Part shown: positions 1-64,000 of the stretch, piece after piece | Position numbering within the stretch: position 1 is the first letter of the stretch | Layout: each line of letters starts with the position of its first letter | Assembly: GCA_943357245.1 (NCBI GenBank) | Contig: CALRGH010000001.1 | Location: forward strand, 13,456-77,455 | DNA from: Candidatus Nomurabacteria bacterium | GTDB taxonomy: Bacteria > Patescibacteriota > Minisyncoccia > Phycocordibacterales > UBA9973 | DNA: 64,000 bases | Direction: 5' to 3' | Program-made: the position numbers and the translations under genes | The notes under the pieces: generated by a model | Told to the model about the DNA's origin: nothing | Databases searched by the model: none | The model's input: the letters and a program-made list of their open reading frames with translations, nothing else

Positions 1-409
1 ACGGATACATCGGCAAATCTTTATACGATTGTATGTATTGTTTCAACATGTTCGCATACGCTTCTTCATTCGTAAATGACAAGCCAATCTCTCCGCCATT
101 TTTTAATGCTGTTTTAAACCATACATCGACAACCTCGTCATCCCATCGATTTGATTTCTCCCATACTTCTTTATTTTGAAATGCCGTGGTTCTCATTTCC
201 ACACCACCAATCTGATTCATTTCTTCTCTGATGATAGTTTCTATCTTGTTTATCACCCGAAGTCCGAGTGGCAAAAACGAGTACACGCCGGCCATTTCTT
301 TATGAATAAAACCTCCTTTTATAAGGAGTTCTGCGTTCTTGGATATCTCGTCCGCAGGGCTTTCTTTTTGGGTCTTGGTGAACAATTGAGATTGCTTCAT
401 GTCCTTCAT
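1..409 (-). CDS. proS: prolyl-tRNA synthetase, N-terminal fragment (gene runs off the window start)
   Basis: Minus-strand frame absent from the ORF track because it has no stop inside the window. Translation from the ATG at 407-409 reads MKDMKQSQLFTKTQKESPADEISKNAELLIKGGFIHKEMAGVYSFLPLGLRVINKIETIIREEMN. This is collinear with the class II ProRS N-terminus ([45 protein letters not shown]). Confidence 0.8.
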   Translation of the reverse strand, partial: MKDMKQSQLFTKTQKESPADEISKNAELLIKGGFIHKEMAGVYSFLPLGLRVINKIETIIREEMNQIGGVEMRTTAFQNKEVWEKSNRWDDEVVDVWFKTALKNGGEIGLSFTNEEAYANMLKQYIQSYKDLPMYP

Positions 410-469
410 ACTACTCTAAAAATGCTAATAAAAAAAGCCCTCCCTGTTTAGGAAAGGCTTCAATAAAAA

Positions 470-979
470 TCATTCAGCGGCGGGAATAAGTGTAATAAGA
501 GATTCAATGTATTTTAGGTAGATAGTTATTATTTCTTCCCATGTACCATGAGCCCCCATTTCAGGAATTTCCCCATAAAAAGCTTTTTCATTTTTATGCT
601 TATCAATTGGCATTATAAAAATAAGAGCTTTATCTTTCACAGATAAATTCATATACCCAAAACAATCTGGTGACTTCTCGTTTCCAAAAAATGAATCAAC
701 GGTTATTGGGAAACGAACATATAATAAATCATCTGTTTTTATCCTGTGTCCAACATGAACCTCTTCCATTTCTCTTGGTATTGGATCGTGCTGTATTTGT
801 AGTCGTAATATTTCAAAATGTTGCATCCTTTTTGCTGTTGCTCTTATAAACAAAAGAAACGGCCGTTCGATTATTTTTACCCAATTTTCAAGGTTTTGCT
901 TATTTTTTGCATCTTCTACCAATTCATCAAGTAACGGCTGAGGCGGTTGTGGGATTGTTGGAAATTTTTGTAGTTTCAT
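470..979 (-). CDS. hypothetical protein (169 aa), no recognisable motif
   Basis: Clean ATG-initiated ORF that is divergent from rpsB and overlaps no better frame. Codon usage resembles its neighbours. Confidence 0.45.
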   Translation of the reverse strand: MKLQKFPTIPQPPQPLLDELVEDAKNKQNLENWVKIIERPFLLFIRATAKRMQHFEILRLQIQHDPIPREMEEVHVGHRIKTDDLLYVRFPITVDSFFGNEKSPDCFGYMNLSVKDKALIFIMPIDKHKNEKAFYGEIPEMGAHGTWEEIITIYLKYIESLITLIPAAE

Positions 980-1123
980 AACTATTAAGTTTTTGATTTT
1001 TGTAAATAGTGCTTTATTTTACCTGTTTTGTCAATCCTTCCCATTTCCCCTATTTTCTGCTATATTTTGACTGTTCCGTGAAGGGGCTTTTTTAATCTAA
1101 ACGAGAGGAAAAGCACCTTTTAT

Positions 1124-1155
1124 CCGGAGGGTTTGGCGTAAGCCAAACCCTCCGG
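1124..1155. repeat. perfect 14-bp-stem hairpin CCGGAGGGTTTGGC-GTAA-GCCAAACCCTCCGG (member of the TTTGGC/GCCAAA palindrome family)
   Basis: Read directly. It shares the 10-bp core AGGGTTTGGC/GCCAAACCCT with the hairpin at 27865-27906. Confidence 0.8.
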
Positions 1156-1307
1156 ATGGGCTGGAATGCCCTACCAACGGATTAAAACAGTGTTTAGTGG
1201 CTAGCTTTTAGCTTCTAGACAAACAAGCCTAGACGAGTACGGAGTGGCACTAAAAGCTAACCCCTAAAAACTAGAAGCTTGTCTTACTAATCTAATCACA
1301 TATTTAC

Positions 1308-1976
1308 ATGTCTACACACATTGAACCTATGTTTGAGGCAGGCGCACACTTGGGCTATACCAAGACTCGCCGCCATCCTAGTGTTGCGAAACACATCTTT
1401 ACGACCAAGAATAAAGTCGACATTATTGACCTTGATAAGACAAACGACCAGCTCGAAAAGGCTTGTGCGTTTTTGAAGGAATTGGCAACAGCCGGCAAAG
1501 CCGTGCTTTTTGTTGGTACCAAGCCTGAAGCGCGCAACCAAGTTCGCGATGCAGCTATGGCACTCGCACAACCTTACGTTGCAGAACGATGGGTTGGCGG
1601 TCTTTTGACCAATGGTCCGGAAATCAAGAAGCGCGTATCAAAGCTCGAAGACTATCGATCAAAGAAAGAAAAGAATGAATTCGATATGTACACCAAGAAA
1701 GAACGTCTCCTCATCGACAAAGAAATGGAAGACATGGAGCGGAATTTCTCTGGTATCGTTTCAATGAAGAAGCCGCCAGCAGCAATGCTTGTTATTGATC
1801 CTCGCAAAGAACACATCGCCGTTACTGAAGCACACAAGATGCACATTCCGGTTATTGCCCTCGGCAACACCGACTGCGATATGAGTACTATCGAATACCC
1901 TATCGTTGGTAACGATGGCGCACAGAAAAGCATTGCGTTTTTCTTGTCAGCGTTCAAAGATGCGTTCTCAATTTAA
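1308..1976 (+). CDS. rpsB: 30S ribosomal protein S2
   Basis: EAGAHLGYTKTRRHPSVAKHIFTTKNKVDIIDLDKT... and VLFVGTKPEA...AERWVGGLLTN are hallmark S2 segments. The conserved rpsB-tsf gene order is present. Confidence 0.93.
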   Translation: MSTHIEPMFEAGAHLGYTKTRRHPSVAKHIFTTKNKVDIIDLDKTNDQLEKACAFLKELATAGKAVLFVGTKPEARNQVRDAAMALAQPYVAERWVGGLLTNGPEIKKRVSKLEDYRSKKEKNEFDMYTKKERLLIDKEMEDMERNFSGIVSMKKPPAAMLVIDPRKEHIAVTEAHKMHIPVIALGNTDCDMSTIEYPIVGNDGAQKSIAFFLSAFKDAFSI

Positions 1977-2007
1977 TATTAGAAACTTTTAATTAAATCT
2001 GTTCATT

Positions 2008-2787
2008 ATGTCAACAATATCAATCGATCAAGTTAAAGAGCTCCGCGACCAAACTGGCGTTTCTATTATGCAATGCCGAAAAGCCCTCGAAGAAGCCGGC
2101 GGCGACATGGAAAAAGCAACGATCATCTTGAAAAAGAAATCAGGCGACATCGCAGCAAAGAAATCAGACCGCAGCGCACAAGACGGCATCATTGCGTTCA
2201 AACAAGCAGAAGGCAAAGCAGTAGCCGTAGTGCTTAACTGCGAAACAGACTTCGTTGCAAAGAATGATGAATTTATCGCGCTTGCAAATAAGATTGCGGA
2301 TATCGCGCTCGCAAGTGGCGAACAAGCAGCTCGCGACCAAGCAGTAACGTCTGTCAGTGAGCTCGTACAGAAGATTGGTGAAAATATCCAACTCGGCACT
2401 ATTACGATTGTCGAAGGTCCAGTTGTTGGTGGCTACATCCACAATCAGAAAGCAGGTGCGATTGTTGCCCTCTCTGCGGGAACTCCGGAACTTGCAAAAG
2501 ATGTCGCGATGCACGGCTCAGCAATGAAGCCTGCATTCGTCACAGGTGCTGATGTCCCCGCAGATGCTCGTGCAAAAGCGGAAGAACTCTTTAAAGAAGA
2601 AGTTGCTGCGTCCGGCAAGCCTGCGGATATTCAAGCAAAGATGCTCGAAGGAAAATTGAACACCTATTTCAAAGAACAAACACTCGTTGACCAGATGTTC
2701 ATCAAAGATCCAAGTCTCACGATTGATGCATATCTAAAGAAAAATGGAGCGTCCCTTGTTGCATACAAACCACTCAGTCTTATCTAA
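2008..2787 (+). CDS. tsf: elongation factor Ts
   Basis: The N-terminal UBA-like segment IDQVKELRDQTGVSIMQCRKALEEAGGDMEKA is typical of EF-Ts. The gene lies immediately downstream of rpsB. Confidence 0.92.
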   Translation: MSTISIDQVKELRDQTGVSIMQCRKALEEAGGDMEKATIILKKKSGDIAAKKSDRSAQDGIIAFKQAEGKAVAVVLNCETDFVAKNDEFIALANKIADIALASGEQAARDQAVTSVSELVQKIGENIQLGTITIVEGPVVGGYIHNQKAGAIVALSAGTPELAKDVAMHGSAMKPAFVTGADVPADARAKAEELFKEEVAASGKPADIQAKMLEGKLNTYFKEQTLVDQMFIKDPSLTIDAYLKKNGASLVAYKPLSLI

Positions 2788-2815
2788 ACCCGCCTTTTTG
2801 TTGTAAACTAATCTT

Positions 2816-3232
2816 ATGTACATACTCATTATCATCTTTGTCGCCCTCCTCTTGGGTAACATCATATTCATCCTCTACAAGACGACACAGGTGCGCGAAT
2901 ATCGTGCGCACGTGTTGCGCCATGAGGATTATGGCGACAAAGATCATTGGGTGTTGCATCAAGCGCGCACCATGACAAAACATGGTCACGTAATCATCAA
3001 ACATCATGCAAGCAAGTTTGTTATCTTTTTGGCAAAAAAATGGATAGCACTTGTCCATAAAGTAAACAAATATATTCGCAATAGATATCCTGAAATTGCC
3101 TATTTGATTGGTGATAAGGCACATATCAAACAGTCGAAGGATGTGGAGGCGTCGGCGTTTATGGAATCGATGAAAAACAGCAAACAAGACGCCGGGGCGC
3201 ACCGCATCGACGATACGCTGGACATCAAGTAG
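2816..3232 (+). CDS. hypothetical small membrane protein (138 aa, N-terminal TM helix, His-rich)
   Basis: Plus-strand ORF co-oriented with rpsB-tsf. It has an N-terminal hydrophobic helix ILIIIFVALLLGNIIFILY. The competing minus-strand ORF 2780-3406 has a low-complexity, junk-like translation and runs into the tRNA-upstream repeat. Confidence 0.45.
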   Translation: MYILIIIFVALLLGNIIFILYKTTQVREYRAHVLRHEDYGDKDHWVLHQARTMTKHGHVIIKHHASKFVIFLAKKWIALVHKVNKYIRNRYPEIAYLIGDKAHIKQSKDVEASAFMESMKNSKQDAGAHRIDDTLDIK

Positions 3233-3299
3233 ATTTTTGGTATAGTAGGGAGACCTTAGGGTGACTTTAAGAAGCCTTAGTGGTGAAATATCGTGTTCA

Positions 3300-3427
3300 G
3301 AAATTTTTTCACGCTTCGCGTAAAAAAACTTTCTGAACCGAATTTTGTGGGTCAAAATTATGGCCGGAAATTTTTTCACGCTTCGCGTAAAAAAACTTTC
3401 CGACACGATTTTTGTGGGTCAAAAATC
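3300..3427 (+). repeat. tandem direct duplication (67 + 61 bp) immediately upstream of tRNA-Thr; each copy contains the palindrome ACGCTTCGCGT
   Basis: GAAATTTTTTCACGCTTCGCGTAAAAAAACTTTC(T/C)GA(AC/CA)CGA(A)TTTTGTGGGTCAAAA is read twice in tandem. The second copy abuts the tRNA 5-prime end and is likely a duplicated promoter/leader. Confidence 0.8.
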
Positions 3428-3500
3428 GCCGCCTTAGCTCAGTTGGTAGAGCTACACTTTTGTAAAGTGAGGGTCCCCAGTTCGAGTCTGGGAGGCGGCT
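3428..3500 (+). tRNA. tRNA-Thr (anticodon TGT)
   Basis: 73-nt cloverleaf folded by hand, with no CCA encoded. Acceptor stem GCCGCCT/AGGCGGC. D-arm GCTC-AGTTGGTA-GAGC. Anticodon stem ACACT/AGTGA with loop TTTGTAA (U33, anticodon TGT, A37). 5-nt variable loop. T-arm CCCAG-TTCGAGT-CTGGG. Discriminator T. Confidence 0.88.
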
Positions 3501-3512
3501 CCCGAAACATAC

Positions 3513-3540
3513 AAAAGCCCCATTTAGGGGCTTTTGTGTT
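3513..3540. terminator. bidirectional rho-independent terminator AAAAGCCCC-ATTT-AGGGGCTTTT plus T-run
   Basis: Perfect 9-bp GC-containing stem flanked by an A-run and a T-run. It sits between the tRNA-Thr 3-prime end and the stop of minus-strand gene 3558-4262. Confidence 0.8.
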
Positions 3541-3557
3541 TAATCTATATGAATTAT

Positions 3558-4262
3558 TTACGGTAGTATCATGAAATAGTCGTCACTATTATCAGATGAA
3601 TCAAATGTTTCACTCATGCCTCCCTCTAAATAAAATTTATATTTTATATTAGAATTTCCAACATATGTTGGTTGAACAAGAACACTTTGACCATTTATAA
3701 ACTCATACGCATCACTTTGCATATTGCCACTTGAAGGAATTTTAACATCAAAACTACCATTATAACCATTACCAACATGTTGCTCTTGATAGTTTGATAG
3801 GTAATTATTATTGGAATTATTGTAAGAAAGATTTATTTTAATCCCATTCGGTCCGCCAGATGTAATATTCGAAGGATAATTGCCTTGCAAATCATACCTC
3901 TCAATTGCTATCCCTTCAAAATTTTGCAGCGGCATCGAAGCACATGATTTAAATTGAACGTGAATTGTATCTCCAAGATGATACGATTCTCCTCCGTTTG
4001 GTGAAGTTATTTGAAGTAATTTTTTGAAATTTGTTGAACAATTAAAAGACGTTGTTGCAGATGATTGAGGTTGTTGAGTTGCTGGAGGAGTTTGAGCGAA
4101 AGAATTATTATTTGTAGTTGGCGGAGTATAATTTAAATTATCTACTACTTCATTTTTCGGAGTAGAACTTTTTCCCGCAAAGTACACTACTCCGCCGACC
4201 GTCAAAACTCCGAGTATACTTAGTAAAACCACAAGTGCTACGAAACCTTTATTGTATTTCAT
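3558..4262 (-). CDS. hypothetical secreted/anchored protein, N-terminal TM anchor, N/S/G/Y/T-rich low-complexity ectodomain
   Basis: MKYNKGFVALVVLLSILGVLTVGGVVYFAG gives a signal-anchor. The remainder is low-complexity (TPPTTNNNSFAQTPPATQQPQSS, NNSNNNYLSNYQ). Confidence 0.6.
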   Translation of the reverse strand: MKYNKGFVALVVLLSILGVLTVGGVVYFAGKSSTPKNEVVDNLNYTPPTTNNNSFAQTPPATQQPQSSATTSFNCSTNFKKLLQITSPNGGESYHLGDTIHVQFKSCASMPLQNFEGIAIERYDLQGNYPSNITSGGPNGIKINLSYNNSNNNYLSNYQEQHVGNGYNGSFDVKIPSSGNMQSDAYEFINGQSVLVQPTYVGNSNIKYKFYLEGGMSETFDSSDNSDDYFMILP

Positions 4263-4343
4263 GATAGTTAAATTCTAACTTATTTACATTCAATTTACTA
4301 ACCAATAAAAACTCCTCGCTATCATTTCTAAAGATTAGGTCTT

Positions 4344-5024
4344 CTATTGAGTTTTTGTTGTTGTTTTCACCGCAGCTTCTTGTTTTGCTTTTTCTTTTGC
4401 AAGTTCAGGAAGTAGTTTTGTGAAATCTTCTAAACTCTGAAATCCTTCATAAGTTACGCCAGAAAAGACGATTGTCGGAGTGGTATCCACTCGAAACATT
4501 TGCTTGAGTGTACGTACAATAGGTGAATCCAAACTTACATCAAACGTATACACTCTGAGATTCGGAAATTTTTCTACCAAACCAGAAAGCGCATACGATT
4601 GCTTTGTACAATCATCACATTCTTCGTTGTTATAAAAATACAATATCGGTTGCAAAATATGCTTACACTTTTTGGAAAGTTCTTGAATCAATAAATATTC
4701 TTTTGATTCAAGTAATGTGTAATACTTTTTAAGCTGAATAACATCATTATTTTCAGAACCTAACTGATTTTCCATATAAGCCACTCGTTCACCAAGAGTA
4801 CCAAGCTCCTGTGAAAGAAGTGTTTCTGCACTGACGGAGTCACAAGAAGATTCTTTGAGGAGCGCAAACCGTGCTTCTGTAGAGAGAAGGTCAAGTGAAA
4901 GCGAATCTTGCAATAAGCGTAGATTTTCTACTTTTCTCACATTCAGAAAAGAACTCAAAATAAAAGCACTTATAAAAAGGACTGCAGTAATACCAAAGAC
5001 AAGAATATATTTTCCAAATTTCAT
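4344..5024 (-). CDS. membrane-anchored thioredoxin-fold protein (CxxC motif CDDC and cis-Pro TPT loop)
   Basis: N-terminal TM helix and a coiled segment. The C-terminal domain has ...FYNNEECDDCTKQ... and ...VDTTPTIVF..., the classic Trx/DsbA-like CxxC plus cis-proline arrangement. Confidence 0.55.
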   Translation of the reverse strand: MKFGKYILVFGITAVLFISAFILSSFLNVRKVENLRLLQDSLSLDLLSTEARFALLKESSCDSVSAETLLSQELGTLGERVAYMENQLGSENNDVIQLKKYYTLLESKEYLLIQELSKKCKHILQPILYFYNNEECDDCTKQSYALSGLVEKFPNLRVYTFDVSLDSPIVRTLKQMFRVDTTPTIVFSGVTYEGFQSLEDFTKLLPELAKEKAKQEAAVKTTTKTQ

Positions 5025-5046
5025 AAAATAATAAATTATCGGATAA

Positions 5047-6279
5047 TTAACGCCACGCCATCTGACGGGAGAACGCCACCTTATAAATCGCCTTCATGAT
5101 CCAGAATGGACTTACAACACTGTACACTACCACAAAGAGGATAAAGTTGTAAGAAAGGGGAAGTCGTTTTTCAACCATATAATAGCCAATCCCAATAGAA
5201 CAGAAGACAAGTGCGTATGCAAAAACAATGAGGAATATCGTTGGTGATCCGAAATAAAACAAATCAAAGTTCGGCGTAAAATACGTCGGGTGAAATCCTC
5301 CGAAATGAACCCGTGCGACAGCTTTAGTAATATACGAAATGATATTGTATATCGAGAAAAAGAATACGCCAATGACCGCAACAATAGAAATTATACTGGT
5401 CGGAAGTGTAAACCAAGAAAAATTTCCATGACTACCGAAAAGCATTTTTCGATAGTCAATAAGATTATTCAAAAACGCATAAATCCATCGTGTGCGCTGA
5501 CGAAAGAGCGTGCGGACGGTACGCGGAGGAATTGTGTACACGACGGCATCATGCACCTGATCGATCTTCATACGTGCCGCGTGCATACGAAATGCCATCT
5601 CCATATCTTCTCCTTGGTGACCGGGACGGAAATTGCCGATTTTTGCAAACACCTCACTGCGATAGAGCGGTAGCGTGCCAGGAGTAACATGAAGTCCATT
5701 AAGAATACTTAATATTTTTTTGAAAAAGACTGCCATTGTGTATTCTACTTTTTGTGCACGTTGAATCAGTGTCTCAGGATGTTCAAGTATCGCTGCCGGA
5801 ATGACTGCCATCACGGCAGGGTCAGTAAATCGCGGAAGCATTTTTTGAAATACATCCGGTTCGACACGTGAGTCAGCATCAAGACAAGCGACATACTCAC
5901 CTTTTATTTTTGTTAATCCAAGATTAAGTGCAGAAAATTTACCACCGTTTTCTTTGGTAAAAGCACAAATAGACGGATGCGTAATGTATTTTTGAACAAT
6001 CGCCCACGTACCATCAGTCGAACCATCATCGACAATGCAGATATCAAGTTTATCTTTTGGATAATCGAGTGCAAGCAGAGAAAGGATTGTCTTTTCGATA
6101 CCCTTCTCTTCATTCCAACATGGAATAATAATGCTTATAAGTGGAAAATGCGCGAGCCGCACAAGTATGTTTTTTACTATGATTGATTTGCGTTTCTCAA
6201 TAAACGTAAGGAGAAAGAAAATCTGAACATACATCGCAAGAAATATGACGACGTATATAAATATAAGTCCAGCTGACAT
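5047..6279 (-). CDS. processive family-2 glycosyltransferase (PgaC/IcaA/NodC/cellulose-synthase-like)
   Basis: GT-A core PCWNEE...DDGSTDGT...LDADSRV, then GEDMEM and the QRTRW motif, followed by multiple C-terminal TM helices. This is the signature of processive beta-glycan synthases. Confidence 0.85.
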   Translation of the reverse strand: MSAGLIFIYVVIFLAMYVQIFFLLTFIEKRKSIIVKNILVRLAHFPLISIIIPCWNEEKGIEKTILSLLALDYPKDKLDICIVDDGSTDGTWAIVQKYITHPSICAFTKENGGKFSALNLGLTKIKGEYVACLDADSRVEPDVFQKMLPRFTDPAVMAVIPAAILEHPETLIQRAQKVEYTMAVFFKKILSILNGLHVTPGTLPLYRSEVFAKIGNFRPGHQGEDMEMAFRMHAARMKIDQVHDAVVYTIPPRTVRTLFRQRTRWIYAFLNNLIDYRKMLFGSHGNFSWFTLPTSIISIVAVIGVFFFSIYNIISYITKAVARVHFGGFHPTYFTPNFDLFYFGSPTIFLIVFAYALVFCSIGIGYYMVEKRLPLSYNFILFVVVYSVVSPFWIMKAIYKVAFSRQMAWR

Positions 6280-6611
6280 CTCTTAATTATAGCAGAAATT
6301 GGCGGATTTGCAACCCTAACTACCAAAATAGGAATAGTATTTTTGTGTCATCCCAGGACTGTCTGTTTTGAGACAGAACCAGGGATCCAGACTTTTGTGT
6401 TCATCTCCCCCTTATCATAGGGGGAGTGGCGAGTCATCGAGGCGAGGGGGTTAGCAATCTCCCACCCCTCCACCTCACAAAGACTCGGTACCTTTCCTTA
6501 CAGGAACAGTACACCTTTTGGCTCCCCTAGACTCGAGCTCAAAAGGTTCTGAAGTTGGGTCCCAGCCCAACTTCAGCCTCAGGTAGGAGAGGAAAAAGCA
6601 AAAGACATTAA

Positions 6612-6640
6612 TTCGCATATTTGCATGTTGTGATATAATG
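6612..6640 (+). promoter_or_regulatory. putative sigma-70 promoter with extended -10 (TTCGCA-16 nt-TGaTATAAT) for the dsbA-like gene
   Basis: TGATATAAT at 6631-6639 is a textbook extended -10. A weak -35 TTCGCA lies 16 nt upstream, about 30 nt before the ATG at 6669. Confidence 0.5.
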
Positions 6641-6668
6641 AACAGACTTATTAAATAATAAAAATTCC

Positions 6669-7421
6669 ATGGAACACGAATCAACAAAAGATACGAAATT
6701 ATCAACACCGCAAGCAATTCTTATTGGCGCTGTCATTGTCGCAGCAGCAATTTTTCTTGTAAAAATGCCCGCACGACCAGCAACAACAAATACAGATCCA
6801 ACGACAACTGATACCACTAAAGGCCCAACTGCTGACAAGTACGCAAATATGATTTTGGCGACAAAAGCAAAAATCACCGTTCCAGAGGTTACGGCAACTG
6901 ATCACGTTCGTGGCGCATCAAATCCAAAAGTAACGATTATCGAATATTCTGATACTGAATGTCCATTCTGCCGAGTCTTCCATACAACCATGCAATCGGT
7001 CATGACAAAATACGATGGTAAGATCGCGTGGGTCTACCGCCACTACCCTATCGAAAGTCTGCACAAAAAAGCAATCAACGAATCCGCGGCAACAGAATGC
7101 GTTGCAAAGCTTGGTGGCGAAACAGCATTTTGGAATTATATTGATTTGCTCTATAAGACAACGCCATCAAATGATGGATTGGATGCTGCAAAATTGCCTG
7201 AAATGGCAAAAGCGGTCGGCGTCGATGTTGCAAAATTCAACACATGCTTGAGTGCAAAAGAAACACTTCCTACTATTACAAAGGCAATCTCTGATGCACA
7301 AGCGATCGGCATCAGCGGCACCCCACACAGCTTCATGCTCGTTGGTAATGACATGTACAAGATAGAAGGCGCAATGCCAATTGCATCCCTCACTGCGGCG
7401 ATTGACCAGATATTGAAGTAA
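6669..7421 (+). CDS. DsbA-family thiol:disulfide oxidoreductase (secreted/anchored)
   Basis: N-terminal hydrophobic anchor. The CPFC active site (TECPFCRVFH) and the GTPHSFMLVG cis-Pro loop are typical of DsbA/BdbD. Confidence 0.85.
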   Translation: MEHESTKDTKLSTPQAILIGAVIVAAAIFLVKMPARPATTNTDPTTTDTTKGPTADKYANMILATKAKITVPEVTATDHVRGASNPKVTIIEYSDTECPFCRVFHTTMQSVMTKYDGKIAWVYRHYPIESLHKKAINESAATECVAKLGGETAFWNYIDLLYKTTPSNDGLDAAKLPEMAKAVGVDVAKFNTCLSAKETLPTITKAISDAQAIGISGTPHSFMLVGNDMYKIEGAMPIASLTAAIDQILK

Positions 7422-8195
7422 ATGGAAAATAATATTCCCCAAAAAATAAATTGGAAATCCTTAGCGACAGTTATAGGATTAGCTCTCGTACAAATATTTC
7501 TGCTTTTTTTGGGTTTCGTAGGTATATTCGTGAACGGATTGGACACATATGTTCCTTCAATGACATACGGAGGGTTTGCTTTTATTTTTTTCGCCTTGAT
7601 ACTACCCTTTTCTGCGTGGAAGGATATGAAGCGTTCAAAATCTCTATGGATGTTAAGTTTAAATTTCTTGATTGGTATAGGATTTATTCTATTTTTCTTT
7701 GCCGGACCAATCGTGTTACGTGAAATACGGTTATACAAGCTGAACAAAATAAACCTCCCCGAACAATCAGATTCGTCCATGCAATCACCAAATAATCTAG
7801 CATTAAAAACGGTAATCCTCGATGCAAAAACTGCATACGAAAAAATAGTTTCTGAAAGAGAAGACGTAACAATCACTGGTATAAATAATCAAATTCTCTC
7901 AACTGATAAAGATTTTTCTATTGCACTAACAGTATTCATTCCTCCAAATGAAACATTAGGACCTTCATATACTCCTAAGTTTATAGATTACTTAAATAAA
8001 AATATTATTGGACATCAATTTACTGTTATTGTGCCTGCTTTTGACACTAAGATGGACGATCAGGACGGTAATACTTATACTGAGTATGCTCTGTATAATT
8101 CCAATTATGGAACTCCTCACTGGGTATGCCAATGTGACTTATTGGTAAATAAAAAATCATTTGTCTCAGAGTTAGGAAAATCCATTCCCTACTAA
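7422..8195 (+). CDS. hypothetical polytopic membrane protein (about 4 TM helices, C-terminal soluble domain)
   Basis: Start is translationally coupled to the dsbA-like stop (TAAATG). It has four hydrophobic helices. The competing minus-strand ORF 7151-7876 overlaps the confident dsbA-like gene and is rejected. Confidence 0.5.
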   Translation: MENNIPQKINWKSLATVIGLALVQIFLLFLGFVGIFVNGLDTYVPSMTYGGFAFIFFALILPFSAWKDMKRSKSLWMLSLNFLIGIGFILFFFAGPIVLREIRLYKLNKINLPEQSDSSMQSPNNLALKTVILDAKTAYEKIVSEREDVTITGINNQILSTDKDFSIALTVFIPPNETLGPSYTPKFIDYLNKNIIGHQFTVIVPAFDTKMDDQDGNTYTEYALYNSNYGTPHWVCQCDLLVNKKSFVSELGKSIPY

Positions 8196-8226
8196 CACAA
8201 AACCCGCCGTACGGCGGGTTTTGTTA

Positions 8227-9561
8227 TTAATCAAAATAGTTACGAAGTCTTGAAATTTTCTCATTATTGCGCAATTTCTCATGCACTTTTGCCTCGATCT
8301 GACGAATACGTTCACGAGTGACACCGAATTCAGTACCTACTTCTTCAAGCGTATGCTGTACCCCATCAGTCAATCCATAGCGAAGTTCCAAAATTTTGCG
8401 TTCTTTCGGAGACAGTTCGGAAAGCACTTCTTTGATTTGATCTTGCAATATGCGGCGTGAAGATTCTTGGTCAGGGCGAAGGATTTTGTCATCCGCGATA
8501 AATTCTCCACGAGTAGATTTGTCTTCATCATCCCCGATTGGTTGTTCGAGTGATACGGTTTCTTGGTTGATGCTTTCAATGATGTGCACCTTCTCAACTT
8601 CAATACCCATTTCTGTTGCAATCTCTTCTGCGAGCGGTTCACGACCCAAATCTTGAGACAATCGGCGCATCACTTGTTTGTATTTTGAAATCGTTTCCAC
8701 CATGTGCACTGGAATACGGATCGTGCGAGATTGGTCTGCGAGTGCACGTGTGATTGATTGGCGAATCCACCACGTCGCATACGTTGAGAATTTAAATCCT
8801 TTCGTCCAGTCGAACTTTTCAACCGCTTTAAACAAACCCAAATTTCCTTCTTGAATAAGATCAAGGAGTGTCAAATCAGAAGAGCGTCCAACATATTTCT
8901 TCGCAATAGAAACCACAAGACGAAGGTTTGCACGCGCGAGCAAATTCTTTGCTTCCATATCACCTGCTTGAATTCGCTTTGCAAGATCTTTTTCTTCTTG
9001 CGCATGGATCAACGGAAATTGTCCAATCTCTTTCAAATAAATCTGGATAGAGTCATAACTCGCTGCATCTTTGGTGCCATATTTGCCGAATGCTTTCGTA
9101 TCATCTTTTGCAGGCACATCGATATCGAGCAAATTACCACCTTCGAGCACATCCACCCCTGCAGTTTGAAATTTATCATAGAGCCCATCCAAGAAAAGCA
9201 CGTTACTTTCGATATCTGGAAACATGCGCAAAATTTCATCATACGTGATGAAGCCACGGCGCTTCCCTTTCTCCACCAAATCCCCCGCTAGTTTATCCCA
9301 AAGCACTGCTCGTTTTTCGGAGACCGTAGCTCGTTTTTTGTCGCCACCTTTTTTGCTCCGCCAGCTGGCGGATTTTTTAGGAGCAGCTTTTTTTACCACT
9401 TTTTTCTTGGCTCCGCCAGCTGGCGGATTTTTTTTCACTACTTTTTTAATTTGCTTTTTTGCAGGCTTTTTAGCTACCTTTTTCTTGGCTCCGCCAGCTG
9501 GCGGATTTTTTTTCACTACTTTTTTCTTTTTTGCTTTTGGCTTTGATTTTTTTGATGACAT
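8227..9561 (-). CDS. rpoD: RNA polymerase sigma-70 factor RpoD with a Lys-rich repetitive N-terminal extension
   Basis: Region 2 ([56 protein letters not shown]) and regions 3-4 are present. The N-terminal roughly 70 aa are [15 protein letters not shown] repeats. It lies downstream of dnaG, the macromolecular synthesis operon arrangement. Confidence 0.92.
9350..9510. repeat. three imperfect tandem repeats (spacing 55 and 78 bp) inside the rpoD 5-prime end, each containing the palindrome CCGCCAGCTGGCGG
   Basis: GCTCCGCCAGCTGGCGGATTTTTT is read at 9358-9371, 9413-9426 and 9491-9504. Copies 2 and 3 are in frame, while copy 1 is shifted by one nucleotide. Confidence 0.8.
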
Positions 9562-9567
9562 ATGGTA

Positions 9568-11292
9568 TTAAAAACGATTACTTTTAATGGTCTCTAGTTG
9601 CTTTGAAATGGTGGCTATAGTTTGTAAGTGATTGGCGACTCCAGTGTCATCTTTATTCGCTTCTGCTTTGCGGAGTTCTCGCATTGCTTCTTCAAGACGT
9701 TTACTCAATAATTTCGATTCAAACAGTGACAATAATTCAGTGAGTTCTTTTTTGTGTTCTCCATGTTCTCCGAATGTCGCCTCTGCAATAAATAACATTC
9801 GTTCGCGGGTGCTCTGATCAAGTGCGTCGGTCACTATATTTGGATCTTTACCCGTAATCCGCTCATACTCACGACATGCATGCTCATATTCTTCTTTGCC
9901 CAGATACGCCGTTTTTCCTAATAAAAAGTACGAGAGCAATCGTTCTTCCGTAAGATCAATAACTGGCGGAGATTCTCCAGATGATTTACTAACAGTTTCT
10001 ATCTTTACTGCAGGTGTAGCGAGGGTGATGCGAGTAACTTCATCGCGAATATCAGCTTCTTGTAATCCTGCACTGTTAGCAATCTTTGCAATAAAATGTC
10101 CTCGCTCAAGTGGACTGCGCACACGAGCGACATACGGCAACACTTCATCACGAATACGTTTTACCACTGTTCGCTCATCTGCGTGTTCTGCGAGCACGTT
10201 TTCAAGAAAAAAATCTACGACGTGCATGCGATTTGCTATTGCGGTCCGCCACAATTCTCCATCTTCTTTAATGAGGTCCGCTGGATCTTTCCCATGCCCA
10301 ATGCGTATCATCGTAACATCCATACCTTCTGTAAGTGCAAGTTCGATACTACGACGTGCCGCTTGCACCCCTGCTTTATCGGCATCAAATGAAAGTGCGA
10401 CATTTTGGGTAAACCGACGTATCAAATCGAGTTGCTCTTTCGTAAATGCTGTTCCTGAAACGGCAACCGTATTTTTTGTCCCTGCCTGATGCGCCATGAT
10501 TAAGTCCATCTGCCCTTCAACCACAATACAACAATCTTCACGCATGAGTGCCTGTTTTGCCATGTCATACCCAAACAAAATTTTCGATTTTGAATACAAA
10601 GTCGTCTCTGGAGAGTTTACATATTTGGCGACATTTGTATCTTTTGCCGCGTCTCCGAAAATTCTTCCAGAATATGCGACGACTCGCCCTTGCGTATCAC
10701 GAATCGGAAACATAATGCGCGAGCGAAATCGGTCATACGCACCTCGGTCGCTCATCGCCGTCATCCCTGTCGCTTTTAATTCTTCATCGGTGTACCCTTT
10801 TTGAATTAAATTCGCAGATACGGTGTTGCCATACGCTGGCGCAAATCCAATTTGAAATGCATCAATCGTATCTTGGGTAAGTCCTCGTCCCAATAAATAT
10901 GCACTTACTTCAGGAGATTCTCGGAGTGTATCTACAAAAAATGCAGTTGCGTCTGTAAGTAATGCCAAGAGCCGTTTATTTTTTTGTACTTGTTCGGTAA
11001 CGCCTTTGTATTCAGACAGTGGCACATGTGCGCGTTCTGCAAGAATTTTGAGTGTTTCCGAAAAATCAGTGCCTTCGATTTCTTCTACGAAAGTAAAAAT
11101 GTCGCCACCTTTACCACAACCGAAACAATGAAAGCTGTTGCGCCCTGGGGACACAAAAAACGATGCTGATTTTTCACTGTGAAAGGGACAACGTGCTTTG
11201 TAGTAGAGCCCTGATTTTTCAAGCTTGATGTACCCACCAACAACGTCGGTGATGGAGAGTTTTTCTTTGATGCGTTCAACAGGTGTAAGCAT
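9568..11292 (-). CDS. dnaG: DNA primase
   Basis: Zinc-ribbon CPFHSEKSASFFVSPGRNSFHCFGCGKGGD and a Toprim domain. The ORF-track start at 11301 is TTG, so the first ATG (MLTPVERIKEKL) at 11292 is used. Confidence 0.9.
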   Translation of the reverse strand: MLTPVERIKEKLSITDVVGGYIKLEKSGLYYKARCPFHSEKSASFFVSPGRNSFHCFGCGKGGDIFTFVEEIEGTDFSETLKILAERAHVPLSEYKGVTEQVQKNKRLLALLTDATAFFVDTLRESPEVSAYLLGRGLTQDTIDAFQIGFAPAYGNTVSANLIQKGYTDEELKATGMTAMSDRGAYDRFRSRIMFPIRDTQGRVVAYSGRIFGDAAKDTNVAKYVNSPETTLYSKSKILFGYDMAKQALMREDCCIVVEGQMDLIMAHQAGTKNTVAVSGTAFTKEQLDLIRRFTQNVALSFDADKAGVQAARRSIELALTEGMDVTMIRIGHGKDPADLIKEDGELWRTAIANRMHVVDFFLENVLAEHADERTVVKRIRDEVLPYVARVRSPLERGHFIAKIANSAGLQEADIRDEVTRITLATPAVKIETVSKSSGESPPVIDLTEERLLSYFLLGKTAYLGKEEYEHACREYERITGKDPNIVTDALDQSTRERMLFIAEATFGEHGEHKKELTELLSLFESKLLSKRLEEAMRELRKAEANKDDTGVANHLQTIATISKQLETIKSNRF

Positions 11293-11431
11293 ATATACCA
11301 ATATACGAATTATACTAATGATACGAATGTTGCGAATGGCACCTCGTTATTTTCTTTATATCGAGAAGGTAGATCTTGAATGCGTTATTCGTAGTATTCG
11401 TATATTCGCACTCATTTGTATGTTTGTATGT

Positions 11432-14400
11432 CTACTCTGCCACTTGTCGAGCAAGTTCTGGTGCTTCATTTTCAATACGAGATTCGTGATGCATATCAGT
11501 ATCTGATGGTATATCTTCAGGATCGATACCAGCAAATCCAAATCCAGTACCTGCAGGAATCAATCGGCCAATGATAACATTTTCTTTAAGACCACGGAGT
11601 CGGTCAACACCACCTTTGATTGCATTGTTGATGAGCACACGGTTTGTGTTTTGGAATGATGCTGCGGACATCCAACTTTTTGTGTTAAGTGACGTTTCAG
11701 TAATACCCAAGACGATAGTGTCTGCTTTTGCAACTTCACCACCACTTGCCTTTGTTCGTTCATTTTCTTCGATGAGTTCAATATTTTCAACCATTTCACC
11801 CGGAGAAAACATTGTTGTACCTGGATCTTTAACGCGCTTTCGAGAGAACATTTGGCGAATAATAATTTCGATGTGTTTGCGCGCGATAGATGCACCTTGC
11901 AATTCGTACACTTTGTTGATTTCTGTAATGATGTAATCTTCTGCTTTTCCTTGACTGCCGTATTTGAAGATGAGTGCAATATCTGCAGAACCATCCGTAA
12001 GGAGATCGCCTTTCGCTACCTTGTGACCAACTTTGACAATCGGTGTTCGGCGAGGAAGGACCACATATTCCATACTATTTGATCCGTCTGCTGTTTTCTC
12101 ATCAGAAGCAACGACGATAATTTTTTCAGTTCCGTTTTGTCGGATTTCCAATACTTCGCCATCATGCTGAGCAACAATAGCAGGATTTTTGATATTTGAA
12201 CGACGTTCAAAAATTTCTTCGATACGTGGAAGACCTTGCGTAATGTCGACTCCAGCGAGACCGCCGGCGTGGAAAGTACGAAGCGTGAGCTGGGTACCTG
12301 GTTCACCGATAGCTTGTGCAGCGACGATACCGACCGCTTCACCGAGATTAACCAAGTGATTGCGTCCAAGATCAAGACCGTAACACGCTCGGCAGATGCC
12401 GTGCACTGTTTTACAGGTAAGCGGTGAGCGAACAAATGCTTCTGTGATACCTGCTTTTTCCATTTTCATTGCTTCTTCTTTCGTAACCAAGAAACCGCGT
12501 TTGTAGAGTGATTTACCATCAGCGTCTTTGATATCACTTGCAAGTACGCGACCACGCATCACTTTTGCAAATGGAATCGTAACACCGGAAATAGTTTCTG
12601 CACGTGCGGCTTTGCCTTCTTTGGTACCACAATCTTCTTCAGTGATAACCATATCTTGCGCAACATCAACGAGACGTCGAGTAAGGTACCCAGCTTTCGC
12701 AGTGTTAAGCGCAGTATCGGCAAGACCTTTACGTGAACCGTGCGTTGTAATGAAGTATTCAAGTGGAGAGAGTCCTTCTTTGTAGGAAGAAATAATTGGG
12801 AAGTCGATAGTGTCCCCAGCAGTGTTCTGGATCAAACCTTTCATACCTGCCATTTGTGTCACCTGTGCAATCGAACCGCGGGCACCAGAGGTAACCATGT
12901 CATATACAGATCCTGATTTATCAAGTGTATCTGGAATGTGTTTTTCAATTTCACTTTTCTTGTGTTCCCAAATTTCAATAACTTTTTGTTTCTTTTCTTC
13001 GACAGACAAGAGACCATCGTTGTATTGTTCGATAACTTTTGCTTCTTCTTTACGTCCTTCTGCAACAATACCTGCTTTTGCCTCTGGTGTTTTCACACTT
13101 TGGAATCCAAAGGTACCACCAGATTGTGTCGCGTACAAATAGCCGAAGTGTTTAATTTTGTCGATGATTGGTGGGGTGTTGTCGATACCAATGTGCACGA
13201 TCATTTCGTCGATGAGTGATGAAAGTGTTTTCTTAGTGACTTCTTGGTTTAGATACGGAAAATCATTTGGAAGCACACTGTTGAAAAGCAATCGTCCTAC
13301 GGTTGTATCAAATGGCTTACCATCGTACGCTTTGTATTTTGTGTGTTCAGAAGGCATGACTTTGATTTTTGCATGGAAGGATACTTCGCCGTAATCGTAT
13401 ACCGTAATCGCTTCATTTGGACTTGAGAAAATTTTACCTTCACCCTTTTGGTTTGGCATTTCTTTCGTCATCCAGAAACAACCAAGCACAATGTCTTGTG
13501 ATGGAAGGATAATAGGCTCACCGTTTTGTGGCTTGAGTAAGTTTCTATTTGCTGCCATCAAATTCTTTGCTTCAGCTTGCGCTTTATCAGAAAGTGGTAA
13601 GTAGACAGCCATCTGGTCTCCATCGAAGTCAGCGTTGAATGCAGTACACACGAGTGGGTGCAATTGAATAGCATTTCCTTCGATGAGAATCGGATTGAAA
13701 GCTTGAATACCAAGACGGTGCAATGTCGGTGCGCGGTTTAGAAGCACGTATTTACCCTTGATCGCTTCTTCGAGAATTGCCCACACTTCTGGGACGCGTT
13801 CTTCGATGAGTTTGTTTGAACCGCGAATGTTGTGCGCGAGTTCTTGTTTGATCAATTTTGAAATAATAAAGGGGCGGAACAATTCAAGTGCCATGTGTTT
13901 CGGAAGTCCGCATTGATTCAACTTTAAGTTTGGACCAACAACGATAACAGAACGAGCAGAATAGTCTACGCGCTTACCGAGCAAGTTTTGACGGAAGAGA
14001 CCTTGTTTTGATTTCAAGTTATCCGAAAGAGACTTGAGTGCTCGCTTTTGTGATTGAGAAACAGCTTGTGAATCATTTTGACGCGCGATTGAGTTGTCGA
14101 TAAGCGCATCAACTGCTTCTTGAAGAATACGTTTTTCGTTACGCAAAATAACATCTGGCGCACCGATTTCTTTCAACTTTTTCAAACGGTTGTTGCGGTT
14201 GATAACACGACGATAGAGGTCGTTGATATCACTCGTTGCATGTCGTCCACCTTCAAGAGCCACCATAGGACGGAGTGCTGGTGGGATAACAGGTAAACGA
14301 GTGAGAAACATCCATTCAGGACGCACTTTTGCATGAATCATCGAACGGATAACTGCCATGCGGCGTTCCATTTTTTCTTTTTCGAGCGCACCTGCTTTAT

Positions 14401-15115
14401 CAATCAAGCGCTGTGTCTCCACGCGGAGTTTTTCAAGATCAAGATTTTTGAAGATCGTGTAGATTGCTTCTGCGCCAATCCCTGCTTCAAAACAAGTTCC
14501 GTATCGCAAACTGAAATTGTGATATGCGAGCTCGCCCAAGACTTTTCCTGGCACAATTTCGCCGACTTCTTTTTTGGTACTCGTAAGAAGTGCTTTTAAT
14601 TTTTCTTTTGTATCTTCGTCTTCGGTACTTTTTACTTTTGATTTGTATTCACTTTCAATATCTTTCAAGATATTCGCTTTTTCTTCATCATTTACTTTTG
14701 TAATGATGTAGCCAGCGAAATAAATAACTTTTTCAAGATCAGTAACGGTTGTATTAAAGAGGATCGACATGCGAGATGGCACGCCACGAAGGAACCAAAT
14801 GTGGGCAACGGGAGATGCAAGTTCGATGTGGCCCATGCGTTCACGACGAACGATAGATTTGGTAACTTCAACGCCACACTTTTCACAGACGATATCCTTG
14901 TAACGAATACGTCGGTATTTTCCACAGTAACACTCATAGTCTTTTTCTGGACCAAAGATTCGTTCATCAAAGAGACCGCCGCGTTCTGAGCGACCAGTTC
15001 GGTAGTTGATTGTTTCTGGCTTTGTGATTTCACCATAACTCCATGACAAAATATCTTCAGGAGAAGCGAGCTTGATTGCGATGTTGTTAAAATTTGTTGT
15101 GTCTAATGTTTTCAT
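11432..15115 (-). CDS. rpoC: DNA-directed RNA polymerase subunit beta-prime
   Basis: NADFDGDQMAVYLPLS catalytic motif. Zinc-binding CCGKYRRIRYKDIVCEKCGVEV. 1227 aa. Confidence 0.95.
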   Translation of the reverse strand: MKTLDTTNFNNIAIKLASPEDILSWSYGEITKPETINYRTGRSERGGLFDERIFGPEKDYECYCGKYRRIRYKDIVCEKCGVEVTKSIVRRERMGHIELASPVAHIWFLRGVPSRMSILFNTTVTDLEKVIYFAGYIITKVNDEEKANILKDIESEYKSKVKSTEDEDTKEKLKALLTSTKKEVGEIVPGKVLGELAYHNFSLRYGTCFEAGIGAEAIYTIFKNLDLEKLRVETQRLIDKAGALEKEKMERRMAVIRSMIHAKVRPEWMFLTRLPVIPPALRPMVALEGGRHATSDINDLYRRVINRNNRLKKLKEIGAPDVILRNEKRILQEAVDALIDNSIARQNDSQAVSQSQKRALKSLSDNLKSKQGLFRQNLLGKRVDYSARSVIVVGPNLKLNQCGLPKHMALELFRPFIISKLIKQELAHNIRGSNKLIEERVPEVWAILEEAIKGKYVLLNRAPTLHRLGIQAFNPILIEGNAIQLHPLVCTAFNADFDGDQMAVYLPLSDKAQAEAKNLMAANRNLLKPQNGEPIILPSQDIVLGCFWMTKEMPNQKGEGKIFSSPNEAITVYDYGEVSFHAKIKVMPSEHTKYKAYDGKPFDTTVGRLLFNSVLPNDFPYLNQEVTKKTLSSLIDEMIVHIGIDNTPPIIDKIKHFGYLYATQSGGTFGFQSVKTPEAKAGIVAEGRKEEAKVIEQYNDGLLSVEEKKQKVIEIWEHKKSEIEKHIPDTLDKSGSVYDMVTSGARGSIAQVTQMAGMKGLIQNTAGDTIDFPIISSYKEGLSPLEYFITTHGSRKGLADTALNTAKAGYLTRRLVDVAQDMVITEEDCGTKEGKAARAETISGVTIPFAKVMRGRVLASDIKDADGKSLYKRGFLVTKEEAMKMEKAGITEAFVRSPLTCKTVHGICRACYGLDLGRNHLVNLGEAVGIVAAQAIGEPGTQLTLRTFHAGGLAGVDITQGLPRIEEIFERRSNIKNPAIVAQHDGEVLEIRQNGTEKIIVVASDEKTADGSNSMEYVVLPRRTPIVKVGHKVAKGDLLTDGSADIALIFKYGSQGKAEDYIITEINKVYELQGASIARKHIEIIIRQMFSRKRVKDPGTTMFSPGEMVENIELIEENERTKASGGEVAKADTIVLGITETSLNTKSWMSAASFQNTNRVLINNAIKGGVDRLRGLKENVIIGRLIPAGTGFGFAGIDPEDIPSDTDMHHESRIENEAPELARQVAE

Positions 15116-15122
15116 AGGTTTT

Positions 15123-15185
15123 GTAAATAGTTAGTCCGACCTTCGTCGGACTCCGACATAGGTCGGAGTAGTTAGTAATAAATAG
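15123..15185. repeat. double-hairpin repeat element (GTCCGAC-CTTC-GTCGGAC then CTCCGAC-ATAG-GTCGGAG) in the rpoC-rpoB intergenic spacer; inverted second copy at 40634-40700
   Basis: The 48-bp core 15123-15170 is identical to the reverse complement of 40649-40696. Confidence 0.85.
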
Positions 15186-15210
15186 TTTTTTATCTAATCT
15201 ACGAGGCTAA

Positions 15211-18200
15211 CTAGTTTTCAAGATTATCGTTCTTCAATATGACATCAAGTGCAAGACCGCGAAGGTAATTTAACATCACCTTAAACGATGCTGGTGCATT
15301 TGGTTGTCTAATTGGTTCACCTTTGATAATAGAATCAAATGTCTGCGAACGACCTAAAATATCGTCAGACTTAATCGTTAACATTTCACGAAGAATGTGG
15401 GATGCGCCGTATCCTTCAAGTGCCCACACTTCCATTTCTCCGAAGCGTTGACCTCCTCCTTGTGCCTTACCGCCGAGTGGCTGTTGCGTAATGAGTGAGT
15501 AGGGTCCAATTGAACGCATGTGAATCTTGTCTTCCACCATGTGGTGCAGTTTCAAGACATACATATAGCCGATAGCAATATCTTGTTCGAATGCATCACC
15601 GGTGCGTCCATCAAAAAGTTTGATGCGACCGTGTTCTGGGAATCCTCCGGCTACTAATTCTTTCTTAATTTCGTTTTCATTTGCACCAGAGAACGGTGGC
15701 ACGATAGCTTGATAACCAAGCGCATTTGCCGCAAGTCCTAAGTGCATTTCCAAAATCTGTCCAAGGTTCATACGTGATGGGACACCGAGCGGCGTAAGTG
15801 CAATATCAACAGGTGTTCCATCTGCCATGTATGGCATATCTTCTTCAGGTAAGATGATTGAAATAACACCCTTGTTACCGTGGCGACCAGCGAGTTTATC
15901 ACCCACTGAAATGTTGCGGATCTGTGCGACTTCAACAATTACTTTTTTGATGATACCGGATTCCAAATTGTGTCCTTTGTCGCGAGAGAAAATTTTCACG
16001 CCGATAACACGACCACGTTTGCCGTGTTCCATACGAGTTGAGGTATCTTTCACATCGCGTGCTTTTTCTGAGAAGATCGAGCGGAGCAAGCGTTCTTCTG
16101 GCGTGAGTTCTGTTTCGCCTTTTGGAGTAATTTTACCAACCAAAATATCATTTTCGCGCACTTCTGCACCAACACGAATGATGCCTTCTTCATCGAGATC
16201 CTTCAATTTTGTTTCGCCGACGTTTGGAATATCGCGTGTTGTTTGTTCAGGTCCAAGTTTTGTATCGCGAACGGTACAAATAAATTCTTCAATATAAATA
16301 GATGTGAATTTTGAATTCTTTACGAGACGCTCTGAGAGAATGATCGCGTCTTCATAGTTTTGTCCACTCCATGACATGAATGCAACGAGGACGTTTTGTC
16401 CAAGTGCAATTTGTCCATGATCTGTTGTCGAAGTATCTCCGAGCACTTGTCCTTTTTTGACTTTCTCACCTACTGCAACAATTGGACGTTGGTGAAATGA
16501 ACCGAAGTTGTTGGTTCGAGAGAAGTTGACGAGCGGATAATTTATTTTTGTTTTTCCATCAACCACAATGTGCTGTGCATCTACTGCGGTAATAACGCCA
16601 TCTTCTTTTGAAATAATAAGTCGTCCTGAATATCGTGCGGCCAATTCTTCCATACCAGTAGCTACGAGTGGTGCTTCTGGGCGAACCACCGCCATCGCCT
16701 GCTTTTGCATGTTTGATCCCATGAGTGATCGGTTTGCATCATCGTGTTCGAGGAATGGAATCATAGATGTTGCAATAGAAAATGCTTGGTTTGATGCGAC
16801 GTCGATAAAATCCACTTCATCTTTTGCAACAAGACCTGGTTCTGTTTTTACGCGAGCTTCGACGAATGGTGCGGTAATGGTACCTTTATCGTCATATGGG
16901 ATTTGCGCGTGCGCAATGTTGTACTGTTCTTCTTCAAGCGCATTTAAATACACCACTTCGCCGGTGATTTTTCCTTTCTTTACTTTAATATATGGAGATT
17001 CGATGATACCGAAATCGTTCACACGAGCATAGGTTGCCAAGTGCAAGATAAGACCGATGTTCGGACCTTCTGGAGTGTGAATAGGACACACGCGACCATA
17101 GTGGGAGGTGTGTACGTCACGAACTTCAAGAGAAGCGCGTTCACGTGTCAAACCGCCGGGACCGAGTGCTGAGAGGGTTCGCAAGTGCTCGATTTCTGCC
17201 AAGACATTTTCTTGGTTCATAAATTGTGAGAGCTGGTTTGTCGTGAAAAATTCCTTAATACGAGCTTGGAGGGGACGTTGGTTGACGATAGCAATAGGAA
17301 GCGCTGTCGTAATATCGATAGTCGACATACGATCTTGAATGTTGCGCTTGATTTGCGTCATACCGATACGCACTTTTTGCTGGAGCAATTCTCCGACATA
17401 ACGAACTCGGCGTTGTGCCAAGTTGTCGATATCATCTGCTTTTGCATCCGGTGTCGTGATAAGCGTCATGATGTGATCAATGATTGTTGCCAAGTCATCG
17501 ATTGAAAGCGTGCGTCGTGCAAGTTCTTTGTCGCCCATGTCTTTTTCGAATCGTTTGTTGAAACGGAAACGACCGACAGGAGAAAGATCGTAGCGTTCCG
17601 GAGAGAACATATTTTTGATAAATTCGCGAGCATTATCTGCAGTTGCAAGGTCGCCATCGCGAAGACGCTTATAGATTTCAATGTTTGCTGATTGGATATC
17701 TTTTGCAGTATCTTTTTCAATCGCAACAGAAAGCATGTGCTTTGATGCATCAGATTTTACCAATTTTTGCATCGCCGCTAAATCTGTAAGACCAAAAACA
17801 CGCAAAAGAGACGTAATTGGGAATTTACGTTTTTTGTCGATACGGACATAGAGAATACCATCTGCATCGGCTTCAATTTCCATCCACACACCACGTGCCG
17901 GAATGATTTTTGCGCCGAAGAACGTCTTCCCTTTCACTTCATTTTCAATAAAGAACACGCCGAATGAGCGTGCGAGCTGTGGCACAATAACGCGTTCAAC
18001 GCCGTTGATCACAAACGTACCGTGGCCGGTCATCATCGGCACATCTGCCATGAAAATTTCCTGCTCCTTCGCATCGCCCGCCATTGTCTTATTAATAAGC
18101 TTCACGCGCGCTTTCAAAGGCGCTTCGTAGGAGAGCTTATTTGCACGAGCAAAATGTTCGTCATGTTTTGGTTCACCGATATAAAAAGAGACAAATTCAA

Positions 18201-18381
18201 GATCGAACTTTTTTCCTGAATAATCAGAAATTGGCGAAAATTCTTTGAACACTTCTTTCAAACCGCTCTCGATGAGCCAGTCGAATGAAGATATTTGTGT
18301 TTCCAAAAGGTTCGGAAACGGGACAAGAGGCGTCTTATACTTTGAGAAAAATTTCTTTTCTCGGGTGGTGTGTTTCGGCAT
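15211..18381 (-). CDS. rpoB: DNA-directed RNA polymerase subunit beta
   Basis: 1056 aa. Conserved beta-subunit blocks are present, for example GRHGNKGVISIILPEEDMPY and the rifampicin-cluster region. Confidence 0.95.
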   Translation of the reverse strand: MPKHTTREKKFFSKYKTPLVPFPNLLETQISSFDWLIESGLKEVFKEFSPISDYSGKKFDLEFVSFYIGEPKHDEHFARANKLSYEAPLKARVKLINKTMAGDAKEQEIFMADVPMMTGHGTFVINGVERVIVPQLARSFGVFFIENEVKGKTFFGAKIIPARGVWMEIEADADGILYVRIDKKRKFPITSLLRVFGLTDLAAMQKLVKSDASKHMLSVAIEKDTAKDIQSANIEIYKRLRDGDLATADNAREFIKNMFSPERYDLSPVGRFRFNKRFEKDMGDKELARRTLSIDDLATIIDHIMTLITTPDAKADDIDNLAQRRVRYVGELLQQKVRIGMTQIKRNIQDRMSTIDITTALPIAIVNQRPLQARIKEFFTTNQLSQFMNQENVLAEIEHLRTLSALGPGGLTRERASLEVRDVHTSHYGRVCPIHTPEGPNIGLILHLATYARVNDFGIIESPYIKVKKGKITGEVVYLNALEEEQYNIAHAQIPYDDKGTITAPFVEARVKTEPGLVAKDEVDFIDVASNQAFSIATSMIPFLEHDDANRSLMGSNMQKQAMAVVRPEAPLVATGMEELAARYSGRLIISKEDGVITAVDAQHIVVDGKTKINYPLVNFSRTNNFGSFHQRPIVAVGEKVKKGQVLGDTSTTDHGQIALGQNVLVAFMSWSGQNYEDAIILSERLVKNSKFTSIYIEEFICTVRDTKLGPEQTTRDIPNVGETKLKDLDEEGIIRVGAEVRENDILVGKITPKGETELTPEERLLRSIFSEKARDVKDTSTRMEHGKRGRVIGVKIFSRDKGHNLESGIIKKVIVEVAQIRNISVGDKLAGRHGNKGVISIILPEEDMPYMADGTPVDIALTPLGVPSRMNLGQILEMHLGLAANALGYQAIVPPFSGANENEIKKELVAGGFPEHGRIKLFDGRTGDAFEQDIAIGYMYVLKLHHMVEDKIHMRSIGPYSLITQQPLGGKAQGGGQRFGEMEVWALEGYGASHILREMLTIKSDDILGRSQTFDSIIKGEPIRQPNAPASFKVMLNYLRGLALDVILKNDNLEN

Positions 18382-18621
18382 ATATATGCTGTTGTCGACA
18401 CAAGCACAGAGAGACGCAAAAAACCAAAAACAAGCGCGATGGCGCTTCTTTGATTATTATGCTGCTATCTTTGCCGATGTGAACAAAATTAAGGAGAAAA
18501 AGGTTGATAATCGGCGTGCCCCCAAAACTCAATCTAGTGAAAAGAGCATATCAAAATTCCAATCAAAAGTCAAGGATAAGGTCAAGGGGATAACTTTTTA
18601 GTAACTGTCAGAACGGTCCTG

Positions 18622-19302
18622 TTAGTTTTTAGATTGCTTCCACTCTTCAATTTTCTTGTGATCACCGGAGAGAAGTACTTTTGGAGTTTTGTATTTTTTA
18701 CCTTTATATTCCAAAATTTCAGGACGGGTATAGATTTCAGAACTTGAGACACGTTCTTCTTCGAGTGATTCGAATTTGCCGAGGACACCGGGAATTTGGC
18801 GAGCGAGGCAGTCGAGCACGATCATTGCCGGCAATTCCCCGCCCGTGAGCACATAATCGCCGATCGAGACATGATCTGCTTTCAAAATTTTCGCAACGCG
18901 CGCATCGACACCTTCATAACGGCCACAGATTAATATAATATCAGTATATTTTTTTGCGGTTTGTTTTGCGTATATGGTGTTAAATGATTTTCCGCTCGGT
19001 GAGAAGAAAATAATTTTTGCTTTTCCTTTTTTCTTTGCAATTACTGCAAGCGCTTTATCACAAGCTTTCAACACAGGCTCCGCACGCATCACCATACCCG
19101 GACCACCACCAAACGGTCGATCATCTACGATGCGTGATATGTTGCCGTCAGGCCACACTTTTTTGTGCTTACCGGTGACGAAATCGCGCGGATTATAGTA
19201 CGCGATACTTATTTTCTTTTCTTTAATGGCACGCGCCACAATAGACGCCTCAGTGTACGAGGTAAAACTTTCGGGGAATAAGGTTATGATATGAAATCGC
19301 AT
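18622..19302 (-). CDS. trmD: tRNA (guanine37-N1)-methyltransferase
   Basis: MRFHIITLFPESF...DDRPFGGGPGMVMRAEPV... are TrmD SPOUT motifs. The ORF-track start at 19317 is TTG, so the ATG at 19302 is used. Confidence 0.9.
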   Translation of the reverse strand: MRFHIITLFPESFTSYTEASIVARAIKEKKISIAYYNPRDFVTGKHKKVWPDGNISRIVDDRPFGGGPGMVMRAEPVLKACDKALAVIAKKKGKAKIIFFSPSGKSFNTIYAKQTAKKYTDIILICGRYEGVDARVAKILKADHVSIGDYVLTGGELPAMIVLDCLARQIPGVLGKFESLEEERVSSSEIYTRPEILEYKGKKYKTPKVLLSGDHKKIEEWKQSKN

Positions 19303-19400
19303 GGAGAGACTATACAATAAAAAGTACGTTGTGTCACTAAAACAGCAAAGCAGCGCCGACGTAGTCGGCGCTGCTTTGCTGTTTTAGTTTATTGTGTGTT

Positions 19401-19430
19401 CCCTGCTACTTGCTACCAGTCCCTTGCTAC
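19401..19430 (+). repeat. 30-bp element CCCTGCTACTTGCTACCAGTCCCTTGCTAC (copy a), abutting the stop codon of the KH-domain gene
   Basis: Read directly. Near-identical copies are at 19888-19917 and 22350-22384, with an inverted partial copy at 22270-22294. Confidence 0.85.
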
Positions 19431-19762
19431 TAAATGCCTTTAAGGTCTTCCATTGCCTGATCAACTGTCGATGCACTCATACCTGCGCCACCTGGTGCAG
19501 CGGGAGGTACCAAACGTCCACCTTCTGGCTCGTTGATTTTCAAATTTACTCGAGCGTTGTTTTTCATACCAATGACACGGAGCAATGTTCGGATCGCTTT
19601 TGCGGTATTGCCTTGGCGACCGATAATCTTTCCCATATCAGCTTGATTGACGGACAAGGTAACCAATACTCCCATTTCATCTACCGTTCGATCAATTTTT
19701 ACATCATTCGGATTGTCTACTAATGCTTTCACTACGTACTCTAGAAATTGCTTGTCTTCCAT
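19430..19762 (-). CDS. KH-domain RNA-binding protein (YlqC/UPF0109-like)
   Basis: VGMKNNARVNLKI and IGRQGNTAKAIRTLL (GxxG KH loop). It sits in the conserved rpsP-KH-trmD position. Confidence 0.8.
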   Translation of the reverse strand: MEDKQFLEYVVKALVDNPNDVKIDRTVDEMGVLVTLSVNQADMGKIIGRQGNTAKAIRTLLRVIGMKNNARVNLKINEPEGGRLVPPAAPGGAGMSASTVDQAMEDLKGI

Positions 19763-19839
19763 ATCTTTTATGTTTGTACTAAATGAACAGACGCCTGACG
19801 AGGACGAATCTGTATTCTCTTATGATACCTTTTGTAAAA

Positions 19840-19866
19840 ACCTTCGTCAAACTGACGAAGGTTTTT
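19840..19866. terminator. hairpin ACCTTCGTCA-AAC-TGACGAAGGT with flanking A/T runs (bidirectional terminator or attenuator between rpsP and the KH gene)
   Basis: Perfect 10-bp stem, with GTAAAAA before it and TTTTT after it. Confidence 0.65.
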
Positions 19867-19887
19867 ATGTGGATTATTTTTTGTTTT

Positions 19888-19917
19888 CCCTGCTACTTGC
19901 TACCAGTTCCTTGCTAC
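19888..19917 (+). repeat. 30-bp element CCCTGCTACTTGCTACCAGTTCCTTGCTAC (copy b), overlapping the rpsP stop codon
   Basis: Read directly. It overlaps the rpsP stop (CTA at 19914-19916). Confidence 0.85.
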
Positions 19918-20222
19918 TTACTCGCTTTCATCAACTTTCGTTTCTGTGTTGGTGCTTTCTTCGAAAGGACGTTGCGCTTTTTTGCGGTAAGCACTCCTTC
20001 TTGTACCAAGAAATTATGTACCGTATCTGATACTTGCGCGCCTTCTTTAATGCGCTTCAAGATTGCTTCTTTCTTAAATTCTGGTTTACCAGCATGTGGG
20101 TTATACGCACCCAAAATTTCGATAAATTTACCACTCTTTGCGGCATTTTTTGAATCGGTCAACACGACGCGGAAATGCGCTTCGTTCTTGCGGCCTATTC
20201 GTTCTAATCTGATCTTTAACAT
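19914..20222 (-). CDS. rpsP: 30S ribosomal protein S16
   Basis: MLKIRLERIGRKNEAHFRVVLTDSKNAAKSGKFIEILGAYNP matches the S16 N-terminus. Confidence 0.92.
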   Translation of the reverse strand: MLKIRLERIGRKNEAHFRVVLTDSKNAAKSGKFIEILGAYNPHAGKPEFKKEAILKRIKEGAQVSDTVHNFLVQEGVLTAKKRNVLSKKAPTQKRKLMKASK

Positions 20223-20262
20223 GTGTTCCCTATCCTAACTAAAAACGAACAGAAAGTCAATA

Positions 20263-22269
20263 ATGTCACAAATACTGTATAAAAAACAGTCTTTCTGCTA
20301 TAGTGCCTTTGTAATGCCACACACAAAGAAAGATACGCAGGGTGCTCATGACAAAAAATCATCTGCTCACACACACAAATCGAAGCCGAAAAAAGACCCA
20401 ACAACATATCAAGGAATCATTCTCTTAAACCGTCGCGGGAACGGTTTTTTGCTACATGCCGGTGAGAAAATAACCGTAAGTGCAAAAGATCTCGCTACTG
20501 CACAGCATGGCGACACGGTGAAATTCACGATCTATACAACAAAATGGGGCAAAGGTGCTGATGTCCGTGAAATTATCTCTCGTCGCAAAACCGCCTTCAC
20601 GGGCGTCCTCCGCAAACAAAACGGCGCATACATAGTTCTCGCCGACGATACAAAATTCAACACGCCGATTTTGGTGCATGATGGCTTCCCTTCTGCAATA
20701 AAAGAAGGTGACAAAGTATATATAGACATCACTGATTGGACTGTGGGAAAATTGGGCGGTAGTATTCGAGAAATATTGGGCACACACGGTGAACACAAAA
20801 CAGAAATGGCAAGTATTCTCCGCGACCGTTCGCTTGTCGAAGGATTCCCTGACCACATAGAAAAAGCAGCTGAATCTTTATATGACAATTACGATCCTGA
20901 TCTTGAAGCAAAAACGCGCCGAGATTTTCGCGGTATCGCGACATTTACTATCGATCCTGTTGATGCAAAAGATTTCGACGATGCGCTTTCCTACGAAACA
21001 CTTCCTGACGGCTCGTACGAAGTCGGTGTGCACATTGCCGATGTCTCGCACTTTATCAGACCAAATGACACACTCGATCAACTCGCTCAAGAACGCGGCA
21101 CGTCTATTTATTTGGTTGATCGCGTTATTCCCATGCTTCCGGAAACACTATCAAACGACTTAGCGAGTTTGAAAGAAAAAGTAGACCGTCTCACCATGAG
21201 TGCGGTGTTCACGTTTAATAAAGAAGGGCAAATTATAAAAGAATGGTTTGGTAAGACCATTATTTATTCGCAAAAAAGATTTAGTTATGAATCTGCAGAA
21301 GCGATTCTCGACGGTGGCGAAGGCCCTTTTCAAAAAGAACTGCTCGCATTAAATACAATCGCAAAATCAAGAATAAAAGGTCGTGCAGTTCGCGGTGCAC
21401 TAGAGCTCGACAGCGATGAAGTAAAAGCGGATTTAAATGCAGACGGACTTATTGTCGGATTCCATCACAAAACACGCGGTCAAAGTCACCGACTTGTTGA
21501 AGAACTCATGCTTTTGGCAAATGAATACGTCGCAACATTTATCGAGAAGAAAACAAAAGTCATTGGCTTCTATCGCATTCACGACAATCCAGAACTCGGA
21601 CGCATCGAAGATTTGCGCGGATTTCTTGCAAAACTTGATTATAAATTAGAAGGCAAAGGTGGTGACCCGTTGCGCAAAAGTTTTCGTAAAATTTTAAAGT
21701 TAGCAGCGGATGACAAAGCACATGATGCAATTCAAGTGTCTATTATTCGCAGTATGGCAAAAGCGATTTACTCAACCACCAACAAAGGCCACTTTGGTTT
21801 GGCGCTCGGCACCTACACGCACTTCACCTCACCTATTCGCCGATATCCAGATGTCATCGTGCACCGCATTTTGCAAGCACTCCTCACAGGCGTAAACGAA
21901 CCCTACAATGTACAAACATTACATTCATTTGCGGACACAACATCTGCACAAGAGCGAAATGCGCAAGATGCAGAACGCTCATCTATCAAATTAAAACAAA
22001 TGGAATATTTACTCGCACGAAAAGAAAACATATTTACCGGACGTATCACCAATATCAATGGCTGGGGCGCATTCGTGGAAGAGCAAACATCTGCATGTGA
22101 AGGATTTATCAAAGTAGAATTATTTCCGAAAGAATGTGTCTTTGATGAGAAAAAATTGCAGATTGAAAATAAAACAACGAATCAAATCTGGCGCATCGGT
22201 GATGAACTTCCTATTAAAGTCGCAAACGTAGATATGGATAGAAAAGAGGTGGATTTCAAGCTGGCATAA
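20263..22269 (+). CDS. rnr: ribonuclease R / RNase II-family 3-prime to 5-prime exoribonuclease
   Basis: RNB catalytic motifs DFDDALS...IADVSHF and GHFGLALGTYTHFTSPIRRYPDVIVHR. A C-terminal S1-like segment is present. An alternative start at the internal Met (MPHTKK) is possible. Confidence 0.88.
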   Translation: MSQILYKKQSFCYSAFVMPHTKKDTQGAHDKKSSAHTHKSKPKKDPTTYQGIILLNRRGNGFLLHAGEKITVSAKDLATAQHGDTVKFTIYTTKWGKGADVREIISRRKTAFTGVLRKQNGAYIVLADDTKFNTPILVHDGFPSAIKEGDKVYIDITDWTVGKLGGSIREILGTHGEHKTEMASILRDRSLVEGFPDHIEKAAESLYDNYDPDLEAKTRRDFRGIATFTIDPVDAKDFDDALSYETLPDGSYEVGVHIADVSHFIRPNDTLDQLAQERGTSIYLVDRVIPMLPETLSNDLASLKEKVDRLTMSAVFTFNKEGQIIKEWFGKTIIYSQKRFSYESAEAILDGGEGPFQKELLALNTIAKSRIKGRAVRGALELDSDEVKADLNADGLIVGFHHKTRGQSHRLVEELMLLANEYVATFIEKKTKVIGFYRIHDNPELGRIEDLRGFLAKLDYKLEGKGGDPLRKSFRKILKLAADDKAHDAIQVSIIRSMAKAIYSTTNKGHFGLALGTYTHFTSPIRRYPDVIVHRILQALLTGVNEPYNVQTLHSFADTTSAQERNAQDAERSSIKLKQMEYLLARKENIFTGRITNINGWGAFVEEQTSACEGFIKVELFPKECVFDEKKLQIENKTTNQIWRIGDELPIKVANVDMDRKEVDFKLA

Positions 22270-22384
22270 GTTGGTAGCAAGTAGCAAGGGTTTCAAAACA
22301 ATATAAACACAAGTGCAGGATTTGGCGAAGCCAAATCCTGCACTTGTGTCTTCCCTGCTACTTGCTACCAGTACCTTGCTACAA
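22270..22384. repeat. composite MITE-like unit: inverted partial copy of the 30-bp element (22270-22294), 20-bp-stem perfect hairpin (22307-22349), direct copy of the element (22350-22384)
   Basis: GTTGGTAGCAAGTAGCAAGGG (reverse complement of CCCTTGCTACTTGCTACCAAC), then ACACAAGTGCAGGATTTGGC-GAA-GCCAAATCCTGCACTTGTGT, then CTTCCCTGCTACTTGCTACCAGTACCTTGCTACA. It lies between the rnr stop and the capA start. Confidence 0.8.
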
Positions 22385-22406
22385 GCAGTATGCTACCATA
22401 CTGCTT

Positions 22407-23441
22407 ATGCGTTACCTCATCCTCCCTATTTCCATCGCACTTTTCATTGCCGCTATCGGCTTTATTCCTGCGCGCGATTCTATTATTAGTGACGGCAAAA
22501 AAGAAACCCCGACAAAAATGATCGAACAACAAGAGCCTGTTCCAGAATTACCAAAAAGTACCAGTATTGTATTTGGTGGCGACATCATGCTTGCGCGAAG
22601 CGTGCGCACAAGCGTAGAGAAAAATTTTGGCGGCGACTACTCAAAACTATTTGATAATCTCACTGTATTCCGCGATGCAGATATCGCATTTGCAAATCTT
22701 GAAGGACCCATTTCCGAAAATGGTAAAAATGTCGGTAGTATTTATTCATTTCGATTTGATCCTAAAGTTGCGCCAGTCTTAGCTGATGCAGGATTTGATG
22801 TTGTCTCATTTGCAAATAATCATGTCGGCGATTGGACCAAGCGTGCATTTGATGACACGCTCGTGCATTTACAAAATGCGGGTATTGGATTTACTGGTGC
22901 AGGTATTAATAAACAACAAGCAGGGACGCCATATGTCATAGAAAAAAATGGCGTGCGGTATGGATTTCTTGCACTATCTGATGTTGGTCCAAACTGGCTC
23001 ATGGCAACAGACACAAGTGCTGGTATTTTAATTGCAGATTCTAAAACACTTCCACAAATCGTAACCGATGCAAAAACGTGGTGCGATTTTCTTATTGTGT
23101 CATTCCACTGGGGTACCGAATACAAACCGCACAATGCACGACAGACAACATTGGCACACACAGCGATAGATAATGGCGCCGACATGATTATTGGCGCACA
23201 TCCACATGTGGAGCAAGCGACGGAATGGTATAAAAATAAGTTTATCGCGTACAGTTTGGGTAATTTGATTTTCGACCAATATTTTTCTCCTGCAACCATG
23301 CAGGGACTTATCATCCGCGCAGATATTGATATCGACCACAATGTCACCATCAAAAAATACACCATGAAATTAAATACGATGTACCAGCCGGAATCTGTTA
23401 CTGAAAAAATAGAGGCTCCTGAAAATACTCCCCAAGAATAA
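22407..23441 (+). CDS. CapA/PgsA-family metallophosphatase-fold protein (poly-gamma-glutamate / capsule biosynthesis protein CapA-like)
   Basis: SIVFGGDIMLARSV...FANLEGPISENG...SFANNHVGDW...HWGTEYKPHN...GAHPHVEQ...GNLIFDQ are CapA/YwtB motifs. The annotated ORF start at 22344 translates the repeat element (MCLPCYLLPVPCY), so the ATG at 22407 (MRYLILPISIALF signal-anchor) is used. Confidence 0.82.
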   Translation: MRYLILPISIALFIAAIGFIPARDSIISDGKKETPTKMIEQQEPVPELPKSTSIVFGGDIMLARSVRTSVEKNFGGDYSKLFDNLTVFRDADIAFANLEGPISENGKNVGSIYSFRFDPKVAPVLADAGFDVVSFANNHVGDWTKRAFDDTLVHLQNAGIGFTGAGINKQQAGTPYVIEKNGVRYGFLALSDVGPNWLMATDTSAGILIADSKTLPQIVTDAKTWCDFLIVSFHWGTEYKPHNARQTTLAHTAIDNGADMIIGAHPHVEQATEWYKNKFIAYSLGNLIFDQYFSPATMQGLIIRADIDIDHNVTIKKYTMKLNTMYQPESVTEKIEAPENTPQE

Positions 23442-23448
23442 ATTGGTT

Positions 23449-23494
23449 ACAGTGTGCTCGAATTTGGCTTCGCCAAATTCGAGCACACTGTTTT
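23449..23494 (+). terminator. 20-bp perfect hairpin ACAGTGTGCTCGAATTTGGC-TTC-GCCAAATTCGAGCACACTGT followed by TTTT (capA terminator; TTTGGC/GCCAAA family)
   Basis: Read directly, 8 nt after the capA stop. Confidence 0.75.
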
Positions 23495-23593
23495 ACCCCT
23501 ATCCCCACGCATCACCTGTTCCACGGCACCTTTTCTGCTATACTTGTTAGAAGTAACACGCTCTCTTTTTATTATGCTAATTTCACCTATCCT

Positions 23594-23884
23594 ATGAAAA
23601 CCATAGACGACTTTGTCGATAAACTTATTGTCGAGAAGAATTTTGATACCAAAGACCCTGAAGTGGTGGCACAACTTAAGACTGACTTACTCACACGCAT
23701 AGACGACCGCATAAAAGCTATGATTATGAGTAATATGCGAGAAGACAAGCTTGCTGAATTTAAAAGTATGCTTGATGGGGGCGATGAAGCAAAAATAGGC
23801 CAGTACATCCGCGACCAAATTCCTGATATTGATGAAAAAACAGCGGCCGTGCTGCTGACATTTAAAACGATTTATCTTTCCTAA
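23594..23884 (+). CDS. hypothetical small acidic protein (96 aa)
   Basis: Clean ORF 5 nt upstream of the 1061-aa ORF and co-oriented with it. Confidence 0.45.
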   Translation: MKTIDDFVDKLIVEKNFDTKDPEVVAQLKTDLLTRIDDRIKAMIMSNMREDKLAEFKSMLDGGDEAKIGQYIRDQIPDIDEKTAAVLLTFKTIYLS

Positions 23885-23889
23885 CCACC

Positions 23890-26800
23890 ATGTCACCCGA
23901 AGTACCCGACGCAGATAAAATAGAGAAAAAAATATTCAAAGCGGCGATCATCAACACCGATGAACTTGTGAAATCCCAAGCACGGGATATTGGTGATGCA
24001 AAAATGACAGAATCGAAAGAAGACCGCGACGCAAATTGGTTTACCAGAAACGCAAAACGAATTTGGAAACACAATATTGCCCAAGAGTGGTATCGCCAGC
24101 GAGAAATTTCTCGAGCAAAGAAAGATATTTTAGAGAAACACGACCTTTATGTGGGAGAAAAAGGATTTAATCCGGATACCAACACTCCAGATGGGCAATC
24201 ACACACTGAGGCAATGCAAGCAATCATTGATCGTTTTACGAGCGAATACGAAGATGAAGAAGTGTTACATACAGGAGAAACGCGGAAGACGATCGAAGGC
24301 GCTGCAATCAACACAAATATCAAAGAGCTCATCAAGCGGTATGTAAAAGATAATCTGCCGGATGAAGAATTTGATGAACAGAAAAAACGTATCCTTTCTA
24401 AATATGACAAGAGAACTGCATCAGACAAAAGTTTGTACGCGGATAATTTACTTGCTATCGCCAATGAAGTAAAGAGTGCTGTCGCGCACGGGACAAAACT
24501 TGCAGAGCTTGATTTTGATGTTGAGATCACCCTCGGTAACGCGCGTGAAAGTTTGAGCACGGAGGCACATAACACCTTTGATAAAGCCATCGATGGATTG
24601 CAAAATACCAAAATCGGTAAATACCTCGCGAACGAACCAGCAGTGCTTGGTATCTTGGCTGGCGCATATGAATTAGGAAGAAACAGTATTCAAAGAACTG
24701 TTCGTTCAAAAGGGCTCCAGTGGGCAACGTTCGGCGGTGCAGCGCTTTTAGCTGGTGGTATCAGTGCAGTAAAAGAGCGCGCACGATTTACCCGAGAGCG
24801 CGCGCAGCATCAACGTGAACAAACAAAAGGCATGGAGTTCAAAGAACCTGATATGAAGCGCCGCAAAGAAATGGGTGAAACAGATTACGAAACAAAAAAG
24901 GCAGCAAGTATCATTGAGGATTTGGGCGCCGATCTTGCAAAAATGCATGAGGGAGACGCAACGAATGAAGAAATAAATGCGATCGTAGACCGCCTTGCTG
25001 AGCTTGAATCACGCATCAAGTTGAACGATCAAGAGAAAATTGATCTCATTACCTACGATAAATTTAATACCGTTGAAAAAGATCGCACCGCAATGGATCT
25101 TGGGCGCGCAGAGCTCAAAGTAGCGCTTCGTCGTGCAGGGCGGGAGTTTCAAAATGGAGAAGAAAAAGTTGATTTTGATACTGCATTACGCCTCCTTACC
25201 GAATCCAAAAAAACAGAGTTGCTTGGGGGCGAATCAGGTATTACTGCCCAGAACAAAGAATTTGCAAAACTAAGAAATAGCCGCGCATGGAAAGCCTTCG
25301 CGACAACGACATTGGCAAGTGCGACGGTTGGTGTCCTCTTCCAAGAAGGAAAAGCACTCCTTGATGCTTCACAAGACGGCATTATCGAAGGCACCATCAA
25401 ACATTTTAATAATAAAGAAGATTTGGTTAAACATGGTACTGGTCTTGAAGCACTGCGACGGTGGTTTACCGGGGATCATGCGATGATGCCACACAACGAC
25501 GCATCACTCTTGCATGAAGGTGTCGTTGCTGGCGGACACTTGCAATTGCCAAAAGGAATTAATTTGAAACCCGCCGATGGTACTAATAATTTTGATATTG
25601 TGCGCGATAACGGCAATGTTGTTGTTTCCGACGTGCATATGGAATTCGATGAGAACGGAGACCTCTCTGACGAAACAAAACAAGCGCTCGCGAAGAGTGG
25701 TGTCATAAGCGAGTTTGGAATAGTTGGAGAAAAAACAACAGAGACAGTTACCGAACCAGCGCAAGACTATCTAGACAACCACGCTGGTCTGACACAAAAA
25801 ATTCATCGCGAGCTCTGGTACGACAATGACACCCCACACCCATTTGATGGGAATGAATTGCGCACCGATTGGGGCGGCGACCGCAATACCGGTATCGATG
25901 CAAATGGCAATTATGTATTCAATGTGTCTCGTATGACAGAGGATGGCTCATTCCACAGTGCAAGCAGTGTTGATGCAAAAGAGGCAATAGGAAAAGGAAA
26001 TCTCAAAATGCTCTTTTCCCTCTCCCGCGATACGCAGCACCAAGTATTCGAAGTACAGATTGATGCAGATGGTAATGCGATCATTGATCCAAAAAGCGAA
26101 CTTGGCAAACTACTGTTTGAAAACCAAAACGGCCATGCGGTATTCACCGGCAAATTCGCCGAAGTAGCACAATCTATGGGCACGGCAGAAGACGGCGGAG
26201 AAAATGTACGTATTTTGGGTACGCATGTAGGCTTGGGTAAAGACACTGTTACCGACATCGTACCTACAGATACAACAGTCGGAAAAGTACTGCTCGATAT
26301 TCCAGAAGAAACCACGTACGACACATTAGTCGTTCCAATAGTAGGTCCTCGACGACCTCTTGAACGCGGCAAGTATGCAAAAGACGCAACCGTAGAATCG
26401 AATCGCGCACGAGAAGCTCAACACCGAGCTGAAGATGCAGAAAATAGAGCGGCAGCGGGCACCGCTGTAGCCGCGGAAACAGCATATATTGCAGGAGGTG
26501 TGTCCTACTCGCCAGATCGAGGAGTTACGGGTTTTGGAGAATATACCATAGGGATGAATACAGATCATGTGTATGGATTTGTGGGTCTTGATAGAAAAAC
26601 GACAGATGCAAGATTAAAGGACGTCAAAAAATACACCCACCCAGAAGTAATCGTGTTCGAGGAAGATACAACAAAACGAGACGCTGCGCTCAAACAAATA
26701 CAAGATCTCAAGAGATGGTATCCGAGAGTCAAATTCACCTATATTGCCCTTCCGACAAATATGGATAAAGTAGAGCCAAAGGAAGTAAAAAAATATACAG

Positions 26801-27075
26801 AGCAACGTTTCAAATATATTCTTGAATCTTCATCGCTTGATAAAAAAGTACGTCATGAACTTTACGTCGAGGAATCACTTGAAAAAGAATTGCTTGCTGA
26901 CGTTGAAAGTGCAGAATGGGAAGCATATGTACGGAGTAATTACAAAGCATCCGACGAGCGACTCTATACGATTGCATGGAAAGAAAAAAATAAACAATTA
27001 CTTTCCCACAAAGAACGTATTATTTACGAAGACAACAAAAAGGCCGTTGATAAGTTAATCGGGAAAATAAAATAA
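23890..27075 (+). CDS. large hypothetical protein (1061 aa), charged/coiled-coil-rich with two internal hydrophobic segments
   Basis: Long uninterrupted ORF. No Walker motifs or other recognisable catalytic signatures. Hydrophobic segments LQWATFGGAALLAGGISAV and AFATTTLASATVGVLF. Confidence 0.6.
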   Translation: MSPEVPDADKIEKKIFKAAIINTDELVKSQARDIGDAKMTESKEDRDANWFTRNAKRIWKHNIAQEWYRQREISRAKKDILEKHDLYVGEKGFNPDTNTPDGQSHTEAMQAIIDRFTSEYEDEEVLHTGETRKTIEGAAINTNIKELIKRYVKDNLPDEEFDEQKKRILSKYDKRTASDKSLYADNLLAIANEVKSAVAHGTKLAELDFDVEITLGNARESLSTEAHNTFDKAIDGLQNTKIGKYLANEPAVLGILAGAYELGRNSIQRTVRSKGLQWATFGGAALLAGGISAVKERARFTRERAQHQREQTKGMEFKEPDMKRRKEMGETDYETKKAASIIEDLGADLAKMHEGDATNEEINAIVDRLAELESRIKLNDQEKIDLITYDKFNTVEKDRTAMDLGRAELKVALRRAGREFQNGEEKVDFDTALRLLTESKKTELLGGESGITAQNKEFAKLRNSRAWKAFATTTLASATVGVLFQEGKALLDASQDGIIEGTIKHFNNKEDLVKHGTGLEALRRWFTGDHAMMPHNDASLLHEGVVAGGHLQLPKGINLKPADGTNNFDIVRDNGNVVVSDVHMEFDENGDLSDETKQALAKSGVISEFGIVGEKTTETVTEPAQDYLDNHAGLTQKIHRELWYDNDTPHPFDGNELRTDWGGDRNTGIDANGNYVFNVSRMTEDGSFHSASSVDAKEAIGKGNLKMLFSLSRDTQHQVFEVQIDADGNAIIDPKSELGKLLFENQNGHAVFTGKFAEVAQSMGTAEDGGENVRILGTHVGLGKDTVTDIVPTDTTVGKVLLDIPEETTYDTLVVPIVGPRRPLERGKYAKDATVESNRAREAQHRAEDAENRAAAGTAVAAETAYIAGGVSYSPDRGVTGFGEYTIGMNTDHVYGFVGLDRKTTDARLKDVKKYTHPEVIVFEEDTTKRDAALKQIQDLKRWYPRVKFTYIALPTNMDKVEPKEVKKYTEQRFKYILESSSLDKKVRHELYVEESLEKELLADVESAEWEAYVRSNYKASDERLYTIAWKEKNKQLLSHKERIIYEDNKKAVDKLIGKIK

Positions 27076-27079
27076 AAAA

Positions 27080-27100
27080 GCCCCCCGATAATCGGGGAGC
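27080..27100. terminator. GC-rich hairpin GCCCCCCGAT-AA-TCGGGGAGC with a T-run on the minus strand (terminator of 27128-27742, also follows the 1061-aa gene)
   Basis: Stem CCCCGA/TCGGGG plus outer GC/GC pairs, with an A-run at 27071-27079. Confidence 0.6.
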
Positions 27101-27127
27101 TTGAGAAAAGATAATTCAATAATTTAA

Positions 27128-27742
27128 TTAGGTTGGCTGCTGGTTCGCTTGCTGAGGTTGCACTTGCTGTTGGCGGGGAAGTTTTGCCAATTCAAGGCTG
27201 TTGATAGTAGTGCCGAACATCTCTATTTCAACATTCGGATTGCCATTCATGTCATGGTTCATCTTCATTCTGCCTCCACCACCATTAGTGATTGTGGTTA
27301 TCACTTGTTCTCCATAATAAGGAAATAAATTCCTTCTTCTGTTGGTAATCATATACACAATCCCGGCAATGAGTAATCCAGCAATAATGATAGCAAGGAT
27401 AGTGTAGAGGAGGTCCTGAGTACTCATCCCGTTTCCGCCGTCTTTCTTTGCAGCATCGCCACCAATAGTTATTGTATTGATATTTTGCGGATTGGTATTG
27501 GCATTTGCGGACGGAATCTGCACATGCACATTTGCAATCGTTGTATCAACACTTACCAATCTGTTACCGGTTACTTTGCCTGTTGTGCAGGAAGTAATCG
27601 GAGAAGTGTGGTAATTGGTAACCGGAAATGAGAAGTCAACAGTAACTTTGTCAGAGCTCGGTTGAGCAGTAACACTTGGGCAATTGAGGTTCAAAAGTGC
27701 AATTGCGAACACTGTAGACAAAAGAATGGTTATCTTTTTCAT
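27128..27742 (-). CDS. hypothetical type-I membrane protein: signal peptide, ectodomain, single TM helix, Q/N-rich cytoplasmic tail
   Basis: MKKITILLSTVFAIALLNLNCPSVTAQP signal peptide (start taken at the ATG at 27742; the upstream extension begins with TTG). TM helix LLYTILAIIIAGLLIAGIVYMI. Confidence 0.55.
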   Translation of the reverse strand: MKKITILLSTVFAIALLNLNCPSVTAQPSSDKVTVDFSFPVTNYHTSPITSCTTGKVTGNRLVSVDTTIANVHVQIPSANANTNPQNINTITIGGDAAKKDGGNGMSTQDLLYTILAIIIAGLLIAGIVYMITNRRRNLFPYYGEQVITTITNGGGGRMKMNHDMNGNPNVEIEMFGTTINSLELAKLPRQQQVQPQQANQQPT

Positions 27743-27864
27743 GGGTCGTGGGTTTTTATTTTTAGTTAAACTTGAATACATTGTAGCATACCCTATTATA
27801 AAAGTCAAGTACCTTCCCGTACGCCCTAAAAAAGCCCCTATTTAAAGCGTTTTACCAAGGTAGC

Positions 27865-27906
27865 CCAAAAGCAGGGTTTGGCCTATAAGCCAAACCCTGC
27901 TTTTGG
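27865..27906. repeat. 18-bp-stem perfect hairpin CCAAAAGCAGGGTTTGGC-CTATAA-GCCAAACCCTGCTTTTGG (TTTGGC/GCCAAA family, same 10-bp core as 1124-1155)
   Basis: Read directly, between the SMC-like stop and the next gene. Confidence 0.8.
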
Positions 27907-27952
27907 TATTTTGTCGCTCATTACCCCCTAAAACCTAACCCCCCTACCCTGT

Positions 27953-30223
27953 CTATTTGGCATACTGCCCTGCCTCATCAAGCTTGATGGAAAGGACTTT
28001 TGAGACACTGTCGGAGCCAATGGTGACACCGTAGAGCACGCCAGCACGAGACATTGTTTCGCGATTGTGGGTGACGACAACGAGTTCTGATATGTGCGAG
28101 AGTCGCTCAATCATACTGCCGTATTTGCGAGAGTTCGCTTCATCGAGCGCAGCGTCAGTCTCATCGAGCACCAAAAATGGCGGCGGGTTTACTTGTGATA
28201 TTGCAAAGAGAAGCGCGATAGACGTAAGACTACGTTCCCCACCGGAGAGCATTGCGAGATCGCGCACTTTTTTCTGTGGCAGAGATACATGGACTTCGAC
28301 ACCACGTTCAAATCCTTCTTCGGCTTCTTCTGGTGAATCCGAAATGGACAAGTCCTCTTCGTCATCAGTTATTTTCGGCTTGCGCTTATGCATCATCGTC
28401 ACTTCGAGAAATGCGTCTCCCCCACCAAACATCACTTTGAAAAAATCTTTGAATTGCGTATTGATTTTGTGAATACCGCTTTTAAATTCTGCTTCGAGCT
28501 TCTCGCGCAGATCCATAATGAGCTCTTCTAAATTTTTGATTGCATCCGTTACATCAGCGAGTTCTTTTATTAAAAATGTATCGCGCTCTTGCGCTTCTTG
28601 ATATTCTTTTATGGTATCAATACCTGAACCGCCGCCGATTTCCTCGAGTTTTATTTTTGCACGTTCAAGTGTGTGTTTTAATGTTGCGCGTTCTTCGACA
28701 CTCAATACTTCCGGCGCATTGCGCGCAAGTTGGCCAATTTCTGGACCGATGAGCACACCACCTTCGCGAAGTTCTAAATCAAAGGCTTCGTTGTCGCGAG
28801 TATGTCTCTCTTCAACAAGCGTCAGCGCACGAAGCTCTGAAAGTGTTCGCTCGAACGCTTGGCGTGCTTCGTAATACGCACGTTCTTCTTCTCGAGCATT
28901 CGTGGTTTCGTACTTTATTTTTTCTTCTAAGACCTCAATCTCTTTTGTAATGTGTGCTTCTTGTTGTTGTAACTCTGTATACGTTGTTTGCGCAGCAGCT
29001 AGCTCTTGTTCGATGCGCGCAATATCGTCATGCGTTTTTTCTTCGTGCGCGGATTCTGCAATACTAGATTTAAATTGCGCAACCGCATGACGAATTGCGG
29101 TCAAGCGTTCCAATATTTCTTCTTTTGTAGATTCTGTAAATGCACGGTCTGCGTCTTCTAAAATGACGTCGCACAAGTTTGATACTTTTTCGTAGGATAT
29201 TGGTGCATGTTCATGATATGCCGTATGTACTGGCTTTTTGACAAGCTCGAGCGCACCTTCCAAACGACCAAGTACGCGAAGTAATGCATCTCGCTCTTCA
29301 GTTATTTTTCGGCGCTTTGCAATGAGCTCGATGCGTTCTTTCTGTTCAGCACTTTCAACACTGCCACCGTGCGACATTTTTTGTTCGTGCTCTGCGACAC
29401 TTTTTTCATGGAGTCGTTTTGCATCAAGCAGAGATTTTTTCTGCTCACCAATCGTTGCTTGTTCTTGTATGAGATATGCATGCACCGATGGCAAATATCT
29501 GCCGTACATTTCTTTTACTTCTTCGCGAAGTGATTTTGTGCGTTCTATTTTCTCAACTTGTTTTTTGAGGAACGTAATGTGCGGTGCGATTTCTCGGCGA
29601 AGACTTTGTGCCTCGCGCATATTCTCGCGAGATTTTTCTAATTTACGTTCGCTCTCACGAATACGATATTGATAGACTTTGAGCCCAAGCGCATCTTCGA
29701 TCATCTCTCGGCGATCTTTGGCACGTGCCGTAAGAATATGATCTGCCTCGCCTTGAGAGATAATGTGGTGACCGGATGCGCCAATGTGTACCGACGAGAG
29801 AAGTTCGACAATATCTTTGAGGCGCACATCCGTGCCATTTATTTTGTACGCTGATGAACCATCGGCGTACACTTCGCGAGTAATGGATATTTCATCAAAA
29901 TCTACGGAGAGTGCTCCGTCAGCTGACGGATCGCCCGCACTTGCGAATTGGAATTTGCGATTGTGATTATCAAAGACAATCGTGACTGATGCGCGTGACG
30001 GTGCGACGGTTCCCTTGCCTCCTTTGAAGATAAGATCAGTGCCACCTTTTCCGCGCAGCGATTTCATCGACTGTTCACCGAGCACGAAACGAATAGCTTC
30101 GACAACGTTTGATTTGCCCGAACCATTGGGACCAACAATGCCCGTGACCGGAGACGTAAAAATAAACTCGGTCTTCTTGCCGAATGATTTGAAACCGTTA
30201 AGTTCAAGGCGCTTGAGCGTCAT
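27953..30223 (-). CDS. SMC-family ATPase, short (756 aa) and apparently hinge-less
   Basis: N-terminal head MTLKRLELNGFKSFGKKTEFIFTSPVTGIVGPNGSGKSNVVEAIRFVLGEQS (Walker A). About 400 aa of coiled coil. C-terminal ABC signature LSGGERSLTSIALLFAI and Walker B FLVLDETDAALD. The ending VTHNRETMSRAGVLYGVTIGSDSVSKVLSIKL is typical of SMC. No hinge-like domain was found. Confidence 0.75.
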   Translation of the reverse strand: MTLKRLELNGFKSFGKKTEFIFTSPVTGIVGPNGSGKSNVVEAIRFVLGEQSMKSLRGKGGTDLIFKGGKGTVAPSRASVTIVFDNHNRKFQFASAGDPSADGALSVDFDEISITREVYADGSSAYKINGTDVRLKDIVELLSSVHIGASGHHIISQGEADHILTARAKDRREMIEDALGLKVYQYRIRESERKLEKSRENMREAQSLRREIAPHITFLKKQVEKIERTKSLREEVKEMYGRYLPSVHAYLIQEQATIGEQKKSLLDAKRLHEKSVAEHEQKMSHGGSVESAEQKERIELIAKRRKITEERDALLRVLGRLEGALELVKKPVHTAYHEHAPISYEKVSNLCDVILEDADRAFTESTKEEILERLTAIRHAVAQFKSSIAESAHEEKTHDDIARIEQELAAAQTTYTELQQQEAHITKEIEVLEEKIKYETTNAREEERAYYEARQAFERTLSELRALTLVEERHTRDNEAFDLELREGGVLIGPEIGQLARNAPEVLSVEERATLKHTLERAKIKLEEIGGGSGIDTIKEYQEAQERDTFLIKELADVTDAIKNLEELIMDLREKLEAEFKSGIHKINTQFKDFFKVMFGGGDAFLEVTMMHKRKPKITDDEEDLSISDSPEEAEEGFERGVEVHVSLPQKKVRDLAMLSGGERSLTSIALLFAISQVNPPPFLVLDETDAALDEANSRKYGSMIERLSHISELVVVTHNRETMSRAGVLYGVTIGSDSVSKVLSIKLDEAGQYAK

Positions 30224-30262
30224 AATATGCTTTTAATTATAACGTTAATTTGGTTATTTTGA

Positions 30263-30577
30263 ATGCTTGACAAATATATTTTAATATGCTATTATACCAA
30301 TAAACCATACAGTATGAAAAAGATAAAAATAGGAATGAATTCTTTGCTTTACTTTGCAAAAAAAGTTACCGAAACCGTTTCATTTATGAAGGAAAAAACA
30401 TTGATTAAAGCAGGTACCACATGGGAAATCGTTGAACCAGGCCCCGGTCATCTTGACAGCGGAGTGAGTTTAAAAAATATTGAAACCGGAAAAAGAATTT
30501 ATATTCATACACAAAGAGAATTTGCGGCGATACTATTAGATGAGAGCCATGAAATTTATGTTATAGAAAAACAATAA
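30263..30577 (+). CDS. hypothetical small protein (104 aa)
   Basis: ORF followed by three successive hairpins. Confidence 0.4.
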   Translation: MLDKYILICYYTNKPYSMKKIKIGMNSLLYFAKKVTETVSFMKEKTLIKAGTTWEIVEPGPGHLDSGVSLKNIETGKRIYIHTQREFAAILLDESHEIYVIEKQ

Positions 30578-30595
30578 AATTATTTCAAGTATTAC

Positions 30596-30623
30596 ATCAG
30601 CTCCTACGGGGCTGATTTTTTTA
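30596..30623 (+). terminator. hairpin ATCAGC-TCCTACGGG-GCTGAT plus T7 run
   Basis: Read directly downstream of 30263-30577. Confidence 0.55.
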
Positions 30624-30683
30624 TTTCGCGTTGGCCTGGGTCCCGATTTTCATCGGGGTGACACAGAGAACAATAACAAAAAA

Positions 30684-30718
30684 GGATTGGATTTGCTTCG
30701 CAAATCCAATCCTTTTTT
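30684..30718. terminator. bidirectional terminator GGATTGGATTTGC-TTC-GCAAATCCAATCC flanked by A5 and T6
   Basis: Perfect 13-bp stem. It serves the convergent genes 30263-30577 (+) and rnc (-). Confidence 0.8.
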
Positions 30719-30762
30719 GTGTGTTCACTAAACCCTAAGCCCTAAACGCTATACCCTATTTC

Positions 30763-31455
30763 CTAACTCCACTTCTTTGCCACAAGCGCAGCCTTAGCCG
30801 CTTCTTGTTCTGCCTCCTGTTTTGATTTCCCTTTTGCACTACCGAGCAATTCTTTGCCGACATAGACACCGATAGAAAATTGCTTATCGTGATCAGGACC
30901 AGATTGCGACAATACTTTGTACACCGGCGTGATGCCCATGTGTTCTTGTGCTTTTTCTTGGATCAAACTTTTTGGATCTTGCCACAATTTTTCTGCAACG
31001 ATTTGCTCGGTGAGTGGCAATAAATTTTGTGCAATAAAATCACTCGCCGCATCATAGCCGCGATCAAGATAAATCGCGCCGATAACTGCTTCAAAGGTAT
31101 TCGCAAGAATATAGTGACGCGCCTTGCCCAAATCTTTTGATTCACCGCGAGAGAGCATGAGATGCTCGTTCATATTTAATTTGCGCGCAACATCTGCGAT
31201 AGTATGTGAGTTCACAAGGGCAGCGCGATATGCGGTGAGTTCGCCTTCATTTTTCGTCGGATATTTTTTGTATAAAAACGACGTGACGACAAGTTCAAGA
31301 ACCGCATCGCCCAAAAATTCTAAGCGCTCGTTGTGGGAAAATCCAGTCTTCGGATTTTCATTGATATAGGACCGGTGCACAAATGCTTGCAAGAGTAAGT
31401 CTTTATTTGCAAAATGTACACCTATTGATTGCTCAAATGGAGTTAGATCTTTCAT
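30763..31455 (-). CDS. rnc: ribonuclease III
   Basis: RNase III signature ERLEFLGDAVLELVVTSFLY and a C-terminal dsRBD (KQEAEQEAAKAAL). Confidence 0.92.
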   Translation of the reverse strand: MKDLTPFEQSIGVHFANKDLLLQAFVHRSYINENPKTGFSHNERLEFLGDAVLELVVTSFLYKKYPTKNEGELTAYRAALVNSHTIADVARKLNMNEHLMLSRGESKDLGKARHYILANTFEAVIGAIYLDRGYDAASDFIAQNLLPLTEQIVAEKLWQDPKSLIQEKAQEHMGITPVYKVLSQSGPDHDKQFSIGVYVGKELLGSAKGKSKQEAEQEAAKAALVAKKWS

Positions 31456-31466
31456 GAGATTAGGTG

Positions 31467-31491
31467 CTAGGTTCTAGTTGCTAGGGTCTAG
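31467..31491. repeat. four tandem 7-bp units each carrying CTAG (CTAGGTT CTAGTTG CTAGGGT CTAG) 12-36 nt upstream of the rnc start codon
   Basis: CTAG is at 31467, 31474, 31481 and 31488. AGATCT palindromes flank the cluster at 31445 and 31516. Confidence 0.7.
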
Positions 31492-31546
31492 AGAAACTCT
31501 AAAACCGAAAAACTAAGATCTAGAAATAATTAATAAGGTCACATTT

Positions 31547-31587
31547 GCTCGCTTTTTCCAGATACCCGGTATCTGGAAAAAGCGAGC
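31547..31587. terminator. 19-bp perfect hairpin GCTCGCTTTTTCCAGATAC-CCG-GTATCTGGAAAAAGCGAGC immediately downstream of the nusB-nudix stop
   Basis: Read directly. No clear T-run follows. Confidence 0.6.
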
Positions 31588-31592
31588 TTGGT

Positions 31593-32501
31593 TTATACCA
31601 CAGGTTCGAGTGTGGTGATTTTTTCAATAGCTTGCGCGAGAATTGGGACGATATCGTCATATGTCTTGATTTCGCCAATATCCGACAACGGGAACCAGTC
31701 TGCCCCGTCCAAACCGCCTGAAGAGTGTAATTTGAGCTCTTGGTAAGGCGCTTCAGCTAGGAAGTAGTGTACTTCCTTCCGAATCTTACCTTTTTCTGGG
31801 TGAGATGCAACATAGTCGTTGAAACCGAGTTTTTCAACCACCGTAATCGACAATTCGAGTTCGTCTTTGATTTCGCGCTTCACGCCTTCAAATTCGTCTT
31901 CATCTGTCTCTACTCCACCTTTCGAAAGCGTCCAGTAACCGAAGACATCGTGCACAAGCGCAAGCAATGTCTGGCCATTATGCTTTGCAAAAATAACGGC
32001 GCCGACTTTTTTCTCAACAGGAAATTTTGCAGGGTCTGTTTCTTCGAATACTTTTTTCTTCTTGCTCACTTCGTCTTTGCCTGGCTCGCCGATTTCTTTG
32101 TAGACCGCGCCCAACACGCCGTTCACGAAACGGCCAGATGTCTCGCCACCAAAACTTTTTGCAAGTTCGATTGATTCATTGATAGCAACTTTTGGCGGGA
32201 CTTGTGTGCGATCACCAAAGAGAAGTTCTGCTAAACCAAGACGCAAAATATTTCGGTCAATGACATTGATTTTATCGATTGGCCATTCCGGTGCAGCTTT
32301 TTCAATAATTTCATCAATGATGGATTTCTTTTTAATCACCAAATCAACAAGCGATGCGATAAATGTTGAGTCATCAAGTCCTGGACCAAATTCAGCTTCG
32401 TTGCGTGCAAGCACGGTTGGAATATCACTTGCATACGCATTAAAATCCCACTCAAAGAGTGTTTGTAATGCTATAGATCGGGACAAGTGTCTGTTAGCCA
32501 T
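31593..32501 (-). CDS. nusB: transcription antitermination factor NusB fused to a C-terminal Nudix hydrolase domain
   Basis: The N-terminal roughly 150 aa are NusB-like (SRSIALQTLFEWDF...ELAKSFGGETSGRFVNGVLGAV). The C-terminal roughly 150 aa carry a Nudix box GGVETDEDEFEGVKREIKDELEL (G-x5-E-x7-REUxEExGU). Confidence 0.78.
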   Translation of the reverse strand: MANRHLSRSIALQTLFEWDFNAYASDIPTVLARNEAEFGPGLDDSTFIASLVDLVIKKKSIIDEIIEKAAPEWPIDKINVIDRNILRLGLAELLFGDRTQVPPKVAINESIELAKSFGGETSGRFVNGVLGAVYKEIGEPGKDEVSKKKKVFEETDPAKFPVEKKVGAVIFAKHNGQTLLALVHDVFGYWTLSKGGVETDEDEFEGVKREIKDELELSITVVEKLGFNDYVASHPEKGKIRKEVHYFLAEAPYQELKLHSSGGLDGADWFPLSDIGEIKTYDDIVPILAQAIEKITTLEPVV

Positions 32502-32540
32502 GGTATTGATTAAAGAGCGAAAGAACAGATTGAATAATAA

Positions 32541-32747
32541 TTACTTCTTTTTAGTGACTTTTTTAGCAACCTTTGCAAGAGTGTCGATGACTTTGCGTCC
32601 ACGGTACATGCCTGTCTTCATATCTACTCGATGACGAAGATGCACAGAGCCGGAGCTTGTGTCTTTTGTAAGGGCTTTAGCGGTCAAGCCGTGATGCGAG
32701 CGGCGATTTGCCGTATGTGCTCGCGTATGTCTCATGCGTACTACCAT
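32541..32747 (-). CDS. rpmF: 50S ribosomal protein L32
   Basis: 68 aa with RRSHHGLTA...GSVHLRHRVD...YRGRKVI, as in L32 (E. coli RRSHDALT...GEKHLRHH...YYRGRKVI). Confidence 0.85.
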   Translation of the reverse strand: MVVRMRHTRAHTANRRSHHGLTAKALTKDTSSGSVHLRHRVDMKTGMYRGRKVIDTLAKVAKKVTKKK

Positions 32748-32764
32748 GGGAAGACTATAGCATA

Positions 32765-33376
32765 TTATTGTTTTCTTGAAAAGTTCTTCAGAAATGAGCG
32801 CCGGTGGATTTCAGTAACACCATGTTTTTTAATGGCGGCATAGTGCGCGCGAGTGCCGTAGCCGACATGACGCTCAAATCCATATTCCGGATATTTTTTT
32901 GCTATTTTTTGCATATGGCCGTCGCGCATTACTTTTGCACAGATAGACGCGAGCGAAATAACGGGTATTTTTTCATCCCCTTTTATAATTGTCTGTTGAT
33001 TTTTATACTCAACTGGCGCTTTAAGTCCGCCGTCGAGGAAAATAAGTTGATAGCTTTTAGTGTTTAGCTTATAGAGAGAACGCGCAAGAGCAAAACGAAT
33101 CGCAGGCGCAATACCGATCTTGTCTATTTTTTGTGCGCTCACCATCGAGACAACAAAATCACACTTTCCTTCTTTTTGTAATTTTTTGATTTCGGCAAAC
33201 CATAATTCGCGTTGTAATTTTGAAAGTTTTTTGGAGTCGCGAAGGGGTAATTTGCCGAGCGATTTTTGCAGCAAAAATCGCTCGACTCCTTTTTCAGTAA
33301 TCATAAACGCACAAACCGCCACCGGTCCTGCCAGCGGTCCACGTCCCACTTCATCAATACCAACGATGTATTTCAT
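32765..33376 (-). CDS. rnhB: ribonuclease HII
   Basis: MKYIVGIDEVGRGPLAGPVAVCAF...RDSKKLS are RNase HII motifs. The start is taken at MKYIVGIDE; the longer annotated ORF adds 10 uncertain residues. Confidence 0.85.
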   Translation of the reverse strand: MKYIVGIDEVGRGPLAGPVAVCAFMITEKGVERFLLQKSLGKLPLRDSKKLSKLQRELWFAEIKKLQKEGKCDFVVSMVSAQKIDKIGIAPAIRFALARSLYKLNTKSYQLIFLDGGLKAPVEYKNQQTIIKGDEKIPVISLASICAKVMRDGHMQKIAKKYPEYGFERHVGYGTRAHYAAIKKHGVTEIHRRSFLKNFSRKQ

Positions 33377-33417
33377 GTCCCCATCATAGCAAAACCTCCC
33401 ATACATTGTAGGGGAGG

Positions 33418-33768
33418 TTATGATTTATCCATTTCTTTACTGAGATATAACTTTTCAAATTCAATTTTAGTAAGTTGCATTTGAAAAGGAAGAATATTGG
33501 TGGATATTTTCTTGTATCTGCGAATCACTTGTCTGCTTTTTATGTATCCGTATACAAAAGAAAAAACAAAACAAAAACCACCCGCACAAAAAAAGAAATA
33601 CCCAATTGTTGACAATTTTTTCGTAAGAAAAAAAATTCCTAAAAAAATAAGCCCACACCCAATAAGTCCTGTGTACAATACTTGCCAACTCGTACTTATT
33701 TCTTCTAATCGTGTTTCTTGTAAAGAATGAATTCTGCTTTTGATTTCTCCTGCTTCTTCATCTGTCAT
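33418..33768 (-). CDS. hypothetical small membrane protein (116 aa, 2 TM helices)
   Basis: Hydrophobic helices GLIGCGLIFLGIFFL and IGYFFFCAGGFCFVFSFVYGYI. It no longer overlaps dnaE once the dnaE start is corrected. Confidence 0.45.
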   Translation of the reverse strand: MTDEEAGEIKSRIHSLQETRLEEISTSWQVLYTGLIGCGLIFLGIFFLTKKLSTIGYFFFCAGGFCFVFSFVYGYIKSRQVIRRYKKISTNILPFQMQLTKIEFEKLYLSKEMDKS

Positions 33769-33843
33769 AAAACTGGGGTTTGTATGAGTATGTCATTATT
33801 TCTTTCTTTGTCAAGAATTCATCGTGTGCTGTATACTGTCACC

Positions 33844-36800
33844 ATGTCGGAAAAAAAGTTCGTCCACTTGCATACTCACTCTCACTATTCCCTCTTGGAC
33901 GGGCTTAATAAAATAGATAAACTCGTAAAAACTGCCAAAGAATCTGGCATGAATGCGCTTGCGCTCACCGATCACGGCACGATGTATGGCGCTATTGAAT
34001 TTTATCAAGCGTGTAAAAAAGCGGAAATCAAACCAATCATCGGCGTCGAAGCGTACATGGCAACGCGCTCGCGTTTTGATAAAGACGCAAATGTAGATAA
34101 TAAACGCTACCATCTCACCCTTCTCGCAAAAAATAATCAGGGCTATAAAAACTTAATGAAGCTCGTGACCCTCGCACATACCGAAGGCTACTATTACAAG
34201 CCACGCATGGATAAAGAAATCTTGCGACAGTACCACGAAGGACTCATCTGTCTTTCTGGGTGTCCAGGATCCGAACTCGGGCGAACGTTACGAGATAATG
34301 ATTTGGAAAGAGGACGAGCAATTGTCAAAGAATATTTGGATATATTCGGCAAGGAAAACTATTTTCTTGAATTCATGAACCATCCGGAAGTTGAAGGTAC
34401 GGAAGATTGGAAAAAGCACATCATCACCCTCGCACAAGAATTTGATTTAAAAATTGTCGGCACGTGGGATTCGCACTATTTACATATTGACGATGCAGAA
34501 GCACAAGATACACTCGTCGCTATCAATACCGGAAGCGAAGTCGGTAATGCAAAAATGTCGATGAAGTCGGGAAATTATTCGTTCATCAATGTCGATCAAG
34601 CGCATGAGGCATTTAAAGATGTCCCCGACGCAGCAAACAATACGCAATTTGTTGCAGATCTTATCGATGTCGAAATAGAACTCGGTAAATTATATTTTCC
34701 AGAATACAAATTAGAGAATAACGAAGACCCGAATGACGCGCTTAAGAAAATGTCGTACGACGGATTTGCACGTCTTGAACTTGCGCAAACTGATGAACTT
34801 ACGAAACGTCTCGAATATGAACTGGATATTATTAAAATAAAAGGATACCCGTCGTACTTTTTGGTCGTGGCAGACCTCATGCGATTTGCGCGCGAAAACG
34901 GCATTCTCACCAACACTCGAGGATCAGCTGCTGGTTCACTCACCTCATATCTCTGCGGTATTACCAACATCAATCCTGTTGAATACAATCTTCCTTTCGA
35001 GCGTTTTTTAAACCCACATCGTCCAAGTCCACCTGATGTGGATATGGATATTGCTGATACACGTCGTGATGAACTTATTGAATACGCACGTCATAAATAC
35101 GGTGAAGATCATGTAGCGCAGATTGGTACATTCGGTACGATGATGGCGCGCGGTGCGGTACGCGACGTGGCGCGAGCTCTCGGATATCCATACAACACCG
35201 GCGATACTATTTCAAAAATGATACCGATGGGTTCGCAGGGTTTTCCGATGACACTTGATCACGCAATGGAACTTGTTCCTGAACTTAAAGAAAAATACGA
35301 TACCGACCGAAGTGCAAAAGAAATTATTGATCTCGCCAAAAAAATAGAAGGGTCAGCACGACATATTTCGGTGCACGCAGCAGGTGTGGTTATTGCACCA
35401 AAACCAATTACCGAATTTACGCCAATACAGTTTGATCCGAAGGGGGGTAAATTAATTACCCAATACGATATGTATTCGATCGAAGATGCAGGATTGCCGA
35501 AATTTGATTTCCTTGGTATTCGCAACTTATCATTCTTGGCAGAATCACTCGAACTCGTGCGAACGCTCTACAACACACCCATCCAACTTGAGAAAATCCC
35601 TCTTGATGATAAAAAAACATTTGAGATGCTCGCTCGTGGCGAAACAGAAGGAGTGTTTCAATTAAACGGTGGCGGTATGACACAAAAATTAGTGCGACTG
35701 AAGCCAACAACTATTCATGACATCAATGTGATGGTTGCGCTCTATCGTCCAGGTCCGATGCAGACGATTGATGAATATATCGAACGAAAACAAGGCAAAC
35801 ACCCAGTGATATTTTATCATCCAAAAATGGCAAGTTATCTCCAGACAACATTCGGATTGCTTGTGTACCAAGACGATCTCCTCTTTACCGCTATCGAACT
35901 CGCTGGATACGACTGGGGCGAAGTTGATAAATTTCGAAAAGCCGTCGGTAAAAAAATTCCTGAAGAAATGGCGAAGCAACACGTAAAATTCGTCGAAGGA
36001 TGTCAGAAACATTCTGCAATGACAAAAGCTGAATCAGAAAAAATTTGGGAACTGTTCGAACCGTTCCAAGGATATGGTTTCAATAAAGCGCATGCGGCAA
36101 GTTATGGAAAATTGTCGTACCAGACGGCGTACATGAAAGCAAACTTCCCTGTCGCATACATGGCCGCGATGATGACGGCAGAATCTGGCGACATAGACAC
36201 TATCGGTATCTATGTGCGTGAAGCTGAACGTATGGGGATTAATGTATTACCTCCTGCGGTCAATGAAAGTTTTGGTGGATTTACCGTGATCCAAGAAGAA
36301 AATAAGACACTTATTGATAGTCGCGTGATACGTTTCGGATTGTATACGATTAAAAATCTGGGTACCGATATTGCGGATGCAATAATTGCAGAACGAAACA
36401 ATCCGCCAGCTGGCGGAGGCAAGTTTACCTCGCTTGAAAATTTCTTGGAACGAATCACGCACAAAAATTTGACGAAGAAATCAATGGAAGCACTCGCAAA
36501 AAGTGGAGCCTTCGATTCATTTGGTATTCCTCGTGCGACCATTGTTAACAATATGGAACTATTACTCACCTTTAATAAAGAGCACGCAAAAGCATCATCG
36601 CAAGTATCACTATTCGCAGATATTGGGCATACATTTTCGACTAATCTAACGCTTACCCAAGTGCCCGATAATGATAAAGAAAAATTAGCATGGGAAAAAG
36701 AGTTGCTTGGATTGTATATTTCCGGACACCCACTTGATCCTATTCGCGACAAAATAGAAGCAAATGGTATGACGATTAAAAAAATAAAAGAAGACGTCGC

Positions 36801-37056
36801 AAATGGCATGCCGGTCACGTTTGCGGCACTTGTGGAGCAATCAAAAACAGTTATGACAAAAAAAGGAGATCGCATGGCATTTATTACCATTTCTGATTTT
36901 ACCGGCAGTATTGAAGCGGTGGTATTCTCAAAATTATTTAAAGAACACTACGCCGCATTTGAAATAGATAAGTGCATTGCAATACAAGGTCATGTAACAT
37001 TGCGGAATGAAGAAAAAAGTATTGCGATAGATACCGTAAAAATTATTTCCGGATAA
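33844..37056 (+). CDS. dnaE: DNA polymerase III alpha subunit
   Basis: PHP domain MSEKKFVHLHTHSHYSLLDGL. The polymerase core and OB-fold are present. The start is moved from 33727 to the ATG at 33844 (MSEKKF), which removes the overlap with 33418-33768. Confidence 0.92.
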   Translation: MSEKKFVHLHTHSHYSLLDGLNKIDKLVKTAKESGMNALALTDHGTMYGAIEFYQACKKAEIKPIIGVEAYMATRSRFDKDANVDNKRYHLTLLAKNNQGYKNLMKLVTLAHTEGYYYKPRMDKEILRQYHEGLICLSGCPGSELGRTLRDNDLERGRAIVKEYLDIFGKENYFLEFMNHPEVEGTEDWKKHIITLAQEFDLKIVGTWDSHYLHIDDAEAQDTLVAINTGSEVGNAKMSMKSGNYSFINVDQAHEAFKDVPDAANNTQFVADLIDVEIELGKLYFPEYKLENNEDPNDALKKMSYDGFARLELAQTDELTKRLEYELDIIKIKGYPSYFLVVADLMRFARENGILTNTRGSAAGSLTSYLCGITNINPVEYNLPFERFLNPHRPSPPDVDMDIADTRRDELIEYARHKYGEDHVAQIGTFGTMMARGAVRDVARALGYPYNTGDTISKMIPMGSQGFPMTLDHAMELVPELKEKYDTDRSAKEIIDLAKKIEGSARHISVHAAGVVIAPKPITEFTPIQFDPKGGKLITQYDMYSIEDAGLPKFDFLGIRNLSFLAESLELVRTLYNTPIQLEKIPLDDKKTFEMLARGETEGVFQLNGGGMTQKLVRLKPTTIHDINVMVALYRPGPMQTIDEYIERKQGKHPVIFYHPKMASYLQTTFGLLVYQDDLLFTAIELAGYDWGEVDKFRKAVGKKIPEEMAKQHVKFVEGCQKHSAMTKAESEKIWELFEPFQGYGFNKAHAASYGKLSYQTAYMKANFPVAYMAAMMTAESGDIDTIGIYVREAERMGINVLPPAVNESFGGFTVIQEENKTLIDSRVIRFGLYTIKNLGTDIADAIIAERNNPPAGGGKFTSLENFLERITHKNLTKKSMEALAKSGAFDSFGIPRATIVNNMELLLTFNKEHAKASSQVSLFADIGHTFSTNLTLTQVPDNDKEKLAWEKELLGLYISGHPLDPIRDKIEANGMTIKKIKEDVANGMPVTFAALVEQSKTVMTKKGDRMAFITISDFTGSIEAVVFSKLFKEHYAAFEIDKCIAIQGHVTLRNEEKSIAIDTVKIISG

Positions 37057-37211
37057 CATCTTTTTCAAAGCACACATAAATTTTTGCTAAAATTTTGCTC
37101 TGCTCGATTCGTCAATCTGTGCAAGGCTTTAAAAAAGAAGTTATCCTCCACAGAGAGTCCTTAGCCCGCACATTTCTAAAGAAATGTGCTCCCTGTAATA
37201 AAAAAATAAAA

Positions 37212-37241
37212 ATATAGCCGAACAAATTTGTTCGGCTATAT
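37212..37241. terminator. perfect 15-bp-arm palindrome ATATAGCCGAACAAA/TTTGTTCGGCTATAT overlapping the stop of 37236-37790
   Basis: Read directly, preceded by an A-rich run. Confidence 0.6.
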
Positions 37242-37790
37242 GACTTCTTCTTTCTCTCTTTTCCTGTTTTTAACAAGTGAATACAATTCAATGACTTCAT
37301 CTTGATATGTCGTCTTTGATAAAGTACCGTCCTCTTTTTCTCGTGCAAATGGTCTACTAGGTCTTCCAAGTGCACTGTCTAAATAAGAAACTCCGGACAT
37401 AACTCGTTCAAAAAAAATCTCTTCAGGAAATTGCTGCAACACTGTAATTAATTGTTCAACATCATTCCGTACGACACCTTCATGATTTTCACTCCAATAA
37501 CCAAGAAGAGCTTGTAAGTGTGTTTGTGAAAACCAAAATGGATTGAGCACATATTGCGCGTATGTTTCTCGTGCTTGTTCTTTGTGGATAAGTCTTCGTG
37601 ACCACTCTTTTGCTTGAGTTCCACCTCCAGAATAATAAAAAATACAGCCGCAGGCAAAAGGAAATACGACAAGCATATAGTAACCGTACCCGAGCATGTT
37701 TGTAGAAAAGACGATAGCAAACACAACAGCCGCAACGAAACAAAACACTGAAATGAGAAAAAGGAGGTTATTATTTTCTTTTTTATTCAT
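37236..37790 (-). CDS. hypothetical membrane protein (184 aa, 3 TM helices)
   Basis: TM helices LLFLISVFCFVAAVVFAIVF and YYMLVVFPFACGCIFYY. Co-linear ORF. Confidence 0.5.
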   Translation of the reverse strand: MNKKENNNLLFLISVFCFVAAVVFAIVFSTNMLGYGYYMLVVFPFACGCIFYYSGGGTQAKEWSRRLIHKEQARETYAQYVLNPFWFSQTHLQALLGYWSENHEGVVRNDVEQLITVLQQFPEEIFFERVMSGVSYLDSALGRPSRPFAREKEDGTLSKTTYQDEVIELYSLVKNRKREKEEVI

Positions 37791-37875
37791 GTTAAAATTT
37801 TTTATTACTATACATTTGTCTTACAGAAATGACAAGCCCTTCGCCGGAAATATCCTTTGTGGTACAGTAGTACGT

Positions 37876-39630
37876 ATGACTCCCGAACAATTATCTCCAT
37901 TACGCCACACGCTCGCTCATTTACTCGCGGCCGCAGTCGGCAGTATCTATAAATTCGACAACATAAAGCTGACACTCGGTCCTGCGATCGACAACGGCTT
38001 TTATTATGACATCGACATGTGCGGACAAAAAATTGCCGACACCGACCTGCCAAAAATCGAGAAGAAAATGCGCGAACTGCTTCCGAAATGGACGGAATTC
38101 ACCCATGAGGAAATGAGCAAAGACGAAGCATTGGCATTCTTCAAAAATGAATACAAAGCCGAACTGATACACGAGATCGACGCACGGGGAGAAAAAATAA
38201 CGGTGTACACCTGCGGAGGTTTCAAGGATTTGTGTCGTGGCGGTCACGTAGAAAATCCTGCAGAGGAAATTGCGAACGCTGGATGGAAATTAGACCGCAT
38301 TGCAGGCGCGTACTGGCGCGGTAGTGAAGAAAACCCAATGCTCACGCGTATTTATGGGCTTGCCTTTGAATCGCAAGAAAAATTGGAAGAATACGCAAAC
38401 CAACAAGAAGAAGCAAAAAAGCGAGACCATCGCAAACTTGGTACCAACATGGAACTCTTTGCTTTTTCAGATCTTGTCGGCGCAGGTCTTCCCCTTTGGC
38501 TTCCAAACGGCACAGTGCTTGTGGAAGAATTAGAGAAACTCGCGAAAGAGTCTGAATTTCATGCTGGTTATGACCGCGTGCGCACACCGCACATAGCAAA
38601 AGAACAAATGTATATTACGAGTGGCCACTTACCTTACTATGCAGATTCTATGTACCCACCGATGGAATACGAAGGTGGCAAATATTATTTGAAGGCGATG
38701 AATTGCCCGCACCATCACCAAATCTTTGGCGCAACACCAAAATCATATAAAGACCTTCCCCTTCGTCTCGCTGAATACGGCACGTGTTATCGTCATGAAA
38801 AATCTGGCGAACTCTTTGGTCTGATGCGTGTACGTACCCTCCAAATGAACGATGCACATATTTATTGTACCGAAACACAATTTGCTGATGAATTTCGCGC
38901 GGTAAATGAATTGTATTTAAAATATTTTAAAATTTTCGGCATCGACAAATATATCATGCGTTTTTCAACACACGATCCAAAAAAGCGCGGAGAAAAATAT
39001 CTCAACGAACCAGAACTCTGGAAAAAGACAGAAGACATGGTACGCCAAGTACTTATTGATTCAAATATTCCGTATGTTGAAGTACAAGATGAAGCTGCAT
39101 TCTATGGACCAAAAATTGATGTGCAAGTCTGGAGTGCAATCGGTCGCGAATTTACACTTGCAACAAACCAAGTAGACTTCGGGGTACCTGCACGCTTCGG
39201 TCTTACCTATACTAATAAAGAAGGTAAACAAGAAACACCGCTCTGCATCCATCGCGCACCACTCGGTACGCATGAACGCTTCATTGGATTCTTGATTGAA
39301 CACTATGCAGGCGTATTTCCTACATGGCTTTCTCCATTTCAAGTTGCCATCGTTCCAGTCAAAGAATCTCATGATGCGAAAGCGAAAGAAATACAGCAGA
39401 TATTACGGGGTCATATGATTCGTGCAGAGCTCCACGTGGCTGGCGATAGTCTTGGTAAGCGAATCCATAAAGCAAAAGATATGCACACACCGTACATCAT
39501 CATCATTGGTGATACAGAAATCGAGAGTGGTAATCTCACTATCGAAAGACGAGACGGAACAAAACTAGAAAATATACCACTTGATACATTTCTTGCGGAT
39601 ATACAAAAAGAAATTTTTGATAGAAACTAG
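37876..39630 (+). CDS. thrS: threonyl-tRNA synthetase lacking the N-terminal TGS domain
   Basis: Editing-domain motif HTLAHLLAAAVGSIYKFDNIKLTLGPAIDNGFYYD. Class II core HRKLG...FRNE-type motifs. Anticodon-binding C-terminus. The start is set at the ATG at 37876 (MTPEQLSPLRH) because the upstream extension overlaps the convergent gene. Confidence 0.88.
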   Translation: MTPEQLSPLRHTLAHLLAAAVGSIYKFDNIKLTLGPAIDNGFYYDIDMCGQKIADTDLPKIEKKMRELLPKWTEFTHEEMSKDEALAFFKNEYKAELIHEIDARGEKITVYTCGGFKDLCRGGHVENPAEEIANAGWKLDRIAGAYWRGSEENPMLTRIYGLAFESQEKLEEYANQQEEAKKRDHRKLGTNMELFAFSDLVGAGLPLWLPNGTVLVEELEKLAKESEFHAGYDRVRTPHIAKEQMYITSGHLPYYADSMYPPMEYEGGKYYLKAMNCPHHHQIFGATPKSYKDLPLRLAEYGTCYRHEKSGELFGLMRVRTLQMNDAHIYCTETQFADEFRAVNELYLKYFKIFGIDKYIMRFSTHDPKKRGEKYLNEPELWKKTEDMVRQVLIDSNIPYVEVQDEAAFYGPKIDVQVWSAIGREFTLATNQVDFGVPARFGLTYTNKEGKQETPLCIHRAPLGTHERFIGFLIEHYAGVFPTWLSPFQVAIVPVKESHDAKAKEIQQILRGHMIRAELHVAGDSLGKRIHKAKDMHTPYIIIIGDTEIESGNLTIERRDGTKLENIPLDTFLADIQKEIFDRN

Positions 39631-39640
39631 TAAATAGAGC

Positions 39641-39698
39641 AAAAGCAACCGTAGTCAATTTTTCGCCATGGCGAAAAATTGACTACGGTTGCTTTTTT
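39641..39698. terminator. 25-27-bp-arm perfect palindrome centred on CCATGG followed by T6 (thrS terminator)
   Basis: AAAAGCAACCGTAGTCAATTTTTCGCC-AT-GGCGAAAAATTGACTACGGTTGCTTTT then TTTT. Confidence 0.8.
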
Positions 39699-39734
39699 AT
39701 TTAACCGTGGTACTATACTAATAAACGAAAAACC

Positions 39735-40430
39735 ATGATTTTACAATTTAATACTGACATTCCCTGCCCTACTTGTACCACAGAAACACTTGTTGAAAAT
39801 ATCGAATTTGAAGATAGAACTGACAAGTGGCGTTCATGGGGATACCTTTGTACAAGCTGTCACAAAAAATACAAACTCACGCAATTCAAAGAATCCCACG
39901 AAAAATTCAGACAAAAGATGACCGCTTTCTTGGAAAAAAATTACTTCATTGTTCTTGTGCGAGATCTTAATTTCAATGAAGTATGCCATCACGGAAGTAT
40001 TACCTCGTCAGATGTATCTTTGTTTAGAAAAGGAACAATATTTGCGCGAAGTTATTATGATGACAACGCAATGAGAGTAACTGACCCAGAAGTTGCAATA
40101 AAAAGTTTCGCGCATGGTCCGAAATATATCTTGCGCGGAAAGAACAAAAAATCTGTTCCTAAAATAAATCCGGCATTTTCTTTTCCTCGTGGATTTTCTA
40201 TGCAACAAATCAAGCATTACCCATTGCGTCGCCAAGGGAAAAAAGGGTCGGAATCATTCCATGTTCACCAATTACGACAAAAAGAATCTCTTGCTATAAC
40301 CTTGTATCCTTTTGATCACAAGAAGATATCACCTGACCAACTTACTCGTTACTACATTCCGCTTTATTTAGGGAAAGTAATAGGAAGAAAAAAACCAGCA
40401 TCCAACAAAAAACCTCTCACAAATACGTGA
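39735..40430 (+). CDS. hypothetical protein with N-terminal zinc-ribbon (CPTC...CTSC), basic C-terminus
   Basis: Two CxxC pairs in the first 45 residues. Terminator directly downstream. Confidence 0.5.
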   Translation: MILQFNTDIPCPTCTTETLVENIEFEDRTDKWRSWGYLCTSCHKKYKLTQFKESHEKFRQKMTAFLEKNYFIVLVRDLNFNEVCHHGSITSSDVSLFRKGTIFARSYYDDNAMRVTDPEVAIKSFAHGPKYILRGKNKKSVPKINPAFSFPRGFSMQQIKHYPLRRQGKKGSESFHVHQLRQKESLAITLYPFDHKKISPDQLTRYYIPLYLGKVIGRKKPASNKKPLTNT

Positions 40431-40440
40431 GAGGTTTTTT
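40413..40440. terminator. bidirectional terminator CCTCTCAC-AAATAC-GTGAGAGG flanked by A6 and T6
   Basis: Read directly. Confidence 0.75.
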
Positions 40441-40619
40441 TATAAAGAAATTTTATTTTTCCAATAGTCATTATTTTCACTATAGTATTTTTGAATATCC
40501 TGAAGATGTCTATTATAAAATTCTTTTTCAAATACATCTATTGCCATTCCTGAAACACTTTTCTCATCCAATACCCACATCTGTTTTAATATTTTATTTA
40601 ATTCCTGATCTTGTGCCAT
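40440..40619 (-). CDS. unannotated small ORF (59 aa, below the ORF-track cutoff), hypothetical
   Basis: MAQDQELNKILKQMWVLDEKSVSGMAIDVFEKEFYNRHLQDIQKYYSENNDYWKNKISL. AGAGGA Shine-Dalgarno sequence 9 nt upstream of the ATG at 40619. The stop abuts the bidirectional terminator. Confidence 0.4.
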   Translation of the reverse strand: MAQDQELNKILKQMWVLDEKSVSGMAIDVFEKEFYNRHLQDIQKYYSENNDYWKNKISL

Positions 40620-40633
40620 GTTTTTTGTATCCT

Positions 40634-40700
40634 CTATTTACTATTTACTACTCCGACCTATGTCGGAGTCCGACGAAGGTCGGACTAACTATTTACTAAT
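40634..40700. repeat. inverted copy of the double-hairpin element seen at 15123-15185, abutting the gyrB stop codon
   Basis: TACTCCGACCTATGTCGGAGTCCGACGAAGGTCGGACTAACTATTTAC at 40649-40696 is the exact reverse complement of 15123-15170. Confidence 0.85.
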
Positions 40701-42743
40701 TTATATATCAATCTCCGCTAACTTTGCATGTGTTTGGATAAATGATTTGCGAGGCGCAACATCCGAACCCATCAACATGTCAAACACTTTATTTGCTTCT
40801 TCGGCATCATCGACATTCACTTGTTTCAAAATACGTCGAGCAGGATCCATTGTTGTTTCCCATAATTCTTCTGCGTTCATTTCTCCGAGACCTTTATAGC
40901 GTTGGAGGTGGAATTTACTTGCCTTCACCTCTTTCTTTGCATCTGTTTCTTCATCAGTTACCACATCATCTCCACCCTCACTTTCGTCTGTCTCTTCGAT
41001 TTCTGCATTGTCGCCAGTAATCGCCATTTTTTCTTCATCAGTATACGCATACCACAGTTCTTTACCTCGCTTTATTTTATAAAGTGGTGGTTGCGCAATA
41101 TAAATATGTCCGGCATCAATGAGTGGTTTGAAGTGACGGTACAAGAGCGTCAAAATAAGCGTACGGATGTGTGCGCCGTCCACGTCGGCATCGGTTGCGA
41201 TAATGATTTTGTGATAACGCAATTTTGAAATATCAAACGTATCACCGATTGCGGTTCCCATCGCAATAACCAAGTTTTTAATTTGTTCAGAGGCGAGCAT
41301 TTTATCAAGACGCGCACGTTCGATATTTAGGATTTTGCCACGCAGTGGCAAAATCGCCTGCGTGCGACGATCGCGTCCCATTTTTGCCGTACCTCCAGCG
41401 GAATCTCCTTCCACAATAAAAATTTCAGATTCTTCTGCACTCTTTGAACCACAGTCTGCAAGCTTGCCCGGAAGCGTCATACCTTCAAGCGCACCTTTGC
41501 GGAGCACGGAATCCTTTGCTGCTTTTGCTGCTTTACGCGCGCGAACCGCCAAGATCACTTTGTTAATAATCATCTTTGCTTCGTCTGGATGCTCTTCGAG
41601 AAATGCTTCAAATGCTTCCCCGAAGACCGTTGTGGTTGCGCCTTGTGCTTCAGGAGAACCCAATTTCCCTTTTGTCTGTCCTTCAAATTGAATTTCACGA
41701 AGTTTTACCGAGACGACTGCGGTCAATCCTTCAAGGACATCATCGCCCGTAAATGCGCCATCAGATTCTTTGATGAAATTATTTTTTTTGCCGTAGGTAT
41801 TCAAAAGACGCGTAAGTGCTGTTTTAAAACCAATCACATGAGTACCTCCTTCTTGCGTATAAATATTGTTCGCAAATGGCAAGATGCGACAAGAAATGTC
41901 ATCGATATATTGGAGCGCAATTTCAACGCCAACATCATTCAATTCTTTGTCCACATAAAAAATAGTATCCTGTACTGTTTTTTGGTGCAGGTTTTGGTGG
42001 CGAATAAGCGATACCAATCCTCCTTCGAAATAAAAACTGTGCGATGGCGCTTCAATGCCTTGGTCTTTCAAATACACTTCATCATCAAGATTTATTTTAC
42101 CTTCGTAATTACGTGCATCGATAACCGTGATTAATAATCCTTTGACTAAATATGCTTGCTGACGCATGCGACTGACAATAATATTCCATTCAAATTCTGT
42201 TGTTGTTTTAAAAATTTCTTTATCAGGCTGGAAGGTCACAATGGTGCCGTGCAATTTCGAAGAACCGACTTTTTTGACGGCTGCTTTTTTCTTACCACAC
42301 GCATATTCTTGCATGTGCTTGCCACCATCACGATGCACTTCTACTTTTGTGTATGTGGAAAGTGCATTCACTACCGACGCACCAACGCCGTGCAAACCGC
42401 CAGAAACTTTGTAGCCGTCACCACCAAATTTACCACCGGCGTGGAGCGTCGTCATGACTGTTTCAAGTGCGGATACTTTTGTTTTGGAATGAATGTCCAC
42501 TGGAATACCGCGACCATTATCCGCAACGCGCACATGATTGTTTGGTAGGAGTGCAATCTCAACACGGTTTGCAAATCCGCCCATCGCTTCATCGCGAGAG
42601 TTATCAAAAATTTCCCATATCAAATGATGCAAGCCTTCAGAGCCTGTTCCTCCAATATACATACCGGGACGTTTTCGTACCGGTTCGAGTCCTTCAAGGA
42701 CTGAAATATCTTCTGCGGAATATGATCCTTTCTTATCTACCAT
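40701..42743 (-). CDS. gyrB: DNA gyrase subunit B (type IIA topoisomerase ATPase subunit)
   Basis: GHKL ATPase motifs EGLHHLIWEIFDNSRDEAMGG and GLHGVGASVVNALS. Toprim EGDSAGG. C-terminal tail. 680 aa. ParE cannot be excluded, but gyrB is more likely. Confidence 0.85.
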   Translation of the reverse strand: MVDKKGSYSAEDISVLEGLEPVRKRPGMYIGGTGSEGLHHLIWEIFDNSRDEAMGGFANRVEIALLPNNHVRVADNGRGIPVDIHSKTKVSALETVMTTLHAGGKFGGDGYKVSGGLHGVGASVVNALSTYTKVEVHRDGGKHMQEYACGKKKAAVKKVGSSKLHGTIVTFQPDKEIFKTTTEFEWNIIVSRMRQQAYLVKGLLITVIDARNYEGKINLDDEVYLKDQGIEAPSHSFYFEGGLVSLIRHQNLHQKTVQDTIFYVDKELNDVGVEIALQYIDDISCRILPFANNIYTQEGGTHVIGFKTALTRLLNTYGKKNNFIKESDGAFTGDDVLEGLTAVVSVKLREIQFEGQTKGKLGSPEAQGATTTVFGEAFEAFLEEHPDEAKMIINKVILAVRARKAAKAAKDSVLRKGALEGMTLPGKLADCGSKSAEESEIFIVEGDSAGGTAKMGRDRRTQAILPLRGKILNIERARLDKMLASEQIKNLVIAMGTAIGDTFDISKLRYHKIIIATDADVDGAHIRTLILTLLYRHFKPLIDAGHIYIAQPPLYKIKRGKELWYAYTDEEKMAITGDNAEIEETDESEGGDDVVTDEETDAKKEVKASKFHLQRYKGLGEMNAEELWETTMDPARRILKQVNVDDAEEANKVFDMLMGSDVAPRKSFIQTHAKLAEIDI

Positions 42744-42840
42744 AAATATTTTTTATACCTCTATTTTAGCATATTTTGATGTAAAAACCTAGCATTTTTT
42801 ACACAAAAAAAGCCTTATTTATAAGGCTTTTTTTGTGTAA

Positions 42841-45800
42841 TTAAGGTGTATCTGATGGTGGAGTATCAGTTGGAGGAGTTTGCTCTGCTGGAGGTGTCTC
42901 GCTTGGTGGATTCTCATCAGTTGGAGGGATATCGCTCGATGGGGTGTCTTGTGGAGGAGTGCCGGTTGGAGGAGTTTCTGATGGAGGCACTTCTTCGGTT
43001 GGCGGTGTCTCTCCTCCTCCAGATGGCGGAAGTGTCTGTCCTGCGTTTTCAATAAGCGCACGAAGTTGGTCTTTATTGATACACACATCTTCAACACACA
43101 ATTCTTTTGTCGTAATTTTATCGGAGAAAATATTTACCAGTCCATTCGTTGTAGATGCGAGCCATGCGCGAAGTGCACCAACCAGAGAATTATCTTCATT
43201 CGTAAGGTCTGCAATATTTGTAATCTTTATATCAAGTTGTTTTACTGCTGCCATCAAAATACCATTCACCGACACTTGATCAATCACATTGCCCCACATG
43301 AACGCCGGATTAACTTCGTCAGCGATATAGCCGATGCGTACTTTTGCAAGCGGAGAATCAGTGCCGTATCCTTCCACTTCATTTCGGTATCGGAATGTAT
43401 GTAATGGTGCATCCAAAATTAACTGCAACGCATTTGTATAATCAGTATAGTCTTCGATATTTTGTTTTGTATCACGAGTAGATGTTTGTGTACCGATAAC
43501 GGTACCTGCCGTATCATTTGCATTTGTTGGTGCTGCAGTATGGATGCGCATATTGCCCGAGTTGTCTTGCCACACGTATCCTGCGGTACCAGATTTTTTC
43601 TGGAAGTTGATCGACCCTGCACCAGTGTTTGTCGCATTTGTATTTCTACCAAGGGTAATATAATTTCCAGCTGCACCATCTCCTAGATCACGATTAGCAC
43701 CATTTAAATGTCCCTCTGCGGTAACACGCCATTTTTCAGTAAGTGTCTGGAGTGTTGTTCCTGATGCCCCTGCATCAGATGTTAGAAATGCAATAGCTCC
43801 TCCGACAGCATTCCCTGTTGCCTTACCACTAGCAAGATTAAGACCTGCGCCGTATTGGTTTGTTCCTGATCCACCACTTGCATTAATAATTATACCTTGA
43901 GGACTCGCCGATGTCACTCCGTTACCAAAGTATGCATCAATTGCAGTTCCACTTCCTGTACTTACCACCCATTGATCGTTCGCAGTTGCAACCGCAGTAG
44001 TACCACTACCAATAACAATCGATCGAGTAATACTATTAGAAGAAACATCTGCGCGGTCACCAATAAGAATATTATTACCACCCGTGGTAATAGTTGCACC
44101 TGCACTGTATCCAAGAAACGTATTTCCTGTAGCAGTTGTGTTCGCAACACCAGCTCCTTTACCAAAAAATGAGTTTGTTCCCCCTGTACTTACAAGTCCT
44201 GCATTCATACCAACAAATGTATTATCACCTGCTGTTGTGTTCGCATCTCCAGCAAGATAGCCGATAAAGGTATTATTGTTTCCTTCTGTGTTCAACCGAC
44301 CAGCACTTTTGCCGAAAAATGCATTGCCAGTACCAGTACTGTTTGTTTTACCCGCAATATCCCCAACAAATGTATTGCCGTCTGCGGTTGTATTTCCCAT
44401 CCCCGCACCCCCCCCAATAAATACATTACTATCTCCTGTTGTATTAACAGAACCCGCTGTGCTTCCTATAAATATATTTTCCGTACCTGTTGTATTAACC
44501 TCTCCAGCTCTATATCCAATAGCAGTATTATATGATGCAGTGGTAATAGCAGCTCCTGCTGATTTCCCAAGCAGTATATTACTTACACCCGTAGTGATTG
44601 AGTCACCAGTATTATCTCCAAATAAAATATTATCAACACCACCACCTGCGCCATTAAGCGCTGCACCTGCGCCAATAGTCCCTGTAAACACGTTATTATA
44701 AGCGTCTGCAGTCACATCTCCACTACCACTTACACCAACAGCCCCCCAGCTAACACCACTATATACTTGAAATTCACCATCATCTGTATTATAAATAAGC
44801 TCTCCTGCTACTGGAGTTACAATATCGTCACGTCTTGTCGTATTCATACGTGGCAGAAGCACTCCGGAAGTCGATGAAGTAATATCAAGCACTGCTTCTG
44901 GGGATGCTATACCGATGCCGAGTGACTCTGCTCCATCATCCCAAAAAAAGTTACCGTTTTTCGCGATTGTCGTTCCATTAGAAAAGAGTACAGAACCTGT
45001 GTCAAGGGATGGTAACGTTAATTTTCCATTGAATGTATTCCAATCAGTGGACGTGAGAAATCCTTTTGCACCAGTTGCCGCCGCTTGGCCGTTTGTATAA
45101 TCAATAGCAATAAGACCACTTGTTGCATTAAAGTCAGCAGCGGTAAAAGTTGCCGCACCTTTTGTGGAGCCGTCAGCTGCGGCATTCGTAATTGAAATAG
45201 TACCCGAACTATTAGAAAGTGGCGAAGAGAATGTAAGCGAACTCTGCTTACTGTTAAACGTCGTCCAATCGGTTGCTGAAAGATAGCCGGAGACACTTCC
45301 TGTTGCTTGTGAAATTGTCATGATGCCAGTCGAGTTGCTATATGAAAGTGGTATGCTACCTGCGACACTAATAGCACTTCGTGCACGAGCATCAGTGAAA
45401 TACTGATTCGAACCTTCGGTAATATTCGATGTGGTGAGTGTCACCGAACCAGTTGAACCATTGACACTCGTAACGGATGCACCGTTTAGAATTTCCACCC
45501 AATTGGCAAGAACTGTCGCATCGGTGTCTGCAAGTACGTATGTTTTGCTTTGATCAGTACGAATAGCAAGGTCGCCTTGAGTTGCAGAAAGTGCGAGCAT
45601 GGCGACTTGTGATGCGACAACGTACGTATCTGAAAATGAAAGCGACGCAAGTTGAGATGTCGGCACTTTGCCGTTGCCATCAAGTGTCGCAATCCCATCC
45701 GCAACACCTTTCTGTAAACTAATTCGCGCATCGGCACGACTATTTGTATAGTAGAGATTCGTACCTTCATCAATTTCAGTCGTTGAGAGATTAATCGCGC

Positions 45801-47124
45801 CAACTTCGCCGTTAACGGAAAGCACCGAATCTGTAGGGGTAAGTATTTGGACCCAGTTGGAGACGTTTGAATAATCAACAGCTGAGAGTACATAGGTTGT
45901 GTTCGTGTCAGTACGAATTGCAAGATCCCCAATACCAGCGCTTGAAAGCGCAAGCATCGCGGCTTGTGATGCAACGACGAAGATATCACTAATTGCAAGT
46001 GATGAAAGTTGCGACATTGGCACTTTACCGCTCGAATCAAGTGTTGCAACACCACTTACCGCGCCCATGTAGGAAGTCGGTACAAAATCAAGCGTCTGCC
46101 ACGAAAGCGTACCTGATCCGTTGTTTTTTAAATACGATGATGACGCGCCTTGTGATGACGGAAACGAGTACACGACATTATTTAATTTCACAATATTTCC
46201 ACTTGAATCTACTTGAAATTTATCCCCAGAACCAACTGTGAAAAGCGATGCAGGTGACGTATCTCCAACACCAACATATCCTGTCGAAGAAATGCGCATT
46301 CGTTCATTTGCATTTGCATCACCACCAGTGAAAAACTTGAGTGATTCTGTTGCTCCGGCAGTTCCTATTACCAAATCAGAATCACTTGTATATAAATATG
46401 CAGTGTGTGGACCTCCATAAATAAGCGATAAATCATTGTACCCAGAACTATTGATACCAAGATCAACGTAATATGAATCATCATCACCATCATCAGCGGT
46501 TGCAACGAAATCAGACGATGCACTGTCGCCGTCATTCAAGTTTTGAATGTTTACTTGCAAATAACTATCCGTGTTGCCAGAAAAATTTCCCACCACGTTT
46601 GGAAAAATCGTACCGCCGCCGGCTGCGAATGATCGCGCTGCAGTGACATTGCCTTCACTATCAATATTGAGCTTGCTTGCGCCGTCAACTTGAAAATCGG
46701 CGAGGTAATGCGTGCCGGAACCTGTCGCACCTTCGGTGACATTAACGAGTAAACCAATGTACGCAGCGGTGCCAGATTGTGAGACTGTCGGATGAATATA
46801 GTGACCGTACGCAGAACCGGAACTTCCGGATACCGTAGACGTAAACGTTTTTATTCCTGCAAAACTTTGTGCAGATGTATTAACAAGACCTGTGTCTGTA
46901 ATTGACGCATCAGGAATTTCAACAAAACATTCTGCGTCTCCGGGCGCACATGTTGGATCTAATGTTTCATTTTGAAGATAGGGAGATGTAGGCGGTGTTG
47001 CAAAAGCAACAATTCCTCCAGAAAACGCAACAAGAAAAAGCACCGATAAAATTAGTGTTCGATTTGTCCCTTGTTTTATTTTTTTGAGAACAGATTCTTT
47101 AATTGTGCGAATGAGTCTACGCAC
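42841..47124 (-). CDS. giant secreted tail-fibre-like surface protein (1427 aa): signal anchor, duplicated phage-tail-fibre repeats, NxTxG repeat array, peptidase-S74 intramolecular chaperone domain, Pro/Thr-rich C-terminal tail
   Basis: N-terminal anchor TLILSVLFLVAFSGGIVAFA. Two roughly 95-aa internal copies (ATLDSSGKVPMSQLSSLAISDIFVVASQAAMLALS...NWVQI and ATLDGNGKVPTSQLASLSFSDTYVVASQVAMLALS...NWVEI). More than 12 tandem units of the NTTGxxNxFxGxxAG type. C-terminal STRDTKQNIEDY...HTFRYRNE...IGYIADEV matches the S74 chaperone motifs (SDxRLKxNI, GFIAQEV). The final 60 aa are PPT/PPS repeats. Confidence 0.8.
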   Translation of the reverse strand: MRRLIRTIKESVLKKIKQGTNRTLILSVLFLVAFSGGIVAFATPPTSPYLQNETLDPTCAPGDAECFVEIPDASITDTGLVNTSAQSFAGIKTFTSTVSGSSGSAYGHYIHPTVSQSGTAAYIGLLVNVTEGATGSGTHYLADFQVDGASKLNIDSEGNVTAARSFAAGGGTIFPNVVGNFSGNTDSYLQVNIQNLNDGDSASSDFVATADDGDDDSYYVDLGINSSGYNDLSLIYGGPHTAYLYTSDSDLVIGTAGATESLKFFTGGDANANERMRISSTGYVGVGDTSPASLFTVGSGDKFQVDSSGNIVKLNNVVYSFPSSQGASSSYLKNNGSGTLSWQTLDFVPTSYMGAVSGVATLDSSGKVPMSQLSSLAISDIFVVASQAAMLALSSAGIGDLAIRTDTNTTYVLSAVDYSNVSNWVQILTPTDSVLSVNGEVGAINLSTTEIDEGTNLYYTNSRADARISLQKGVADGIATLDGNGKVPTSQLASLSFSDTYVVASQVAMLALSATQGDLAIRTDQSKTYVLADTDATVLANWVEILNGASVTSVNGSTGSVTLTTSNITEGSNQYFTDARARSAISVAGSIPLSYSNSTGIMTISQATGSVSGYLSATDWTTFNSKQSSLTFSSPLSNSSGTISITNAAADGSTKGAATFTAADFNATSGLIAIDYTNGQAAATGAKGFLTSTDWNTFNGKLTLPSLDTGSVLFSNGTTIAKNGNFFWDDGAESLGIGIASPEAVLDITSSTSGVLLPRMNTTRRDDIVTPVAGELIYNTDDGEFQVYSGVSWGAVGVSGSGDVTADAYNNVFTGTIGAGAALNGAGGGVDNILFGDNTGDSITTGVSNILLGKSAGAAITTASYNTAIGYRAGEVNTTGTENIFIGSTAGSVNTTGDSNVFIGGGAGMGNTTADGNTFVGDIAGKTNSTGTGNAFFGKSAGRLNTEGNNNTFIGYLAGDANTTAGDNTFVGMNAGLVSTGGTNSFFGKGAGVANTTATGNTFLGYSAGATITTGGNNILIGDRADVSSNSITRSIVIGSGTTAVATANDQWVVSTGSGTAIDAYFGNGVTSASPQGIIINASGGSGTNQYGAGLNLASGKATGNAVGGAIAFLTSDAGASGTTLQTLTEKWRVTAEGHLNGANRDLGDGAAGNYITLGRNTNATNTGAGSINFQKKSGTAGYVWQDNSGNMRIHTAAPTNANDTAGTVIGTQTSTRDTKQNIEDYTDYTNALQLILDAPLHTFRYRNEVEGYGTDSPLAKVRIGYIADEVNPAFMWGNVIDQVSVNGILMAAVKQLDIKITNIADLTNEDNSLVGALRAWLASTTNGLVNIFSDKITTKELCVEDVCINKDQLRALIENAGQTLPPSGGGETPPTEEVPPSETPPTGTPPQDTPSSDIPPTDENPPSETPPAEQTPPTDTPPSDTP

Positions 47125-47195
47125 TTAAAAAGTATACCACTTTTTAAGTGCTAAAAAGGTATAAAGATGTTGATAACGTTGGCAAGGATAGTTAT

Positions 47196-47226
47196 CAAGT
47201 TTATAAAGTTATAAGGTTATAAAGTT
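47196..47226. repeat. left inverted repeat (CAAGTTTATAAAGTTATAAGGTTATAAAGTT) of the four-helix-bundle gene cassette
   Basis: Its partner at 47564-47593 reads CAAGTTATAAAGTTTGTAAAGTTATAAAGG in reverse complement. Confidence 0.7.
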
Positions 47227-47561
47227 TTAATAAATCCTGAGATTATCCTAGATATTTCAGTTGAAAGAATTTCAAGTTTAGCAGCTTGGTCTTTTCGAAA
47301 ATATCGCAACTCAACACCGAGAATAAGCATTGAACGGACTTCCCCACATGACCCCTTTGCAATATATAAAAAATTCTTAAATTCTTTATTTGTTTGACGT
47401 TCAAATCCTTCCGCAATATTGTTCATAATAGAAACAGATGCTCGTTCAATCTGATTTTTAAAAGAGAAATCTTTGCAAACTGAAACATCCTTATAAATCT
47501 GTAACGTTAATTCTTTTGCTTTTTGCCATGCAATAATCTCTTCAAACCTCGTAATTTTCAT
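47217..47561 (-). CDS. four-helix-bundle protein of the 23S-rRNA-intervening-sequence / DGR-Avd-like family
   Basis: 114 aa: EEIIAWQKAKELTLQIYK...NQIERASVSIMNNIAEGFERQTNKEFKNFLYIAKGSCGEVRSMLILG is the characteristic pattern of this family. Confidence 0.8.
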   Translation of the reverse strand: MKITRFEEIIAWQKAKELTLQIYKDVSVCKDFSFKNQIERASVSIMNNIAEGFERQTNKEFKNFLYIAKGSCGEVRSMLILGVELRYFRKDQAAKLEILSTEISRIISGFIKTL

Positions 47562-47563
47562 GT

Positions 47564-47593
47564 CCTTTATAACTTTACAAACTTTATAACTTG
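47564..47593. repeat. right inverted repeat of the four-helix-bundle gene cassette
   Basis: See the entry for 47196-47226. Confidence 0.7.
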
Positions 47594-47599
47594 ATGAAC

Positions 47600-48739
47600 T
47601 TAGCGGACAGTGGCCTTAACCACGTCCGCTGTTTCCTGCTCTAATTTTTTATGAATCGCATTCACTTCCACATCCGTCAGCGTGCGATCAAGTGCACGGT
47701 ACGTGATTCGATATGCATAACTTTTTTTACCAGCACCAAATTTGTCTGCATTTTCGTATTCATCGACGAGCGCCATTTCTTCTGCCATATCACCAACCAC
47801 ATCGCGCACCACGTCAAAATAATTATTCGGCATAAATATTGCGCTGTCGACAATGAAAGAAATGTCGCGCACGATTGCTGGGTACTTACTTACCTCTTTA
47901 AACTTAGTGCCGAGTTTTAATTGCTTTTTTACACGTTCGTCATCACTCCAAAGCAATCGGATATCCGGAAGTTCGGTGCTGATGATTGCTAATCGTTCAA
48001 GTCCAAGTCCAAACGCCCAACCCGTCCATTTTGAGGAATCAACACCAAGTTTATCAAGCACACTTCCCTTCACGACACCTGCACCATTAACTTCAACCCA
48101 CGCACCATTAATTTCCACCTCCATTTCAAGTGACGGATCCGTATACGGAAACGTATCGGGATTAAAACGATATTTAATATCATTACCGAACACTGCCTTT
48201 GCCGTATCTTCCAATACTTTTTCTAAATCAGCGCGCGTGATTTCTCCTTGTTCTTTTGGTATTAAATACCAACCATCGAGCTGATGAAAGACATTCATGT
48301 GACGGCGATCTATTTCATCTTTGCGATACACTTTGCCAAATGCGAACGCGCCAACAGGCTCGTTGTTTGCGATGCGTGCCTTGATTTTTTCATCGTGCAA
48401 ATAGTAATACCACATCACCGTCATTTGCGTACGCAAAATATGATTGTCATCTGCATAGTACGTATCAGATTTTGAACGTGCCGGATGATCCATCGGAAAA
48501 TCAAATAAATCAAATCCAATGTCAGTTGAAATAATTTGTGGCACTTCGATAGTATCAAATGTTGTAAATGCGGGTAGCGCCAAAATTCGCTTCACCATCT
48601 CTCCAATCGGACTGCCGTCTGTCCGCGACAGATCCGGCATGTCCAAATATCGCTTCATGCGAAGCGCTTCTGCGTCTGTCCGCTTGTCCAATTCCGCGAG
48701 TAATCGTGTTTCTTCAGCTGTATCTACCTTAATTTCCAT
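47600..48739 (-). CDS. pheS: phenylalanyl-tRNA synthetase alpha-type catalytic domain fused to a C-terminal FDX-ACB anticodon-binding domain (monomeric, mitochondrial-type architecture)
   Basis: Class II motifs HPARS...FRNE-like and GWAFGLGLERLAIISTELPDIRL. The C-terminal roughly 100 aa (SKYPAIVRDISFIVDSAIF...KKSYAYRITYRALDRTLTDVEVNAIHKKL) match the FDX-ACB domain that normally sits at the PheT C-terminus. The long PheS N-terminal coiled coil is absent. The start is taken at the ATG at 48739 (the ORF-track start at 48748 is TTG). Confidence 0.75.
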   Translation of the reverse strand: MEIKVDTAEETRLLAELDKRTDAEALRMKRYLDMPDLSRTDGSPIGEMVKRILALPAFTTFDTIEVPQIISTDIGFDLFDFPMDHPARSKSDTYYADDNHILRTQMTVMWYYYLHDEKIKARIANNEPVGAFAFGKVYRKDEIDRRHMNVFHQLDGWYLIPKEQGEITRADLEKVLEDTAKAVFGNDIKYRFNPDTFPYTDPSLEMEVEINGAWVEVNGAGVVKGSVLDKLGVDSSKWTGWAFGLGLERLAIISTELPDIRLLWSDDERVKKQLKLGTKFKEVSKYPAIVRDISFIVDSAIFMPNNYFDVVRDVVGDMAEEMALVDEYENADKFGAGKKSYAYRITYRALDRTLTDVEVNAIHKKLEQETADVVKATVR

Positions 48740-48777
48740 ATTGGGCAACTATAGCAAAAATATGAGGTATTTTCCAC

Positions 48778-48812
48778 TCTGTGTCACCCTGAATTTATTT
48801 CAGGGTCCAGGC
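48778..48812. repeat. left terminal inverted repeat / hairpin of the GIY-YIG cassette (TCTGTGTCACCCTGAATTTATTTCAGGGTCCAGGC)
   Basis: The reverse complement of 49106-49140 is CTTGTGTCATCCTGAATTTATTTCAGGATCCAGGC. There are three mismatches, two of which are compensatory within the internal hairpin. Confidence 0.8.
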
Positions 48813-49096
48813 TAAATTTCTAAGTCCTCCCACTGAGGATTATTTGCTTCAATAAAATTTAATTTCCATTTTCTATGCCAATTTTTTAATTGTTTTTCTC
48901 GGACAATAGCAATTTGCACATCATTTGTCTCTTCAAAATAGACAAGTTTGTGCACATTATATTTTTCAGTAAATCCTTCGACAAGATTATTTTTATGTTC
49001 AGATATTCTTCGCCGTAAATTATTTGTTACGCCAATATAAATAGTGCCATTTCTATCTGTTGCTAAAATATATACATAATATTTCTTGTATAGCAT
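48812..49096 (-). CDS. GIY-YIG nuclease-family protein (94 aa)
   Basis: YVYILATDRNGTIYIGVTNNLRRRISEH...KLVYFE is the GIY-YIG motif set (GIY..YIG..R..E). Confidence 0.8.
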   Translation of the reverse strand: MLYKKYYVYILATDRNGTIYIGVTNNLRRRISEHKNNLVEGFTEKYNVHKLVYFEETNDVQIAIVREKQLKNWHRKWKLNFIEANNPQWEDLEI

Positions 49097-49105
49097 AAGT
49101 ATTCC

Positions 49106-49140
49106 GCCTGGATCCTGAAATAAATTCAGGATGACACAAG
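49106..49140. repeat. right terminal inverted repeat / hairpin of the GIY-YIG cassette
   Basis: See the entry for 48778-48812. Confidence 0.8.
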
Positions 49141-49186
49141 ACTAAATATAACATGACATTTCGTCCAAAATAGCTATAATCCTTGT

Positions 49187-50248
49187 ATGTCTCCATTTAG
49201 AAAATCACTCGTATTCATAGGCGACTGTATCATGCTCGCAGCATCATTTTATCTGATGCTTTTTATCCGATTTGGGGCAATACAGGCAGATGTTGTCGCT
49301 GTACACAAAACACCCTTCCTTGTGCTCTTTGGTATTTGGATTCTCTTATTGTATGTATTTGATATGTACGAGCCGAAGTTTTTAAACGTCTCTATTTTTT
49401 CTCTTCGTCACATTGCTATTGTACTCGCAACGCAAACCATAGCCGGCTTCTCTCTTTTTTATCTCGTTCCTTCATTCGGCATCGCACCAAAAACAAATCT
49501 GCTGTTAACGGTCGCCATCTTCGGCATCTTGTTTATTATTTGGCGCCAAATACTTGCAAAGCGAATCGGTATCATCAGAAGCAGTGACCTAGACCAGACA
49601 CACACCCAAGCAATTCCAATCGCAACAATGACAGATGCACTAGCACAAACGTTGTCCGCAAAAAAACAAAGTAATCTCTATGCACTGCCAATGCGCATTA
49701 TTGAAATACTTTTTGCAATCACCATTCTTATCATCACCCTTCCAATTACTCTTGTGGTGATGATTGCCATCAAATTAGAAGACGGCGGAAGTGTGTTCTA
49801 TAAAAATGATCGCGTGGGAAAAAACGATAAGGTTTTTTATTTGTATAAATTTCGATCAATGATCCCAAATGCAGAAACAAATGGCGCAGTATGGGCGCAA
49901 GTAGCTGATACACGCATCACGCGCGTCGGCAGATTCACCCGAAAATTACACATCGATGAAATCCCCCAAATGTGGAATATTTTGCGTGGTGATTTGGCAC
50001 TCGTTGGCCCACGACCAGAACGACCAGAAATAGTGAAAGAATTAGCTGAAAAAATCCCGTATTATGATGTCCGCCACAGTATCAAACCAGGATTTACTGG
50101 CTGGGCACAGATCAAATTCCGCTACGCGCGCTCAGTTTCCGATTCACAGAAAAAATTAGAGTACGATCTCTTCTATATCAAAAATAGAAACTTCTTCATG
50201 GATATCGGCATCATTTTGAAAACGGTGCAGATTATTTTTACGCACTAA
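49187..50248 (+). CDS. polyprenyl-phosphate sugar phosphotransferase (WbaP/EpsL bacterial sugar transferase family), initiating enzyme
   Basis: C-terminal catalytic domain PMRIIEILFAITILIITLPITLVVMIAIKLEDGGSVFYKNDRVGKNDKVFYLYKFRSM...DEIPQMWNILRGDLALVGPRPERPE. Confidence 0.85.
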   Translation: MSPFRKSLVFIGDCIMLAASFYLMLFIRFGAIQADVVAVHKTPFLVLFGIWILLLYVFDMYEPKFLNVSIFSLRHIAIVLATQTIAGFSLFYLVPSFGIAPKTNLLLTVAIFGILFIIWRQILAKRIGIIRSSDLDQTHTQAIPIATMTDALAQTLSAKKQSNLYALPMRIIEILFAITILIITLPITLVVMIAIKLEDGGSVFYKNDRVGKNDKVFYLYKFRSMIPNAETNGAVWAQVADTRITRVGRFTRKLHIDEIPQMWNILRGDLALVGPRPERPEIVKELAEKIPYYDVRHSIKPGFTGWAQIKFRYARSVSDSQKKLEYDLFYIKNRNFFMDIGIILKTVQIIFTH

Positions 50249-50249
50249 T

Positions 50250-51098
50250 ATGTTGTGGAAATCGCTCGTTAAAAAATTGAGCAATGTTGCATACGTATTT
50301 TTGCGACTACACGCATATTTGCCAGCACGGCACACTTCGCGTACCGTACCAAAAACGAATTTCCTCATCGTCACTATTGCCTTCAACAACAAAGATATTT
50401 TGGAAACACAATATTCATACTTACAAGAAAATCTGGAAGATACATTTGATTATTGTATTGCGGACAATTCGAGCGACAAAAATAAAGCCGAGGGAATAAA
50501 ACAGTTCTGCACGAAAAACAATATTTCGTATATCAAAATCCCTGCAAATCCCCTCACTGGAGTTCGCGCAAGCGGTTCGCATGGTGTGGCGCTGAATTGG
50601 GTGTATCGCAACATCATCAAAAAATATAAACCTACGTATTTTGGATTTTTAGATCACGATATATTCCCTCTCGAGAAAACAAATATTATTAGAAAAATGC
50701 GCGGCGGCTACTACGGCATCATTCGCATGCGGCACGCTCCCTACTGGTATTTTTGGCCGGGATTTTCTTTTTTTGAATATGACAAATTTAAAAAATACTG
50801 TTTTGATTTTGCTCCGTACCATGCAGGAAAAAACGGTCTGACATTTTTAGATACAGGTGGCGCAAATTATTACACGATTTCGCGCAAGATAGACCGGAGC
50901 GTGCTCGCGGAGGCCGCGAGCACGCTTATCGATCTTTCAACCGGAAAAGAATGGATTCGCGGCACCGACACGCGTCGCACCTTTGAACTCATCGACAAAT
51001 CATGGCTCCACATGCGCCAAATTTCCTGGCGCGAAGAAAGCTCTGATAAAATGGATGACTACCAAGAAATGTTACGGATTGCGAAAGAATACAAATAA
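50250..51098 (+). CDS. hypothetical protein, possible GT-A-like nucleotide-sugar transferase (DxD-like FLDHD)
   Basis: IADNSSD and FLDHDIF are reminiscent of GT-A DxD motifs. No confident family assignment. Confidence 0.4.
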   Translation: MLWKSLVKKLSNVAYVFLRLHAYLPARHTSRTVPKTNFLIVTIAFNNKDILETQYSYLQENLEDTFDYCIADNSSDKNKAEGIKQFCTKNNISYIKIPANPLTGVRASGSHGVALNWVYRNIIKKYKPTYFGFLDHDIFPLEKTNIIRKMRGGYYGIIRMRHAPYWYFWPGFSFFEYDKFKKYCFDFAPYHAGKNGLTFLDTGGANYYTISRKIDRSVLAEAASTLIDLSTGKEWIRGTDTRRTFELIDKSWLHMRQISWREESSDKMDDYQEMLRIAKEYK

Positions 51099-51143
51099 AA
51101 ACAGAAAACCCACCGAAGCAGATTTTCTGCTGGTGGGTTTTAA

Positions 51144-51401
51144 TTATTTAATACCATCTTTAAAATTCTGATATTTCCATTTTACATCTGATAACTCATT
51201 CTCAAGAAATTCTTGCCGTATGGGGTTCTTTGAGTACATCCTCACCCACTCAGTATATTGTTTTTCAACATATTGTTGACCGTAACCGCTTTTTTCAAGT
51301 TCGTATCTAACTGTTTTATGCACATCATCTTGAAGATATTTGTAATCTTGGGATTTGACCCCTAATTCACTCTTTTTATCTTCAATTGCTTGCATGAACA
51401 T
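51144..51401 (-). CDS. hypothetical small protein
   Basis: The ORF-track start (51422) is TTG. The ATG at 51401 has an AAGGA Shine-Dalgarno sequence 11 nt upstream. Confidence 0.35.
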   Translation of the reverse strand: MFMQAIEDKKSELGVKSQDYKYLQDDVHKTVRYELEKSGYGQQYVEKQYTEWVRMYSKNPIRQEFLENELSDVKWKYQNFKDGIK

Positions 51402-51769
51402 ATCATGATGATCCTTATTCAAACTGTCCCTGAATCTCTTTCTTTCGGAAAAAGGAAGGAGGGAATCAATGGTTTTAGTTAATGAAGCAATTTTTATTTG
51501 ATAAGCATTATCAGTTTTAATACTGTCTTGAATAAAGCTTACTCTTTCTTGTTTTTTTGCTGTTGATTTTTACCGCAAGAACAAATAAAAAATATAGCTA
51601 CAATAGCAACAACGGAAACAAATGTATTTTTCATTTTTAGTTTTATTTGGTGACCACAAAAGACAATTTCTTGTCTCCTCTGGTCACCAATAAAACCTTG
51701 TGTTTCAAAGAATCATTATTAAGTATATTATAGTATGAAAGTCAAGTACCCTTTTAACCCAAAAACCCA

Positions 51770-53050
51770 ATGGCTACAAGGGTAAATTCATGGTATAAAC
51801 AAGCATATATGTTTGCCGCGATTACGAACAGATTGGATTCTTTTTTCCATCTCGACACCAAAAAATTGCTCGGTAGAGCATCGTATTTGCTCGGCAGTCA
51901 GGCAGTAAGTAATCTGTTCTCTTTTGCTGTCGCTCTTGCCGCGGCGTATTTTATCAGCAAAGAGACCTACGGCACCTACCGCTATATTCTTTCAACACTC
52001 TCGTTCATTGGTGCATTCTCACTCACAGGATTAGGCACGCCCATCATCCGAAGTGTGGCACGTGGATATGATCATCTCTTTGCAACGTCTATCCTTCGCT
52101 CTCTTTTGTGGTCTATCCCTGCAATCCTCGTCGGTGCAGGTATTGGTGTGTGGTATCTCGTGCATCAAAATACAGTGCTCGGATTCTCAATTCTACTTGG
52201 TGCGATCGCATTCCCTACCATACAAGCATTCCTCTGGTACCGCTCATATTTAAACGGTAAAAAATATTTCCGTGCGCTCATGAAGACCAACATCGCGTAT
52301 TCGGTACTGACGTCAGGTGCGATCATTGTGACATTACTCATGCGTCCGTCTGCAATCACCCTCGTTGTCGTGTACTGCGTCGCAAATGTACTAACGCTCG
52401 TCGTCCTTACTACTATCATCCGAAAAAAATTTCGTCCAAACAATCTACAAGATCCGGAAGCAGGAAAACTGGAGCACCACATGAGTCTTATGAATGTTTT
52501 GGATATCGGCGCAACGCAATTAGATAAAATAATTCTTTTCCAAGTTGCAGGCCCTATAGAAGTTGCGCGATACACATTTGCGACACTCTTACCAGAGCAA
52601 TTGCGCAATGTGCTCAAATATATTCCGCAACTTTCCATGCCTATTTTTGCAAGCCTTCCAACAGATACCGCAAAATCAAAGGGGTTGTTTTTGGTGAAGA
52701 AATTATTCCTCGTCACTATTCCGATTGTCATCGTGTACATACTCGTTGCACCACTTGCCTATAAACTTCTTTTTCCAAATTACACAGAGGTTATTATGTA
52801 TTCACAAGTATTTGCGCTCATGCTCATCTTTGATGGCGGGATCAGTGGTACTATTTTAAAAGCGAAAAATAAAGTACAAAGTTTGTATATAGTGACAGTG
52901 ACTTCTAATATTGTCCGAATTATACTTCTTGTTGTCTTTGGATTCTTGTGGGGCATTTGGGGAGTAATCGGATCAAGAATAATAAGTCGCATTATTAGTT
53001 TTGTTGTTGCATATATAGCAGTACGAAAAATCCCTGTACAAGCAGTATGA
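51770..53050 (+). CDS. polysaccharide flippase-like MOP-superfamily membrane protein (Wzx-like)
   Basis: 426 aa with about 12 predicted TM helices. The N-terminal pattern is typical of oligosaccharide-unit flippases. Confidence 0.65.
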   Translation: MATRVNSWYKQAYMFAAITNRLDSFFHLDTKKLLGRASYLLGSQAVSNLFSFAVALAAAYFISKETYGTYRYILSTLSFIGAFSLTGLGTPIIRSVARGYDHLFATSILRSLLWSIPAILVGAGIGVWYLVHQNTVLGFSILLGAIAFPTIQAFLWYRSYLNGKKYFRALMKTNIAYSVLTSGAIIVTLLMRPSAITLVVVYCVANVLTLVVLTTIIRKKFRPNNLQDPEAGKLEHHMSLMNVLDIGATQLDKIILFQVAGPIEVARYTFATLLPEQLRNVLKYIPQLSMPIFASLPTDTAKSKGLFLVKKLFLVTIPIVIVYILVAPLAYKLLFPNYTEVIMYSQVFALMLIFDGGISGTILKAKNKVQSLYIVTVTSNIVRIILLVVFGFLWGIWGVIGSRIISRIISFVVAYIAVRKIPVQAV

Positions 53051-54255
53051 AATTCTCCTCGCTAAAAATAAATACCATCGTTATCTCCATACTTGCCGTC
53101 CTTGCGCTTGCAGTGAGCATATTCTTCGCATATTCTTTTCCAAAACTCCCTGTCATTTCTGATTCTGCAGATTACCACGAAATTGCGTCACGTATACTCA
53201 CCGACAAAACATATGTAACTATTTCAAGCGATAAAATTCTCTATCCGCCAATGTATCCCATATTCTTATCTGTCGTGTATGCGTTCACCCATATTGGTTC
53301 ATTTACATCAGTCTACTTTGTACAATATCTGCTCGTGGGTCTGATGGCTGTTCTTGTTTTTTTAATACTGCGAAGATTTGCAAAAGTATCGATCGGACTT
53401 TGTGTACTTGCTTCACTTGCAACTCTTTTCTGGCCGTATTTTATTTTGTATTCACAGTTAGTGAGTTCAGAAATTGTATATTCATTTTTATTGTTACTTT
53501 TCTTTTATTTATTTTTACATATCAAAAAAGAATCTTCCAACAAACTCGTTGTCGCTTCCGGAATAATCTTGGGTCTCGCACTCATTACCCGCCCTGTCGC
53601 ACTCCTTATGTTGCCATGGATATTGATTGGATTTTTTATACTCGGAAAAATGCCGAAAATATTTGGTGTATTTTCTGTGCCGTGGAAAAAATATCTTCTT
53701 ATTCTTCTTGTCACAACAATCGTCCTCGTGCCATGGATCACCTACGTAAAAATAAAATATGATAGATTTATTCCTATCGCATCGAATTTGTCATTTGTCT
53801 TCAAAAAAGCAAATAGTACGTTCGCATATTTGCCAGATACTGCGCCACGGGAACAAGAAAGTAAATTTGTTTCTCTGCTCAAAGTCAAAGCAAAAAATAT
53901 CTACTTATTCTGGGATCCGGGCGCGTCTGGCTACCATCTCGACATCATCAAAACAACATACCCTGTCGCGGGTTTCGCAGTATCATTTTATAAAATCTTT
54001 TTCTTTCTCGTACTTTTCTTGGCGGGCTTTGGTGCGGTGTTACTCCGCAAAAATCCTCTCGTACAAATCTGCGTCCTGCTTATCACCTATTTCTGGGCAC
54101 TCCACACTGTCCTTTTTCCCTTCCCTCGCTACACATTGCCAATTATCCCGTATGTCGTTATAGTTGCTGTAGTCGCATTTTCTTATGGAACAACATACTT
54201 CAAAACCGCGCGTATTCATCGCCTTACCGGCAAAGAACGAGAGTCACGCAATTAA
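53047..54255 (+). CDS. GT-C-fold membrane glycosyltransferase (ArnT/PMT-like, family 39/83-like)
   Basis: 402 aa, polytopic, with the first extracytoplasmic loop carrying acidic residues (ISDSADYHE). Its genomic context with GtrB-like and GtrA-like genes supports the call. Confidence 0.55.
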   Translation: MKFSSLKINTIVISILAVLALAVSIFFAYSFPKLPVISDSADYHEIASRILTDKTYVTISSDKILYPPMYPIFLSVVYAFTHIGSFTSVYFVQYLLVGLMAVLVFLILRRFAKVSIGLCVLASLATLFWPYFILYSQLVSSEIVYSFLLLLFFYLFLHIKKESSNKLVVASGIILGLALITRPVALLMLPWILIGFFILGKMPKIFGVFSVPWKKYLLILLVTTIVLVPWITYVKIKYDRFIPIASNLSFVFKKANSTFAYLPDTAPREQESKFVSLLKVKAKNIYLFWDPGASGYHLDIIKTTYPVAGFAVSFYKIFFFLVLFLAGFGAVLLRKNPLVQICVLLITYFWALHTVLFPFPRYTLPIIPYVVIVAVVAFSYGTTYFKTARIHRLTGKERESRN

Positions 54256-55150
54256 ACAAACGCTTGCAAATATACAGCAAATGGTCGCACACACAAGTGA
54301 CTATGATTTTTCTATTACTGTTTTTGATGATGCTTCGACTGATGACACGGGAGCAATCGCGCTTGCCAATAGTTGTGCCGTCGAGCGAATTCATAAAAGT
54401 CGTGGACTTGGCTACGTCTTCACACAAATTACCTCTGCCTTCTTGAAAAGCGGTGCAGATTTTTTGGTAACAATTGACGCCGATAATCAGTTTGACCCAA
54501 ACGAAATTCCTCTGTTACTTGCACCACTTACAGATGGTCGCGCAGATTTTGTGACCGGCTCACGATTTTTAAAACAATCAAACACCTCTGGTATTAGTGC
54601 TATTAAAAAAATAGGCAACAAAGTGGGCGCGCGATATATTAGTTCAATTTTAGGAGAACAATTTTCCGATGTCACCTGCGGCTTCCGCGCATCTTCTCGC
54701 GAAGCAATATTGCAATTACATACATTTGCCGATTTTACCTACACGCAAGAAGTATTTTTAAATTTGGGAATCAAAAAAATTTCTATTGTCGAAATACCTA
54801 TCACGACTATTTATCACAAAGAAAGAAAATCAAAAATAGTTACCAGTGTGTGTTCATATATTGCAAAATCGCTCAAAATTATTTTGAAATTTACGATTGT
54901 CTACGCACCAATGCGACTCTTTGGAACACTCGGCAATCTCTCTTTTTTACTCGCGATTGCATCTAGTATATTTGTTTTTTTCTGGAATCAGGCAACCGGA
55001 AGTGTAACACCGTACAAATGGCTCGCTGTCGTGGGAGTCTCTGCTGGCGGCGCAGGATTACTCTTTTATTCTGTGGGTATCCTGCTCCAAATCACCAGTC
55101 GAATCCAATTAACCATAGAAAAAGTATTATATGAATCAAGAAAAAGATAA
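54185..55150 (+). CDS. family-2 glycosyltransferase, polyprenyl-phosphate glycosyltransferase type (GtrB/ArnC/DPM1-like) with C-terminal TM helices
   Basis: VFIALPAKNESHAIKQTL...ITVFDDASTDDT...LVTIDADNQFDPNEIP...GSRF, and two C-terminal TM helices. The annotated start overlaps the preceding gene by 71 nt, so the true start is uncertain. Confidence 0.8.
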   Translation: MEQHTSKPRVFIALPAKNESHAIKQTLANIQQMVAHTSDYDFSITVFDDASTDDTGAIALANSCAVERIHKSRGLGYVFTQITSAFLKSGADFLVTIDADNQFDPNEIPLLLAPLTDGRADFVTGSRFLKQSNTSGISAIKKIGNKVGARYISSILGEQFSDVTCGFRASSREAILQLHTFADFTYTQEVFLNLGIKKISIVEIPITTIYHKERKSKIVTSVCSYIAKSLKIILKFTIVYAPMRLFGTLGNLSFLLAIASSIFVFFWNQATGSVTPYKWLAVVGVSAGGAGLLFYSVGILLQITSRIQLTIEKVLYESRKR

Positions 55151-55751
55151 TATCACCATTACGCAATTTACGGACAAATACACAAAGACGGGCAAGGTCG
55201 GTAATTTTTTGGTGCGCAACTTTTTTAAGACTATTCGCAAACTCTCGCCCACCGACGCAACAAGTGTCCTTGAAGTTGGTTGTGGTGCTGGATATTCGAT
55301 GGAAGAACTCCGCACTTTTTTCAAAGAAGGCACGACATTTACCGCATGCGATATTGACCCAGAACTAGTCCGTCTCACAAAAGAAAAAAATCCCTCTGTC
55401 GATTGTCAGACTGCGTCCATCTATGCACTTCCCTACGCCGATCATTCATTTGACTGTGTCTTTTGTTTGGAAGTATTAGAACATTTAGAAGAACCAGAAA
55501 AAGCCCTTGCGGAGCTTGCGCGTGTATCAAAAAAATATATCATCGCAAGTACACCACGCGAACCGATTTGGCGAGCGCTTAATATGGCACGGGGCAAATA
55601 TTTGCGCGATTTCGGCAATACGCACGGTCACATCAATCACTGGTCGTCACGCGCCCTCCGCACGCTTGTTGCGCGTTATTTTGATATCGCTAAAGTAAAA
55701 AAACCACTTCCGTGGACAATGATATATGGAAAAATTAAAAGCACACGCTAA
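55131..55751 (+). CDS. class I SAM-dependent methyltransferase
   Basis: Motif I VLEVGCGAGYS. FDCVFCLEVLEHLEEPEKAL. Confidence 0.8.
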   Translation: MNQEKDNITITQFTDKYTKTGKVGNFLVRNFFKTIRKLSPTDATSVLEVGCGAGYSMEELRTFFKEGTTFTACDIDPELVRLTKEKNPSVDCQTASIYALPYADHSFDCVFCLEVLEHLEEPEKALAELARVSKKYIIASTPREPIWRALNMARGKYLRDFGNTHGHINHWSSRALRTLVARYFDIAKVKKPLPWTMIYGKIKSTR

Positions 55752-56136
55752 AAAAATAATTACCTGGCATACATTTTGGCAGATGTTCCGTTATGGGCTC
55801 ATCACACTTTCGAGCTACTTCTTTATTATCGCGGTTGTATTTTTACTCAAGAAGATACCCATAGACGAAAAAATTGCGTACGCAATTGCACTCTCCGTTG
55901 CCTATGTGGGTGTCTATATCGGCTATAACAAATTTGTATTTAAAACTGCGCACAACACCAAAATGTTGCACCGATTTTTGGTTGTCCTTGCACTTTCATG
56001 GATTGGCAATAATATACTCTTCGCATTTTGGACAAGTATTCTCTTTATTTCTTATCCGATTGCAACAGCACTTAATACACTCGTATTAGGAGTAGCTCGT
56101 TTCTTTGCACAAAAATTTTATGTCCGTAAATCCTAA
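55726..56136 (+). CDS. GtrA-family small membrane protein (putative polyprenyl-P-sugar flippase component)
   Basis: 136 aa with 4 TM helices. The conserved N-terminal WQMFRYGLITLSSYFF and mid-protein VFK pattern match the GtrA family. Confidence 0.6.
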   Translation: MEKLKAHAKKIITWHTFWQMFRYGLITLSSYFFIIAVVFLLKKIPIDEKIAYAIALSVAYVGVYIGYNKFVFKTAHNTKMLHRFLVVLALSWIGNNILFAFWTSILFISYPIATALNTLVLGVARFFAQKFYVRKS

Positions 56137-56959
56137 ACCAACAATTGCACTCACGTTTGATGTTGAACTCTGGAGCGAAGGCGCGTGGCTCAAACCGCAT
56201 ATCACAGAAGATATGCTCGCCCACGATCCGTTTCCGAAATCTATGGAACGAGTCTTAAACGCACTCAAAAAATACAGCGCGCACGCGACATTTTTTGTGA
56301 CGCTCGACGTTACCGAAAAATATCCGCACATTTTGAAACAGATTGCTGATGACGGCCACGAAATTGGGATTCATGGTCCGAGACACATTCGCCTTTCCGA
56401 ATATACTCCGGAAACTTTCAAACAAGATTGTGAAAAACAAATTACACTTATTGAAACGGCAACTGACGCGAAAGTCAAAAATAATAATTTAGGCTTTCGC
56501 GCCGCACACTTCTCACTCGATAAAAAAACTGAATGGATTTTGCCTATTTTAAAAGATCTCGGCTTCACCTATGACTCAAGCATCTTTCCTATGAACATGG
56601 GTGAATACGGTGTTGCAGACGCACAGCTTGATCGTTACGAAATTATTCCCGGTCTTACCGAAATCCCAACATCAGTCGCAACTATATTTGGATTTCGTAT
56701 TCCCTTTGCCGGCGGTATTTACTTCCGCTTCCTTCCTCTTTTCATATTCAAATGGTTTGTACATTCTGTTGCAAAAACGCGCACTCCCATTATTTATTTT
56801 CATCCGCACGAACTCGACTCCTCAACTCCTCAAATAAAATCCGGTCCCTACATCCGAAGACTCTTAAAGTATTGGAATACAAAAAATAGTTTCAAAAAGT
56901 TTGAAAAGCTACTTAATTGTTATATATTTGATTCAATCAAACATATCAATCATCTATGA
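56105..56959 (+). CDS. polysaccharide deacetylase (NodB-homology, CE4)
   Basis: TFDVELWSEGAW (TFDD-like motif 1) and GHEIGIHGPRH (motif 2 His pair). Confidence 0.8.
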   Translation: MHKNFMSVNPKPTIALTFDVELWSEGAWLKPHITEDMLAHDPFPKSMERVLNALKKYSAHATFFVTLDVTEKYPHILKQIADDGHEIGIHGPRHIRLSEYTPETFKQDCEKQITLIETATDAKVKNNNLGFRAAHFSLDKKTEWILPILKDLGFTYDSSIFPMNMGEYGVADAQLDRYEIIPGLTEIPTSVATIFGFRIPFAGGIYFRFLPLFIFKWFVHSVAKTRTPIIYFHPHELDSSTPQIKSGPYIRRLLKYWNTKNSFKKFEKLLNCYIFDSIKHINHL

Positions 56960-57663
56960 CAGGACTCATCTTAGCCGGTGGGCGAGGCACCAGACTTCGT
57001 CCTCATACAGAGGAAATACCAAAGCCGTTACTCGAAGTGAATGGTAAGGCAATTTTGGGCTACCAGATCGAAATGTTAGCCAAAGAGCAGGTTTCCCCTA
57101 TCGTCATCGTGACGGGTTTTTTGGCGCATAAAATCGAAGAGTATGTGCAAACTCACTACTCTGATCAAAAAATTATTTTTGTAAACAATCCGGCATTTGA
57201 GGATTCCAGACCAGCATTTGGCGTCATTGCCGCACTTCCCCAATTGCATAGCGACGTCCTTTATCTGAATGGTGATGTGCATTGCGATCTTAAAGTACTT
57301 GCTGATGTCATTCACTCCCCACATGAATCTGTCACCGCTATCCAAAAAATTACATGGGAAGAGGAGCAAGTAAACGTCGTCACAGATGAAGATATGCGCA
57401 TTCACCATATCGGCAAACATATTACGGAACACGATAGCGATGGCGAATTTATCGGCGTCACCAAACTTTCAAACGATTTTATCGATACAATAAAAAAAAC
57501 AGTCGCCACAGAAGGCGCTGAAACATTCAGATATTCATTTGCTGTAGATTTGATTAATCACGTCGTCAATGTGCATAAAAAAGAGCTCCACGCCGTCGAT
57601 GTTACTGCCTCTCATGCAATCGAAATAGACACCGCAGAAGATTTGGCGCGGGCACAAAACTAA
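56956..57663 (+). CDS. sugar-/alcohol-phosphate nucleotidyltransferase (NTP-transferase fold, LicC/IspD-like)
   Basis: GLILAGGRGTRLRPHTEEIPKPLLEVNGKAIL is the G-x-G-T-R-L nucleotide-binding signature. Confidence 0.78.
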   Translation: MTGLILAGGRGTRLRPHTEEIPKPLLEVNGKAILGYQIEMLAKEQVSPIVIVTGFLAHKIEEYVQTHYSDQKIIFVNNPAFEDSRPAFGVIAALPQLHSDVLYLNGDVHCDLKVLADVIHSPHESVTAIQKITWEEEQVNVVTDEDMRIHHIGKHITEHDSDGEFIGVTKLSNDFIDTIKKTVATEGAETFRYSFAVDLINHVVNVHKKELHAVDVTASHAIEIDTAEDLARAQN

Positions 57664-57664
57664 C

Positions 57665-58741
57665 ATGTTATTTCGCAATAAAAATCTGTGGGTATTCATA
57701 GGCTGGCACAGCTCGAATCAGGGCGAGATTTTTTCTGATAATGCAAAACATTTTTTATTGTATGTGCACAAAGAGCATCCGGAAATTAAAAGCATCTGGC
57801 TCGCAAAAGATAGAGCACTTGCGCGACGATTGCGGAGTGAAGGATTTCGTTCCTACTATCAAAAAAGCCTTCTTGGTATCTGGTACGCGCTTCGCGCGGA
57901 CTATGTCGTCATCGATGCATTTTTACAAAAATATAATGTGCTTTTTTCGCATGGCGTAAAAATCGTCCAATTGCTCCACGGCAAAGGACTTAAGAAAAAA
58001 GGCTATGCGCAGACACCATTGCAGAAAAACGATTTTATATTTGGCACCTCTCCGTTCACTAATTCCCTACTCCCTGCCGAATTCACTGCCGGTGCGCAGA
58101 TGTGCGTAGCTGGCTATTCGCGCAATGATCAATTATTTAGTCGCGAGAAAAGTTATTTTTCCGCCGAAGAAGAAAAATTAGTTGACATTCTAGAGTCGCA
58201 CAGAAACAATAGTAAAAAAATAATCATGTACGCGCCGACATTCCGCCGTGGCAATGCGCATTTTAATCCGGAAGATCATTTCAATAGAGAAACAGCAGAG
58301 GCTTTTGCGCAAAAAAATAATGTTGTATTCCTCGTATCTATGCACGCTAAGTATCGGGCACGAAAAATCTTGTCTGTAGGCGATATTATTATCGATATGC
58401 CCGAATGCGATATTAATTCCATTATGCCTTTTATCGACATTCTTATTACTGACTACTCTTCGTCTTATGTAGACTATCTCCTGCTCGACAGACCGATCAT
58501 CTTTTATATCTACGATATCGATGCGTATCACGCAAAAGAAGGACTGATCGACGACTACGAAAGCCATATGCCCGGCGCAAAAATAAAAAGCGAACAAAAC
58601 TTGTTCGGTGAAATCACGAATCTTCTCGCAGGTAACGACACGTGTCGTGACGAACGCAAAAAAGTGCGTGATCTATATCACACCTATCAAGACGGCAACT
58701 CGTCAGAGCGAATCTTTGCCACGATACGTCCGAAGAAATAA
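57665..58741 (+). CDS. CDP-glycerol/CDP-alcohol poly(glycerophosphate) glycerophosphotransferase (TagB/TagF family)
   Basis: YAPTFRRGN...HAKY...LITDYSSSYVDYLLLDRPIIFYIYD are TagF-family catalytic motifs. Confidence 0.78.
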   Translation: MLFRNKNLWVFIGWHSSNQGEIFSDNAKHFLLYVHKEHPEIKSIWLAKDRALARRLRSEGFRSYYQKSLLGIWYALRADYVVIDAFLQKYNVLFSHGVKIVQLLHGKGLKKKGYAQTPLQKNDFIFGTSPFTNSLLPAEFTAGAQMCVAGYSRNDQLFSREKSYFSAEEEKLVDILESHRNNSKKIIMYAPTFRRGNAHFNPEDHFNRETAEAFAQKNNVVFLVSMHAKYRARKILSVGDIIIDMPECDINSIMPFIDILITDYSSSYVDYLLLDRPIIFYIYDIDAYHAKEGLIDDYESHMPGAKIKSEQNLFGEITNLLAGNDTCRDERKKVRDLYHTYQDGNSSERIFATIRPKK

Positions 58742-59860
58742 ATCGTTGTATTTGTTAATATAGGTGTCTGTACCAAATAATTGTGCGCTTTCGACTGCAG
58801 TATGTTTGTATTTTTCAAGTGTCGTAGTATCTAAAGAAAGTATTACTTCCAATTTCGACGCCATGGCGACCGAATCATTGCCCAAGAAAAGACCATTCTG
58901 CCCATCTTTCAAATATTCGCTGACACCAGAAACGCGGGTCGAAAGAAGTGGCAAACCAAAGGCAAGGCCATTCATTGCCGCAATACAGAATCCTTCACGA
59001 ACGGAGGTGAGTAAGAAAAAATCCGAGACAGCATAAAATCGGTAAATGTCTTTTCGCTCACCGAGTAAAATGACATTTTTCTCCACGTGGAGATTTTTGA
59101 TTTGCTCTTCTAATTTTTCTCGCAATGGACCATCACCAATAATCACCAATTTTGCATCAGGATAGTTTGGAATAATGCGCGCAAAGGCATCGATCATCAG
59201 TGTATGATTTTTTTGAGTTGAAAGACGTGCGACATTAAGAAAAATTTTGTCATTTGACACAAGTCTTATTTCTTGTCGGATATCATTTTTTTGCGTCGAA
59301 TAAAGTGTTTGTGCTTTTCCTATTTCACCGAGCTCTACCCCGTTGTAAATGACGGTAAATTTTTCTTTTGCTATTCCTTCTGTTCTAGTGATATGCTCTA
59401 CCACCCCTTGCGAGTCCGCCACAATTGTATAGGCAAGTGGAGATAATAATTTATTCAAAAATCGCACATGATAAGGGCGTGCAATATCCGTATTGTGCTC
59501 TGCGGTAATTACCTTATATCCAAAAAACGGTTTGAGTACAAGAGCTATGATATTACTGAAAAATAAACTTGCTTTAACGATATCTGGTTGTATTTGTCGC
59601 AATACACGAATCAAGGCAACCCATGCACGCACATCAAAAAATCTTCGGAAGTGTAGTTTGTAAATAGGTACGTCAGTCGGCACAAGATCATAAAAATCTC
59701 CCTTCCCTGGAAATTGTGAGAGTGAGATAATAGAAAGAGAAAAAATGTTCCGATCAAGCAAGGTGACCTGATCTAAAATTAATTTTTGTACACCGCCCAC
59801 CATAAAATCATTGGTGATGATGGCGACTTTTATTCTTGTCTTATTTTCGTTCGAGTACAT
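58703..59860 (-). CDS. GT4-family (GT-B fold) glycosyltransferase
   Basis: C-terminal EX7E region FLLTSVREGFCIAAMNGLAFGLPLLSTRVSGVSEYLKDGQNGLF. Confidence 0.85.
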   Translation of the reverse strand: MYSNENKTRIKVAIITNDFMVGGVQKLILDQVTLLDRNIFSLSIISLSQFPGKGDFYDLVPTDVPIYKLHFRRFFDVRAWVALIRVLRQIQPDIVKASLFFSNIIALVLKPFFGYKVITAEHNTDIARPYHVRFLNKLLSPLAYTIVADSQGVVEHITRTEGIAKEKFTVIYNGVELGEIGKAQTLYSTQKNDIRQEIRLVSNDKIFLNVARLSTQKNHTLMIDAFARIIPNYPDAKLVIIGDGPLREKLEEQIKNLHVEKNVILLGERKDIYRFYAVSDFFLLTSVREGFCIAAMNGLAFGLPLLSTRVSGVSEYLKDGQNGLFLGNDSVAMASKLEVILSLDTTTLEKYKHTAVESAQLFGTDTYINKYNDLFLRTYRGKDSL

Positions 59861-60491
59861 AAAATCGGTGATACTTATTCATCGGTGGTTGAAATTCTTT
59901 AAGAACAGTAAAATGTCGCTCAAATACCGTGCGTACTTTTTTACGGGAGGTTGTCCAAAAATCGATTTCCCAATAATGCTGACCCGACTCTTCGAATCCG
60001 ACAAATTTCACCGGAAATTGAATACTCCAATCGAAAAAATTTCTCTTAAACAGCGTATTAATAAACGGAATTCGTAAGACAAGCTCAAATGTCGTCGATC
60101 GATTTGGAAGTGAAATAATGACATATTTTTTGGTAATCTTCGCAAAATCATCCATTATTTTTTCAAAATCTGCAAATGGAATATGCTCCAATACTTGGCA
60201 CGCCATCACACAATCAAATTCACCTTCTTTAAATGGTAGCGTGCGCACATCAGCAACAACATCTGGAGTAACAGATGCATCAAAATCACAGGTCGTTACG
60301 CTATACCCCATCTTTTTTAATTCATCAGCGACTAATTTACTTCCCGGCCCAATTTCTAAAATAGAATGCACCCCCTCCAATTTCGCAATCGAATCTATTT
60401 GATAGAAAAATGAAATGAATCGCGAAAACGTCGTGTATTTCCACTTTTTATAATGCCCTTCTTTTACTTGGAGTTTATTTTCGTGCGACAT
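59841..60491 (-). CDS. class I SAM-dependent methyltransferase
   Basis: ILEIGPGSKLV motif I. FDCVMACQVLEHIPFADFEKIMDDF. Confidence 0.8.
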   Translation of the reverse strand: MSHENKLQVKEGHYKKWKYTTFSRFISFFYQIDSIAKLEGVHSILEIGPGSKLVADELKKMGYSVTTCDFDASVTPDVVADVRTLPFKEGEFDCVMACQVLEHIPFADFEKIMDDFAKITKKYVIISLPNRSTTFELVLRIPFINTLFKRNFFDWSIQFPVKFVGFEESGQHYWEIDFWTTSRKKVRTVFERHFTVLKEFQPPMNKYHRFYVLERK

Positions 60492-61110
60492 AAAAGTATC
60501 CTAATGGAAATGGGTGATTTTTTTTCATTCCTCGCGGGATTAGTGTATCACAAAGCAGTGCAATGGCATTACAGATCAACCGAATCGGCCAAACAAGGAA
60601 AAAGGCGTGGAGTGCATAGCTGATGACTGAAAATCTATCGCCAATTTGTCGCATGTGCACAATGTCAAAATGTGCTTCATGTACTATTTTCTCCAATCCT
60701 TCTTTGGTAAATCTGCCATAATCATGAGGCTCTGCCATTACATTTACCCCAAAAGGATTTGAAATAAGCAGATGCCCACCTTTTTTTAATACGCGATGCA
60801 CTTGTGCAAGCACATGCGCAGGATTTTCTGCAATGTATACATTGTGAAATAAAAATACCGTATCTATACTCGCATCAGCAAAGGGGAATGATTGATTAAA
60901 ATCTAATACCTGATCGACACCATTTTTCTGCACATAATCTGTTTTAATATACTCGATATTTTTTGGTAGATATTTTTCATAACTTGGTTTTCCTCCTGCA
61001 CCAATATCAAGCACTCGGCCGACAACGTATGGTTGCGCTCGAAACACTTCCTGCTGAAACAGGATTCTATAGAGCGTGCGTCCTCTTATTGTTTCCCAGA
61101 TGAAATCCAT
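60475..61110 (-). CDS. class I SAM-dependent methyltransferase
   Basis: VLDIGAGGKP motif I. LKKGGHLLISNP. Confidence 0.8.
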   Translation of the reverse strand: MDFIWETIRGRTLYRILFQQEVFRAQPYVVGRVLDIGAGGKPSYEKYLPKNIEYIKTDYVQKNGVDQVLDFNQSFPFADASIDTVFLFHNVYIAENPAHVLAQVHRVLKKGGHLLISNPFGVNVMAEPHDYGRFTKEGLEKIVHEAHFDIVHMRQIGDRFSVISYALHAFFLVWPIRLICNAIALLCDTLIPRGMKKNHPFPLGYFYVARK

Positions 61111-61850
61111 ACTCGTACACTAGCATAAAACCCAAACATCGTAGAGAGCTTTGCCCGAAAAGCGAGATGATTCGTCTCTCTGTCAATACTGATGCGCGGA
61201 AGGATAAAAGGGTCGTTCTTATGTCCTACAAAGCCTGATATAGTCGTCACAGCGCTCGTATACCCTGCTTTTTGGGCCTCACATATCTCACGGGAACCGA
61301 ATTTACCCCGCGGATAGGCAATGGAATATTCCCCATCACGTGCAAGTTCTACCGCCAACATTTCATCTGACACTGTTGGAAATTCTGCATGGGACACGCC
61401 ATGTGAACCAATTTCAATAAGTGGATTCTTTTTCAAATGCTCAATTTCTTCACGACTAATGAGTGGGCACGAAATCCCCGTTGATGTTACAAGAGTGTCC
61501 CTCGTCATACCTTTTGGGAAGTACAGCGTGACAGGAATATATCTTTTTATAAATTCCGGCAAGGCTGTTGTCAAAAAATCTCTATGTCCATCATCATACG
61601 TAATTGCAATAACGTTGCGCAACGATTCTTTATTATTCATTTTCTCAACCAATCGACTTACTGTCGCAAATCGATAGTCGTGACTCTGTAAATAGTCCAA
61701 CTGCCAGATTAATTGTTCTTTTGAAACATTAAAAAATACATTCGGAAGTTCGTGGGAGTGATACATCAAAATCCTTGCCTTACTGTCGTGCAATAAAAAA
61801 TCCCAAAAGGCGCATTTGAAATAAAAAATATTTTTCAAAAATTGCTTCAT
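61086..61850 (-). CDS. polysaccharide deacetylase (NodB-homology, CE4)
   Basis: AITYDDGHRDF (TFDDG motif) and EIGSHGVSH (His pair). Confidence 0.8.
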   Translation of the reverse strand: MKQFLKNIFYFKCAFWDFLLHDSKARILMYHSHELPNVFFNVSKEQLIWQLDYLQSHDYRFATVSRLVEKMNNKESLRNVIAITYDDGHRDFLTTALPEFIKRYIPVTLYFPKGMTRDTLVTSTGISCPLISREEIEHLKKNPLIEIGSHGVSHAEFPTVSDEMLAVELARDGEYSIAYPRGKFGSREICEAQKAGYTSAVTTISGFVGHKNDPFILPRISIDRETNHLAFRAKLSTMFGFYASVRVWISSGKQ

Positions 61851-62872
61851 AGGATTTTAGTGAGTTCATTCATTAGATTTTGCAAACCGTGTTTCTTCCC
61901 GATTTCTGTCAGATCTATCGTGGTATCTACTTGTTTTAATACTCGCGCAACTTCTTGTGCATCAAGCGATTCTACAGCAATTTTATTTCTCGCATCTGTC
62001 GGAATTTCATCCAAAAAACTCGTATTATGCACAATTGGCACACAGCCACAAAATACCGATTCCCAGATTGTTTTATCAAAACTACCTGATTCTGTAAGAT
62101 TGATGCAAAACTGATGCGAAGAATATAACTCCGGAAGCTGTGCCTGCGGCACAGCATTTTGAAATGTTATTCGAGAAGATAGATCTGCTTGTTCGATTTT
62201 CTGCAGTAATTCCCTCTTGTAATTTTTGTCGAGCTCAATGTCTGCAGGTCCGACTATATCAAAAGTAAAATTCGAAGCGCTATCTTCTTTTTTCCATGCA
62301 ATAAATCCATCAATCATTTTGTCGATATTTTTTATCGGCGAAATTCTACCAACATATACATACGAATTCGGTTTTCGTTCTATTCCCTGCACTGGATGAA
62401 AAAGAGTTTCGTCGATTCCCACTGGCATAACTACTGCATTTTTAAATGTCGCCGTATATGAACCGGTCGACGTATAACAAACGGTGTCTGCCAGCATGCC
62501 TGCAATACTTGTTTTCCATGAACCACTCTTGTGATTACGCCACATTACCGTTTTCTTTCCTAATAGTTTCCACAGCAGTCCGCCCAAGAGCATGTATTCA
62601 CCATTCATATGTACAAAGACACTGTCATATTGCTTGCGGAATTTCCATACATACTTGAAAAAGTTTTTTACATATTTCCATCGCGATATGCCAGTTTCCT
62701 TCCCGAGCGAATACACTTCTACATTTGCAGGAAGCTCATATTTCCCTTTTTCTAAACACACAACAATAACATTTGTATATTTTTTCGAAAATGCTTGTAT
62801 CCAACTGACAAAAAATCCGAGTATCGGATCGTTGCTATCCACTTTTTGGGTCAGGATGAGAAGATTTTTCAT
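61847..62872 (-). CDS. GT-B-fold glycosyltransferase (GT1/GT4-like)
   Basis: N-terminal Rossmann MKNLLILTQKVDSNDPILGF. The C-terminal domain matches GT4-like proteins. The start is taken at MKNLLIL, since the upstream 22 codons overlap the next gene. Confidence 0.65.
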   Translation of the reverse strand: MKNLLILTQKVDSNDPILGFFVSWIQAFSKKYTNVIVVCLEKGKYELPANVEVYSLGKETGISRWKYVKNFFKYVWKFRKQYDSVFVHMNGEYMLLGGLLWKLLGKKTVMWRNHKSGSWKTSIAGMLADTVCYTSTGSYTATFKNAVVMPVGIDETLFHPVQGIERKPNSYVYVGRISPIKNIDKMIDGFIAWKKEDSASNFTFDIVGPADIELDKNYKRELLQKIEQADLSSRITFQNAVPQAQLPELYSSHQFCINLTESGSFDKTIWESVFCGCVPIVHNTSFLDEIPTDARNKIAVESLDAQEVARVLKQVDTTIDLTEIGKKHGLQNLMNELTKIL

Positions 62873-62873
62873 A

Positions 62874-63971
62874 TTAGTACCAACGCGTTGTTTCTGTGTG
62901 CACACGAGACAGTCCCGCATCGCCAGCATACGTTTCAATTGCTTTCAACTCAATGAGTGGATCTCCTGCGCCGGGTTTGATATCTACCACAAGTAGTTTT
63001 GCTTGTTCATTCCCCTTCAACGCATGTGTAGTGTTTGGTTTGATAAACAATGAATCGTCTGTTTGTATTTCTGAACTTTTTCCATTCCCCCATTCTATTG
63101 TTATCGATTCAGATCCGACATTGTAAATCCATCTGTCAGATGAAACAGATTCTGAAATTGCTCCTTGTATAAAAGTAATCTCTCGCGTGCGTGTATCGGG
63201 CTGATAATCACACTGCACCAAATTGCCGTTTTGTGCATTCTCATGTTTTAGAATTGCAACACCTGCAACTACTTTTTCATCGATGGCAAACGGTAACTGC
63301 GCCAATTTTTCTTTCGTATGCTTCAAAAAATCTTCAACTGGCATTACGCCGATCTCTGCTTTGAATGTGGGATTTGCAATCGCGCCGCCATACGTCACTG
63401 CTAAGATAAGTCCTTTGTCTTCTTCTCGTGTCGTAAATGTGTGTGGCACAAATGGCGAAATATAATTGGTATCGCCGGTGTTCATCTGCGTCACATGGCG
63501 CACACCACTCTTATCAATCCAATAAAAATTTACCGGCCCGATAAAATACGTCATCTGGTGCTCAAAATGTCCTTTGTTAAATGCCCATTCTGGCAAATCT
63601 GCAGTCTCCCCATTATGCACAAATAATTCTTTGATCCATTCAGGGCGAAAGGTGGAAGTGTTCGACATCGCAGTATCGGCATAAATATAGTACGGAATAT
63701 TCGCAGGCCCGCGCGAAAGGATGCGCTCGCTCGCTTTCGTTTCTGCCGCGCGCACAATTCGCACCCCAAGATCAGTGTCATCAACAATAGGAAATTCGCC
63801 TGCAAATTCTGCGGGATACAAATCTTGCTGATTGAGACCTGCCACCGAAATTAATTTTTGTTCGATATCTGCCGTCAATTCCTGTTTGCCACCAATAATC
63901 TCCTCAATCACCTTTTGCTCCACACCAATAATCGGCGCGATTGTCTCCGGTGTATGTTTAAGTCCATTCAA
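62874..63971 (-). CDS. hypothetical protein with N-terminal XRE-type helix-turn-helix and cupin-like beta-barrel domains
   Basis: GVEQKVIEEIIGGKQELTADIEQKLISVAGLNQQDLY is an HTH_XRE pattern. The remainder has two beta-rich repeats with His/Glu clusters (HNGETADLPEW, HTFTTREEDKG). Confidence 0.45.
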   Translation of the reverse strand: MNGLKHTPETIAPIIGVEQKVIEEIIGGKQELTADIEQKLISVAGLNQQDLYPAEFAGEFPIVDDTDLGVRIVRAAETKASERILSRGPANIPYYIYADTAMSNTSTFRPEWIKELFVHNGETADLPEWAFNKGHFEHQMTYFIGPVNFYWIDKSGVRHVTQMNTGDTNYISPFVPHTFTTREEDKGLILAVTYGGAIANPTFKAEIGVMPVEDFLKHTKEKLAQLPFAIDEKVVAGVAILKHENAQNGNLVQCDYQPDTRTREITFIQGAISESVSSDRWIYNVGSESITIEWGNGKSSEIQTDDSLFIKPNTTHALKGNEQAKLLVVDIKPGAGDPLIELKAIETYAGDAGLSRVHTETTRWY

Positions 63972-64000
63972 TAATCCTCGTATAACCGCGCCTATGTTGT

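Follow-up and report, generated by a model that had tools for sequence, protein, structure and literature searches.

What is a free-standing gene for a small four-helix-bundle protein doing between inverted repeats behind pheS, with neither an rRNA gene nor a reverse transcriptase (RT) nearby? The question is raised by a locus in 64,000 nt of Candidatus Nomurabacteria DNA (the whole of this stretch is referred to as the window), in which Rfam and RT-motif scans for such neighbours were negative, as an earlier note made from the sequence alone had stated. That note had also assigned the gene to the family of 23S rRNA intervening-sequence (IVS) proteins with the Avd-type fold, described its flanks as imperfect inverted repeats of ATAAAGTT-type units, placed it directly upstream of a 1427-aa gene on the same strand, and pointed to a second small gene bounded by inverted repeats (GIY-YIG) on the other side of pheS; each of these descriptions was borne out (Table 1). 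The origin of rRNA IVSs has been debated since about 1990, and we know of no role for the four-helix-bundle/IVS proteins, common and small as they are, beyond that of Avd in DGRs.

Profile searches with the 114-aa protein gave a full-length match to the Pfam family PF05635 (23S_rRNA_IVP; E 5.9e-33, 113.7 bits against a cut-off of 33.8) and a match to the NCBIfam entry TIGR02436, 'four helix bundle protein' (E 3.6e-32, 110.8 bits, cut-off 24); the bAvd-like profile PF22296 yielded no match at E <= 0.01, and the PHROG entry 'Avd protein of DGR' a weak one (E 9e-4). An AF2 model of the monomer, computed from an alignment of 22 homologs, has four helices with a pLDDT of 96. In Foldseek comparisons, this model superimposed with TM scores of 0.90 on 2GSC, 0.85 on 2RLD and, at 12% identity, 0.79 on Bordetella phage Avd (4DWL/8UB7). 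The nearest solved structures by sequence are likewise those of Xanthomonas XCC0516 (2GSC, E 1.4e-10) and Bacteroides BT_0352 (2RLD); both entries contain five chains, and the Xanthomonas protein was reported as a homopentamer. The label 'Avd-like' is right for the predicted fold, and judged by its sequence the protein is a canonical IVS protein. Its family is very large, with at least 8000 candidates scored in the homology search, nearly all of them significant. Within the window, tblastn detected no second copy of the gene, and PADLOC gave no defence-system match for the cassette, by which we refer to the gene together with its flanking repeats.

Table 1. Positions of the cassette and of other features in the 64,000-nt window, counted from its first letter.
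Feature	Position	Strand	Remarks
5' array	47562-47599	minus	sense GTTCATCAAGTT-ATAAAGTT-TGTAAAGTT-ATAAAGGAC; 5' arm of inverted repeat
PF05635/TIGR02436 four-helix-bundle protein gene (IVS-protein family, Avd fold)	47217-47561	minus	114 aa; profile matches and AF2 model
3' array	47186-47216	minus	sense CCTTATAA-CTTTATAA-ACTTGATAACTATCC, 31 nt; 3' arm of inverted repeat
Perfect hairpin, 13 bp, 5-nt loop	47121-47151		between cassette and 1427-aa gene; outside cassette
1427-aa surface or tail-fibre-like protein gene	42841-47124	minus	92 nt downstream of cassette gene; outside cassette
gyrB	40701-42743		beyond 1427-aa gene
pheS	47600-48748	minus	382 aa, class-II catalytic core and C-terminal FDX-ACB domain; 38 nt upstream of cassette gene
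Second IR-bounded small cassette (GIY-YIG)	48780-49138	minus	gene 48812-49096; arms 48780-48817 and 49101-49138
rnc (RNase III-like)	30763-31455	minus	230-aa ORF; assigned from ERLEFLGD signature motif alone

The arms of the inverted repeat (47190-47214 and 47567-47591) measure 25 nt, are 92% complementary and lie 352 nt apart; a longer variant of 31 nt is 77% complementary. Both arms are composed of 8-nt units, which read in the sense direction CAAGTT-ATAAAGTT-TGTAAAGTT-ATAAAGG upstream and CCTTATAA-CTTTATAA-ACTTGATAACT downstream. The 5' array, consisting of three [A/C]AAGT units and one degenerate unit, fills the whole 38-nt spacer from the pheS stop to the ATG of the cassette gene, and the 3' array follows directly on its TAA stop with reverse-complement units. 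The pattern TTATAAAGTTATAA, allowing up to two mismatches, occurs seven times in the 64 kb, always at the cassette, where 1.0 occurrence is expected and none of 100 shuffles reached seven; gene-less arrays are absent from the window. A search for long-range inverted repeats in the 64 kb (more than 150 nt apart, at least 25 nt, at least 85%) returned only those of this cassette and of the GIY-YIG cassette. At the gathering threshold, Rfam assigned no RNA family to the arrays and returned a single tRNA for the window. Copy number varies between strains: in L001 and L003, which encode an identical protein, the upstream array extends over 71 nt with about seven units, compared to 38 nt with three to four units in the window.

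The cassette gene, pheS, the GIY-YIG gene and the 1427-aa gene are all encoded on the minus strand. The 1427-aa protein carries a Peptidase_S74 match at residues 1216-1275 and, its own orthologs apart, shows no similarity to the neighbours of other cassettes. The GIY-YIG gene (PF01541, E 3.8e-17) is enclosed by 38-nt arms with 89% complementarity, each of which forms a small hairpin by itself; in the L001 ortholog, both arms of this cassette have changed in concert. Insertions in CPR rRNA genes that bear an ORF and are not introns encode 23S_rRNA_IVP and GIY-YIG proteins (PMC11270868), the same two families that bracket pheS in the window.

For a survey of the repeat layout, 80 homologous loci of the close subfamily (proteins 58-73% identical) were sampled from species-representative genomes of Patescibacteria, Bacteroidota, Omnitrophota, Bdellovibrionota, Ignavibacteria and others. 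At nearly all of them, tandem units of the form N(2-4)-[A/C]AAGT-Y stand directly upstream of the ATG, and their reverse complements right after the stop codon. Counted over 76 loci, the upstream side contains 3.84 copies of [A/C]AAGT per 80 nt (background 0.24) and the downstream side 3.30 of ACTT[T/G] (background 0.22), with units in the opposite orientation at background level. Cores follow each other at a spacing of 7, 8 or 9 nt, and the arrays comprise from 3 to more than 13 units, usually 3-5 per arm. As RNAduplex on 70-nt flanks proved too permissive (-27.6 kcal/mol for the cassettes, compared to -21 for random gene-internal pairs), complementarity of the flanks was assessed with an ungapped inverted-repeat score and controls; 56 of 77 cassettes had a best score beyond the 99th percentile of the 826 control pairs, with a median arm of 20 nt at 91% identity. 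In the cassettes examined, it is always the 5' arm that is rich in purines. Gene-less hairpins, in which a forward array is followed by a reverse one, occur near the cassettes of eight loci.

A divergent sample of 13 further genes, either 34-39% identical or taken from a separately sampled second clade, has arrays on both sides in most cases and on one side only in two, and their units differ from the AAAGT type: CGTGAAA/GTGAAAA (L040b, L178, L181), GTGAATA with more than 15 copies downstream (L179), GGTTAAA (L180, L182), AATTTAGA (L182b), GGAATAT (L068b), ACGTTGA (L170, L171), AAGCTAA and CTCATAA (L172), and TCAAAAT (L049b). Paralogs within one genome carry different units (L040, L068, L049, L172, L182). 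A gene framed by inverted arrays is the layout of most of the approximately 95 relatives examined, with the unit differing by protein clade and the number of units by strain; repeats of the kind seen in the window flank most of its homologues, which speaks for the earlier note's cassette rather than against it. In the literature, of which our coverage is incomplete, we found the Coxiella heptamers alone and no general description of repeat arrays around PF05635 genes. The family-wide architecture appears under-described, and a prior description is possible.

The genomic surroundings are as regular in orientation as they are varied in content. The upstream neighbour is co-oriented with the cassette gene at 71 of 74 loci (p = 7e-18) and the downstream neighbour at 62 of 73 (p = 9e-10), and the gaps between cassette gene and neighbours, mostly 30-90 nt across the 80 loci, hold little more than the arrays. 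The same was found at all six loci sampled from the second clade, where the gene is co-oriented between host genes, as in the orders BKACE-IVP-KDD and serA-like-IVP-DUF1015. The neighbours are unrelated housekeeping genes, their 147 proteins falling into 108 clusters; no partner gene is conserved, and the sites used more than once are limited to wzm|wzt, pheS and a PrgI-family gene. At one locus (L029), the cassette sits between tRNA-Val and tRNA-Met. None of the 20 loci with unclear neighbours lies in rRNA, and only two of the 80 belong to DGRs, so that the earlier statement that the family is typically found in rRNA IVSs or beside RTs does not hold for this subfamily. A phage origin was discarded, as 2.9 million viral contigs contained only three matches, all of them about 38% identical. 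The slot between two co-oriented host genes, and not an rRNA gene or the vicinity of an RT, is the usual context of the subfamily, and the locus in the window, one of a very large family, is unremarkable in that context.

The behaviour of the arrays as RNA was analysed as well. In the predicted fold of positions 47180-47610, the MFE and centroid structures alike pair the arrays in a terminal stem that encloses the whole ORF together with its AAGGA/ATG region; the cassette fold as a whole is not unusually stable (z = -1.65). Mismatches between the arms are not biased towards G-U, with 36 of the G-U type and 37 of the A-C type, and the sense duplex is no more favourable in energy than the antisense duplex (37 vs 36 loci); given these equal counts and energies, selection on the stem at the RNA level is not demonstrable. 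Compared to permutation of the units within the arms, the actual arms are slightly better complements (mean z 0.49, Wilcoxon p = 0.017), with no single locus reaching significance. Because this permutation effect is weak and no signal specific to pairing is seen, the arms look as if a common pool of units had supplied both arrays, and not like a stem whose pairing is carefully maintained. The 7-9-nt periodicity is not needed by a plain RNase III stem and is unexplained by it.

On balance, we lean, if only slightly, towards a free-standing cassette of IVS type that acts at the RNA level and, in a Patescibacteria-type chromosome, occupies the 3' end of the unit transcribed with pheS. This model was chosen as the most economical one on account of the predicted stem, the RNase III-like ORF, the co-orientation data and the experiments on Coxiella. 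The cassette would have no promoter of its own and would be transcribed by read-through from pheS. In the transcript, the purine-rich 5' array would pair with the pyrimidine-rich 3' array into an A/U-rich stem of about 25 bp, which would loop out the ORF and cover its ribosome-binding region. RNase III excision of IVS stems has been demonstrated in Coxiella, Leptospira and Salmonella, and by analogy the host RNase III would cut the stem. The pentameric protein may also bind it, in a manner comparable to the grip of the Avd pentamer on an imperfect RNA stem-loop. For the cassette, both the cut by RNase III and the binding by the protein are inferred. Either way, an operon, a tRNA cluster or an rRNA gene would tolerate the insertion, and the protein's expression would be kept under control.

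The strongest rival takes up the periodicity that the RNase III stem leaves aside. In the DGR ribonucleoprotein, each of the five Avd protomers makes contact with a stem-loop of 11 bp from which bases are flipped out (bioRxiv 10.1101/2023.10.23.563531). As the Avd pentamer grips an imperfect stem-loop in this manner, the arrays can also be read as the binding site of the cassette's own protein, a reading that does not exclude the former. In its full form, to which we assign a minor though appreciable probability, the arrays would primarily be binding sites instead of an RNase III stem, with a predicted ligand such as (AUAAAGUU)n RNA or DNA. With a similarly modest probability, each protomer of the predicted pentameric ring would take up one 7-9-nt unit, or periodically flipped-out bases, of its own transcript or of ssDNA. 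The outcome, to be held with the same reserve, would be autoregulation or a stable ribonucleoprotein, and the units would co-evolve with the protein clade. The spacing of the units and their usual number of three to five per arm fit such a ring, as does the behaviour of the arms as pools of units that are not collinear complements and have no G-U bias. The AAAGT core is conserved across phyla along with proteins of 58-73% identity, a true bAvd within a DGR is framed by AAAGT arrays as well, and gene-less hairpins are found near some cassettes. As the paralogs with different units show, the kind of unit goes with the clade of the protein rather than with the host; this points in the same direction, but would be explained equally well if gene and arrays were inherited as one cassette; moreover, unit numbers from 3 to more than 13 are unlike a fixed stoichiometry, and the window itself holds no gene-less arrays. 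Extended to the entire family, PF05635 proteins and inverted 7-9-nt arrays would constitute a cognate module across phyla in which the ring reads units of its own transcript, with rRNA IVSs and the contact between Avd and its stem-loop as offshoots; we put this forward tentatively, as a generalization that is possible and still rather improbable.

The second rival places the action of the arrays at the DNA level, and the history of the locus bears on it. The closest proteins, 100% and 89% identical, are encoded in the same arrangement of pheS, cassette and giant gene. Cassette proteins with 73-89% identity are also found directly downstream of a pheS (L173-176, L177, L010), in two of these cases between canonical pheS and pheT (L177 and L010, 77% and 73% identical). 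The comparison with the 89%-identical ortholog at the same locus gives a dS of about 1.1 and a dN/dS of 0.067. The cassette is a long resident at pheS under strong purifying selection. It is present in all close relatives (L001-L009, L173-176) and absent in 71 more distant ones, whose spacers are not alignable; in none of these 71 metagenomic pheS relatives (60-75% identical) does the cassette or the GIY-YIG gene lie near pheS. In 24 of the 71, the gene after pheS is gyrB, on the same strand and in the closest with a 112-nt gap, and the pheS-gyrB spacer is variable, with other small ORFs found there in other lineages. Since pheS and gyrB are adjacent in relatives and gyrB lies beyond the giant gene here, cassette and giant gene can be regarded as lineage-specific additions to a variable spacer.

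The cassette might have arrived as a mobile element, with the arrays serving as terminal inverted repeats or hairpin recombination sites of a non-autonomous unit, its enzyme encoded elsewhere and the ORF carried as cargo or helper. The marks of a DNA transposon or MITE are missing at this locus, which has one copy in 64 kb, no transposase in the cassette, no visible target-site duplication and no visible direct repeat outside the arms. We judge the mobile-element reading in general to be unlikely. It would account for the inverted termini, for the many unrelated sites occupied, for proteins 58-73% identical in different phyla, for the absence beside pheS in the 71 relatives and for the gene-less array hairpins at eight loci, and it agrees with the proposal of earlier authors who saw IVSs as remnants of transposition. 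Against it stand, besides the missing transposase and target-site duplication and the single copy, the same site of insertion in all close relatives and its stability over a dS of about 1.1, the strong purifying selection on the ORF, and the near absence from viral contigs; in addition, the 71:3 ratio of co-orientation is unexpected if an element whose ends are symmetric inserted at random. The earlier description of the cassette as selfish-looking holds insofar as it is missing from the pheS relatives and has close homologs in other phyla, and does not hold with regard to its long retention, its constrained ORF and its single copy in the window, with neither a transposase nor a target-site duplication.

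The kinship with Avd also raises the question of a DGR. The window contains no ORF of at least 200 aa with an RT motif, chance matches to YADD and YIDD being confined to pheS and gyrB, and no adenine-biased repeat pair was detected among direct repeats of at least 45 nt or in a self-BLAST scan, so that neither component of the RT and adenine-confined template/variable repeat (TR/VR) combination suggested by the earlier note is present within the 64 kb. With the RT-motif scan, the direct-repeat listing and self-BLAST all negative, a DGR in the window was rejected; the 1427-aa protein was dismissed as a DGR target as well, as it contains internal repeats only and no TR copy exists anywhere in the window. 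The same adenine-bias scan did detect two real DGRs among the 80 homologous loci (about 2.5%), with no DGR within 3 kb at the other 78. In L075, a target with a 195-nt VR is followed by the PF05635 gene with AAAGT arrays, the TR and the RT (PF00078; ORF 3764-4966), with 37 of 39 TR/VR mismatches at TR adenines and the PF05635 gene in the canonical avd slot. In L031, 23 of 24 mismatches lie at TR adenines, and a separate bAvd (PF22296, 2.4e-22), also flanked by AAAGT-type arrays, is found between VR and TR. That the gene in the window is the Avd of a DGR with its RT, template repeat and target in another part of the genome is highly improbable: the Avd-type fold, the weak PHROG match and the two relatives (62-64% identical, with AAAGT arrays) inside true DGRs, one of them in the avd slot itself, are outweighed by the lack of any RT-motif ORF or adenine-biased repeat in the 47 kb to one side of the gene and the 16 kb to the other, the missing PF22296 match, the 78 loci that are not associated with a DGR, the separate bAvd in L031 and the usual clustering of DGR components (PMC10053308).

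The survey has consequences beyond this locus. A periodic inverted-repeat frame that is specific for each clade, together with the co-oriented position in operons, offers a handle on the function of IVS proteins and a testable nucleic-acid partner; should the arrays prove to be cognate binding sites, a large family of unassigned function would gain a defined ligand. Three contexts hitherto treated separately, namely rRNA IVSs, DGRs and free-standing genes, are now linked. For the window, a false lead is removed, in that it has no DGR and its giant gene is not one whose product is diversified.

Among known systems, the trp RNA-binding attenuation protein (TRAP) resembles the cassette by analogy only, as a ring of identical subunits with short repeats set at regular distances in a 5' leader by the start codon; there is no homology, and the repeats of the cassette recur inverted downstream of the gene. 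With REP/RAYT, the cassette has in common a single gene flanked by inverted copies of a short repeat, and gene-less hairpins nearby in some genomes. It differs in its protein, a 114-aa helical bundle devoid of HUH/Y1 motifs, in the tandem units of 7-9 nt in place of palindromes of 20-40 nt, and in the lack of gene-less copies in the window.

The likeness to Avd (bAvd, PF22296; 4DWL, 8UB7) is closer, comprising the four-helix bundle with its TM score of 0.79, the five-chained assemblies of the closest solved homologs, next to the binding of an imperfect RNA stem-loop by Avd itself, and the occurrence of a few close relatives inside real DGRs. The differences are the low sequence identity of 12% without a PF22296 match, the lack of RT, template and variable repeat in 64 kb, and the 78 of 80 homologous loci that have no link to a DGR.

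The closest parallel is provided by the 23S rRNA IVSs with an S23p ORF, as found in helix 45 of Coxiella burnetii and in Leptospira, Xanthomonas and Brucella. These share with the cassette the protein family, an ORF enclosed by terminal inverted repeats able to fold as a stem of 25-28 bp, short tandem repeats before the ATG with a copy number that varies by strain, the orientation of the host transcript and a host that encodes RNase III, represented here by the rnc-like ORF. In Coxiella, the terminal stem of the IVS measures 28 bp and is cut by RNase III inside the stem, at the first repeat, and GACAGAT heptamers stand directly upstream of the S23p ATG in two or three copies depending on the strain (PMC4990558). 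The units in the window instead measure 8 nt and have an AAAGT core, and the cassette occupies the spacer after the protein-coding pheS rather than an rRNA gene. The Coxiella ORF is decaying and probably untranslated, in contrast to the ORF in the window with its dN/dS of 0.07; in view of such strong selection here, it may be that the rRNA IVS is a degenerate special case and not a good model.

In the window, pheS encodes a protein in which a C-terminal FDX-ACB domain, usually carried by PheT, is fused onto the class-II catalytic core, and no pheT adjoins the gene. The canonical pheS of L177, a locus with the cassette between pheS and a separate pheT, encodes 233 aa and is only 36% identical to the window pheS.

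The GIY-YIG gene beside pheS lies within its own inverted repeat of 38 nt (89%), each single arm of which forms a hairpin of its own (CCTGAATTTATTTCAGG); in the orthologous unit of L001, the same-locus relative, the loop bases have changed in concert in both arms. Near pheS in the 71 metagenomic relatives, both the GIY-YIG gene and the PF05635 cassette are absent. The pheS-gyrB spacer ranges from 9 to 1050 nt among the relatives (L100, L127 and L151 listed), and it carries small, unrelated ORFs, among which a coiled-coil ORF of ~80-90 aa (ELTKEHFDKVV...LHLS) recurs.

Further repeats and one candidate gene were recorded elsewhere in the window (see table). Eight palindromes of 20-28 bp, perfect or near-perfect and with loops of 0-4 nt, are located at gene ends, and their stems far exceed those of ordinary intrinsic terminators in length. 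Two of the three copies of a 50-nt repeat, which contains CTTGCTAC-type units, directly follow such a palindrome. The 67-nt tandem pair lies immediately 5' of tRNA-Thr (3428-3502), within or overlapping an ORF on the reverse strand (2780-3406). The C-terminal part of the RNase III-like ORF is similar to a dsRNA-binding domain.

Features of the window, with positions in nucleotides
Feature	Position	Strand	Details
67-nt tandem repeat pair	3277-3410		79% identical
50-nt repeat, three copies	19392-19441, 19879-19928, 22344-22393		identity 80-86%
Gene-end palindromes 1-4	39641-39696, 19336-19388, 30676-30720, 42799-42840		
Gene-end palindromes 5-8	27865-27906, 31547-31587, 22307-22349, 23449-23491		
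RNase III-like ORF	30763-31455	-	230 aa, signature ERLEFLGD
pheS	47600-48748	-	382 aa
GIY-YIG gene and own inverted repeat	48780-49138	-	94-aa product

Hairpins that enclose no gene, in which 20-30 nt separate a forward AAAGT array from a reverse array downstream of it, were found at most 3 kb from the cassette in eight loci of other genomes (L012, L014, L017, L024, L030, L031, L056, L059); the window contains none. L031 harbours a true DGR, with a bAvd gene (PF22296) placed between VR and TR. In this region (4870-5700), twelve tandem AACTTTC units precede the bAvd gene, and a gene-less hairpin of forward and reverse AAAGT arrays follows it, just upstream of TR; a separate PF05635 cassette is located upstream of the DGR target gene.

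Paired small genes around one host gene were also observed in L182 (99-1848), from a complete Tenuifilaceae genome, where two different PF05635 genes, with flanking units that differ between them, bracket a single housekeeping gene, a 2-hydroxyacid dehydrogenase. This layout mirrors that of the window, in which the GIY-YIG unit and the PF05635 cassette bracket pheS.

What the first reader, a model, noticed from the sequence alone, without database searches (positions are those of the whole stretch)
47600..48739. Monomeric, mitochondrial-type phenylalanyl-tRNA synthetase architecture (PheS catalytic core fused to FDX-ACB anticodon-binding domain)
Bacterial PheRS is normally an (alpha-beta)2 heterotetramer, with the FDX-ACB domain at the C-terminus of PheT. 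Here a single 380-aa protein carries the class II catalytic core plus a C-terminal FDX-ACB domain. The PheS N-terminal coiled coil is missing and no pheT is adjacent. That is the domain layout of organellar monomeric PheRS, which is rare in bacteria. It would also imply loss of the PheT editing domain.
Basis: partly seen in the sequence, partly recalled or inferred. Interest (0 to 1): 0.55.

Follow-up and report, generated by a model that had tools for sequence, protein, structure and literature searches.

The report
Single-chain mitochondrial-type PheRS in a CPR bacterium
This ultra-small (CPR/Patescibacteria) bacterium encodes a one-piece phenylalanyl-tRNA synthetase built like the mitochondrial enzyme, a form shared by at least 575 related species that has no proofreading domain and that standard annotation and marker-gene sets fail to recognise.

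Summary
ORF 47600..48739 (-) encodes a 379-aa protein with a PheS-type class II catalytic core (PF01409) fused to a C-terminal FDX-ACB anticodon-binding domain (PF03147). It has no PheS N-terminal domain. The best match among solved structures is human mitochondrial PheRS (E 3e-59). A confident AlphaFold model (pLDDT 93) superposes on it over its full length (TM 0.77).

The window is a Parcubacteria/Paceibacteria-type CPR chromosome and holds no pheT or second pheS. The architecture is not a rarity within this group. At least 575 species-representative genomes carry an orthologue (63-75% identity among the 80 best), usually next to gyrB, and 1.23 Mb of their flanks contain no PheT editing, B5 or B6/7 domains.

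Some Paceibacteria keep canonical pheS-pheT, and one fully tabulated genome of that kind lacks the monomeric form. A published CPR marker matrix shows genomes with FDX-ACB but without B5 or the PheS N-domain.

Most likely this is the cell's only PheRS, working without post-transfer editing. Not shown: whole-genome absence of pheT in this organism, the monomeric state, and enzymatic activity. Nine full-text searches found no published description.

Verdict: a new bacterial member of the known mitochondrial-type PheRS kind, of moderate to high interest.

The parts
47600..48739 (-). Gene for the single-chain mitochondrial-type PheRS (379 aa plus a stop codon at 47600-47602)
   Evidence: ORF listing. 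Pfam finds both domains. Solved-structure search. Homologues cover 100% of the length. Coordinates re-translated.
48614..48739 (-). Short N-terminal helical segment (residues 1-42). It stands in place of the long PheS coiled-coil arm, and PF02912 is not detected.
   Evidence: Pfam. The AlphaFold model has helices at residues 8-19 and 23-33. The segment aligns only to the tail of the E. coli PheS N-terminal region.
47921..48613 (-). Class II PheS-type catalytic core (residues 43-273)
   Evidence: PF01409 at E 2.5e-53. 32% identity to E. coli PheS residues 81-327. Foldseek matches to bacterial PheS chains cover only this half.
48272..48337 (-). Motif 2, GKVYRKDEIDRRHMNVFHQLDG (residues 135-156). 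Arg139 is conserved. Asp155 replaces the Glu found in E. coli PheS and in mitochondrial PheRS.
   Evidence: Alignments. Translation.
48131..48151 (-). FPYTDPS (residues 197-203), the Phe-pocket motif. Thr200 corresponds to E. coli T251. Tyr199 replaces the second Phe of FPFTEPS.
   Evidence: Alignments. Translation.
47987..48022 (-). Motif 3, GWAFGLGLERLA (residues 240-251), identical to the human FARS2 motif. Ala242 corresponds to E. coli A294. Arg249 is conserved.
   Evidence: Alignments. Translation.
47891..47920 (-). Ten-residue linker, LKLGTKFKEV (residues 274-283), joining the exact equivalent of the PheS C-terminus to the start of the PheT B8 domain
   Evidence: Alignment with the E. 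coli PheS C-terminus (..RFLKQFK*) and with E. coli PheT residues from about 690.
47603..47890 (-). FDX-ACB (PheT B8-type) anticodon-binding domain (residues 284-379), containing the RDISF and KKSYAYRITYR motifs
   Evidence: PF03147 at E 3.3e-20. Matches to the C-termini of PheT chains in the PDB. E. coli PheT residues 618-794 match here by tblastn.
48748..48776 (-). Promoter-like site (TGGAAA, 17-nt spacer, TG-TATAGT) that ends 9 nt before the ATG, which could mean a very short leader or a leaderless mRNA. This is a consensus match only.
   Evidence: Pattern scan. Sequence.
40701..42743 (-). gyrB, the conserved syntenic neighbour of the monomeric PheRS gene. In this window it is separated from the PheRS gene by two inserted genes.
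   Evidence: Pfam. gyrB is adjacent to the orthologue in about 60 of 80 related loci. One canonical Paceibacteria MAG has the order pheS-pheT-gyrB.

Best explanation
The gene encodes this bacterium's housekeeping phenylalanyl-tRNA synthetase in a single-chain, mitochondrial-type format (the 'PheRS-M' kind). The PheS-like class II core activates phenylalanine with ATP and transfers it to tRNA-Phe. The fused FDX-ACB domain, the equivalent of PheT domain B8, reads the GAA anticodon. By analogy with human mitochondrial PheRS, it would swing from a closed to an open position on tRNA binding. No beta subunit is needed, so the B3/B4 post-transfer editing site is absent and accuracy depends on the active site alone. 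In this CPR sub-radiation the single gene has taken the place of the canonical pheS-pheT pair. Shown here: the architecture, the fold, conservation of the catalytic and specificity residues, wide and conserved distribution, housekeeping synteny, and absence of PheT-specific domains around the gene. Inferred: enzymatic activity, Phe specificity, the monomeric state, being the only PheRS in the cell, and lack of editing.
For: Architecture and fold:
- Pfam finds PF01409 plus PF03147.
- The best matches among solved structures are human mitochondrial PheRS chains at E about 3e-59, against about 1e-34 for bacterial PheS.
- The AlphaFold model has pLDDT 93.3 and pTM 0.88. It superposes on the closed form of human mitochondrial PheRS (5MGH/3CMQ) at TM 0.77 and rmsd 3.0-3.5 A over about 388 columns, whereas PheS chains cover only half of it.

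Active site:
- Motif 2 Arg139, motif 3 Arg249, and the equivalents of the E. coli specificity residues T251 and A294 (Thr200, Ala242) are invariant in the clade.

Housekeeping character:
- The top 120 homologue clusters are all about 378-382 aa with both domains, at 66-94% identity.
- At least 575 GTDB species representatives carry it.
- There is one copy per locus, next to gyrB in about 60 of 80 loci. In L003 the neighbours include gyrB, greA, a class II D/K/N-type tRNA synthetase and serS.

Replacement of pheST:
- In 1.23 Mb of flanks, E. coli PheT matches only its B2 and B8 segments, never B3/4, B5 or B6/7.
- The fully tabulated Paceibacteria genome PMX_810_sub has canonical pheT and pheS and no second PF01409 or PF03147 gene.
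- PMX.50 has the order pheS-pheT-gyrB, the position the monomeric gene occupies elsewhere.
- In a published CPR marker matrix, 25 of the 27 genomes that lack B5 also lack the PheS N-domain (Fisher p about 4e-6). Eight genomes have FDX-ACB without either, and three of those have 14 of 14 control markers.

Family assignment:
- The clade's 50%-identity representative P0121 passes the curated pheS_mito cut-off (264.3 against 258.35).
Against: - Only 64 kb of this genome could be read, so a canonical pheS-pheT elsewhere is not excluded.
- Canonical pheST does occur within the same class.
- The protein itself falls just below the pheS_mito cut-off (245.9 against 258.35). It scores almost the same against NCBIfam 'PheS-related mystery ligase SrmL' (244.6, cut-off 300), a family of unknown function.
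- Two pocket positions differ from every characterised PheRS compared here: Asp155 for the motif-2 Glu, and Tyr199 in FPYTDPS.
- The marker matrix is binary, anonymised and built from draft genomes. Its FDX-ACB model missed 15 of the 57 B5-positive genomes.
- Direct adjacency of pheST to gyrB was seen in only one canonical MAG. In PMX_810_sub the genes lie about 29 genes apart.
- There are no biochemical data.
Confidence: 0.75

Rival explanations
1. It is an accessory paralogue, a PheS-related ligase of unknown function like NCBIfam SrmL. On this reading it coexists with a canonical pheS-pheT elsewhere in the genome and does not supply Phe-tRNA for translation.
For: The score against SrmL (244.6) nearly ties the score against pheS_mito (245.9), and both are below their cut-offs. 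The nearest non-clade relative P0123, from an Oligoflexia MAG, sits among non-housekeeping genes and scores better on SrmL than on pheS_mito. Clade-specific Asp155 and Tyr199 lie in the substrate pocket. Canonical pheST exists in some Paceibacteria.
Against: The SrmL cut-off of 300 is clearly not met by this protein or by any of the ten relatives scanned. The family is near-universal, single-copy and 63-94% conserved across phylum-level CPR lineages with tiny genomes. Its synteny is with housekeeping genes. A canonical-PheST genome lacks it. CPR genomes exist with FDX-ACB but without B5 or the PheS N-domain. The E. coli Phe-specificity positions are conserved.
Confidence: 0.12
2. It is the housekeeping PheRS but does not act alone. 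It would work with a separate small tRNA-binding subunit (the stand-alone PheT-B2-like OB-fold protein seen in relatives), or as a homodimer like most class II synthetases, so 'monomeric' would be wrong.
For: In 13 of 80 related loci a gene of about 140 aa (PF01588, 33-42% identical to E. coli PheT residues 36-152) lies directly upstream of the orthologue. It forms a conserved family: 581 hits, and the top 120 are all stand-alone. Most class II synthetases are dimers (general knowledge).
Against: No such gene is in this 64-kb window, nor next to the orthologue in the other 67 loci, including the closest relatives L005-L008. The B2 domain is already missing from the canonical PheT of other CPR bacteria (PMC5370408; domain lists). 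The full-length model matches the closed form of the monomeric human enzyme.
Confidence: 0.1
3. It is eukaryotic (organellar) sequence that entered by contamination or mis-binning, or a very recent transfer from a eukaryote, and so is not a native CPR gene.
For: The closest characterised relatives are mitochondrial. Several database relatives are exon fragments on eukaryotic contigs.
Against: The gene lies in a contiguous bacterial chromosome segment with rpoB/C, dnaE, gyrB, thrS, dnaG and a sigma-70 gene. It has conserved bacterial synteny in 80 related genomes. It lacks the mitochondrial insertion after motif 2 and has no presequence. It shares a clade-specific insertion of about 10 aa and Asp155 with other bacterial relatives.
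Confidence: 0.02

Closest known systems
Mitochondrial phenylalanyl-tRNA synthetase (human FARS2, PDB 3CMQ/3TUP; yeast MSF1; AARS Online family PheRS-M; NCBIfam TIGR00469)
   Same: Both are a single chain with the PheS catalytic core fused to a PheT-B8-type FDX-ACB domain. The fusion junction aligns and motif 3 is identical (GWAFGLGLERLA). Neither has a coiled-coil arm, a beta subunit or an editing domain. Identity is about 30% in the structural alignment and HMMER gives E 3e-59. The model superposes over its full length on the closed form.
   Different: This protein is encoded on a bacterial chromosome and has no presequence. It lacks the roughly 30-40-residue insertion after motif 2 and has its own insertion of about 10 residues before motif 2. 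It has Asp155 instead of Glu and Tyr199 instead of Phe. At 379 aa it is shorter than the roughly 415-aa human enzyme. Its score is just under the TIGR00469 cut-off.
Canonical bacterial (alpha-beta)2 PheRS (PheS/PheT, e.g. E. coli 3PCO, T. thermophilus 1PYS)
   Same: The catalytic core is 32% identical to E. coli PheS and has the same motifs 1-3 and specificity positions. The C-terminal domain is homologous to PheT domain B8.
   Different: It has no PheS N-terminal domain. It has no PheT B1-B7, and therefore no B3/B4 editing site, no B5 and no B6/7. It is one polypeptide of 379 aa instead of 327 + 795 aa. The TIGR00468 and TIGR00472 cut-offs are not met.
NCBIfam NF051887 'PheS-related mystery ligase SrmL'
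   Same: The overall length and two-part layout are similar: the model aligns to residues 58-368 at 244.6 bits.
   Different: The curated cut-off of 300 is not met by this protein or by any of the ten relatives scanned. The function and genomic context of SrmL are unknown to me, and no paper mentions it.
Editing-deficient PheRS of reduced genomes (yeast mitochondrial PheRS; Mycoplasma PheRS). This comparison is from my own knowledge of the literature and was not checked here.
   Same: Loss or decay of Tyr-tRNA-Phe proofreading in a streamlined genetic system.
   Different: Mycoplasma keeps the heterotetramer with a degenerate editing site, whereas here the whole beta subunit appears to be gone.

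Membership tests
Mitochondrial-type single-chain PheRS (PheRS-M / TIGR00469 pheS_mito) | PheS-type class II catalytic core with motifs 1-3 | tested here: met
   PF01409 at E 2.5e-53. Motif 2 and motif 3 arginines are conserved.
Mitochondrial-type single-chain PheRS (PheRS-M / TIGR00469 pheS_mito) | FDX-ACB (PheT B8-like) anticodon-binding domain fused to the C-terminus of the same chain | tested here: met
   PF03147 at residues 284-379, E 3.3e-20. The junction aligns with human FARS2.
Mitochondrial-type single-chain PheRS (PheRS-M / TIGR00469 pheS_mito) | Full-length fold and domain arrangement as in solved mitochondrial PheRS | tested here: met
   AlphaFold model with pLDDT 93. TM 0.77 and rmsd about 3 A to 5MGH/3CMQ over about 388 columns.
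Mitochondrial-type single-chain PheRS (PheRS-M / TIGR00469 pheS_mito) | Score at or above the curated NCBIfam cut-off (258.35 bits) | tested here: not met
   245.9 bits for this protein. The clade's representative P0121 does pass at 264.3, so the clade straddles the threshold.
Mitochondrial-type single-chain PheRS (PheRS-M / TIGR00469 pheS_mito) | Active as a monomer without a beta subunit, charging tRNA-Phe | not testable with these tools
   Needs purified protein. The only indirect evidence is the absence of PheT-specific domains near the gene in 80 genomes.
Mitochondrial-type single-chain PheRS (PheRS-M / TIGR00469 pheS_mito) | Eukaryotic nuclear gene with an organellar product (as the TIGR model was defined) | tested here: not met
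   The gene is on a bacterial CPR chromosome with conserved bacterial synteny and no presequence.
Canonical bacterial PheS (TIGR00468) | Curated cut-off (237.45 bits), N-terminal PF02912 domain, and a partner pheT | tested here: not met
   159.1 bits. PF02912 is not detected. No pheT is in the window or in the flanks of 80 orthologues.
Bacterial PheT (TIGR00472) | B1-B8 multidomain beta subunit including B3/4 editing, B5 and B6/7 | tested here: not met
   Only the last 108 model positions (691-798, the B8 domain) match, at 58.2 bits against a cut-off of 402.65.
SrmL, PheS-related mystery ligase (NF051887) | Curated cut-off (300 bits) | tested here: not met
   244.6 bits. The ten relatives scanned score 194-274 bits.
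SrmL, PheS-related mystery ligase (NF051887) | Coexistence with a canonical PheRS in the same genome (implied by the name 'mystery ligase') | not testable with these tools
   The whole genome is not available. Indirect evidence points the other way.

The most novel reading that the evidence does not exclude
A whole bacterial sub-radiation (Parcubacteria-type CPR, plus a code-25 lineage and some other bacteria and phage-like contigs) uses a single-chain PheRS that shares one fusion event with the mitochondrial enzyme. On this reading the long-unexplained mitochondrial PheRS is not a eukaryotic invention. It descends from, or was exchanged with, a bacterial lineage of monomeric PheRS, and hundreds of bacterial species translate without any PheRS proofreading.
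Probability: 0.2. Interest if true: 0.8.

Novelty: new member of a known kind. Interest (0 to 1): 0.55.

Why it matters
- Textbooks describe bacterial PheRS as an (alpha-beta)2 heterotetramer and treat the monomeric form as organellar. Here the monomeric format appears to be the standard housekeeping enzyme of at least 575 bacterial species. At 379 aa it replaces about 1,120 aa of alpha plus beta.
- It implies that these cells lack the PheT editing site. This makes CPR bacteria a natural test case for how much translational proofreading a free-standing cell can give up.
- It supplies bacterial relatives that share the fusion junction with FARS2/MSF1. The origin of mitochondrial PheRS therefore becomes testable by phylogeny.
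- There is a practical consequence. NCBI sources name many of these proteins 'hypothetical protein'. The protein fails both the TIGR00468 and the TIGR00472 cut-offs, and to my knowledge both models are GTDB bac120 markers. Genome completeness and aaRS inventories of these lineages are therefore systematically under-called, while KO-based pipelines label the protein 'alpha chain'.

Tried and rejected
- Nine full-text literature searches found no description of a bacterial or CPR monomeric PheRS, and nothing on SrmL. PMC8975779 turned out to be about ArgRS.
- I tried to obtain a canonical CPR PheS/PheT sequence for a co-occurrence test. The core-only hits P0239 and P0240 proved to be exon fragments of eukaryotic mitochondrial PheRS, on contigs with Tra1 and mitochondrial-carrier genes. 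The B2-like bait returned only stand-alone proteins in its top 120.
Genome-wide absence of pheT in an orthologue-bearing genome was therefore not tested directly.
- The supplements of PMC12281837 and PMC9530719 contained nothing useful. The PMC9763046 table was cut when stored.
- The AFDB50 fold library was unavailable.
- The idea that the stand-alone B2-like gene belongs to this locus was rejected. It is absent from the window.
- SrmL membership was rejected on the curated cut-off.
Full report
**Observation**

The ORF at 47600..48739 on the minus strand is real and intact. It has an ATG start, 379 codons and a stop, and there is an alternative in-frame TTG at 48748.

Pfam finds PF01409, the class II PheS-type core, at residues 43-273 (E 2.5e-53). 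It finds PF03147, FDX-ACB, at residues 284-379 (E 3.3e-20). The PheS N-terminal domain PF02912 is not detected.

tblastn with E. coli PheS and PheT (sequences) against the whole 64-kb window hits only this ORF. PheT matches only through its C-terminal B8 segment. The stated architecture and the absence of an adjacent pheT are therefore confirmed.

**Organism**

Neighbouring genes are rpoB, rpoC, dnaE, gyrB, thrS, dnaG, a sigma-70 factor, RNase R and an SMC-like ATPase. G+C content is about 41%.

The closest homologues of the PheRS carry names such as Candidatus Pacebacteria, Paceibacterota, Kaiserbacteria, Liptonbacteria and Parcubacteria group. The window is therefore a chromosomal segment of a Parcubacteria/Paceibacteria-type CPR (Patescibacteria) bacterium.

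The exact source record could not be named. Only short Logan contigs from run ERR5863119 were returned.

**What the protein is**

- Against solved structures, the best sequence matches are human mitochondrial PheRS chains (E about 3e-59, two aligned stretches). Bacterial PheS chains follow at about 1e-34, and PheT chains match only their last roughly 95 residues.
- NCBIfam gives a near-tie between TIGR00469 pheS_mito (245.9 bits, cut-off 258.35) and NF051887 'PheS-related mystery ligase SrmL' (244.6, cut-off 300). Canonical pheS (159.1 against 237.45) and pheT (58.2 against 402.65) are clearly not met.
- An AlphaFold2 model built from 34 family sequences is confident (mean pLDDT 93.3, pTM 0.88).
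- Foldseek against the PDB places the closed form of human mitochondrial PheRS first (5MGH, 3CMQ: TM 0.77, rmsd 3.0-3.5 A, about 388 aligned columns). The open, tRNA-bound form 3TUP scores lower (TM 0.59). Bacterial PheS chains cover only the catalytic half (TMq about 0.54).

**Anatomy**

An alignment with E. coli PheS, the E. coli PheT C-terminus, human FARS2 fragments and relatives shows the following.

- The catalytic part runs to the exact equivalent of the E. coli PheS C-terminus (...DLRFLKQFK*).
- A linker of about 10 residues follows (LKLGTKFKEV).
- The chain then continues with the start of PheT domain B8 (E. coli ...SRFPANRRDIAVVV; here SKYPAIVRDISFIV).
- The junction region also aligns with human FARS2, which favours a single origin of the fusion.
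- Motif 2 Arg139 and motif 3 Arg249 are invariant in the clade. So are Thr200 and Ala242, the equivalents of the E. coli specificity residues T251 and A294. That T251 and A294 set specificity is from my own knowledge.

Two features mark the clade.

- Asp155 stands where E. coli PheS and mitochondrial PheRS have Glu (FHQxEG).
- Tyr199 stands in FPYTDPS where the others have FPFT(E/H)PS.

The clade also has an insertion of about 10 residues before motif 2 and lacks the large mitochondrial insertion after motif 2. The N-terminal 42 residues form two short helices in place of the long PheS coiled-coil arm.

**Distribution**

- In the 5.8-billion-protein collection, the top 120 hit clusters are all 374-396 aa, have both domains, and are 66-94% identical.
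- In the library clustered at 50% identity, the clade collapses to essentially one full-length representative, P0121 (63% identity). 221 representatives reach E 1e-30 or better.
- P0121 passes the pheS_mito cut-off at 264.3 bits. None of the ten relatives scanned reaches the SrmL cut-off.
The best 80 are 63-75% identical. Their names span Paceibacterota/Minisyncoccia, Doudna-, Yanofsky-, Nomura-, Zambryski- and Giovannonibacteria and Spechtbacterales.

The architecture is therefore the norm in a large CPR block and not a rarity there.

More distant relatives with the same two domains include the following.

- P0123, from an Oligoflexia MAG, lies among non-housekeeping genes.
- P0128 comes from a low-GC lineage. 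Its 13 in-frame TGA codons sit at conserved Gly positions, which indicates genetic code 25.
- P0146 lies on a 160-kb contig that looks like a jumbo phage.
- Many relatives are eukaryotic mitochondrial enzymes.

**Is it the only PheRS?**

This could not be tested directly, because only 64 kb of the genome are available and no tool reads whole genomes. The indirect evidence is as follows.

1. In the 80 related loci (1.23 Mb), E. coli PheT matches only two things. Its B8 segment matches inside the orthologue. Its B2 segment (residues 36-152) matches a small gene directly upstream in 13 loci. B3/B4, B5 and B6/7 are never matched, and each locus has exactly one PheS-like gene.
2. gyrB lies next to the orthologue in about 60 of 80 loci. 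It is downstream on the same strand within 3 kb in 41 of the 67 loci with enough sequence. In L003 the neighbours are gyrB, greA, a class II D/K/N-type tRNA synthetase and serS.
3. Canonical genes do exist within the class.
   - The uncut whole-genome table of the cultured symbiont PMX_810_sub lists adjacent pheT (B3/4, CLM, B5, FDX-ACB) and pheS (PF01409 + PF02912). PF01409 and PF03147 each occur only once and PF01588 not at all, so that genome has no monomeric form (PMC9600506).
   - The MAG PMX.50 has the order pheS-pheT-gyrB, the position held elsewhere by the monomeric gene (PMC9763046).
   - In PMX_810_sub, gyrB lies about 29 genes from pheTS, so the same-locus argument rests on one MAG.
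4. A CPR single-copy-domain matrix (supplement of PMC8672522, first 84 genomes) gives genome-level support.
   - B5 is present in 57 genomes and absent in 27.
   - 25 of the 27 that lack B5 also lack Phe_tRNA-synt_N (Fisher p 3.7e-6), so the two canonical-specific domains go missing together.
   - Eight genomes have FDX-ACB without either domain. Three of them carry 14 of 14 control markers. This is the signature expected of genomes with only the monomeric enzyme.
   - Caveats: the matrix is binary, anonymised and built from draft genomes, and its FDX-ACB model missed 15 of the 57 B5-positive genomes.

Taken together, I put the probability that this is the cell's functional PheRS, and most likely its only one, at about 0.75.

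**Mechanism**

This is inferred from homology to human mitochondrial PheRS and to bacterial PheRS.

- The core binds Phe and ATP, forms Phe-AMP and transfers Phe to tRNA-Phe.
- The FDX-ACB domain recognises the GAA anticodon and probably swings from the closed state, which the model adopts, to an open state on tRNA binding.
- There is no B3/B4 site, so no cis-editing of Tyr-tRNA-Phe.
- Asp155 and Tyr199 may tune the pocket. This is speculation.

**Rivals**

- An SrmL-like accessory paralogue that coexists with canonical PheST (about 0.12).
- A housekeeping enzyme that needs a partner, such as the stand-alone B2-like protein, or that dimerises (about 0.10). The B2-like gene is absent from this window and from the closest relatives.
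- Eukaryotic contamination or a recent transfer from a eukaryote (about 0.02). Synteny contradicts this.

**Comparison with known families and novelty**

The protein works like the mitochondrial-type PheRS and is built like it. It meets the structural and architectural criteria of that family. It misses the curated NCBIfam score by 12 bits and is not organellar. It is neither a canonical PheS nor a PheT, and it does not qualify as SrmL.

Nine literature searches found no description of such a bacterial enzyme. The AARS Online and related classification papers list PheRS-M with only the human structure as exemplar and do not mention CPR. Database sources call these proteins 'PheRS alpha chain' or 'hypothetical protein'.

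I classify it as a new (bacterial) member of a known kind and score its interest at 0.55.

Noticed in passing
window 48780-49138 (ORF 48812..49096, minus strand): The 94-aa GIY-YIG ORF directly upstream of the PheRS gene is bracketed by 38-nt inverted repeats (48780-48817 and 49101-49138, 89% complementary), and each arm contains a palindrome. The ORF is absent from the same position in all 80 related loci, so it looks like a small inserted cassette.
   Followed up: partly
window 47190-47602 (ORF 47217..47561, minus strand): The 114-aa PF05635 (23S_rRNA_IVP, four-helix-bundle) ORF directly downstream of the PheRS gene is also bracketed by AT-rich inverted repeats of about 25-31 nt (47190-47224 and 47565-47602). 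A homologue is present in only 2 of the 80 related loci.
   Followed up: partly
window 42841..47124 (minus strand): A 1427-aa ORF with an N-terminal hydrophobic segment, long low-complexity Gly/Thr/Ser/Ala/Asn-rich regions and a Pro-rich C-terminal tail (PPSETPP-like repeats) sits between the PheRS gene and gyrB. In most relatives these two genes are adjacent, so this looks like a lineage-specific surface protein inserted into a conserved gene pair.
   Followed up: no
L003 9454..9900 (the same gene in L010), and 12 further loci among L013-L083: A conserved stand-alone protein of about 140 aa lies directly upstream of the monomeric PheRS gene in 13 of 80 relatives, mostly Doudnabacteria-type. 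It is PF01588 tRNA_bind and 33-42% identical to E. coli PheT residues 36-152 (domain B2). The database holds 581 homologues, the top 120 are all stand-alone, and JGI names them 'PheRS beta chain'. It may be a trans-acting tRNA-binding helper or a relic of pheT. Canonical PheT of other CPR bacteria lacks B2.
   Followed up: partly
L086 9463..10833 (protein P0128): This is a 456-aa relative with the same two domains from a 32.5% GC lineage. It contains 13 in-frame TGA codons that the gene caller read as Trp. They fall at conserved Gly positions, for example in motif 3, which indicates genetic code 25 (Gracilibacteria/Absconditabacteria). Its neighbours include an F-type ATPase operon.
   Followed up: partly
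L088 8001..9065 (protein P0146): A 354-aa monomeric PheRS-like protein (pheS_mito 264 bits) lies on a 160-kb contig of co-directional, mostly unannotated genes that include a dCMP deaminase, a dNMP kinase and an IF1/eIF-1a-like gene. The contig looks like a jumbo phage or large virus that encodes its own single-chain PheRS.
   Followed up: no
window 23890..27075 (plus strand): A 1061-aa ORF with no Pfam match at E 1e-5 lies among housekeeping genes.
   Followed up: no
window 48748-48776 (minus strand): An extended -10-like promoter match (TG-TATAGT) ends only 9 nt upstream of the PheRS start codon. This suggests a very short leader or a leaderless transcript. It is a consensus match only.
   Followed up: no
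record titles of L005, L008, L013 and others: Many species-representative MAGs that carry the Parcubacteria-type gene, including the closest relatives at 72-75% identity, are titled 'uncultured Candidatus Saccharibacteria bacterium'. This appears to be a generic or incorrect taxonomic label for those assemblies.
   Followed up: no

Follow-up and report, generated by a model that had tools for sequence, protein, structure and literature searches.

An SRM-flanked GIY-YIG nuclease cassette of the Ssn family in a Patescibacteria-like genome

The closest described system is the Ssn family, whose nucleases cut single-stranded DNA at specific sites, together with its SRM hairpins (Chenal et al., Nat Commun 2025, PMC11893778). 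The type member, SsnA of Neisseria meningitidis (NMV_0044/NMB0047), is a single-domain GIY-YIG protein of 94 aa (CDD cd10448, GIY-YIG_unchar_3) which targets the NTS repeat CGTCATTCCCGCGMAVGCGGGAATCYRG, an extended dRS3 that is bound only as single-stranded DNA and is cleaved a few nucleotides upstream of the motif (PMC11893778). Duplex DNA, RNA and the reverse strand are not cut, and in Neisseria the enzyme lowers transformation by NTS-bearing DNA (PMC11893778). Mutagenesis in the same work covered Y6, Y17 and E64 of the protein, and it traced cleavage to the three bases that precede the palindrome and binding to the C that directly follows it, while changes of the palindrome that kept its structure abolished the activity of the meningococcal enzyme. 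The authors defined an "Ssn-related motif" (SRM), which they found near 71% of the homologs and on both sides in 42%, and they likened NTS-ssnA-NTS to an insertion sequence and to the RAYT/REP system, as a hypothesis only (PMC11893778).

The window, which is the whole 64-kb stretch of DNA analysed here, contains an SRM-ssn-SRM cassette of this published family in a Patescibacteria-like genome. The Ssn nuclease and SRM system is already known from PMC11893778, and what is new is a hairpin variant that the published pattern misses and the Patescibacteria-like host. Taken as a whole, our explanation is that this is an Ssn-family cassette whose protein is, by homology, a single-strand nuclease, that it arrived as a unit and that it is now stably inherited, and we hold this to be very probably correct.

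The cassette and its resemblance to the Neisseria system

The cassette is 359 bp long and consists of a 94-residue GIY-YIG gene bracketed by two inverted hairpin repeats. The features to which we refer are the following.

47600-48748, same strand as ssn: PheRS-like gene, single-chain
48755-48779, no strand assigned: zone outside the GTCA end of SRM-D, with the predicted + strand cut; hypervariable against the close relative L080
48780-48812, + strand: SRM-D, hairpin repeat directly 3' of the ssn stop codon; forward on the + strand, TGTGTCAC-CCTGAA-TTTAT-TTCAGG-GTCCAGGC, stem 48786-48793 with 48799-48806
48812-49096, - strand: ssn, gene of an Ssn-family GIY-YIG nuclease with 94 aa and a single domain
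49106-49138, - strand: SRM-U, hairpin repeat on the 5' side of ssn, separated from its ATG by 9 nt; forward on the - strand, TGTGTCAT-CCTGAA-TTTAT-TTCAGG-ATCCAGGC, stem 49112-49119 with 49125-49132
49139-49153, no strand assigned: zone outside the GTCA end of SRM-U, with the predicted - strand cut; divergence from L080 locally raised
49187-50248, divergent from ssn: Bac_transf sugar transferase gene
30634-30665, - strand: solo SRM, TGTGTCAC-CCCGAT-GAAA-ATCGGG-ACCCAGGC

A sequence-only reading of this DNA had described a GIY-YIG gene between inverted repeats that are themselves hairpins, with a pheS-like core gene on one side and a glycan-synthesis island on the other. The arms, the folds and the ORF were all confirmed, as were the neighbours. 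A repeat finder reports inverted arms of 38 nt at 48780-48817 and 49101-49138 that are 89% complementary, and within these lies a core of 33 nt (48780-48812 and 49106-49138) with 2 mismatches. Each arm forms a hairpin whose stem has 8 bp and whose loop has 5 nt, the left one at 48786-48806 (ACCCTGAA-TTTAT-TTCAGGGT) and the right one at 49112-49132 (ATCCTGAA-ATAAA-TTCAGGAT), and the folding z-scores of the arms range from -2.1 to -3.4, as RNA or DNA. The two core mismatches (C/T and G/A) are a single compensated pair, C-G in one arm and T-A in the other at the second stem position, and the same difference between the arms is present in L080. Three compensatory mismatches had been claimed, of which this one pair of positions stands; the 35-nt arms on which the claim was based differ at four positions, and the two that lie outside the stem are at the outer end (TCTG vs CTTG).

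Chance origin of the arm repeat can be ruled out by shuffling. A 30-nt arm pattern with up to 3 mismatches is matched twice in the 64 kb and not once in 100 dinucleotide-preserving shuffles, and a pattern made from the outer tags, TGTGTCAY-N16-30-CCAGGC, gives 3 matches in the window and 0 in 100 shuffles. An ungapped scan of the window with the arms, allowing up to 11 mismatches, found no copy beyond these two. The two SRMs of the cassette point inward, with one forward copy on each strand. SRM-D, whose final base is shared with the ssn stop codon, has a DNA fold z-score of -3.39 and is matched by our covariance model at 48777-48815 (+) with 41.6 bits; SRM-U, which is identical in sequence in L080, is matched at 49103-49141 (-) with 44.1 bits, and both scores come from arms that belong to the training set of the model. 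A search of Rfam at permissive E-values over 47000-51000 returned nothing on the hairpins and only two chance snoRNA-like matches.

The hairpins could also serve the flanking genes as intrinsic terminators of the usual kind or as stem-loops that stabilise RNA, with their inversion around the ORF being incidental. Both arms do fold as RNA as well as DNA, SRM-D sits at the 3' end of ssn, and hairpins of the REP type are known from other bacteria to have functions in RNA. However, no T tract follows the hairpins on either strand and neither is listed by a terminator scan, and SRM-U is upstream of ssn in a divergent promoter region where it follows no gene. Additionally, GTCA and TCCAGG, the tags outside the palindrome, keep both their sequence and their orientation from phylum to phylum, a constraint that is not required of a terminator, and the meningococcal SsnA does not bind RNA (PMC11893778). 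The terminator objection, which the sequence-only reading had raised against itself, thus fails on the missing T tract, the negative scan and the position of SRM-U, and we give it very little chance of being right.

The protein also speaks for an Ssn-family cassette. Pfam places GIY-YIG on residues 5-80 of the 94 aa (E 3.8e-17), and the only further match is to the related T5orf172. Aligned by BLASTP with the SsnA ortholog of N. gonorrhoeae it is 56% identical over 85 residues without gaps, and the E-value of 5e-35 to this ortholog is inside the E < 1e-10 to SsnA by which homologs were defined in PMC11893778. The gonococcal gene (L180:1504-1788) came from a tblastn search of PLSDB, in which two N. 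gonorrhoeae chromosomes are filed as plasmids, and was recognised as the ortholog by its length of 94 aa, by Y6/Y17/E64 and by the NTS array that surrounds it. In the alignment Y9, Y20 and E67 of the window protein correspond to Y6, Y17 and E64 of the Neisseria SsnA. Across 15 family members Y9 and E67 are invariant; at position 20, 12 members have Y, 2 have C and 1 has H. A PDB sequence search with the protein gave no match at E 0.01, and PADLOC gave only short motif-level matches to UzuA and PDC-S14, which does not indicate membership of a defence system.

The ssn gene might instead encode a free-standing homing endonuclease like I-TevI, of phage or group I intron type, with the intergenic site between pheS and the transferase gene as its target. 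The N-terminal GIY-YIG motif region of the protein has weak matches, namely to TIGR01453 with 24.2 bits and to phrog_5123 with E 1e-4. The TIGR01453 score is nevertheless far from the cut-off of 56.05 and covers only residues 8-38, the protein of 94 aa has no DNA-binding domain, there is no intron context, and no match was found in 50,697 phage records. The protein is also much closer to the Neisseria SsnA. We therefore regard a homing endonuclease of the phage or intron type as extremely improbable.

The link to Neisseria extends from the protein to the repeats. The covariance model was trained exclusively on arms that surround relatives of the window gene, and it finds 16 NTS copies with 31-37 bits in 3.3 kb around the gonococcal ssnA; because a model from the relatives' arms recovers the gonococcal NTS, the hairpins of the window type belong to the same repeat family as NTS. 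Relatives that are 60-66% identical to the window protein, for example those at L035 and L006, have flanks that match the Neisseria NTS consensus. Both arms and the solo SRM have GTC immediately ahead of the palindrome and C immediately behind it (GTC-A...T/A-C). The locus is therefore like the Ssn/SRM system in having a single-domain GIY-YIG protein of 94 aa whose catalytic Y, Y and E align with those of the gonococcal ortholog, repeats on both sides with oriented tags (GTCA 5' and TCC 3' of the palindrome), and a solo SRM elsewhere in the 64-kb window. It differs in the stem, which is CCTGAA/TTCAGG with a 5-nt loop and in Neisseria is ATTCCCGCG/CGCGGGAAT, in the host, since Patescibacteria (CPR), to which it appears to belong, are absent from PMC11893778, and in repeat number, with 3 SRMs in 64 kb against dense arrays and hundreds of copies in Neisseria. 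Another difference is in direction, as the SRMs of the window point inward and the nearest NTS copies at the gonococcal ssnA point outward; SRM orientation is not uniform across the Ssn family.

Tagged hairpins around related genes

A protein search for relatives gave at least 8000 matches, and a genome scan gave 79 loci with relatives at 57-68% identity. These include Patescibacteria (Doudna-, Moran-, Saccharibacteria, Peri-, Wolfe-, Portnoy-, Buchanan- and Gracilibacteria) as well as Omnitrophota, Ignavibacteria, Nitrospirota, Elusimicrobiota and alpha-, gamma- and deltaproteobacteria. Their flanks share a common pattern, YGTCAY-stem-loop-stem'-RTCC(AG) upstream and its reverse complement downstream. 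An inward-facing perfect hairpin tagged with GTCA lies within 150 nt upstream in 65 of 83 genes, and an inward-facing tagged hairpin lies downstream in 63 of 82, where the 3' end of each gene was anchored on the protein alignment, as some ORFs read through the downstream hairpin. For the 81 genes from many phyla that have both flanks readable, 53 (65%) carry tagged inward hairpins on both sides and 73 carry one on at least one side. Per 10 kb, the ssn loci contain 5.3 tagged hairpins and the pheS loci, which total 454 kb, contain 0.44, the latter being the level of shuffled sequence.

When 72 arms are aligned, none departs from GTCA before the stem, conservation of the T-C behind it is 90% or higher, and in 7 of the 8 stem pairs both partners vary. 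The arms for this comparison were chosen for perfect stems, so the percentage of bases that pair is circular; the informative part of the covariation is that the tags are fixed while the stem sequence varies. Selection on the hairpin structure, which had been suggested for the two arms of the window, is in this way borne out across the family, with covarying stem pairs and fixed GTCA and TC.

Two stem classes dominate among the arms. One is ATTCCCGC-GAAA-GCGGGAAT, and the other, to which the window's own arms belong, is AT(C/G/T)CTGAA-CTTGT/TTTAT-TTCAG(G/C/A)AT. Protein identity is 60.6% within a stem class and 54.7% between classes, a difference that 0 of 2000 permutations reach, and the nearest protein neighbour shares the stem class in 97% of cases, with the reservation that related genomes inflate this statistic. 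That stem class tracks protein similarity fits sequence-specific recognition of the hairpin by the nuclease. For the window we infer, solely from co-occurrence, that the nuclease would be specific for the CCTGAA-type hairpin.

Stems of the CCTGAA type are not mentioned in PMC11893778. The published SRM pattern, HGTCWYN(0-2)YYVSBRHN(0-5)WNVSBRGN(0-2)RNCYNB, recovers 48 sites from ssn loci totalling 520 kb, against 276 by our structural scan, and in the 64-kb window the published SRM and NTS patterns give 0 matches on both strands. The SRM pattern misses the arms of the window because the CCTGAA stem violates its V and S positions. This degenerate pattern is a search heuristic and not a definition of the motif, but by the method of PMC11893778 the window gene would count as "not flanked".

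The search for further copies of the repeat, which the sequence-only reading had proposed, was successful within the 64-kb window in that it found the solo SRM at 30634-30665. This copy has the outer tags of the cassette (TGTGTCAC...CCAGGC) around a different 6-bp stem, has no adjoining nuclease gene, and is matched by the covariance model with 16.8 bits (E 0.026). It brings the number of SRMs in the window to three, the two arms and the solo copy, and a genome-wide role as in Neisseria, with its hundreds of copies, is not evident from the 64-kb window. Further matches to GTCA plus a hairpin at 3351, 20689, 37212, 39654 and 46531 lack the 3' tag and were rejected as chance, terminators or a separate palindrome. 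The solo SRM lies between two convergent ORFs, 30263-30577 (+) and 30763-31455 (-). By eye, the product of ORF 30763-31455 looks RNase III-like.

Inheritance of the cassette and the question of mobility

The close relative L080 has an ssn protein that is 97% identical and has the cassette at the same site. Between the two, dS is 0.26 for ssn and 0.16 for the adjoining transferase gene, and dN/dS for ssn is 0.085. Given the same site, the comparable dS and the low dN/dS, ssn is vertically inherited and under purifying selection. The divergence is not even along the locus, as it amounts to 5.8% in the ssn ORF and to 0-3.6% in the other non-cassette flank segments, and it rises to 20-28% in the 15-25 nt outside each GTCA end, in what is one sequence pair with small numbers. 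Outside SRM-D (48755-48779) there are 7 mismatches in 25 aligned bases together with a 16-nt indel, and outside SRM-U (49139-49153) there are 3 mismatches in 15 bases and 0 in the next 33, again small numbers. That the peak of divergence falls on the predicted cut zones is a suggestive detail. The downstream arm of L080 carries in its loop a 25-nt nested SRM-like hairpin.

It could be argued that the cassette is an autonomous and currently active unit, an IS-like transposon or homing unit in which the nuclease moves the 359 bp and solo SRMs are non-autonomous derivatives. The authors of the Ssn work have also raised this hypothesis (PMC11893778). Several observations are in its favor. Inverted terminal repeats enclose one nuclease gene, which takes up the interval between them, and the predicted cuts are at the outer ends. 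Paralogues in one contig or genome (two at L081, two at L005, and the pairs L038/L061 and L054/L059) have 80-90% nucleotide identity that is confined to the cassette and bounded by the SRMs. Relatives at 57-68% identity are spread over many phyla, the sequence outside both ends is hypervariable against L080, and beside the nested SRM-like hairpin in the L080 arm there are tandem half-SRMs at other loci.

Other observations speak against current activity. No direct repeat is common to the two flanks, ...CCACTC|TGTGTCA and TGACACA|AGACTA..., so that no target-site duplication is seen, and inverted SRMs would give a single cut per strand. Hydrolytic nucleases of the GIY-YIG superfamily are not known to form a covalent intermediate with DNA and so cannot rejoin strands alone, and such an intermediate is accordingly not expected here. 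The gene is present in a single copy in the window, and it occupies the same site in L080 with a dS near that of the neighbour gene. Identical proteins drawn from many samples, P0024 in 17 contigs and P0052 in 14, are always in one gene context each. Only 1 close relative was found in 2.9 million viral contigs, and none in the 50,697 phage records. Taken together, we consider an active mobile element to be unlikely. Of the earlier proposal of a mobile or homing cassette, the minimal architecture of inverted repeats and a nuclease stands, whereas the evidence on mobility itself is mixed.

A comparison of occupied and empty sites had been proposed as a check, and no empty site was found. Exact-protein look-ups with ssn, the transferase and both forms of pheS (382 and 379 aa) led to the same genome only. 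None of 80 metagenomic pheS relatives (60-75% aa identity) has an ssn, transferase or IVP gene in the 3.5 kb around it; all 80 lack the transferase gene as well as ssn, and since synteny is lost in this way none of them offers a clean empty site. The intergenic alignment with the four closest pheS relatives is informative up to the pheS -10 region only.

REP/REPIN-RAYT and IS200/IS605 are like the cassette in having one small nuclease gene between inverted hairpin repeats, hairpins that are recognised as single-stranded DNA, solo hairpins elsewhere in the genome, and a gene that is usually single-copy and stably inherited; the RAYT/REP analogy for Ssn is also drawn in PMC11893778. Unlike RAYT (TnpA-REP, a Y1 HUH transposase), Ssn is a hydrolytic GIY-YIG enzyme from which no intrinsic strand transfer would be expected, and Pfam, which gives only GIY-YIG and the related T5orf172, finds no HUH Y1 transposase in the ssn protein. 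IS200/IS605 elements process both ends on the same strand, whereas the forward sites of the cassette are on opposite strands. Classical IS elements and MITEs share with it a compact unit of terminal inverted repeats around one ORF, but the cassette has no DDE transposase by Pfam, shows no target-site duplication, and has repeats that are hairpins.

A more speculative idea is that SRM-ssn-SRM cassettes are a distinct class of very small mobile elements, each strand of which would be nicked by the GIY-YIG nuclease just outside its inward-facing hairpin, with host replication or repair completing the copying or transfer. If this were so, solo SRMs, half-SRM arrays and nested SRMs could be non-autonomous products or scars, and the hypervariable sequence outside the hairpins could be the footprint of repeated cutting. 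We find this idea doubtful. The mobile cassette is a hypothesis with mixed evidence, to which this locus adds data on boundaries and paralogues but no proof.

Proposed activity and meaning for the family

Within our preferred explanation of a stably inherited Ssn-family cassette, the 94-aa protein would, by homology, be a site-specific nuclease for single-stranded DNA only. It is predicted to bind its cognate SRM in one orientation, 5'-GTCA, palindrome, TC-3', and to cut the SRM-forward strand a few nt 5' of the motif, while duplex DNA, RNA and the complementary strand would be left uncut. The hairpins would then be recognition sites for the protein in single-stranded DNA rather than terminators. 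With the SRMs facing inward the predicted cuts fall just outside the cassette, near 48772-48780 (+) and near 49139-49147 (-), and a third is predicted near 30666-30675 (-) beside the solo SRM; we infer these positions from PMC11893778.

The most likely role would be the cutting of SRM-bearing strands whenever these become single-stranded, for which incoming transforming DNA and intermediates of replication or repair are candidate substrates. By analogy with Neisseria transformation, such cutting may shape recombination around sites marked by an SRM. The cassette probably entered genomes as one unit, much as an insertion sequence or a RAYT/REP system does, and in the lineage of the window it is now a stably inherited gene under purifying selection.

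For the family as a whole, these results extend the Ssn/SRM system into Patescibacteria-like genomes and many uncultured phyla. They also show that cognate hairpins with CCTGAA, GCTGAA or CCGAA stems, which form a large class, escape the published SRM pattern. Given the stems that were missed, the published figure of 42% for homologs flanked on both sides is probably an underestimate, compared with the 53 of 81 found here. Each pairing of a nuclease with its hairpin is potentially a new specificity for cutting single-stranded DNA, which is the biotechnological interest of the family, and the cassettes may be either selfish mobile elements or domesticated genes.

The PheRS-like gene and its neighbourhood

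The gene next to the ssn cassette, in which the 94-aa GIY-YIG nuclease gene ssn lies between two Ssn-related motifs (SRMs), is the following.

Window 47600-48748, minus strand: single-chain PheRS-like protein with tRNA-synt_2d and FDX-ACB domains

Against the NCBIfam models this protein scores 245.8 for mitochondrial-type pheS, slightly under the cut-off of 258, and 244.6 for the "PheS-related mystery ligase SrmL", under the cut-off of 300. It has at least 262 metagenomic relatives. The nearest pheS relative is found at locus L083 (75% amino acid identity), where a block homologous to window 39160-42800 directly adjoins pheS. Relative to this locus, the window has two extra genes at 42841-47561: one encodes a repeat-rich protein of 1427 aa, the other a four-helix bundle of the 23S_rRNA_IVP type.

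Other hairpins in the window

Two further hairpin-forming elements lie outside the cassette. SRMs carry a GTCA tag 5' of the stem and a TCC tag 3' of it.

Window 30634-30665, minus strand: solo SRM, TGTGTCACCCCGATGAAAATCGGGACCCAGGC
Window 39641-39696: perfect 56-nt palindrome (28+28, no spacer) with the arms AAAAGCAACCGTAGTCAATTTTTCGCCA and TGGCGAAAAATTGACTACGGTTGCTTTT

In its outer tags the solo SRM matches the arms of the cassette, but its stem differs. It lies in an intergenic region between convergent genes, with a terminator-like hairpin on each side. The palindrome is also intergenic, lying between plus-strand ORFs at 37696-39630 and 39735-40430, and was rejected as an SRM because it lacks the 3' tag.

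ssn cassettes in other contexts

The Neisseria repeat (NTS) provides a comparison at the gonococcal ssnA locus.

NZ_CP119140.1, 1880772-1884041: N. gonorrhoeae ssnA region (L180), 16 NTS copies in 3.3 kb

Here the nearest NTS on either side of ssnA points outward, whereas the opposite arrangement dominates among the relatives of the window gene. Complete N. gonorrhoeae chromosomes (2.17 Mb) are entered as plasmids in PLSDB. The cassette that encodes the ssn relative P0052 (contexts L170-L179) lies within a type IV secretion-like cluster, flanked by TraC-like and PrgI-like genes and on the strand opposite to them, a placement kept in 14 contigs from different samples. At locus L081, a solute-binding-protein gene adjoining T4SS_pilin genes is bracketed by two ssn cassettes.

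Nested SRM-like units and half-SRMs

SRM loops accept inserts, 15-40 nt long, which form hairpins of their own (L080 950-1010; L001, L018, L024 and L081). In L080, a close relative with the cassette at the same site, the downstream arm holds such an insert, nested in the same orientation and resembling an SRM: CGTC-CTGAA-CTCGT-TTCAG-GATC. The ssn flanks of L014, L065, L066, L056, L026 and L081 contain tandem "half-SRMs", consisting of the GTCA tag and the 5' half of the stem, as in the array GTCATTCCCG-TACCCTGTT-GTCATTCCCG-TATCCTGTT-GTCATTCCCGCGGAAGCGGGAAT. These occur as one to three repeats spaced about 19-25 nt apart, immediately 5' of a full SRM, and may be scars left by cutting and repair.
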